Both the position numbers and the translations under genes were made by a program. DNA of 30,245 nt from a bacterium. GTDB taxonomy: Bacteria > Zhuqueibacterota > Zhuqueibacteria > Oceanimicrobiales > Oceanimicrobiaceae. Position 1 is the first letter of the stretch; each line of letters begins with the position of its first letter. A model generated the notes under the pieces. It was given only the letters and a program-made list of their open reading frames with translations, did no database searches and was not told the DNA's origin. Location: contig JBHHXT010000042.1 in the NCBI GenBank assembly GCA_046757165.1, positions 1 through 30,245 on the forward strand, given 5' to 3'. This document shows positions 1 to 30,245 of the stretch, piece after piece.

Positions 1-21
1 TCGCTAGAGTGCCTGATTGGC

Positions 22-60
22 TGCGCAAAAGTTGCACAACTCAAGAGCAGGGTTTGCGCA
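22..60 (+). promoter_or_regulatory. Putative tandem enhancer (UAS) sites for a sigma54 activator
   Basis: TGCGCAAAAGTTGCACA (22-38, imperfect palindrome) and AGAGCAGGGTTTGCGCA (44-60) are offset by 22 bp and lie about 90-125 bp upstream of a sigma54 -24/-12 element. Confidence 0.45.
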
Positions 61-146
61 GCCCCTCCAATCCCGGCCACCCACGCGGGTTCAATCCTCT
101 ACGTTAAGTCTCGAATTTTCAAGGGCTGTTGGCCATCCCTGATTTC

Positions 147-161
147 TGGTACGGACCTTGC
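147..161 (+). promoter_or_regulatory. Sigma54 (RpoN) -24/-12 promoter
   Basis: TGGTAC-GGACC-TTGC matches TGGYAC-N5-TTGC with exact spacing, about 100 bp upstream of the first gene of the operon. Confidence 0.75.
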
Positions 162-261
162 CTGATGGCGACACCATATTAGCCAACCCTGAACCGGACC
201 AGCCCCGCAGAAGGCGCGGGATGTAACAACCGGAAAATTCGAAATACGAAGAGAGAACACC

Positions 262-1845
262 TTGGGGATTGAAAAGCAGAATACAACCATAGAAAACTCA
301 GGCGGGGCTGTTGCTGCAACCGCGTTCCCGCAGGCAACGGAAGCCGCGTTGAGCACGCTAAGCCAGGGCGGCAACGCGGTCGATGCAGCGGTGGCCGCTG
401 CTCTGGCGCTATCGGTTTGCGAACCGAGTGGCTCCGGGCTTGGGGGCCAAACGAGTTTGTTGCTCCATCTGGCCAATGGGGAAACCATCTATCTCGACGG
501 CCATTCCCACGCACCCGCAGGAGTATCGCTGAAAACCGTAAGCGCAGACAGTCAACGCAGCGGATTTCGAGCGTGTACTATTCCTTCCACCATCGCGACA
601 CTGCACAAAGCGTTGCTCCGGTACGGATCGGTGCCGATGGCTGATCTGCTGCAGCCCGCCATTCGGCTGGCCAAAGATGGTTTTGCGACCACCCCCTTAC
701 AGCGCAAGCAGGTGCAATGGTGTCTGGGTAATCGGAAATGGATTGGTAGAAGACCCCGTATTCTGCGCCAGACGTGTTGGTTGGAGTCGCCCAGACTCGA
801 GCAACCGCGTCTGGCAAGAACGCTGGAACGGCTTGCCCGCTTCGGAGCGAAGGATTTCTACAGCGGCAATCTGGCCCACGACATTGCTGAGGACATGCGC
901 GAAAACCATGGCTTGCTGAGCGAATCAGATCTCAGTACCTTGCGCTTGCCCGTGGCGAGAAAACCTGTTTCGATATCTTATCGCGGGTTTGAGATCATTT
1001 CCACGCCTCCGCCTGCCGGCGGGTTGCAGCTCCTCCTGGCGCTGAAACTCCTGGAAAGGCTATATGTCCCGGCGATAGAGCCGAAATTATCAGATTGGTA
1101 TCAGGCCGTGGCCTTGGCCGTCTTTTCGGCATTTGATGAGCGGGAGAAGTTCCCCATTCACCCGGATGATTTCACTCCATCTGTGCAGGATTGGACGCTT
1201 GGAGACGCTCGCGCCGACGAGCTTGCCAGCAGATTGACCTTGCAAAAATACCTGGTTGCTGCCATGGAGGCAGAAGAAGAGCCGGGCGAAACCACCCATC
1301 TATGTGTTGCGGACCGAAAGGGCAATGTTGTTTCGCTCACCCAGTCGATTCAATCTCTTTTCGGCGGCCTGGTGGCTAACTGGAAGCTCGGCTTTCTGTA
1401 CAACAATTATCTGACCACCTGTCCCCGCTATCGCCATCCCTATCAGATAAGAAGTCGGTGCTTGCCCCGCAGCAATGCTGCTCCGACGTTCGTGTTCAAG
1501 AATGGTGAGCTGGTTTTGGCACTTGGCGCAGCCGGCAGCAGACGCATCGTTTCGTCCGTGCTCCAGACTATTTCTCGCGTAATCGATCTCCGCATGCCGC
1601 TCTCGGAAGCGGTTGCGGCACCTCGCGTCCATGCTTTGCTGAATGGCAAGATCTGGCTTGAACGGCCGGCTGCCGGTGACACTACCTGTAACCGACTGGC
1701 GCGGCTCTTTCCAAAGGTGAGTCTACGACCAAAACATAGCTTTACAATGGGGTGCGTGCAAGCGCTTGCGGTTGACCACGGCGCGGCACCAGGGAAAACA
1801 GCAGCAGCGGATCCGCGCCGTGATGGCACCGCAGGGGGACTGTGA
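262..1845 (+). CDS. ggt: Gamma-glutamyltranspeptidase (GGT/CapD/YwrD, Ntn-hydrolase) family protein with no evident signal peptide
   Basis: Motifs GGNAVDAAVAAALALSVCEPSGSGLGG, L.PAI.LA..GF and PRLARTLERLA; autocleavage nucleophile in GE-TTHLCVAD (Thr344, codon at 1291); C-terminal AADPRRDG. TTG start, exact start uncertain. Confidence 0.9.
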   Translation: MGIEKQNTTIENSGGAVAATAFPQATEAALSTLSQGGNAVDAAVAAALALSVCEPSGSGLGGQTSLLLHLANGETIYLDGHSHAPAGVSLKTVSADSQRSGFRACTIPSTIATLHKALLRYGSVPMADLLQPAIRLAKDGFATTPLQRKQVQWCLGNRKWIGRRPRILRQTCWLESPRLEQPRLARTLERLARFGAKDFYSGNLAHDIAEDMRENHGLLSESDLSTLRLPVARKPVSISYRGFEIISTPPPAGGLQLLLALKLLERLYVPAIEPKLSDWYQAVALAVFSAFDEREKFPIHPDDFTPSVQDWTLGDARADELASRLTLQKYLVAAMEAEEEPGETTHLCVADRKGNVVSLTQSIQSLFGGLVANWKLGFLYNNYLTTCPRYRHPYQIRSRCLPRSNAAPTFVFKNGELVLALGAAGSRRIVSSVLQTISRVIDLRMPLSEAVAAPRVHALLNGKIWLERPAAGDTTCNRLARLFPKVSLRPKHSFTMGCVQALAVDHGAAPGKTAAADPRRDGTAGGL

Positions 1846-1849
1846 GACC

Positions 1850-2731
1850 ATGAAGAGTTTGAAAAGCAAAACGGTCAGTGTGGATGCATGCGGCAACCTG
1901 CGTGAGGCCAGGCCTGCTTCCGTCGCCGAACGTCGCCTGCTGGGGTCGCTCTTTCTTATCCCGGGTTTCATCGTTCTCATAAAGCTCCTGCCCTTTGCTT
2001 CTTTGGCGGTGGTCTCGGATATGTTCACCCTGACCGCACTGCCAGCAATCGTGGCCAATCATGTACAGAGATTGATGTTGATGTCTCTGGGCGCGATTCT
2101 AGTGGTGGTTTTCAGAGTGACTCTTGGCCTTCGTGTTCTCGGTCCGGTTCGACCGATTCTGATCGCGCTGGCCTACCAAATCACCGGCTTTATGGTTGGC
2201 ACTATCTTCCTGGTAAGTGTCATGGTGATTATCGCGATGATACGACCGATGCTCAAGTCGGCTGGCATACCCTATTTTGCCAGAATCGCAAGCGTCTTGA
2301 GCCTGGTTTCCTTGATGGTTTTGATCGCCGTGAAGCTCAGCACGACGGTCGGCGCCGAACAGTTTCTCTCCATTGGGCTTTTGCCGGTGGTGGTGTTGAC
2401 CTTTGCGGCAGAAGGATTCGCGAAAACCCTGTACCGGGAGGGATTGAAATCCGCATGTTGGCGCGCAGCGATGACGATCATCGCCGCCGCCTTGATCAAA
2501 GGCCTGGCAGACATTCCAGGACTGAGTGAATTTATTCTGTGTTTTCCCGAGATGTTGTTGCTTCAGGTCGGCGTCATCTATCTGATTTCGCGGTTTCTTA
2601 ATTTTCGTGCTTTGCACTTTCTAAATCCCAAACCACCGAAATCAAAGAGAAGAACGCGCGCGGCAAAAGTTCGCAAAAAAGTAAAGAAGAAGTTGCGTAA
2701 GCTGACCCCGGCTAGCCATTCACTCGAGTGA
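1850..2731 (+). CDS. Multi-pass membrane protein of the 7TM_transglut (PF14402-like, CapC/PgsC-related) family with a Lys/Arg-rich C-terminal tail
   Basis: About 8 hydrophobic segments. GLRVLGPVRPILIALAY, RIASVL, LLPVVVLTFAAEGF and FPEMLLL..SRFLNFR resemble the 7TM_transglut consensus. ATG at 1850 (just after the ggt stop) is preferred over the ORF-track start at 1766. Confidence 0.7.
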   Translation: MKSLKSKTVSVDACGNLREARPASVAERRLLGSLFLIPGFIVLIKLLPFASLAVVSDMFTLTALPAIVANHVQRLMLMSLGAILVVVFRVTLGLRVLGPVRPILIALAYQITGFMVGTIFLVSVMVIIAMIRPMLKSAGIPYFARIASVLSLVSLMVLIAVKLSTTVGAEQFLSIGLLPVVVLTFAAEGFAKTLYREGLKSACWRAAMTIIAAALIKGLADIPGLSEFILCFPEMLLLQVGVIYLISRFLNFRALHFLNPKPPKSKRRTRAAKVRKKVKKKLRKLTPASHSLE

Positions 2732-2743
2732 TGAATATGATAA

Positions 2744-2886
2744 ACCACGAAGCTCACGAAGGACGCGGAGCACTTATTTTGGCTCTTTACGGAACGATGA
2801 CTATAATGATGGCTCTTCATGCTCTTATCCGTCTTTCGGCCACACTGAATGATGGTTCGCTTCGCGTCCTTCGTGACCTTCGTGGT
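2744..2886. repeat. 27-bp imperfect inverted repeat pair enclosing 89 bp (REP/MITE-like)
   Basis: accacgaagctcacgaaggacgcggag (2744-2770) versus the reverse complement of 2860-2886 (accacgaaggtcacgaaggacgcgaag): 2 mismatches. Confidence 0.8.
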
Positions 2887-2984
2887 GACAATAGACTTCC
2901 GGCATACCGGGTTTACACCGTATCCGGTTGAGATTTGAATTTTATGATGAGGCTTCTCACTCAAAACTGTGGAGGATTCGGTTA

Positions 2985-4052
2985 ATGAAGGTTGCAGTGG
3001 TTCGGAATCGGAAAAAGCAGGGCGTTATCTATCGCTATGGCAGACCCAGCCCTGAAACGTACGGCAAGAAATCGGTACAACGGGTTATGGATGCGCTCCG
3101 TGCTGGTGGACATGAAATCAAAGTTATCGAAGGCGATCTCACCATGTTTCCCAGGCTGAGAAAATTCATCCCCCCAGATGAAAACGGTCGACCGACGGGT
3201 TTGGTTTTCAACCTCTCTTACGGCATTCAAGGCGACTGTCGCTACACGCATTTGCCCGGAATGTTGGAAATGACCGGGGTTCCTTATACAGGCGCCAGCC
3301 CGCTGGGGCATTCGATTGCGCTCGACAAAGTGATCACAAAGCAGATTCTGACCAGCTCGGGCATTCCAACGCCCAAAATGGCGGTCATGTCTCGACCAGA
3401 CCCGACTCGCATCAATGGCCTCCGGTTTCCGCTGGTGGTCAAGCCGCGCCAGGAATCCACAAGCTGTGGTTTACATCTGGTGTATGATTATGACGAGCTG
3501 ATCGCCGCGGTTCTGAATGTAACCGCTCAATTCGAGCAAGAAGCTCTTGTGGAGGAATACATCTTAGGCCGCGAACTCTGTGTCAGCATCATCGGCAATG
3601 ACAAACTCGAGATCTTGCCCTTCGTTGAGCTGGATTTCAACGGCCGCGGCCATCCCATGCTGACACGCGAGGACAAATTTCATCGCACGGCAGATGAACC
3701 GACAAAAATCTGCCCGGTCACGCTGGACCCTGACCTGGAAGCAAAGATTCGCATCATGGTCGCCCAAACGTATCGCCTGTGTCATTGTCGTGACTATGCC
3801 AGGGTAGATCTGAGAATCGACCCGTTTGGCAATCCCTACATTCTGGAAATCAACTCGATGGCTTCCTTGGGGCAGGGCGGGACGTTAGTTGCAGCCGCCA
3901 GGGAGGCGGGCTACTCCTTCGAAGCTCTGATCAACAGAATTGTCTATATGGCCTGTCGACGCGGGGGCCTCGACGTGGCTGAAGAAGCATGGCTAGAGGT
4001 TCCAGATCATCGAAGTGTGGATGATTTACCTTCAATCCCGGCTGCCGCTTGA
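2985..4052 (+). CDS. D-Ala-D-Ala-ligase-like ATP-grasp amidoligase (non-canonical)
   Basis: Motifs GVPYTGASPLG..IALDK..TK, FPLVVKP..E..S.G, ALVEEYI.GRE and YARVDLR..PYILEINS. GGAGG RBS at 2971-2975 precedes ATG 2985. Lacks the Ddl N-terminal GGxSxE motif. Confidence 0.85.
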   Translation: MKVAVVRNRKKQGVIYRYGRPSPETYGKKSVQRVMDALRAGGHEIKVIEGDLTMFPRLRKFIPPDENGRPTGLVFNLSYGIQGDCRYTHLPGMLEMTGVPYTGASPLGHSIALDKVITKQILTSSGIPTPKMAVMSRPDPTRINGLRFPLVVKPRQESTSCGLHLVYDYDELIAAVLNVTAQFEQEALVEEYILGRELCVSIIGNDKLEILPFVELDFNGRGHPMLTREDKFHRTADEPTKICPVTLDPDLEAKIRIMVAQTYRLCHCRDYARVDLRIDPFGNPYILEINSMASLGQGGTLVAAAREAGYSFEALINRIVYMACRRGGLDVAEEAWLEVPDHRSVDDLPSIPAAA

Positions 4053-4086
4053 GTGATATATCGCAACATAGAAACAGGAGACTATT

Positions 4087-5808
4087 ATGAGCAATCAGTC
4101 AGTCAGTACACACACCATTGTCGTGTCAGGGATCTGCCTTGCGATGCTGCTCTTTGCCAGCGAAGCACAACCTGGCTCCCGGAATGGACTATGGGTGAAA
4201 GTGCAGGGCCGGCTCGACAGTCACGGCACCTACAAGGTGGACAAAATCAAAGAGCGCGCAGCCGGGAAATATTACGTCCTGGAAGGTATTGTCGAGAAAG
4301 AGAATTCAACCAACCACTCCTATCTGCTGGCCGGCTTCGAAATCGTGCCAAAAGCAGATGCCAAATACACGTTCATAGACGGGACGCCTGCTTCAAAACA
4401 GGAAGTCCGCAAAAATGTTCGGATCAAAGCTATCGGGGCCTTCGACAACAGCAGGTTCTACGCTGCAGAAATACGCGTATTTCAGTATTCCGATGACGAC
4501 GATATCGAAGTCGAAGGTCCCATACATTTGGTGCGCACGGTCGACGGGGACCAGAGACTCTTTCGGGTCGGTTCGATGATGATGCTCATCAAGGGCTTCC
4601 ATCACGACCAGCAAACGGCCCAAACCTCTTTCCTGAGACGGCTGTCAAACTTCATGAGCCTCGATGGCAAGGTGAAGCTCAGCGACAACACGCGTGCCGC
4701 GGATATTCCGGAAGGAGACCTGACGACGGGCAGCAAACGCTATGCGAAGCTGCAAACAACGTTCAAAACCACTTTCTCAGAAAAAATTCAAGCGTACAGC
4801 CGGGTGGAGTTTTTCTGGCGTGCTCGCAGCCAGTCCGCCCTGCAAGCTCCCGGCTCGGCAGAGGGGTTCGAGCTTCGGGTTCGGGATCTTTATGTCAGGC
4901 TTAACGACCTGGCCGGAATTCAAGGGTTGCAATTCAGAGTTGGACGGCAACGATTTCGCGATTCACGCACCTGGCTCATGGACAGCCGCCTCGATGCCCT
5001 TCAGCTCATCTACGCCAAACAACGCCTCCGTTTTGCGTTTGCGGTGACCCGGCATCTGGGCAGCCGTGATCTGCATCGAGAGCAGCTCCACTACATCGGC
5101 TCAGCTTATTTCCGAATTGGCCGTGGCCTCAAGACGACCTTCACTCTGATCAAGGAAAATGATGAGCGCGTGGGGCGCGACGATCCGTTGTGGCTGGCGG
5201 TGCAAACGAAAGGCAGAGTGTCCCGACTTCTGGAATGGTGGGCGCAAGGTGCACGCTATTCCAGCCAGCGCGGCCAGATTAGCCGTCGCGGGTATGCCGC
5301 CGATGCCGGCATCGTTATCCGACCGCTTTTGCGGCGAACCGGACCGTTTGTGTCCTACCATTTCGCCTATGGATCCGCAGATGATCCCCAGACCCAAACT
5401 GCTCGCGAGCGCTTTCGGCAGCCCAGGCTACAGCTGAACTATTATAAGTATGGCGGTAAAAAACGGCTATTCTACTACGGCTCCCTGCTCACCCCGGAGC
5501 TCACAAATCTGCGCTTTCAGGCGGTCAGCCTGGGGTACGCCTTTTCGCGAAAAGTGACCATTCAGACCACCTGGCGCACCTATGAACAGATAAATCCCTC
5601 CAAAACCATCTACAGCAACAGTCTCGGCATCGCGCCGGAAGGCATCAACACGGACATCGGCAACGACGCGGAGGTGCTTCTGCATCTGTTGCCCTGGCGC
5701 GCTGTGGACTTTTCGATCTCGACGGAATGGTTTATCCCCGGAGACGCCTTTGCTGCGGGCTCCAAATCCATTTTTGGCCTGCGGAGCGAATTCGTCCTCT
5801 ACTTTTAA
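4087..5808 (+). CDS. Outer-membrane beta-barrel, AlgE/alginate-export-like, with an N-terminal DUF5666-like domain
   Basis: Signal-like N-terminus; amphipathic strands; VGRQRFRD.R.WL.D..LDA; FRQPRLQ.N..KYGG....YYGSLLTPELTNL (AlgE-like); C-terminal aromatic signature EFVLYF; CAGGAG RBS. Confidence 0.75.
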   Translation: MSNQSVSTHTIVVSGICLAMLLFASEAQPGSRNGLWVKVQGRLDSHGTYKVDKIKERAAGKYYVLEGIVEKENSTNHSYLLAGFEIVPKADAKYTFIDGTPASKQEVRKNVRIKAIGAFDNSRFYAAEIRVFQYSDDDDIEVEGPIHLVRTVDGDQRLFRVGSMMMLIKGFHHDQQTAQTSFLRRLSNFMSLDGKVKLSDNTRAADIPEGDLTTGSKRYAKLQTTFKTTFSEKIQAYSRVEFFWRARSQSALQAPGSAEGFELRVRDLYVRLNDLAGIQGLQFRVGRQRFRDSRTWLMDSRLDALQLIYAKQRLRFAFAVTRHLGSRDLHREQLHYIGSAYFRIGRGLKTTFTLIKENDERVGRDDPLWLAVQTKGRVSRLLEWWAQGARYSSQRGQISRRGYAADAGIVIRPLLRRTGPFVSYHFAYGSADDPQTQTARERFRQPRLQLNYYKYGGKKRLFYYGSLLTPELTNLRFQAVSLGYAFSRKVTIQTTWRTYEQINPSKTIYSNSLGIAPEGINTDIGNDAEVLLHLLPWRAVDFSISTEWFIPGDAFAAGSKSIFGLRSEFVLYF

Positions 5809-5873
5809 CTGGCGGCAGGCACCGGCTCTTTAAAAACCTTGCGCCGAGATGAAGCCTCCAAGATCTTGGGCAG

Positions 5874-5905
5874 CTTGTTCCCAGACATGGAAGTCTGGGA
5901 ACAAG
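5874..5905. repeat. Perfect 13-bp hairpin (REP-like or terminator) between convergent units
   Basis: cttgttcccagac-atggaa-gtctgggaacaag. Confidence 0.7.
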
Positions 5906-5936
5906 GGCGCAACGACTCTCACGAATGAATTATTTC

Positions 5937-6050
5937 CCAACAACAGCAAGCAAGTCATCCAGGCTGAAGGGCGTGGTCAGGGTGGCAAAGGCGCCTGATT
6001 TGATCGCCATCTGCGCGGATTCAGGGGTTCCGTAGGCCGTCATCACGATC
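5937..6050 (-). repeat. Degenerate direct-repeat copy of the 3' part of the receiver-domain gene (other copy 6871-6983)
   Basis: Manual alignment over about 114 bp gives roughly 8 substitutions and one 1-bp insertion relative to 6871-6983. Confidence 0.9.
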
Positions 6051-6451
6051 CCTGTGTGAATGATTTGGCTGGCAGAAGCTGTCTGAAGATAGTTCGGATT
6101 CTTCGGATTGTCTTTACAGCATACTTTGCTTCTTCAAGCGTCGATTCTTCGCCAGGATACCGGAGTTGCACTGAATACGGGTTGAGCAATTCGAATAGCT
6201 CGCGGTGAACTTCCAACCCGGGTGCCGACTCCAGAGAGAGGTCCAATAACAGCATCAAGTCATGCGATTTCGGAAAACGGACACGATGGAATATGAGATG
6301 GGCTTTGAGATATTTCTCAGCGGCCTGCTGGCAATGGAAGCAAACCAGGTCAGGGAGAGGTTCATTCTTGCGTCGTGAGAGCGCGATGGCTCCTTAAAAA
6401 ATCAGCTTCGCCCTTGCGCACCCATTCTGTCGCCTCATCAACGGCGCTCAT
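6043..6451 (-). pseudogene. HEPN-domain protein of an MNT-HEPN pair, interrupted by a +1 frameshift
   Basis: ATG at 6451 overlaps the end of the MNT gene and reads MSAVDEATEWVRKGEADF. After one extra base near 6393-6401 the next frame reads GAIALSRRKNEPLPDLVCFHCQQAAEKYLKA..FPKSHDL..LNPYSVQLRYPG, typical HEPN motifs. The span is 409 bp (3n+1). Confidence 0.8.
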
Positions 6452-6752
6452 AGGCGACCACGCCCTTGCTCAGGATTTCAGTCAGAAAGGGCTCTACCCT
6501 GCTCGCCGCGCGCTGTATTTCGGCCGGGGTTCGCACGACGATATCTATAGGAGCCGGCCTTGGGGCTAGCAAGCGGGAAATGTGACGAATTCTTTCCGCC
6601 CCCACGAGGGGGGTCTCCCAGACCACGAGCAGGTCGATATCGCTGTCCTCATTGGCATCCCCATAGGCGTGTGACCCGAAGAGGATTACTTTTTCGGGAG
6701 ACACCCCGGCCACGATCTTGTCAACGATATCCTCGAGTAGTCGCTTTTCCAT
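6438..6752 (-). CDS. Minimal nucleotidyltransferase (MNT) domain protein
   Basis: ILFGSHAYG..EDSDIDLLVV (GS..DxD pol-beta motif), PIDIVV, 104 aa, overlapping the HEPN gene. Confidence 0.9.
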   Translation of the reverse strand: MEKRLLEDIVDKIVAGVSPEKVILFGSHAYGDANEDSDIDLLVVWETPLVGAERIRHISRLLAPRPAPIDIVVRTPAEIQRAASRVEPFLTEILSKGVVAYERR

Positions 6753-6847
6753 GTCAGTAATGTATCCATATCATTTGAGAAAAAAACGATTTTTTTTGAA
6801 TAGCCCTCGCGCAAATGTTACCACGGTAAGAATGTAAGATCGCCTGG

Positions 6848-7207
6848 TCAGGCTGACCCATGCCCTTTTTCCAACAACAGCAGCAATTCATCCATGCTGA
6901 AGGGCTTGGTCAGGTAGGCATAGGCGCCTGATTTGATCGCCATCTGTGCGGATTCAGTGGTTCCGTAGGCCGTCATCACGATCACGATGGCCTCCGGTTG
7001 AAGCTTCTTGATTCGTTGCAACAAGGTGATGCCATCCATGCCGGGCATTTTCAGGTCGGTCAGGACGACATCGAACGGCTTCTTATCCAGCAGTTCCAGG
7101 GCCGCAAAAGGGGAGTCCACCGCTGTCGATTCATAGCCAGCATCTTGTAAATCATCTTGCAGTGAAATCCGCTGGATTTCTTCATCCTCAACAATTAGAA
7201 TTCGCAT
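6848..7207 (-). CDS. Stand-alone response-regulator receiver (REC) protein, close paralog of the REC domain at 14286-15689
   Basis: MRILIVEDE, phosphoacceptor in TDLKMPGMDG, MTAYG, YLTKPF. ATG 7207 gives 119 aa and aligns with the NtrC paralog from residue 1. Confidence 0.9.
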   Translation of the reverse strand: MRILIVEDEEIQRISLQDDLQDAGYESTAVDSPFAALELLDKKPFDVVLTDLKMPGMDGITLLQRIKKLQPEAIVIVMTAYGTTESAQMAIKSGAYAYLTKPFSMDELLLLLEKGHGSA

Positions 7208-7374
7208 GTTGGGCTGCTTCCTGTTCCCTCTCGTCACACGTCGAGGGGTACAGAAGGCTTGCATGATTTGGCGTAAACGCAAACTGATTGGCATCGAAGG
7301 AACAAGTCAACGCGTTCAGGTGTTGAGAAGCTTGTACACCGACCCGCGGTTAGGACAGCTCAGTTTGGGAGAAA

Positions 7375-7400
7375 CTCCCGCAGCCAGCCTGCTGCGGGAG
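7375..7400 (-). terminator. Putative terminator hairpin downstream of the molybdoenzyme gene
   Basis: Perfect 10-bp stem ctcccgcagc/gctgcgggag, 40 bp after the stop codon. Only a short TTT tract follows on the minus strand. Confidence 0.5.
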
Positions 7401-7440
7401 ACACCAGAGGAACGAGCAAGTTGCGACGATTCAACACCTG

Positions 7441-10400
7441 CTACGTAGCAATCAACTTCACCTGCGTGTCGTAGAAGGATGACGACCCGCCGATTATGTC
7501 TTCCAGACAAACATTCTTCATCACCGGGTCCACTGCCATGACGGCATTGGGGCAGAGGCCGCTTTTCCGGCTCTTGTCGCCCGGGATTTTCTGATTGTCG
7601 ATGATGACATCGTTGGCGCCATAGGCCCAGTGGCCAAAATGCCAGGAAATCGCAATGACGCCCGGGCGCATGCCTTCGATCACTTTGAGCCTGCCTTCCA
7701 CCGGAATCACGTCACCATTCTTGAGATCCCAGATACCTTCCTGGTTCGTCGCCGAGACGACCCGCACTTTATCGCCGTCTTTCAGGCCGAGCTGCCAGGC
7801 TGTGGCAGAGTTGATGTGGATCAGGTTCTCCGGTAAGATTGCGGCCAACCAGTAGTCAGTCGGTAGTGTGCGTGACTGGCCGCCGGTAATCTCCTTATAA
7901 GTAATCAGGTGCAACGGATAGTGGCCTTTGTCGAGCGGACGGTCATCAAACCCTTTGACCGGCTCTGCCAGGCCGATGCCGGAAAAACGCTTGCCGGTGT
8001 AGGGGTGCCGCGTCAGAGCGACGTCCTCCACATAAATGCTGAACATTTTCTTGAAAGGGTGCGGCTGCTTGTCGCCGCTGTTGCGGTACTTGTCGAAGTC
8101 TTCAAAGCGGCCGCCGCGGTTCAGGACATAGACCACCTTTTTCCACCAATGTTTGCCGTTTGCGTCAATCGCGGCGCGCTTGAGCCTGTTCGGGTCCAGC
8201 ACTGCCGGCGACAGGTGCTTGCGCGCATCCATGAAGACCTTTATTTCGTTTGCATCTGCGTCCGGGACAGCCTGGCCGGGTTTGTCGCCGGCCGCAATAT
8301 TGGCAAACATTTTCACGTAGTAATCTTCCGGTCGGGTGAAGTCCATGCCCGGGCCAAAGCCATCCTTGCCGTGGCCCGGCAATTTCAATCTTTCCGCAAC
8401 GGCCAACATGATCGCTTCCATACTGACCGGCATTTCTTCGCCATAAACGGTCACCTTCTCGACCAGCGGTTCTACCGTAGGTTGGCGAACCTTGGACTGC
8501 AGGACCGGGCAGGCGGGCGTCGTGTGCGGCGTGCCCCAGCGCTCCCAGACGGCCGTATCCGGAAAGATATAATCGGCATACATGGAAGTTTCGCCGATCA
8601 CGATATCGCAGGCAAAGTAGAGCGGCACCTTGTCGAAATCCAGCAGGGTCTTGATCACGCGGTCGCCTGCAGGCGTGGATAACACAGGCGTACCTTTGTG
8701 CGTGAAAAGCGCTTTGATCGGGTAGGGGTAGCCATCCTCTGCTGAAGGCAGGATCTCCTGGTAAATCTCGTTGGAGTGCGGAAACCAGGGTCGTTTTGCC
8801 GGATAACCGTGCTCGCGAAACAAAGTGCTTTCCTCATATTTTGCTTTTTCACGGGTGATCTTGTAGCCGCAGGCGGTCAATTTGCCCGGATGCAGGCTCT
8901 TTTTCAAATTGAACGGCTGGCCTTTTTTGCTGCCGTCTTCATGCCAATGGCTGCCGCCCTTGGAAAGACCGCCTTTCCAGTCCGGGTTGCCGACCAGCAG
9001 GTTGAGCGTGATGATGGCCTGCGCGTTGTAGTAGCCATTGGTATGCTGCACTGGCCCGCGGTAGAGCTCGGCCACCGATTTCTTGCCGTGCCTGGCAAAT
9101 TCAACCGTCAGCTCAACGATGTCTTCTACCTCAAGGCCGCAAAGCTCGGCCCACTCGTCCATGGACTTGTTCCTGGCATAATCTGTCAGAATTCGGAATG
9201 CTGATTTCACCTGAACTTTGCCGACCTTACCGCTATAAAAGAGGTCGCCTTCGATAGCTTTCTTCTCGTCGTAGGGGTTGAAGGCCAGGGGACTGCCGTT
9301 GCGCATGACAACAAACTCATCCTTGCCGCCACGGCCAATGTCGGCAGCGCGCAGCAATCCGGCCGGGCCATCTTTTTCAATTTTGACCAACCAGGTGGCG
9401 TTTGACCATGTCGTTTCACTGTCCTGCCTGGCGGCGGCTTTGTTGGCATTGGTCAAATAGGTTTTATCATACTTGTCATTCTCCAACATCCAGCGGATCA
9501 TCGCATTCGCGAGTGCGGCGTCTGTGCCCGGTTTGAGTGGCAGCCACTTCCACGCCTTGGCAGCGGTCTTTGAGAGTCGCGGATCGACTACAGCAATCTT
9601 CAGTCGGCCCGTGACCAGATTGTTGGTGACCAAGTTACTCAGATATGGCGGCCCAAAACTGGCATCAAACGGGCTGGTGCCGAAGAAGACAACAAACTCG
9701 CTGTTGTAGAGATCCGGTTTCATGTGGTGCTTCCCTTTGCGCCACTTGCCGTCCTTAAATTGTTCGGTCATCTTTTCATAAGCAATGTGGTGCGACTGCT
9801 CGCAAATCGAGGTGTGCAAATGATAGTTGGTGCTGCCAAAACCATTGTACAACCACCTCTTGCTGAACTCTTTGCGGCCGTGTTCAACGCGGCCCCCCAG
9901 AAAAACAAACTGATTGTTCACCGGTCCAAAATCAGGATGGTTCGGGTCGATCAGTGTACTGAGGTGGTCGCGATATTTTGCCTTGAACGCCTTCACGGTC
10001 ATCTTGCCCTTGCCGACATTTTTTGCGTCGACGGCCATCGCTTTTGACACTTTAGCGTCGCGCAGTCTAAACAAATCTTGCAGGCCCGGCACCACGCGGT
10101 TTTCTTCGCCCGGCACATTGGCAAAGAGCTTGCCGCCAGTGACGATTTCCAAAATCGCCTGTTCAAAGGGCACCACCTGCCATTTGTTCTGGCCGCGTTT
10201 GCCGGCACGCTTCAGCACTTTGGTTATGCGGTACGGATCATAAAGACTCTGGATGCCTGCCTGTCCCTTCGGACAAATCCCGCCATCGACCTTTGCCGCT
10301 GATTTGATGTTGGTGGCATAGGGCAGAGCAGGATTCAGCGTCTGCATGCCGTAAGGATTGCCGTCCACTTTTGCCGCCACGCCATCCAGGACCTTAACCT

Positions 10401-10620
10401 TGATGGGACAGGCTGTGTGACACTGCAAGCAGACCGAGTAGATGACGTTTTCAGCGTTCCCCAGCGGGTATTCCCCCGCGGCTGCGTACGCCTCCGATAC
10501 TTTACCACAACTCGAAAGCGTCTGTGCGACTATGCCGGTACCGCCCAGCAACGCCGTCGTTTTGAAAAACTCACGGCGGCTCAAGCCCCTATTTTCAGGT
10601 TGGTTATTGCCATTTTTCAT
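7441..10620 (-). CDS. ttrA: Mo/W-bisPGD oxidoreductase catalytic subunit, tetrathionate/selenate reductase (TtrA/SrdA)-like
   Basis: Tat motif SRREFFK; FS0 cluster motif CLQCHTAC..CPKG; putative Cys metal ligand in HTSICEQSHH; LKPGTDAALA; IGETSMYADYIFPD; C-terminal molydopterin-binding domain (HFGHW); B-C-A gene order. Substrate cannot be determined from sequence by eye. Confidence 0.8.
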   Translation of the reverse strand: MKNGNNQPENRGLSRREFFKTTALLGGTGIVAQTLSSCGKVSEAYAAAGEYPLGNAENVIYSVCLQCHTACPIKVKVLDGVAAKVDGNPYGMQTLNPALPYATNIKSAAKVDGGICPKGQAGIQSLYDPYRITKVLKRAGKRGQNKWQVVPFEQAILEIVTGGKLFANVPGEENRVVPGLQDLFRLRDAKVSKAMAVDAKNVGKGKMTVKAFKAKYRDHLSTLIDPNHPDFGPVNNQFVFLGGRVEHGRKEFSKRWLYNGFGSTNYHLHTSICEQSHHIAYEKMTEQFKDGKWRKGKHHMKPDLYNSEFVVFFGTSPFDASFGPPYLSNLVTNNLVTGRLKIAVVDPRLSKTAAKAWKWLPLKPGTDAALANAMIRWMLENDKYDKTYLTNANKAAARQDSETTWSNATWLVKIEKDGPAGLLRAADIGRGGKDEFVVMRNGSPLAFNPYDEKKAIEGDLFYSGKVGKVQVKSAFRILTDYARNKSMDEWAELCGLEVEDIVELTVEFARHGKKSVAELYRGPVQHTNGYYNAQAIITLNLLVGNPDWKGGLSKGGSHWHEDGSKKGQPFNLKKSLHPGKLTACGYKITREKAKYEESTLFREHGYPAKRPWFPHSNEIYQEILPSAEDGYPYPIKALFTHKGTPVLSTPAGDRVIKTLLDFDKVPLYFACDIVIGETSMYADYIFPDTAVWERWGTPHTTPACPVLQSKVRQPTVEPLVEKVTVYGEEMPVSMEAIMLAVAERLKLPGHGKDGFGPGMDFTRPEDYYVKMFANIAAGDKPGQAVPDADANEIKVFMDARKHLSPAVLDPNRLKRAAIDANGKHWWKKVVYVLNRGGRFEDFDKYRNSGDKQPHPFKKMFSIYVEDVALTRHPYTGKRFSGIGLAEPVKGFDDRPLDKGHYPLHLITYKEITGGQSRTLPTDYWLAAILPENLIHINSATAWQLGLKDGDKVRVVSATNQEGIWDLKNGDVIPVEGRLKVIEGMRPGVIAISWHFGHWAYGANDVIIDNQKIPGDKSRKSGLCPNAVMAVDPVMKNVCLEDIIGGSSSFYDTQVKLIAT

Positions 10621-11909
10621 TCGTAGGCCTCCTTCAATTTGTCGGTCGTTTGGGATGGGACTACCCTGACCGCAGCGGTCTCAGTATCGATGATTGGCAA
10701 AATCGATTTGCCGGCCATGAAGATGAACGCCGGTACTCCGATCGTGAACAAAAAAAGAAACCATTCCATCACGCTGGGAAAGTAGTCGAATGTCAGGCCC
10801 GGCCCGGTAAAGGCATGCTTCAACCCTTCGAGCTCGGGGACGGCCAACGCAGGAATAACGATGTTCAGTCGTACCGAGATGAAGCTGAAGGCGATCAGCG
10901 CTCCGGCGGTGCCTACTGCTGTGACTGACCGTGACCGTGATAGCAGCAACAAGCCGGGAATGACGACGCCCGTGCCAACATGCACGAACCAAAACACCCA
11001 CCAGAAATTTCCGAACAAAACGAGTTTCAAACTTTCGCTTTCGGATGGCACGGAGCTCCAGAGACCGATGGAGAGTTCTGCCCATTCCAGCAGAACATCG
11101 GTGGCCAACAGAACGAGAACGATGCGGCCCAGCAGTCTGACGATCTTTCGATTTTCCTCCGTATTGCCGTTTGCACCCCACACCGCGACAACGAAAGCGA
11201 GAAGTGCGGCACCAGAAGTCAATGCGCCGGCAAGGAAGATAATCGGGGTCAGGCCGGAATTCCAGTAAGGCCGAGCGCCGACAGCGCCGAAGATCGCCCC
11301 GACCGAGCCGTGAAACGCGACGGCCAGCGGAATGCCGATGCTGCCAAGAATCTTCAGGACGTTCAAGTCTTTTTCGTGAGAATATTCCTGGCGACGGTTC
11401 GGGTCGAAGCCGATGAGCTTGCAAATAAAAGTATTGGGCGTTTTGGTGTCGGCCTTCTGTACCAGGTCGGCCCGCAAGGCAAATCTGAACTCAATCAGGA
11501 GTAGAATGAAGTAGGAAGCGTACAACCAGGCCATCCAGCCCATGACGGAAGTAAAGTTTGTCTGTGTGAGCATCCGCCAGACGCGGCTCATGTGACCCAG
11601 GTCCAGCCAGATAGCCAACATCGCGCCAACCAGCGTGGCCAGGGCGGTCAGCAGCGCCAGCCGGCCGATCTTTTCGAATGCCTTGATCCGAAACACGTAC
11701 ACCAGCGCGGACATCAGGAAGGCGCCGGCAGAGAGCCCGATCAAGTAAATGTATCCGGCAACCCACAATCCCCACGGCACGTAGGAGCCATAGTTTGCGT
11801 TGATGTGGCCATTTGTCAGGCGGTCAAAAAGTCCAACCAGCCCGACCATCAATGCTGCGATCGTGAGTCCCCAGAAAAATCTGTTCCGGGAATTCTCTTG
11901 CGTTTTCAT
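10617..11909 (-). CDS. ttrC: NrfD/PsrC/TtrC-family quinol-interacting membrane anchor
   Basis: PWGLWVAGYIYLIGLSAGAF, DLGH, S.M.W, HGSVGAIF..RPYWN; about 10 TM segments; ATGA overlap with the catalytic subunit gene. Confidence 0.85.
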   Translation of the reverse strand: MKTQENSRNRFFWGLTIAALMVGLVGLFDRLTNGHINANYGSYVPWGLWVAGYIYLIGLSAGAFLMSALVYVFRIKAFEKIGRLALLTALATLVGAMLAIWLDLGHMSRVWRMLTQTNFTSVMGWMAWLYASYFILLLIEFRFALRADLVQKADTKTPNTFICKLIGFDPNRRQEYSHEKDLNVLKILGSIGIPLAVAFHGSVGAIFGAVGARPYWNSGLTPIIFLAGALTSGAALLAFVVAVWGANGNTEENRKIVRLLGRIVLVLLATDVLLEWAELSIGLWSSVPSESESLKLVLFGNFWWVFWFVHVGTGVVIPGLLLLSRSRSVTAVGTAGALIAFSFISVRLNIVIPALAVPELEGLKHAFTGPGLTFDYFPSVMEWFLFLFTIGVPAFIFMAGKSILPIIDTETAAVRVVPSQTTDKLKEAYE

Positions 11910-11921
11910 TTCATTCTCCTC

Positions 11922-12887
11922 TCATAGCAGATAGTGAACTTTTGGCTTGGTGCCCATTTCTTCTTTCAAATGCGTCACGTTGGGCTTGCCCATCAGCTCT
12001 GCCACCAAACTCCGGGGATCGTTGGCATCGCCAAAGAAGGTCGCGCGTCCGATACAAGTCACAACGCATTCTGGCAGCATCCCTTTCTCGATTCTGTGCA
12101 CGCAGAAGTGGCACTTGCGGGCGTTGCCAATGGGTGATTTGTTGTCGACGCGCGGTCTTGCTTGACCGTAGTCATAAGTCGGGCTTTCTTCGTAGACACG
12201 CGCATTGTCGCCGCCGACATAGGCAAACGCAGCTTTCGGCGCATTTTCGGTATAAAAGCGGCCGGTGTCAAACGTGCGCGCACTGTAGGGACAGGCTGTG
12301 ATGCAGTAGCGACAGCCGATGCACTGATCGTAGTCGATGTGGACGATGCCATCCGGACGCTTCCAGGTTGCACTCACGGGGCAGACGGGTACGCACGGCG
12401 GCTCTTCACACTGCATGCAGGGCCGTGGTGTGAACCGGTGTGTCACGTTGGGAAATGTGCCGATCTCTTCTTCCATCACCGGCCGGTAGACCACGCCGGG
12501 CGGCAGCTTGTTCTCTGCCACGCATGAGACGGTACAGCTATGGCAGCCCGTACACTTGCGCAGATCAATGACCATCGACCATTTGCGCTTCTCTATCGGT
12601 TTTGCCAGCGCCCGCTTCAGGTCGCGGATCATGCGGATAATCGGGTCCTCGTCTGGCATGGGCTCTGGCAGGTCGGGAAAATCAATCGGCGCTACCTCCG
12701 GTTCTGCCGTCTCTGCCAAAGCCGAAAATTTTTTGTCCACGACCATCGGCAGCAACATGGAAGCAAATACGCCCGTGCCGAATTTTTTCAAAAAACCGCG
12801 ACGGTCCTCTTCCGCCTCGCCTCGCTCAGCGCTCACAGGCTCCGTCGAATCTTCTATCTGCAAAAGCTTTGTTTTTTCGTCAGTCAT
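11922..12887 (-). CDS. ttrB: Four-cluster [4Fe-4S] electron-transfer subunit (TtrB/NrfC/DmsB-like) with a Tat-like motif
   Basis: [37 protein letters not shown] and KCHFC..CVVTC; RRGFLK twin-arginine motif. Confidence 0.9.
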
Positions 12888-12935
12888 GATGACCTCGTCA
12901 CTTTAAGGGATTGATGACAACATGCGTTGAACATG

Positions 12936-12966
12936 ACTCTGACAGGGTTTGAAACCCTGTCAGAGT
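12936..12966. repeat. Perfect 15-bp inverted repeat (REP-like) between the porin gene and the Fe-S subunit gene
   Basis: actctgacagggttt-g-aaaccctgtcagagt. Confidence 0.8.
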
Positions 12967-12978
12967 TACACTATTGGC

Positions 12979-13995
12979 CTAAAACTTATAGTAAAATGAA
13001 AATCGCGGAATAATATCGCTGTCCGGACTTACGCCGGCGTCATTTTCGCTGTAGAAGACGGCTTCAATATTGGGCATCAAATGGATGTTTTTGGCGGGCT
13101 GGAAATCCAGGCCGCCGACAAAAAATGTCGACTTTGCGGACGCGTCAAATGGAATGTAAGATATCTTGGCGCCGGAGGGGTTCGGATCGAACATGCGGTC
13201 GATTCTCGCGAAGCCCCAGACTTTCTCCGATAGTTTGGCCACGGCGAACAGAGAGCCGACTTGCAGGGTCATGTCATCTGCGCCCGCTACCTGGCGATTC
13301 TGGTGCGCAAACTGAACGCCAACGCGGAACGTTTTTTTGTCATAGCCGGCAAATCCTTGCAGGGTGTAACGGTTGGTTTCGCCGGGGCGTTCTTCGAAGT
13401 CGACATAGCCTTCGATGATGAAGCCGGCTTCTGTCTTTGCGCTCACGCTGAACATCGCTTTCTTGCCCTCATTGTTCTCGGTGCCGTTGCTGGAGCCGTT
13501 ACCCAGGAGCAGGTGGTATTTGACGCGCTTGTTAGAATCAAGCGTGCCTTTCACGCCAATGCCGAAATCTCGCGATGACCCCAGTTTTTGCAAATCAAGC
13601 GCCGTCTTCTCAACCGACCGGTAACCCCAGAATTTCTCGACCAGGCCCCAGGTTGGGGTGCCGGAAATGCCCAGGTAGATACTGTGCTTGCCCTTTTTCC
13701 ACTTCAAGTAAGCATCTTTGACAACGGGAGTCATTTTGTCTTTGCCGGTGAAATTCCCCGCGCTGCTCATCTCGAGGCGAAGGCGCATCGAGAAGGCCTC
13801 ACTCAACCCTTTGTCGAATGCGAAGTAGATACGCCGCATCCAAAACCCATTTGCGCCTTCCAAATCCTCGTTGTGGTTAGCGGCCATGTAGTAGTAATCG
13901 CCAAACATGTAACCGCTGATTTTGCCGCTATCCTGGGCAAAAAGCGGAGCAGTCAATATCAGCATGGAAATGAGAATAAGGGCGTGCTTTTTCAT
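12979..13995 (-). CDS. Outer-membrane beta-barrel porin-like protein
   Basis: Signal peptide (..APLFA|QD), alternating amphipathic strands, FWMRRIY and VKDAYL motifs, C-terminal FSFYYKF; GGAGG RBS. Confidence 0.8.
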   Translation of the reverse strand: MKKHALILISMLILTAPLFAQDSGKISGYMFGDYYYMAANHNEDLEGANGFWMRRIYFAFDKGLSEAFSMRLRLEMSSAGNFTGKDKMTPVVKDAYLKWKKGKHSIYLGISGTPTWGLVEKFWGYRSVEKTALDLQKLGSSRDFGIGVKGTLDSNKRVKYHLLLGNGSSNGTENNEGKKAMFSVSAKTEAGFIIEGYVDFEERPGETNRYTLQGFAGYDKKTFRVGVQFAHQNRQVAGADDMTLQVGSLFAVAKLSEKVWGFARIDRMFDPNPSGAKISYIPFDASAKSTFFVGGLDFQPAKNIHLMPNIEAVFYSENDAGVSPDSDIIPRFSFYYKF

Positions 13996-14077
13996 CGTAA
14001 TTCCTCCACAGCTATTAGGATTTCTGTTTTTTCAATTGCAACTTGAGTCCACTGAATACAGATTCACATGAATCCCT

Positions 14078-14093
14078 ATCAAAGGCTGTACCA
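14078..14093 (-). promoter_or_regulatory. Sigma54-type -24/-12 promoter (variant -12) for the porin-ttrBCA-like operon
   Basis: Minus strand reads TGGTAC-AGCCT-TTGAT: exact spacing, but GA instead of GC at -12. About 80 bp upstream of the porin ATG and next to the sigma54 activator gene. Confidence 0.6.
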
Positions 14094-14191
14094 GAAAATC
14101 ATGGTGAACTGGGTGAAAGTTTAGTTGGTTGTTTTTAATGTCTTTGCCTGTGGTAGAGTCTCGTCTGTGCTCTGCAAGTCCAGGGCAACAT

Positions 14192-14229
14192 CGTCGAAAT
14201 TTCGGCGGCTAGACGTCGAAATTTCGTCG
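14192..14229. promoter_or_regulatory. Tandem palindromic enhancer-like sites (CGTCGAAATTTCG x2)
   Basis: Perfect palindrome CGAAATTTCG at 14195-14204 and 14217-14226, 22 bp apart, about 100-135 bp upstream of the -24 element. Confidence 0.7.
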
Positions 14230-14285
14230 GCAAGAGATGGGCAAGTGTGAGGAGTGAAGAATGGCAGGAGGGGGAAAGATTCCTG

Positions 14286-15689
14286 TCACGCCGGGATTGT
14301 TCCGCTCGCCCCGGGCTGGTCTTCCGCGGGGTTTTGATACTCGATACCATGTTTGTTGATTTTGCTTTTCAAGGTCGACGTGGGAATGCTGAGAAGTTCT
14401 GCTGCTTTGGCCTTGTTGCCGCCCGTCTTCGCCAGCGCCTGAGAAATAAGAGCTTTTTCAAGATCGGCGACAGTGGCTTCGAGCGCTAAAGGTTTGTCCA
14501 TCTCATTTGGGGCCGGCCTGACCCCGAACCTCCGCTCACGGATTTCACCGGGAAGGCAGTCCGGTACGATAGGGTTGCACCGGCAGGAGAGCATCAGCCG
14601 TTCAACCACGTTTTTGAATTCACGCACATTGCCTGGCCAGGAATAATCCATCAAATCCTGATAGACTCGTGGGTCGATTTCAGGGATTTCCCCTTGCCGA
14701 AATTCGCGGACAAAATGTGTGAAGAAAAGCTGAATATCTTCTTTGCGCTCTCTAAGGGGTGGCAGTTTGATAGGATAAATGTTCAAACGATAAAAAAGGT
14801 CTTCACGGAACCGGCCCTTGGCAACGAGCTCACGCAGATTGCTTTTGGTCGCCGCGATGACACGGACATCGATCTTGAAGGTTTCGGTGCCCCCCACCCG
14901 TTCAAACGTGCGTTCTTCTAAAACCCGTAGTAGTTTGACTTGTAATTCTATCGGGATATCGTCCACTTCGTCGAGGAAGATGCTGCCGCCGCTGGCGAGC
15001 TCAAACCGTCCCCTCTTTTGTTTTACGGCCCCGGTGAAGGCGCCGCGCTCGTGACCGAAGAGTTCGCTTTCCAAGATGTCCTTGGACAGCATGGCGCAGC
15101 TCACCTTGATGAACGGCTTGTCTTTACGTGGCGAGTTGTAATGAATGGCGTTGGCGACCATCTCCTTGCCTGTGCCGGTTTCCCCTTCGATGAGGACGGT
15201 CGCCTCAGTGGGGGCGACAATCTCGAGCTGCTTGTAGATTTCTCGCATGGCGTTGCTCTTGCCGATGAGTTGGCCAAATGAATATTGTCTCTCCAACTCT
15301 TCTTTGAGTCTAATATTCTCAGCGACCACCCGGCGATAATCTTTTACTCTTTCCAACAACAACAGCATCTCATCCATGCTGAAGGGTTTGGTGAAGTAGT
15401 CATACGCGCCAGACTTCATGGCTTGCACGGCTGTTTCTACGGTGGCGTAAGCGGTCATCATGATCACCGTGGTGTCCGGTTGAATTTCCCTTATTTTCTT
15501 CAGCAACGTGATGCCGTCGATACCGGGCATTTTCAAATCGGAAATGATAACATCGAATGATTCCTTTGCCATCAGGTTGAGCGCCGCCCGGGCGGATGCG
15601 GCCGCCGCGGTTTCATACCCGGCGTCTCGCAAATCGTCTTGCAACGAGACACGCTGGATTTCTTCGTCCTCTACAATCAGGATCTTCAT
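14286..15689 (-). CDS. NtrC/AtoC/ZraR-family sigma54-dependent response regulator (REC-AAA+-HTH)
   Basis: REC (SDLKMPG), Walker A GETGTGKE, ESELFGHERGAFTGA, Walker B FLDEVD, RFREDLFYRL, WPGNVRE, Fis-type HTH (GNKAKAAELL). ATG 15689 is preferred over 15785. Confidence 0.95.
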   Translation of the reverse strand: MKILIVEDEEIQRVSLQDDLRDAGYETAAAASARAALNLMAKESFDVIISDLKMPGIDGITLLKKIREIQPDTTVIMMTAYATVETAVQAMKSGAYDYFTKPFSMDEMLLLLERVKDYRRVVAENIRLKEELERQYSFGQLIGKSNAMREIYKQLEIVAPTEATVLIEGETGTGKEMVANAIHYNSPRKDKPFIKVSCAMLSKDILESELFGHERGAFTGAVKQKRGRFELASGGSIFLDEVDDIPIELQVKLLRVLEERTFERVGGTETFKIDVRVIAATKSNLRELVAKGRFREDLFYRLNIYPIKLPPLRERKEDIQLFFTHFVREFRQGEIPEIDPRVYQDLMDYSWPGNVREFKNVVERLMLSCRCNPIVPDCLPGEIRERRFGVRPAPNEMDKPLALEATVADLEKALISQALAKTGGNKAKAAELLSIPTSTLKSKINKHGIEYQNPAEDQPGASGTIPA

Positions 15690-15705
15690 GTTCACCCTAT
15701 CCGGA

Positions 15706-17760
15706 TCAATGCCCGATCGCGTCTGGCCGCAGGAGTTTCTGAGCTCGAGCCAGCTCATCAGGTGTATTGACATTGAGAAAAGCATGCCTGGAATAGAACA
15801 CCAATCCCGGTTCCATGCGTACGATGCGCGTCCTCACCTTGTCATAGAATTGAGAGACTTTGTGTTCCCCCAGTTCAATCTGCGCCTTGATAACGGGAAG
15901 ACATTTCTTCTTATAGACCGCGCACAGGGGCTCGACGCCTGATTCGGACTCGAACGCGAGGACGTCATAGGGAGCACAATTCTCGCACAGGAAGCGGATG
16001 AGCTGCCGGGACAAGAATGGCAGGTCGCAGGCAACAACCAGACAGTGCTCCGTTTGTGAGCGCTGCAACGCGGTATAAATCCCTGCCAGTGGGCCGAAGT
16101 TTGCGACCGCATCCGGATACACTGGCAAATTGAGAAATCTGTACTCCTGCTGCTGGTTGCTGATAACCACGATCTGCTCGAACTGTTCCCTGAGGCTATC
16201 GACAACACGCGCGATCATGGGTTTGCCGTCAACGAACAGCAGCGCCTTGTTCTGCCCCATGCGAGACGATGTTCCACCCGCCAGAATCGCAGCGCTGACA
16301 TCTTGGCTGCTCATCCCCGAAAGCGATTTCGCGGAGGGGAACATGACACGAAATACCGTACCAGTGCTGCTGCTGGTGAAGCAAATCTGTCCTTTATGTT
16401 CATCGATGATTTCTTTCGTGACCGCAAGCCCCAGTCCGGTTCCCTTGCCGCTAGGCTTGGTCGTAACAAAAGGGTCGAAGATAGAATGCTTGATTTCGAG
16501 AGGAATGCCCTTTCCAGTATCCTTCACATCCACTAATACACCATTTTCGGTGGCCTCAGAAACAACGCTAATTTGACCGCCTTCGTCGGTCGCGTCGACC
16601 GCATTCAACAGCAGGTTGACAAACACCTGCTCGAGATGTTGGGCATCTCCCAGGATCGTTGGTAAGTCTTTTGAGAGCGACAGGTCTAACCGCACGCGCT
16701 GTTTCTTGAGTCGGAGTTCCACCAGGTGGCAGGAGGCGGTAATGATATCATTCACCGCAATCGGTTGAAACATGATCTCTTTTTTGCGGGAGAAATTCAA
16801 CAAATCCCGGATGATATTCTCGATGCGAAGCAACGCGCTATCCATCAGTTTGGCATATTTCTTTGTCTGGGCGGCATCCCTTGGACTGGCGATAATCCGA
16901 CGCAGGCAATTTCGAATGCCGGCAAGAGGATTGTTGATCTCGTGTGCCAGACCTGAAACCAGCGTGCCGATCGCAGCAAGTTTCTCCGTTTGGATGAGCG
17001 CCTTTTGTTGGTGATCCTGCTCCTCGGCGGCGGTTCTCAAGCGGCCGAGCATGTCTTCGAAACCACGCTCGAGTTCGCCGATCTCATCCCGGCGCTTCCC
17101 CGCGATGTTGGCCTCATAGGTCGGAACTTCGACTTTTGCCATCTCTGTCGCCAGCTTCTTGATGGGGCTGGCCAACGTGCGGGCAACCAAAGATGCAATC
17201 AGAACGCCCACAACAGCGAATGCAAGACTGACGATGAACATCCAGCGCTTGAACGCGTCAGCCCGGCCAAATTCTGACTGACGGCTGAACTGCATCAAAA
17301 GTGTACCGAGCCGCTTGCCGCTATTCTCGAGCGGATAAGCGATTTGAAAGACCGGGTCTTCCCTGTCCTGTACTATCTGTGGCTGAGCAAGAGCCATCCA
17401 CCGCTGCGCCGCCTGCGACTCTTTGTCCTGGATGTATTGCCGATGATCGTCGCTCGCCAGGACGCCACCGGACGCGTCAACAACCATAACGTGTGTGACC
17501 GCGGCCATGGAATTAGCCAGCAGATCCTGGATGTAGTTGTTCAAAAGTCCATCCTCCTCAATCAGGCCCCGCTCCTGATACAAAAGCGTATTAGTGAACG
17601 AAATGGCGGCGGACGCAGCCAGGACAAGGGCCCGCCTTTCGGCCTCGGAGAAAAGCTGATTGCGATAAACATCCACGATGAAAATGTTTGCGACAAAACT
17701 GCAGGCGGCTATGATCGCAGAGGCCAGGCCGATGAACTTCCTTTCCAGAGTCAAGCGCAT
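15706..17760 (-). CDS. Membrane sensor histidine kinase (2TM-HAMP-HisKA-HATPase) fused at its C-terminus to a full MobA-like molybdenum cofactor guanylyltransferase domain
   Basis: HAMP (PIKKL..RRDEIGEL), H-box LAHEINNPL, N-box QVFVNLLLNA, DTGKGI, FDPFVTTK, GTGLGL. From Met483: AAILAGGTSSRMGQNKALL, GPLAGI, VVACDLPFL, EPLCAVY and NVNTPDEL (MobA motifs). Confidence 0.9.
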   Translation of the reverse strand: MRLTLERKFIGLASAIIAACSFVANIFIVDVYRNQLFSEAERRALVLAASAAISFTNTLLYQERGLIEEDGLLNNYIQDLLANSMAAVTHVMVVDASGGVLASDDHRQYIQDKESQAAQRWMALAQPQIVQDREDPVFQIAYPLENSGKRLGTLLMQFSRQSEFGRADAFKRWMFIVSLAFAVVGVLIASLVARTLASPIKKLATEMAKVEVPTYEANIAGKRRDEIGELERGFEDMLGRLRTAAEEQDHQQKALIQTEKLAAIGTLVSGLAHEINNPLAGIRNCLRRIIASPRDAAQTKKYAKLMDSALLRIENIIRDLLNFSRKKEIMFQPIAVNDIITASCHLVELRLKKQRVRLDLSLSKDLPTILGDAQHLEQVFVNLLLNAVDATDEGGQISVVSEATENGVLVDVKDTGKGIPLEIKHSIFDPFVTTKPSGKGTGLGLAVTKEIIDEHKGQICFTSSSTGTVFRVMFPSAKSLSGMSSQDVSAAILAGGTSSRMGQNKALLFVDGKPMIARVVDSLREQFEQIVVISNQQQEYRFLNLPVYPDAVANFGPLAGIYTALQRSQTEHCLVVACDLPFLSRQLIRFLCENCAPYDVLAFESESGVEPLCAVYKKKCLPVIKAQIELGEHKVSQFYDKVRTRIVRMEPGLVFYSRHAFLNVNTPDELARAQKLLRPDAIGH

Positions 17761-18017
17761 GACATAAACTCACAGGGTTTGTTCCGAGGGTTCGCTTGTT
17801 GCAGCCCTCGTTGTATCGCTGTCGAGAACAGTAGATAATTAGAATATTTGACGAGAAAATCAAGAGGGAAGCAACACGCAGGAACGATCTTCGCGGATTT
17901 GGGCCTGGCGCTCCACCTTTGTGAGTCAAGTAGAAGATGTGATTGGCCGATAAGTCCTAGGATGAATTTCACCTCAAAGAGAGCATTCGTAAAACATTGA
18001 GCAAATGGTGTTCGGTC

Positions 18018-18371
18018 ATGAGTGAGACAACGACAATCGACGTAACTGTTATTGAACAGCTCAAAGAGCTGGTTGACGACGAAGATCCCGATTTCCTGAC
18101 AGATCTTTTTCAAGAATACCTCGAGGACGTCACAACCCACCTCTCGAAGCTGGTCCAATCGATCGAAGCGATGGATACGGTAACCGTGGTGAAAACGGCT
18201 CACACGCTCAAAGGCGCAAGCAGCAACCTGGGAGCCAGGCACATGGCTGAGCTTTTCACGGAGTTAGAGAAGACGGCGAAAAGGGAGGATGCGGATGGCG
18301 CCAGGAAGCTTCTGTCAGAACTGCAGAAAGAATTTGGCAACGTCCGGAAGGCCATGAGTGCTTACTTATAG
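18018..18371 (+). CDS. Hpt (histidine phosphotransfer) domain protein
   Basis: AHTLKGASSNLGA motif; helical, acidic, 117 aa; ATG at 18018 assumed as start. Confidence 0.9.
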   Translation: MSETTTIDVTVIEQLKELVDDEDPDFLTDLFQEYLEDVTTHLSKLVQSIEAMDTVTVVKTAHTLKGASSNLGARHMAELFTELEKTAKREDADGARKLLSELQKEFGNVRKAMSAYL

Positions 18372-18538
18372 CCTCTATCTGCAAGCCACAAGCGTGCAGC
18401 TTCACGCGTTCTTCTCCTGAACGACATTCTCGAAAAAATAGGATGAATTCGTTGAAAAAGGCGTACAACGCCCTTGAGGTCACGATGGAGGGAGATTTCT
18501 ATGTACTCCTGGCCGTCAGGTTGGGGCCAGCCCTGGCT

Positions 18539-18883
18539 CTAGAGTCCCACGATATCGTCTAACTCGCCACTGTTCAGAAGTTTTTGCGCAGCCTCTTCAA
18601 CGATCTTTTCGCTGGAATAGAGGCCTGCTTTGATCTTGGCCAACGCTTCATAAATCACGTGTGCCCGAGACGATGGCAGTTTGGCCAGCAACTCCTTTGA
18701 AACAGTGAACTCATCTCTGGACTTCTGAAGCTCATGGGCTTCCTGAGAAATCTGCACCTGATCGCTCTTGACACTGGTCGCCCTTTTTGACTCCTCCTTC
18801 TGGACTTTTCGATCGCGGACATCGTTAACCGGCTTGTCCGGTTTCTTAGGAGGACCGATGCCGTACAAATCTTGGATTTTCAT
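18539..18883 (-). CDS. flgM: FlgM-like anti-sigma28 factor
   Basis: SDQVQISQEA..R......AKIKAGLY......AQKLL pattern; small basic protein in a flagellar context. Confidence 0.75.
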   Translation of the reverse strand: MKIQDLYGIGPPKKPDKPVNDVRDRKVQKEESKRATSVKSDQVQISQEAHELQKSRDEFTVSKELLAKLPSSRAHVIYEALAKIKAGLYSSEKIVEEAAQKLLNSGELDDIVGL

Positions 18884-18910
18884 GATTCAGCCTCCATCTT
18901 GATGCGCTCA

Positions 18911-19294
18911 TTAATAAATAAAATCCACAATCTGTTTATGTGCCATTTGCGCCATGGAACGCAAATCCTTGATTGTTCTCTTTTCCTTCGCCACCTCGGC
19001 GAGTGAACGAGCCGTTCGGTTGATTTTTGTCTGAAGGACCTCCGTATTTCTTGCGTCTAATGATATTATCGACTGGATTATCGCTTTGATGCCCGAAATC
19101 GTTGCGCTGTTTTCCCTGCCAAGCTTTGCCCGCTCCAACCTGACCTGCAAGTCTTCCGCATTCATCGTTTGCAGCACATCCTGACGATAGCTCAGCTTGT
19201 CCAGCACTTGCTCCCACTCCTCTTCATATAGAAGCTTGTTGATTTCCACTGTGGCATCTCGTAACTGCTGAAGTTTTCGAAAAGTCGAATCCAT
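18911..19294 (-). CDS. FliT/FlgN-like flagellar export chaperone
   Basis: Helical 127 aa protein; EEWEQVLDKLSYRQ pattern; I..II.LD..N; translationally coupled to fliD (TAATG). Confidence 0.55.
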   Translation of the reverse strand: MDSTFRKLQQLRDATVEINKLLYEEEWEQVLDKLSYRQDVLQTMNAEDLQVRLERAKLGRENSATISGIKAIIQSIISLDARNTEVLQTKINRTARSLAEVAKEKRTIKDLRSMAQMAHKQIVDFIY

Positions 19295-20784
19295 TACAAC
19301 CTCAATGATGAAGATAGACTCGAAAAAGCCGCTTGTTGTCCACCGATCAGTTGTGCGGTCTCCTGCATCTTTGAAAGTTGCCGCCGAAGCTGCGCCTCCC
19401 GTCTTGCCAGGCGCTCATCAAAGCGGGCAAGCTGGGTATCGATGCTCGTCATCCTATCCGAGATGCTATCCTGACTATCATCGAGCACCCCGCCCACCTT
19501 GATGAAGTCATTCAGAAAGTTCTTGATCTGAACTGCAATTCCACTGGTGGAATTGAACAAGTCCGAGACTTGCGATGACCCGGCCGCCAGGGCGCTCTCG
19601 AACTTGGTCGAATCCGTAAAGCTCAAGGTGCCATCCGAGGCGGCGGTGATTCCGATCTCGAACAGGTGCTCCGGGTTGCCCGATGAGATGCCGGAGACCT
19701 TGCTCGTCATGATACTTCTGAGATTGGAGCGCAAGTAGGAGTAGGTGGACTCGCCGGCCAACACGCCACGGGTGTTGTTGTCAGGGTCGACAGCCTGCTT
19801 TTCGCGCAGATACGTAATCACATCGTTATAGGCGTCCAATAAATCTTGCAGCTCTTTTGTGACAGACTCGGTGTCCACTGAAACCTGCAGAGACTCCGTA
19901 GTGGTGGTGACGTCCTTCAGGGTCATGGTGACGCCGGTCAGGATATCGTTGATCGTATTGCTGTCCCGATAGAACGTCAATCCATCCACAACCAACTGGG
20001 AGTTCAACGTGCTGTTTGACGAGGAGGTGCCGACGCTGGTGATATAGCCGCCAGATGTGCCTGACGACTGCACACTGTTGCTTATCTCCGTTGTTGAAAG
20101 CAGGGAGTTGGCCGAGTCCGTCATGACCATGCGATAGGTGTAGCCGGATTGACCGCTCTTGAAAACAAGCCGAGTGGTGCTGTCCTGCTCGTGAACCACC
20201 GATGCCGTCAACTTTTCATCCGCGTCGATGGTCTTGGCCGTGACGGCGGTGCTCATGGCATTGTTGATGGCAAGTGCAATGTCACTGAGGATATCATCAT
20301 TGTTTGTGCTGGAAGAGTTGATCGTCACCGAAATGGTTTCGCGGTTGGTGCTATCCGAAGTCGTGGGGTGCCCGACTTCTATCTGGAATGTTTGCGAGCC
20401 ATTTGTACTAAAGAACGTCTGCAGCTCTGTGCCGGTCTTCGTATATTGCTTCGAAACCCGTGTATCAGAGCTGGCCAGACGGCTGACCGAAACATCGTGG
20501 CTGCCGGCCAGGGCCGTCGAACTTGCGGTGGCGGTAATTTTGTCCTTGTCACTGGTGGAAACGGTCTTGGTGGCAAAATAATCTGTCAGCACATCCGTCA
20601 ATCTTTTCGCCAGTGAATTCAAAGAGGATAGTTTTGAATCCAGGTCAGAGAGGACCTGGTTGCGCGTGCTGAGCGTGTCCTTCTTATCCTCCAGCCGGAA
20701 CCGCGGTTGGGACTCAATCTGCAATGTCGCCTGAATCAACTGCTCGATGCTGGAATTGCCCTGTGTGAAAATGTCAATACCCAT
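19294..20784 (-). CDS. fliD: Flagellar filament cap protein FliD
   Basis: N-terminal IEQLIQA..IESQP; GSHDVSVSRLA; SNTINDILTGVTMTL; DAYNDV; LFEIGI..DGTLSF; C-terminal coiled coil; Ser/Thr-rich. Confidence 0.92.
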   Translation of the reverse strand: MGIDIFTQGNSSIEQLIQATLQIESQPRFRLEDKKDTLSTRNQVLSDLDSKLSSLNSLAKRLTDVLTDYFATKTVSTSDKDKITATASSTALAGSHDVSVSRLASSDTRVSKQYTKTGTELQTFFSTNGSQTFQIEVGHPTTSDSTNRETISVTINSSSTNNDDILSDIALAINNAMSTAVTAKTIDADEKLTASVVHEQDSTTRLVFKSGQSGYTYRMVMTDSANSLLSTTEISNSVQSSGTSGGYITSVGTSSSNSTLNSQLVVDGLTFYRDSNTINDILTGVTMTLKDVTTTTESLQVSVDTESVTKELQDLLDAYNDVITYLREKQAVDPDNNTRGVLAGESTYSYLRSNLRSIMTSKVSGISSGNPEHLFEIGITAASDGTLSFTDSTKFESALAAGSSQVSDLFNSTSGIAVQIKNFLNDFIKVGGVLDDSQDSISDRMTSIDTQLARFDERLARREAQLRRQLSKMQETAQLIGGQQAAFSSLSSSLRL

Positions 20785-20796
20785 CTTTATGACTCC

Positions 20797-21138
20797 TCAG
20801 TGCTGCGTTGGTTGAGAAGTACCTTCCGGTGCTGGCAGTATCTTTTCCCATGTCGAACGTAACCCAATCAGAATATCCAGAACCTCACAAAACCTGTCTT
20901 CTTCGAGAACTCTGAGTGAGAATTCGTATAAATCATAGAACGATTTTGCAATTTCGTAGTAGTCGAAGTTCAGTGCCGCGGTCAACTCATGGAGTACCTT
21001 CCTGACTTTTTCCTTGTCCCCGGCGTGGCAGGCAGCGATTCCCAAATCGTACAGTTTTAGGATGATGATCTCTGGCTTCGAACATTCCACAAGCGATTCC
21101 ATTACCTGACCTTCTGATTGTTGATTTACCAACTGCAT
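20797..21138 (-). CDS. FliS-like protein (second, divergent paralog)
   Basis: PEIIILKLYDLGI, ELTAALNFD..IA..FYDLYEF and GLRSTWE align with the neighbouring fliS. Confidence 0.75.
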   Translation of the reverse strand: MQLVNQQSEGQVMESLVECSKPEIIILKLYDLGIAACHAGDKEKVRKVLHELTAALNFDYYEIAKSFYDLYEFSLRVLEEDRFCEVLDILIGLRSTWEKILPAPEGTSQPTQH

Positions 21139-21156
21139 TACGAAGTCACCCGTCCT

Positions 21157-21495
21157 CTAGTTCTCGAGATCCCGACATCCCAGAACGGCAGATTCCCAGA
21201 CATCGCGCAGCCCTTCGAATATCATCAGCGCATTTTCGAATTTTTGAGAATGCACCTGGTCTAACGCGAAACGATACAACTGAAAAAAGGTCAAGGCTAT
21301 CTCCTTATGATCGAAATTCAGCGCCGCGATCAACTCAACCAAAACCCTGGCTGCGCCCGTCCTGTCCCTTGCGCGGCACCTCTTGACACCGAGGTCAAAG
21401 AGCATCAGAATCAATTTTTCGGGGCTCGCGGTCTTGAGCTGCTGTCTCAAATACGGATTCCTGGTGCCCTGATGGTCGGCAAGCTGTATAGCCAT
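21157..21495 (-). CDS. fliS: Flagellin chaperone FliS
   Basis: Y..QQLKTASPEKLILMLFD, EL.AALNFD..EIA..LY.F, LRDVWE. Confidence 0.85.
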   Translation of the reverse strand: MAIQLADHQGTRNPYLRQQLKTASPEKLILMLFDLGVKRCRARDRTGAARVLVELIAALNFDHKEIALTFFQLYRFALDQVHSQKFENALMIFEGLRDVWESAVLGCRDLEN

Positions 21496-21543
21496 GGTCG
21501 AATCTCCCTTACGAGAACGAGTCTTCGGTTTATCTTGGTTTAA

Positions 21544-21570
21544 TTATCGACGACGGAACTTGCCACTTGC
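21544..21570 (-). promoter_or_regulatory. Sigma28 (FliA)-type promoter
   Basis: Minus strand reads GCAAG-N14-GTCGATAA, compared with the TAAAG/TCAAG..GCCGATAA consensus, about 50 bp upstream of fliS. Confidence 0.65.
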
Positions 21571-21696
21571 CACTGTTTGTCTCTTTTTTTTGAGTTTTTT
21601 TCGGGTGTTTTCATTCGGACCGCTCTCAGCAGGACAAGACTGATGTCGGGCGAATTCAACTCACATCACGGGTCAATATCTTGCGGCGAGGAGGAT

Positions 21697-22037
21697 TTTG
21701 TTGATTTGTACAAGGCGAGCACCGGCGCCGGGGGCGTGTACAGTGCCTCGTTGATTACCGTGATGGCGATCAACCTCACCATCATATTTGGTTTGATGCG
21801 CACCTTTTCCCTCAAAGCTCAGGACCGGGCAATTCGTGCCGAGGAGAATCTGCGCCACTTTGTCATGAACGCAAACGTTTTGACGAGAAGTTGACCATGC
21901 GGCAAATCATTGGCTTACGTTTTGCATCTGACGCCGAGTTTTTGGTCATGGAAAAGCGCGCTGTGGCTGAGAACTTGTCTGAGGACGATATCAAGAAAGC
22001 CGTCAAGACCTGGAGAGCCGATACGTACCGGGTTTGA
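21697..22037 (+). pseudogene. DUF6526-like membrane protein remnant (5'-degraded, frameshifted)
   Basis: One frame reads ..YSASLI..RTFSLKAQDRAIRAEENLRHF. After a 1-bp loss near 21870 it continues KRFDEKLTMRQIIGLRFASDAEF..NLSEDDIKKAVKTWRADTYRV* (TGA 22035-22037). No credible start; 5' boundary approximate. Confidence 0.7.
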
Positions 22038-22084
22038 ACAACGGTGGCCTGCGCCGCTCACGCAGGGGTCTCGGACGAAAGCCC

Positions 22085-23119
22085 CTATTTCAACTTCAGG
22101 CCCGGCCACTCCCGGATCGGCGTGGTCGACTTGACGATATGCATTCCGGCAGCGGCAAACCGCTCAAATGCCTGGTCAGCCGTTTCCGTGTAGTCGATGA
22201 CTTCGGGAATGACGACGGACGACATACAGTCCTCGAGCAGGTAAACTCTCTGTGCCAATCTGATGTCTGACATTTGAATCGATTTGAGCAAATCGTCGAT
22301 GGTCCAGGCAATGCAGTGGCTTTTGGCCTGGCCGGCGATGATGACCGCGTCAAATTGCAGCAGCTTTTGGACAAACGCGGTGTTGCGATGCGCTATGGTG
22401 CTCCCCTCGTGGTCGTCGACGACCTCCGGGCTCAACACCGAGTAGTTCTCTGTCAATGGGTTGTTGCCCTTGATCTGATAATCCGGTTGGGCATAGCGGG
22501 CGATGCTGTGAAAAAAGATCGCCTCTTCCACGGCAGAGACCACCGCATGTCCGATTCCGCCCAGCATCGCATGATAGGGCCAGATGGTCAAATCGTACTT
22601 GCCGCCCTGGTGCAATTTTTGAACATAATGTTCAAGCAACCTCTGGCCATATTTTTTGTCGACATCCAAGCTTTGAGAAAGCTCGGGGTTGAATCGCCAC
22701 CTGCCCTCCTGAACATCCTCGACAGAAACCAGAGTGAAGGGCGGAGGGTGCTCGCCGTTCTTGTCTACCAAAAAGATGCTGTGGAAAATCTGAAGCGCCT
22801 GATGCGTGTCCAGTGTGGGGCACATCTCTGAAATGCAGTCGAGGTTTCGATAGATGAACTCACATAGGCGGCGATTATCCTCAACCGCACCGATTCCAGA
22901 CCGGCCGCCAACAAACAATTCATACCCGGGGATACAAAAGGTGTTCTGAACATCTACCAGCATCAAACAGATACGCATTCTGTCTTGTGCTGCGGGTTTG
23001 ATCTTGAATTGATTCCGACAGACCGCGGCTTCCGCGGCGCGTGTCTGGTAAGGAACTTTCCAGACCTCCCCGACTCGCTGGGGATCGAAATAGGGTGGAA
23101 TGGGTAGTGCTTTTTTCAT
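22085..23119 (-). CDS. Long-form nicotinamidase/isochorismatase-family cysteine hydrolase
   Basis: LVDVQNTF (catalytic Asp), [32 protein letters not shown] (catalytic Cys), LLEDCMS; ATG at 23119. Confidence 0.85.
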
Positions 23120-23153
23120 GTCTCTATTCCGCCTGCCCAATACTGGAGGTCAG

Positions 23154-23179
23154 AAAAAAACACCGTTACAAACGGTGTT
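23154..23179 (-). terminator. Intrinsic terminator 35 nt upstream of the hydrolase start codon
   Basis: Minus strand aacaccgtt-tgt-aacggtg followed by TTTTTTT. Confidence 0.7.
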
Positions 23180-23503
23180 GCATCTGAGCCTTGATTTCGT
23201 AAGAGTCCCCACAACCCAGATGCATCGGGGTTGCTTCAAATGACGGAAACGTTCAGGCGGAGCGTAAGAATCAGCGAGCGAAGCGAGCGTATTTTTACCT
23301 CACGCCAGCAAGCTGCAAAAATACGCCCCGACTTTCATTATTACATTTTACAGCAAGGAATATCGGGGCTGATTTTTGCACTCCATCCCCAACAACCGTT
23401 TCCTGAAAGTTCACCTTTTCACGCGCTCTGAGGAGAGTGGGTCTCACGCGCCACAACGTAAGCCGGGAGAAGGTGGGAGGTTCCGGCATTCGCCGGAAGG
23501 CCA

Positions 23504-24730
23504 TTATTTTGCCTCCACTCGCTTGCAAAATTTCTCCCAGGCTGCAATCGTGAGGTCGGTGAGTTCCGTGCAGCTTTCTATGATTTCTGCTTCATAATGG
23601 TCCAGGAATCGAATTTGCTCACGCCGGAGTTGAACGTCCAACGGTGCGGCGATCTGATTGGTGTGTCCTCTCCCGAGCTGTACGCCGACATCGAAAGCAA
23701 TTTCTGCCATCTCCTCAAGGGAGTGAAAGGATTCCTCTATTTCTATCTCTCTATAATTGTCCACCCAGGAATGCACCCAGAAACTCATGTCGTCTAACCA
23801 CAGGTAGCCCAGAAATCTGTAGGGCTCATAAGCGATGCGTGCCTGCCCAATGAGCACCCGAAAAGGATCGTTCTTTTGTGAAATGGTAATGCAGTCGATG
23901 GCACTCAAGTCCCGTACTTGCTTGACCTCCAGGACAACATCATCGAGCGCATCGTTGCTTTCCCCTTCGATGCGCACCAGGAATTTGCGGTCGCGCGCAC
24001 TGCCGATACCGAGTTTGAGATAGCCAACCTGCTTTATCCCGAAGAAATCCGCCGCGAGGTTCGGTTTGTCCAGGCGAATCGTCTCGATGTAGGGTTGCAT
24101 GGCCGCCACCAGGTTCTCCTGCTCAGCATCTGGCATGGGTTCCATAATGGATTGCACCCAGGCGAAGTATTTTTCCCGGTTGAATTTGAATCTGGTCTTA
24201 ATGCGCGCAACCAATGAAGGAATCGGCGCCTCGGTTGCCGGATCCATCAGAGCGGCACGATATCCCCGGAGGAACGTTCCATACAGTTGCTCGGCGTGCT
24301 CGCACCAGCCGTTTTCCCGGCAAGCCAGATGGAGTGAAACGCCAAAGCGCATCAAATCGATCACGGCCGGTCCGCTCGATGAATCATCGAAGTCGGTCAG
24401 TCCACGACCCAGATCGGTAATGGCATATTGCTCGATGTGAGCATCGCCGTGCAGGTTGAAAGCAGGCGTGCCGCGCAACAGGGGGCCGGACCGACGGCAG
24501 ATTTCCTGGCTGAACGGAATGTTGATAAAGCGAAAATACCCGTGTGGGCTTGCCAGAATGCGTTTAAGCAACGCGGGGTTGTGGGAAAAATCGTACTGGG
24601 CGGGCTGGGAGTACAGCGGATTTGGCGCCGTGTCATCACCGGCTTGTGCAAGGGCACCCGTGCATGAAAGCAGGAAACAAAACAGGTGAACGGATGCTAT
24701 CTTGCCAGCCTTCCGCATAGCCATCCTCAT
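23504..24730 (-). CDS. DUF2252-like (kinase-like motifs) protein with a predicted signal peptide
   Basis: SPHGYFR, LHGDAHIEQY, TDFDDS, DLMRFGVSL, GIGS..KFLVRIEG and DDVVLEVKQ. N-terminus has basic residues, a hydrophobic core and ALA|Q. Start may be any Met at 24730-24718. Confidence 0.65.
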   Translation of the reverse strand: MRMAMRKAGKIASVHLFCFLLSCTGALAQAGDDTAPNPLYSQPAQYDFSHNPALLKRILASPHGYFRFINIPFSQEICRRSGPLLRGTPAFNLHGDAHIEQYAITDLGRGLTDFDDSSSGPAVIDLMRFGVSLHLACRENGWCEHAEQLYGTFLRGYRAALMDPATEAPIPSLVARIKTRFKFNREKYFAWVQSIMEPMPDAEQENLVAAMQPYIETIRLDKPNLAADFFGIKQVGYLKLGIGSARDRKFLVRIEGESNDALDDVVLEVKQVRDLSAIDCITISQKNDPFRVLIGQARIAYEPYRFLGYLWLDDMSFWVHSWVDNYREIEIEESFHSLEEMAEIAFDVGVQLGRGHTNQIAAPLDVQLRREQIRFLDHYEAEIIESCTELTDLTIAAWEKFCKRVEAK

Positions 24731-24978
24731 TCGTTAGTCGTTTTCGAAATAGAAATCAAGCGCCGTCAGGACCTGTGCACAGAAATATAGCAATGGCCTG
24801 CAACAATTGCAACCACTTTGTCCTGTGCCGGGGCAGCTATTGCAATTCGTCAATCATTCTTGCCTGCCGGCAACTGGTATGATGATTCTGATAAATCTTT
24901 GTTTTTCTGATAGTTTTACCGATTCATTAAGGTGGATTATTGCACAGGATGGCCTGCGAGAAAGGACGCTCATAAAGA

Positions 24979-27900
24979 ATGAAAAGGTGGTTGCTCTCCT
25001 CAGTCGTGTTGATTGGGGCCTGCCTGCTGATCTTCAAGAATTTTCCTTCCGGACACTCACAACCAAACCAGGCCCAGAAGTTTGCGACCGGGAGCCCGGA
25101 GGACCCGGAAGCACGGGCCCGGTTCGAAAAGATGCGTTTGCAGGACCCGCGGACCCGGAGCATCCCGCCTGGAATTCGCGCAGCGGAATTGCGATTTGTC
25201 AGGACCCTCCCGAAAACAGGGTCTGTCGCCCTCGACCCGGGAGGTGGACATTCTCATAGCCGACCGTTGAGATGGCAGCAGCGTGGCCCGTCCAATATTA
25301 GCGGACGAACGCGCGCCCTCGCCTATGATGTTTCCAATCCAAACATCATCCTGGCCGGGGGAGTCACCGGCGGCATGTGGCGTTCCCTCGATGGCGGCCA
25401 GAGCTGGGTGCGGACAACCGGTGCTCAGCAACACCCTTCGGTCACCGCTCTGGTTCAGGATGTCCGTCCGGGCAAGACAAATGTCTGGTATGTTGGCAGC
25501 GGAGAACGCAAAGGCAACAGCGCCAGCGCTGGCGGTGCTCTTTTCATGGGCGACGGCATTTTCAAATCAACAGACGGCGGTGCCTCCTGGCGCTTGCTGC
25601 CGGCCACGGCTTCGGGTCAGCCGCAGAGATTCGATAACTTCTTCGACTATGTCTGGAATCTGGCCACCGATGCTTCGAATCTCCAGCAAGACGAAGTTTA
25701 CGTGGCCACTCATAACACCATCCGGCGCAGCCTGGACGGCGGCGCGACATGGCAAATCGTTCTGGGCGACCGCTCTCTGACGAGCCACTATGCCGACGTC
25801 GCCGTGACCTCTACCGGAGTCGTTTACGCAGCCTTCGGCAGCGGCGGGTCGACAAAAGGCCTCTGGCGTTCCACGGATGGCGCGCCGCAAAACTGGACTG
25901 AAATTACGCCCGCCGGCTGGTCGGCGGCCTACAATCGCATCGTCATGGGCATTGCGCCCTCGAACGAAGCCGTCGTTTATTTTCTGGTGGAAACACCGTG
26001 GGATGGTGCGCTGAAACATCAGTTGTGGCGCTACACTTACCTCGGGGAGGATGGCTCCGGGGCAGGCGGCGAGTGGCTGAACCTGACCGAGAACTTGCCG
26101 GCATTCGGCTCTCCAGTCGGCAATTTTGACTCCCAAGATTCCTATGATATGCTGGTGCGCGTACACCCGCAGCAAGAAAATGTCGTCTTTCTCGGCGGCA
26201 CCAATCTTTACCGCTCGAGCGATGGCTTCCTGACCAGCGAAGCCATTGCCTGGATCGGGGGATATGCTCCGGCAAACAATGTCACCTCTTACAAAGGTCA
26301 CCACCCCGACCAGCACGCGCTCGCCTTCCATCCTCAGCAGCCCAACGTGATGCTTTCCGGCCACGATGGCGGCATCAGCATCACCCACGATAACCTGGCC
26401 GAAACCGTCATGTGGGACTCCCTGAATCACGGCTATGTCACGACGCAGTTCTACACCATCGCGCTGGACCCTGCCACGCCTGGCAGCGATCTTCTCATCG
26501 GCGGGATGCAGGACAACGGCACCTGGCTCAGCAAGGATTCCGATGGTGGCGTGCCCTGGACTCCGGTGTTTGCCGGCGACGGGGCTTTCTGCGCCCTGGC
26601 GCCTGGCGGCGACACCTGCTATGTTTCAGTTCAGCTCGGTACGGTTTTTCGTCTGGCCCTCGATGGTTCAGGCCACGTGCTCTCATCTGCGAATGTGACC
26701 CCTGCTGATGCAACGGGCTTCTTGTTTATCAATCCCTTTGTTCTGGATCCGCATGACGCCCACGTCATGTACCTTGCGGCCGGCAACCGTGTCTGGCGCA
26801 ACCACGATCTGAGCCGCATTCCGGCATCTGAGCAAAAAACCCTGGTCAACTGGAGGCCGGTTGCAAAGATTGCAGACTCGGACGCCAGGGTGACAGCACT
26901 CGGCATCTCGCGGGAACCGGCAAACCGGCTTTACTACGGCACCAATGATGGCCGCGTCTATCGCGTCGATAACGCAGCGCGGAACCAGACAACACCAGGG
27001 TTGGTGAGCGGTGAGGACGAGCTGCCCGCAGCTTACATCAACTGCATCGCAGTCGACCCCACAGACGCAGATCGAGTGGCCGTGGTCTTTTCGAACTACA
27101 ATGTGCCGAGCCTGTTCTTCTCGGCCGATGGGGGAGAAACCTGGCAGCAGGTCAGCGGCAATCTGGAGGAATTCCCGGATGGTTCTGGCAGCGGGCCGTC
27201 AACGCGGTGGATGGCAATTGTGCCACAGGGGAACGCGACGCATTATTTTGTCGGCACCAGCACCGGGCTGTATTCCACGACATCCCTCGATGGCCCGGCC
27301 ACAGTCTGGATTCAGGAGGGGGCGACCACCATTGGCAACGCCGTGGTAGCCATGGTCGCTGCCCGTCTCCCGGACGGCCTGGTGGTGGCCGCGACTCATG
27401 GACGCGGGGTGTTCGCTGCGCGGCTCGCTGCGCGCACAAATGTTGAATTCACTTCGTTTGAGGCAGAGCTTCTCCCCGGCACGTTCGACGTAAGGCTCGC
27501 CTGGCGAACGGCGGCTGAGCTGAACACGGCCGGCTTTGAAATCGAAAGACGAGAAGACAACCAGGAGGCCTGGGCGACGATTGGATTTGTGCCGGGAACC
27601 GGCACGGTTGCCGGCGGCGAATATGTGTTCGTCGATGACGTCACCTCTCTGATTGCAAGGAACGTGGCCGAGGTTTCGTATCGGTTGAAACATGTTAGCC
27701 AGGACGGGACCGCAGAGCTCTCGCACGAGATCGTGGTGCCGGTGGAGGTGGTGCCGGTCGCGCTGGTTGATTTCAGCGGCGATCTGCAAAACGAGAGCCT
27801 CACGGTGCGGCTGGAATGGCACACGGCACTGGAGGTGCAAAGCAAACGGTTTCTCATCGAAAGAAGGGGCGGCTCCGGCAACGACGAGTGGCATGAAATC

Positions 27901-28368
27901 GGCGTCCGCGCCGGCCAGGGCACCACCGATGAACCAAGCCACTACTTGTTTGCTGAAAATGTCGCAGGACTGCATGAATCGGGAGTCAAAACCCTCACCT
28001 ACCGTCTGATGCACGAAACCTCGGACGGGCGCGCAAGTGTCCTTGGAGCGGTGGAAATTGACCTGCCCGCTCCGCCATCAAGATTTGCCCTGCAGCAGAA
28101 TTATCCCAATCCGTTCAACCCAACCACCCGCTTCGTCTATGAACTGCCAGCTCCTGGCCACGTGAAACTCGAAATCTACAACCTGCTCGGCCAGAGCGTG
28201 GCCATCCTCGTCAATGAAGAACAAAGCCGTGGGCGCCACACGTTGGTCTGGGATGCGTCTCAAAGTGGGCTGGCATCAGGGGTGTATTTTTATAGAATTG
28301 AAGTGACCGCGGTCGATGGCCGTCAAAAGAAGAGGACGGACATCAGGAAGTTGGTGTTTGCGAAGTAA
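24979..28368 (+). CDS. Large secreted BNR/Asp-box beta-propeller protein with two Ig-like repeats and a T9SS-type C-terminal sorting domain
   Basis: Signal or anchor at the N-terminus; GPSNISGRTRAL; repeated S.DGG..W boxes; HPDQH; GGMQDNGT; ATHGRGVF; two VEF/VAL..F..V.L.W.T..E....F.IERR modules; FALQQNYPNPFNP..LASGVYFYRI..KLVFAK. Confidence 0.88.
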   Translation: MKRWLLSSVVLIGACLLIFKNFPSGHSQPNQAQKFATGSPEDPEARARFEKMRLQDPRTRSIPPGIRAAELRFVRTLPKTGSVALDPGGGHSHSRPLRWQQRGPSNISGRTRALAYDVSNPNIILAGGVTGGMWRSLDGGQSWVRTTGAQQHPSVTALVQDVRPGKTNVWYVGSGERKGNSASAGGALFMGDGIFKSTDGGASWRLLPATASGQPQRFDNFFDYVWNLATDASNLQQDEVYVATHNTIRRSLDGGATWQIVLGDRSLTSHYADVAVTSTGVVYAAFGSGGSTKGLWRSTDGAPQNWTEITPAGWSAAYNRIVMGIAPSNEAVVYFLVETPWDGALKHQLWRYTYLGEDGSGAGGEWLNLTENLPAFGSPVGNFDSQDSYDMLVRVHPQQENVVFLGGTNLYRSSDGFLTSEAIAWIGGYAPANNVTSYKGHHPDQHALAFHPQQPNVMLSGHDGGISITHDNLAETVMWDSLNHGYVTTQFYTIALDPATPGSDLLIGGMQDNGTWLSKDSDGGVPWTPVFAGDGAFCALAPGGDTCYVSVQLGTVFRLALDGSGHVLSSANVTPADATGFLFINPFVLDPHDAHVMYLAAGNRVWRNHDLSRIPASEQKTLVNWRPVAKIADSDARVTALGISREPANRLYYGTNDGRVYRVDNAARNQTTPGLVSGEDELPAAYINCIAVDPTDADRVAVVFSNYNVPSLFFSADGGETWQQVSGNLEEFPDGSGSGPSTRWMAIVPQGNATHYFVGTSTGLYSTTSLDGPATVWIQEGATTIGNAVVAMVAARLPDGLVVAATHGRGVFAARLAARTNVEFTSFEAELLPGTFDVRLAWRTAAELNTAGFEIERREDNQEAWATIGFVPGTGTVAGGEYVFVDDVTSLIARNVAEVSYRLKHVSQDGTAELSHEIVVPVEVVPVALVDFSGDLQNESLTVRLEWHTALEVQSKRFLIERRGGSGNDEWHEIGVRAGQGTTDEPSHYLFAENVAGLHESGVKTLTYRLMHETSDGRASVLGAVEIDLPAPPSRFALQQNYPNPFNPTTRFVYELPAPGHVKLEIYNLLGQSVAILVNEEQSRGRHTLVWDASQSGLASGVYFYRIEVTAVDGRQKKRTDIRKLVFAK

Positions 28369-28382
28369 GTGAAGTAATGTTC

Positions 28383-28769
28383 TTACCAGATAACGTTAAC
28401 TTGTCGATACCCTTGGACCTTTCTGTCTTTACTTACCAAGCTCACACCATGGTGTAGGCATGTGGCAACGATCATGCAATCAGCGGGATCGCCGGCGAAA
28501 TTGCCTGGTAGTCGCGTTGACGACACGATAATTTTGGGCGTGAGTTGCAGTAATCTCAACTTCGGGCGCGCCAGCGCTTGTTCAATCCAATCTTGAACAT
28601 CTATCATGAACCCGATTCGTTGTTTGGCAACGAGCATCGCCACTTCCCAGCAAGAGATGACGCTGACTCCGACAGAATCATCATGACTGATGATCTCGTG
28701 TGCTCTTGAAGATAACCTTTCGTCTTCGTTTACCCACCATATCCAGGCATGTGTGTCAAGCAAAATCAT
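28383..28769 (-). CDS. vapC: VapC-family PIN-domain toxin
   Basis: MILLDTHAWIWW, SVISCWEVAML, DPADCMIVAT, SKD; ATGA overlap with the antitoxin gene. Confidence 0.92.
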   Translation of the reverse strand: MILLDTHAWIWWVNEDERLSSRAHEIISHDDSVGVSVISCWEVAMLVAKQRIGFMIDVQDWIEQALARPKLRLLQLTPKIIVSSTRLPGNFAGDPADCMIVATCLHHGVSLVSKDRKVQGYRQVNVIW

Positions 28770-28993
28770 CGCTGAGCTTCCCATTCTACATTAATTGCAG
28801 AGACGATATCATCCTGAAAGATAATACAGCCCTTAAGCGGATTTTCTTCAGTCTCTCTCGAGTCGGAATAGGGAACGACACGAGCAACAGGTTTGCCATA
28901 CTTCGTCACAACTATCGATTGTTGAGTTCTTGCTACTTCGTCGAGCAAGGACAAGCAATGGGTCTTGAATTTTCCAGCAGGAATTTGTTTCAT
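28766..28993 (-). CDS. Phd/YefM-family antitoxin
   Basis: FKTHCLSLLDEV....IVVTKYGKPVARVVP; 75 aa; directly upstream of vapC. Confidence 0.92.
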   Translation of the reverse strand: MKQIPAGKFKTHCLSLLDEVARTQQSIVVTKYGKPVARVVPYSDSRETEENPLKGCIIFQDDIVSAINVEWEAQR

Positions 28994-29010
28994 TTCTATT
29001 CCTCACGATA

Positions 29011-29070
29011 TGACCATTAAGTTTGACTATGGTTAGAATAAAATATAAGAATGGTCCACATGAGATGCAA
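29011..29070 (-). promoter_or_regulatory. Sigma70-type promoter with putative antitoxin operator repeats
   Basis: Minus strand TTGCAT (29070-29065), 17-nt spacer, TATATT (29047-29042). TGACCAT, TGACTATGGTTA and ATGGTC sites at 29011, 29024 and 29051. Confidence 0.6.
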
Positions 29071-29115
29071 GAGTTTTGTAGCTATCTTGAATGTCCGGGT
29101 TAAGAGTTTCGTAAG

Positions 29116-29796
29116 CTATCCTCGACCTCTCTGGTCCTGTTGTAACTGAACACAAAACCGCCTCAATCTGGACTCATCCAGCCGCCCTGCCACACGCACA
29201 CCACTACAAACATCCAAACCGAACGGTCCGACTTGCTCCACCGCTTTGCGAACATTTTCCGGGTTCAGGCCGCCGGCCAGATAAGTGGGGACTTCGACCC
29301 GCTCGCGAATCTGCCTGCTCAAAGACCAATCGTGCGTCCGCCCGGTGCCGCCGAGCTTCTTGACTTTTGAAACCGGATCGCCGGAATCCAACAAAATCGT
29401 GTCCACGTGCGGCGCCACAGCCAGCGCTTCTGCAACCGATGCTTCGCCGGTAACATGGACCACCTGCACAATGCCGATGCCCGGCAGAGCGGCCCTCAGC
29501 TCTTGCTGCCTGCCCTTCTCCAGGCGGTCGACGAGCTGGATCGTGTTTGTACGGCATCTGTGGTGCTGGGCGATGATCGCATCGACATCTTGCTTGCTGG
29601 TCAGAAGAAAGGTCGCGACTCCTGGTGGCACGGCGGCGGCGATTTCGGCAATCTCTTCTTCTGAAATCACACCGGGACCGCTGGGCATGGCAGAAACAAG
29701 CCCGAGGGCGCTTGCGCCGTATTTGATAGCCAGCCAGGCCTCTTCCTGGCTTTGAATACAGCAAATCTTGACTCTGGGAGATGGCGTTGCGTGCAT
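29116..29796 (-). CDS. trpF: Phosphoribosylanthranilate isomerase (TrpF) family protein, stand-alone
   Basis: RVKICCI, GASALGLV, LLDS, LGGTGRTHDW, LAGGLNPENV, GLDVCSGV. Confidence 0.88.
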   Translation of the reverse strand: MHATPSPRVKICCIQSQEEAWLAIKYGASALGLVSAMPSGPGVISEEEIAEIAAAVPPGVATFLLTSKQDVDAIIAQHHRCRTNTIQLVDRLEKGRQQELRAALPGIGIVQVVHVTGEASVAEALAVAPHVDTILLDSGDPVSKVKKLGGTGRTHDWSLSRQIRERVEVPTYLAGGLNPENVRKAVEQVGPFGLDVCSGVRVAGRLDESRLRRFCVQLQQDQRGRG

Positions 29797-29992
29797 GAAA
29801 ATAACGGCTCTATCTCGATCTGTGTGGGTAGGTACTACTTAACTCCAAATTCTAAAAAAAGCTGCCTGAACGCAAAACTCTTGCCCAAAAAAAACAAGAG
29901 TTGACTTTTCAGTTCTTAAGCTGTGTTATTCACAAGAGATTAGCAAATATTCCCATAATCGCTTGAGTATGCAATACCTTAACGGAATAAAG

Positions 29993-30042
29993 AGGAGTGC
30001 AACGCTTTAGCGTTGCATGAAATGCTAAAGCATTTCACTCCT
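29993..30042. repeat. REP-doublet-like compound palindrome
   Basis: aggagtgcaacgctttagcgttgca versus the reverse complement of tgaaatgctaaagcatttcactcct: 25 bp with 4 mismatches, and each arm is itself a hairpin. Confidence 0.75.
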
Positions 30043-30245
30043 TACGTGTTGGCCCTTGCTGGGAGAAATTCATGAATTATTCGGGTCAAGAATATTTTGT
30101 CATGCATATCATTGTGTTTCTTGGGCACGATTTTTCGGTGACCTTCGGCGACTTCGGTGATTTTCGGTGGTCATAAGATCTCTCCCATAAGACGGCATAG
30201 AACTAAAGTGGTCCCTGTCGAGTCGAAGGATGGGCCTCGCAGCTC

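Follow-up and report, generated by a model that had tools for sequence, protein, structure and literature searches.

Why should a sensor histidine kinase end in a complete molybdenum-cofactor enzyme? The question is raised by one gene in a 30,245-nt stretch of bacterial DNA (the window), whose product (P0001) joins a kinase to MobA, the last enzyme of molybdenum-cofactor synthesis, which forms MGD from Mo-MPT and GTP. An earlier note, made from the sequence alone, had described an uninterrupted 684-aa ORF with HAMP, HisKA and HATPase domains, a linker and MobA motifs. Translation and Pfam bear this out and place the frame on the minus strand, which the note had left unstated; the plus strand carries stops. 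Pfam locates HAMP at residues 191-243, HisKA at 265-327, HATPase_c at 371-476 and NTP_transf_3 (PF12804) at 490-640 (E 2.5e-39, 135 bits), with a weak sCache_3_2 match in the periplasmic part (33-153, E 8e-4). The linker PSAKSLSG, Met483 (16314) and the motifs LAGGTSSRMGQNK, GPLAGI, ACDLP and NVNTP all appear in the translation. The features of the locus are collected in Table 1. G000 denotes the window's own genome, and other G labels denote genomes of relatives.

Table 1. Features of the kinase-MobA locus, with positions in the window.
Feature	Position	Strand	Basis
Sensor histidine kinase-MobA fusion, 684 aa (P0001)	15706..17760	-	Translation, Pfam, contig coverage
N-terminal sensor region: two predicted membrane helices flanking a periplasmic, weakly sCache-like domain	17191..17760	-	Hydrophobic stretches, sCache_3_2 (E 8e-4), model
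HAMP, DHp (His273) and HATPase core with N, G1, F and G2 boxes	16333..17190	-	Pfam, alignment
Linker of ~12 aa including the non-conserved Met483 (16314)	16297..16332	-	Alignment
MobA domain, the genome's sole MobA-like sequence	15706..16296	-	Profile, sequence and fold comparison
Sigma-54 (AtoC/NtrC-type) response regulator; likely start ATG 15689 (ORF caller: 15785)	14286..15689	-	Pfam/NCBIfam
Tandem palindromes CGACGA-N4-TCG(A/T)CG, predicted activator binding sites	14229-14214 and 14207-14192	-	Repeated in relatives
Predicted sigma-54 promoter TGGTAC-N5-TTGA	14079..14093	-	Similar site in relatives
Porin-like outer-membrane protein, no Pfam match; first gene of the predicted target operon	12979..13995	-	Comparison
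FeS subunit, TtrB/DsrO-like	11922..12887	-	Pfam/NCBIfam
NrfD-type membrane anchor	10617..11909	-	Pfam
Twin-arginine bis-PGD catalytic subunit, TtrA/SrdA/alternative-arsenate-reductase-like	7441..10620	-	Best model TtrA, 489 bits
Stand-alone receiver domain resembling the activator's receiver	6848..7294	-	Pfam, comparison

The kinase-MobA fusion is real and, judging from the spread of its family, old. The junction region (16310-16345) is spanned by one contig in each of four sequencing runs (4/4), and the gene contains no indel, joint or other letter. All four runs come from one study and three are possibly the source of the window, so they do not count as independent support; this is given by 22 other full-length 90% clusters of the same architecture, which make 23 with P0001 and are 37-62% identical to it. 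An assembly artefact was rejected on these two grounds, and the checks of read support and domain architecture that the earlier note had proposed both favoured the fusion. The note had also suggested that Met483 might be an internal start or the mark of a recent fusion. A separate MobA made from Met483, or a fusion by recent loss of a stop codon, is highly improbable: an in-frame ATG does precede the domain in G000 and 4/14 genes have some ATG or TTG in the linker (at differing positions), but no Shine-Dalgarno-like motif lies before Met483, the linker lacks an in-frame ATG, GTG or TTG in 10/14 genes, and the identities within the family speak against recency. Met occupies this column in 1/19 rows, and this lack of conservation leaves both suggestions unsupported.

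A search with residues 480-684 returned 49 matches, among which 18 other 90% clusters carry HATPase plus MobA; four extra fusions, retrieved when an unrelated MobA served as query, are members of this kinase-MobA family too. Among the matches listed, the fused members that have names carry the labels Calditrichaeota, candidate division KSB1 and (Neo)Marinimicrobia; the family is one of uncultured bacteria. One member (P0007) was auto-named kinase/MobA by JGI. The window's phylum (167 genomes) contains five full fusions and a truncated one (G159), and the phylum of G167 (401 sampled genomes) contains eight. HATPase and MobA occur together in 8 of the best 150 matches among 1.84 billion representatives. 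Other fusion partners of MobA are MobB, FdhD, MoeA, MoaC and ABC ATPases (the last in P0200, P0205 and P0210); in P0351 (1036 aa), MobA is fused to a molybdopterin oxidoreductase with FeS domains. No description of a kinase-MobA fusion was found in the open-access literature (subscription journals and supplements being outside its scope), in line with the earlier note, which knew of no characterised example; nothing was found there on KSB1 arsenate reductases either. The architecture is thus apparently undescribed: each half is known, but we found no description of a sensor kinase as the cell's sole cofactor-finishing enzyme. Such a mobA is hidden from annotation, as the fusions appear in databases under the names ‘HAMP domain’ or ‘NTP transferase domain’ protein.

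The LAGG loop, Lys, GPLxG, Asp and NxNT of the fused domain align to E. coli MobA and are (nearly) invariant across 29 rows; we take these to be the MobA motifs, with the Asp as metal ligand, in respect of both their roles and the GTP/CTP distinction. Residues G495, G496, K505, G556-P557-L558, G560, D579, N663 and N665 are identical in 29/29 rows. Sequence comparison with known MobA structures (E. coli 1E5K/1FR9; 2E8B) gives E values of 6e-21 to 4e-24, and the model of the domain matches the E. coli MobA fold with a TM of 0.85-0.86. The dN/dS of the domain is 0.11-0.27 across six pairs, and that of the HATPase is similar. The domain scores below the NCBIfam equivalog cut-offs (TIGR02665, 138 vs 151.85 bits; NF001457, 150 vs 164) and just 58 bits on the MocA model; the TIGR02665 cut-off is reached in 0/61 genomes of the class (one unpublished genome, G158, included), stand-alone mobA genes among them. 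With their motifs intact, both halves of the protein look functional.

In G000 (99.98% complete by markers, 531 contigs, 6.1 Mb), the fused domain has 138 bits on TIGR02665 and the next match has 42. The second strong NTP_transf_3 gene of this genome (contig C43) is MocA-like (180 bits), lies in an xdhC/cox cluster and departs from the fused domain at the MobA motifs; it was rejected as a second MobA. The genome has moaA-, moaC- and moeA-like genes and 13 PF00384 loci, 12 besides the window's, of which 10 were scanned; they include NapA, two AioA-like and FdhF/YdeP-like proteins, and at least one looks NuoG-like. The AioA-family pair (L149:1138-3807 on C329 and L150:754-3234 on C162) has 464 and 1049 bits, respectively, on TIGR02693, and the weaker member possibly represents a divergent subfamily. 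Another locus (L144:1-2988; G000:C51:18614-22036, minus strand) encodes a 1140-aa molybdopterin oxidoreductase with a C-terminal NifS/IscS-like cysteine desulfurase.

The fused domain is the sole MobA-like match above 60 bits in 10/14 fused genomes, although ‘only mobA’ is firm just for G000 because most of the others are incomplete MAGs; a second mobA-like gene accompanies it in G155, G167, G366 and G448. mobA is single-copy in 40/41 class genomes having a match. The target operons of G364 and G338 extend into moaA, moaCB and moeA, and apart from the fused domain no mobA was found in these genomes. Taken together, the profile and genome comparisons make the MobA half likely to be the cell's ordinary and only guanylyltransferase for the bis-MGD cofactor. 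A signalling protein that carries the sole MobA likely doubles as the cofactor-finishing enzyme, a point that the earlier note had missed. In other bacteria, loss of mobA lowers all DMSO-reductase-family activities (PMC7759655).

The kinase half shows the H, N, G1, F and G2 boxes, the HAMP domain and the membrane helices expected of a class I sensor histidine kinase. His273 is invariant in the 26 covering rows of the 29-row alignment (26/26), and N382, N386 and D414 are kept in 29/29. The linker has a mean identity of 12%, compared to 51% for the MobA domain and 55% for the HATPase, and a narrow range of lengths (23-28 residues from G467 to L493 in 29/29 rows). AlphaFold predictions of HATPase plus MobA (18 sequences) gave well-folded domains (pLDDT 86) with no confident mutual orientation (pTM 0.57), which says nothing against contact. 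The kinase is predicted to phosphorylate the neighboring regulator, which adjoins it in all loci read.

In relatives, a PhnD/PtxB-like binding-protein gene (X) lies before the kinase (S), followed by the activator (R). X precedes S in 11/13 full-length fused genomes by sequence match, and G019 has a contig-cut ORF at this place. This gene order assigns the kinase to an X-S-R system as its S, with a periplasmic binding protein as X and a sigma-54 activator as R. The earlier note had missed this too, together with the loss of X here: no X orthologue was found in G000, and the gap ahead of the kinase spans 17761-17996 in the window and L156:2889-3556 in G013. The column equivalent to AioX Cys106 holds Gly in 14/14 aligned X proteins, which sets these X proteins outside the AioX subfamily, as PhnD/PtxB-like. 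In the G000 kinase, the periplasmic domain has diverged slightly more than would be expected from the cytoplasmic part.

As the earlier note had it, the kinase gene lies ahead of an activator and a bis-PGD reductase; the former is a sigma-54 regulator and the latter belongs to a porin/FeS/NrfD/TtrA-like operon. TtrA is the best model for the catalytic subunit, at 489 bits against an NCBIfam equivalog cut-off of 1750 (for the family that unites TtrA, SrdA and alternative arsenate reductases, see the definition in PMC10100899). The porin-like gene has a 69% paralogue (G000:C91:1391-2419) directly behind phoBR/pst-like genes (labels by eye). The tandem palindromes recur in G015, G022, G155, G167 and G013, and in the first four a sigma-54-like site lies ~90-125 nt behind them. 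The consensus of the sigma-54 -12 element is TTGC, from which the predicted promoter of the window deviates (TTGA). A matrix built from the palindromes of G015, G022, G155 and G167 (the G155 pair taken off-register) was used to scan the 6.1 Mb of G000; the window's pair was the best of 29 (40.4 vs 19.7 bits). This lead suggests that the predicted regulon consists of the porin-reductase operon alone, with the kinase-mobA gene itself outside it. Elsewhere in the window, the stand-alone receiver is ~60-70% identical to the receivers of relatives' activators and could be a phosphate sink or a duplication remnant; a minimal nucleotidyltransferase with a small downstream ORF (6043-6752, minus strand) and a PIN-domain gene (28383-28784, minus strand) likely belong to toxin-antitoxin-type pairs.

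The earlier note's link between a complete MobA fusion and bis-PGD operons extends to the family: all fused loci with downstream DNA (11/11) face a bis-PGD enzyme operon, six TtrA/SrdA-like, four PsrA/PhsA-like and one ArrA-like (the count excludes G019 and G266, whose contigs end too soon, and the relic in G159). Phosphate-type porins occur at fused loci, and Ppx, PiT and PhoU-like genes at distant unfused relatives, which suggests an oxyanion resembling phosphate, for instance arsenate or selenate, as the signal. Two distant unfused X-S-R systems (L187:4312-10692 in G126; L041 in G010) with related palindromes sit next to Ppx, TctCBA, PiT and PhoU-like genes, and possibly constitute a phosphate-type regulon outside PhoBR.

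We consider it probable, from these comparisons, that P0001 is bifunctional, its kinase half activating the porin-reductase operon and its MobA half serving as the cell's working MobA. The kinase would read a phosphate-like oxyanion via the PhnD/PtxB-type X (present in relatives, lost in G000) and phosphorylate the activator, which would bind the tandem palindromes and fire the sigma-54 promoter. The MobA domain would hang on the cytoplasmic C-terminus by a flexible linker, and contact with the kinase would be unnecessary. Among the observations that argue against this reading, input via X does not fit G000, which has none, and for 2/3 unfused close orthologues (in G003 and G007, which have shed the domain) the palindromes are followed by an octahaem cytochrome instead of a Mo enzyme, as expected if the domain senses cofactor. 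These cytochromes (L155:1-2241 in G007; L157:1587-4406 in G003) belong to no named family; one has a T9SS-type tail, and upstream of them lie, besides the palindrome, the sigma-54 site and a regulator that is duplicated and partly eroded.

Cofactor sensing would mean an active MobA domain with additional allosteric control over the kinase, which would restrict induction of the operon to times when Mo-MPT/GTP or bis-MGD can be had. We regard this as unlikely, though several observations agree with it. The domain is C-terminal, next to the HATPase, on a linker of tightly held length; the two halves co-diverge (Spearman 0.88, 24 rows); and the targets of all 11 fused loci are Mo enzymes, of three families, while the unfused kinases of G003 and G007 face a haem protein. 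The fused domain is also retained in the four genomes with a second mobA, which together with the held linker length hints at a role beyond enzyme supply. In E. coli, torCAD transcription depends on bis-MGD, for which the authors favour a riboswitch (PMC10845959). Against sensing, the linker is just 12% identical, MobA fuses readily to pathway neighbors, and the fused/unfused label shifts repeatedly on the kinase tree. G013 provides the closest comparison: its kinase is unfused (55% identical), with no X and no MobA remnant, but its porin-B-C-A operon (77-89% identical) has the same palindromes and promoter, and a stand-alone mobA lies elsewhere in the genome (which has 6% contamination; the kinase-operon link is an 18-nt contig overlap inside the regulator gene). 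The fused domain is thus dispensable for this circuit where another MobA exists; all three unfused close orthologues having a genome (3/3) are accompanied by a stand-alone mobA. TtrA-like operons also adjoin the distant unfused X-S-R kinases L192 and L193, the former alongside a separate mobA-mobB gene. The idea that unfused kinases always face non-Mo targets is refuted by G013 and L192/L193. It is unlikely that the kinase takes the occupancy of MobA by substrate or product as a second input, from the cytoplasm, so that the operon would fire only if oxyanion is present outside the cell and the cell is able to make cofactor; if sensing were true, cofactor status could be the main input in G000, which lost X.

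The trees bear on how the bifunctional protein arose. In the kinase tree (41 rows), all 22 fused kinases fall in one starred 29-row clade (96/91) with 7 unfused ones nested inside and unfused sister groups, and the label needs 6 changes (at least 4-6). Pure clades were rejected by AU tests both for the fused kinases (p 8e-65) and for the fused MobA domains (p 4e-5; 56 of 87 rows used for the MobA tree), so losses or repeated gains took place. On the trees, the simplest scenario is a single gain with several losses, and the fusion may instead have been gained repeatedly. A single event is the probable origin, in which S became joined to the mobA of an X-S-R/reductase/Moco cluster; plausibly, the L192 layout represents the state before fusion. 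The fused mobA would then have displaced the stand-alone gene in most carriers and been lost again from those with another mobA. In 10 stand-alone mobA genes checked, no remnant of a HATPase preceded mobA; either fission or repeated fusion could account for them. In G159 (L154:9105-10322), two short X fragments are joined to a kinase from mid-DHp on, without sensor or His box, and HATPase-MobA is retained as the only mobA (HATPase dN/dS 0.1 vs G155); this relic may be a misassembly.

The fusion could also have been selected for anchoring MobA to the inner membrane, the site at which cofactor is loaded into Tat-exported bis-PGD enzymes. The target enzymes have twin-arginine leaders, tatA-like ORFs occur in the operons of G015, G022 and G155 (by eye), and G000 has no match to MobB or to the TorD-like chaperone of G167. 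However, stand-alone soluble MobAs (53-61% identical) serve G004, G011, G012 and G014, and G159 retains the domain without membrane helices; we find such tethering improbable as the reason for the fusion.

If the MobA half of the bifunctional protein is the sole enzyme, every bis-MGD enzyme of the cell (nitrate reductase, arsenite-oxidase-like, formate-dehydrogenase-like) depends on one regulatory gene. The natural fused/unfused pair on the same operon (G000 vs G013), with its predicted enhancer-promoter, makes kinase-level coupling of molybdoenzyme expression to cofactor supply directly testable.

The closest known systems are AioXSR, ArxXSR and ArrXSR, arsenic-oxyanion regulatory modules with X-S-R beside a DMSO-reductase-family operon (PMC5908839). 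They share with the present system the X-S-R order beside a Mo-enzyme operon, a PhnD-like binding protein, and a sigma-54 activator of AtoC type together with its upstream sites and RpoN promoter (predicted here); as with ArrXSR, the fused relative in G364 faces an ArrA-like enzyme (1130 bits). In contrast, no MobA domain is reported on their kinases, the X of relatives has no equivalent of AioX Cys106, and G000 has no X at all. The catalytic core of P0001 has its best NCBIfam and PDB matches among ZraS/AtoS-type kinases, but the match is confined to the core and far below cut-offs, and the sensor and C-terminal extension differ. TtrSR-ttrBCA likewise places a bis-PGD reductase under two-component control, with the B-C-A order and TtrA as best model, but the A subunit here has 489 vs 1750 bits and the regulator is of the sigma-54 type. 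TorTSR-torCAD is a further case of two-component control of a bis-PGD reductase with expression dependent on bis-MGD, but here the regulator is a sigma-54 one, and the cofactor link proposed for torCAD is a riboswitch, not a kinase domain (PMC10845959). As in MobA-MobB (which occurs in Geobacter; PMC2700814), MoaC-MobA, MobA-FdhD and MobA-MoeA, MobA is a frequent fusion partner; unlike in these, its partner here is a membrane signalling protein rather than a Moco-pathway or transport protein.
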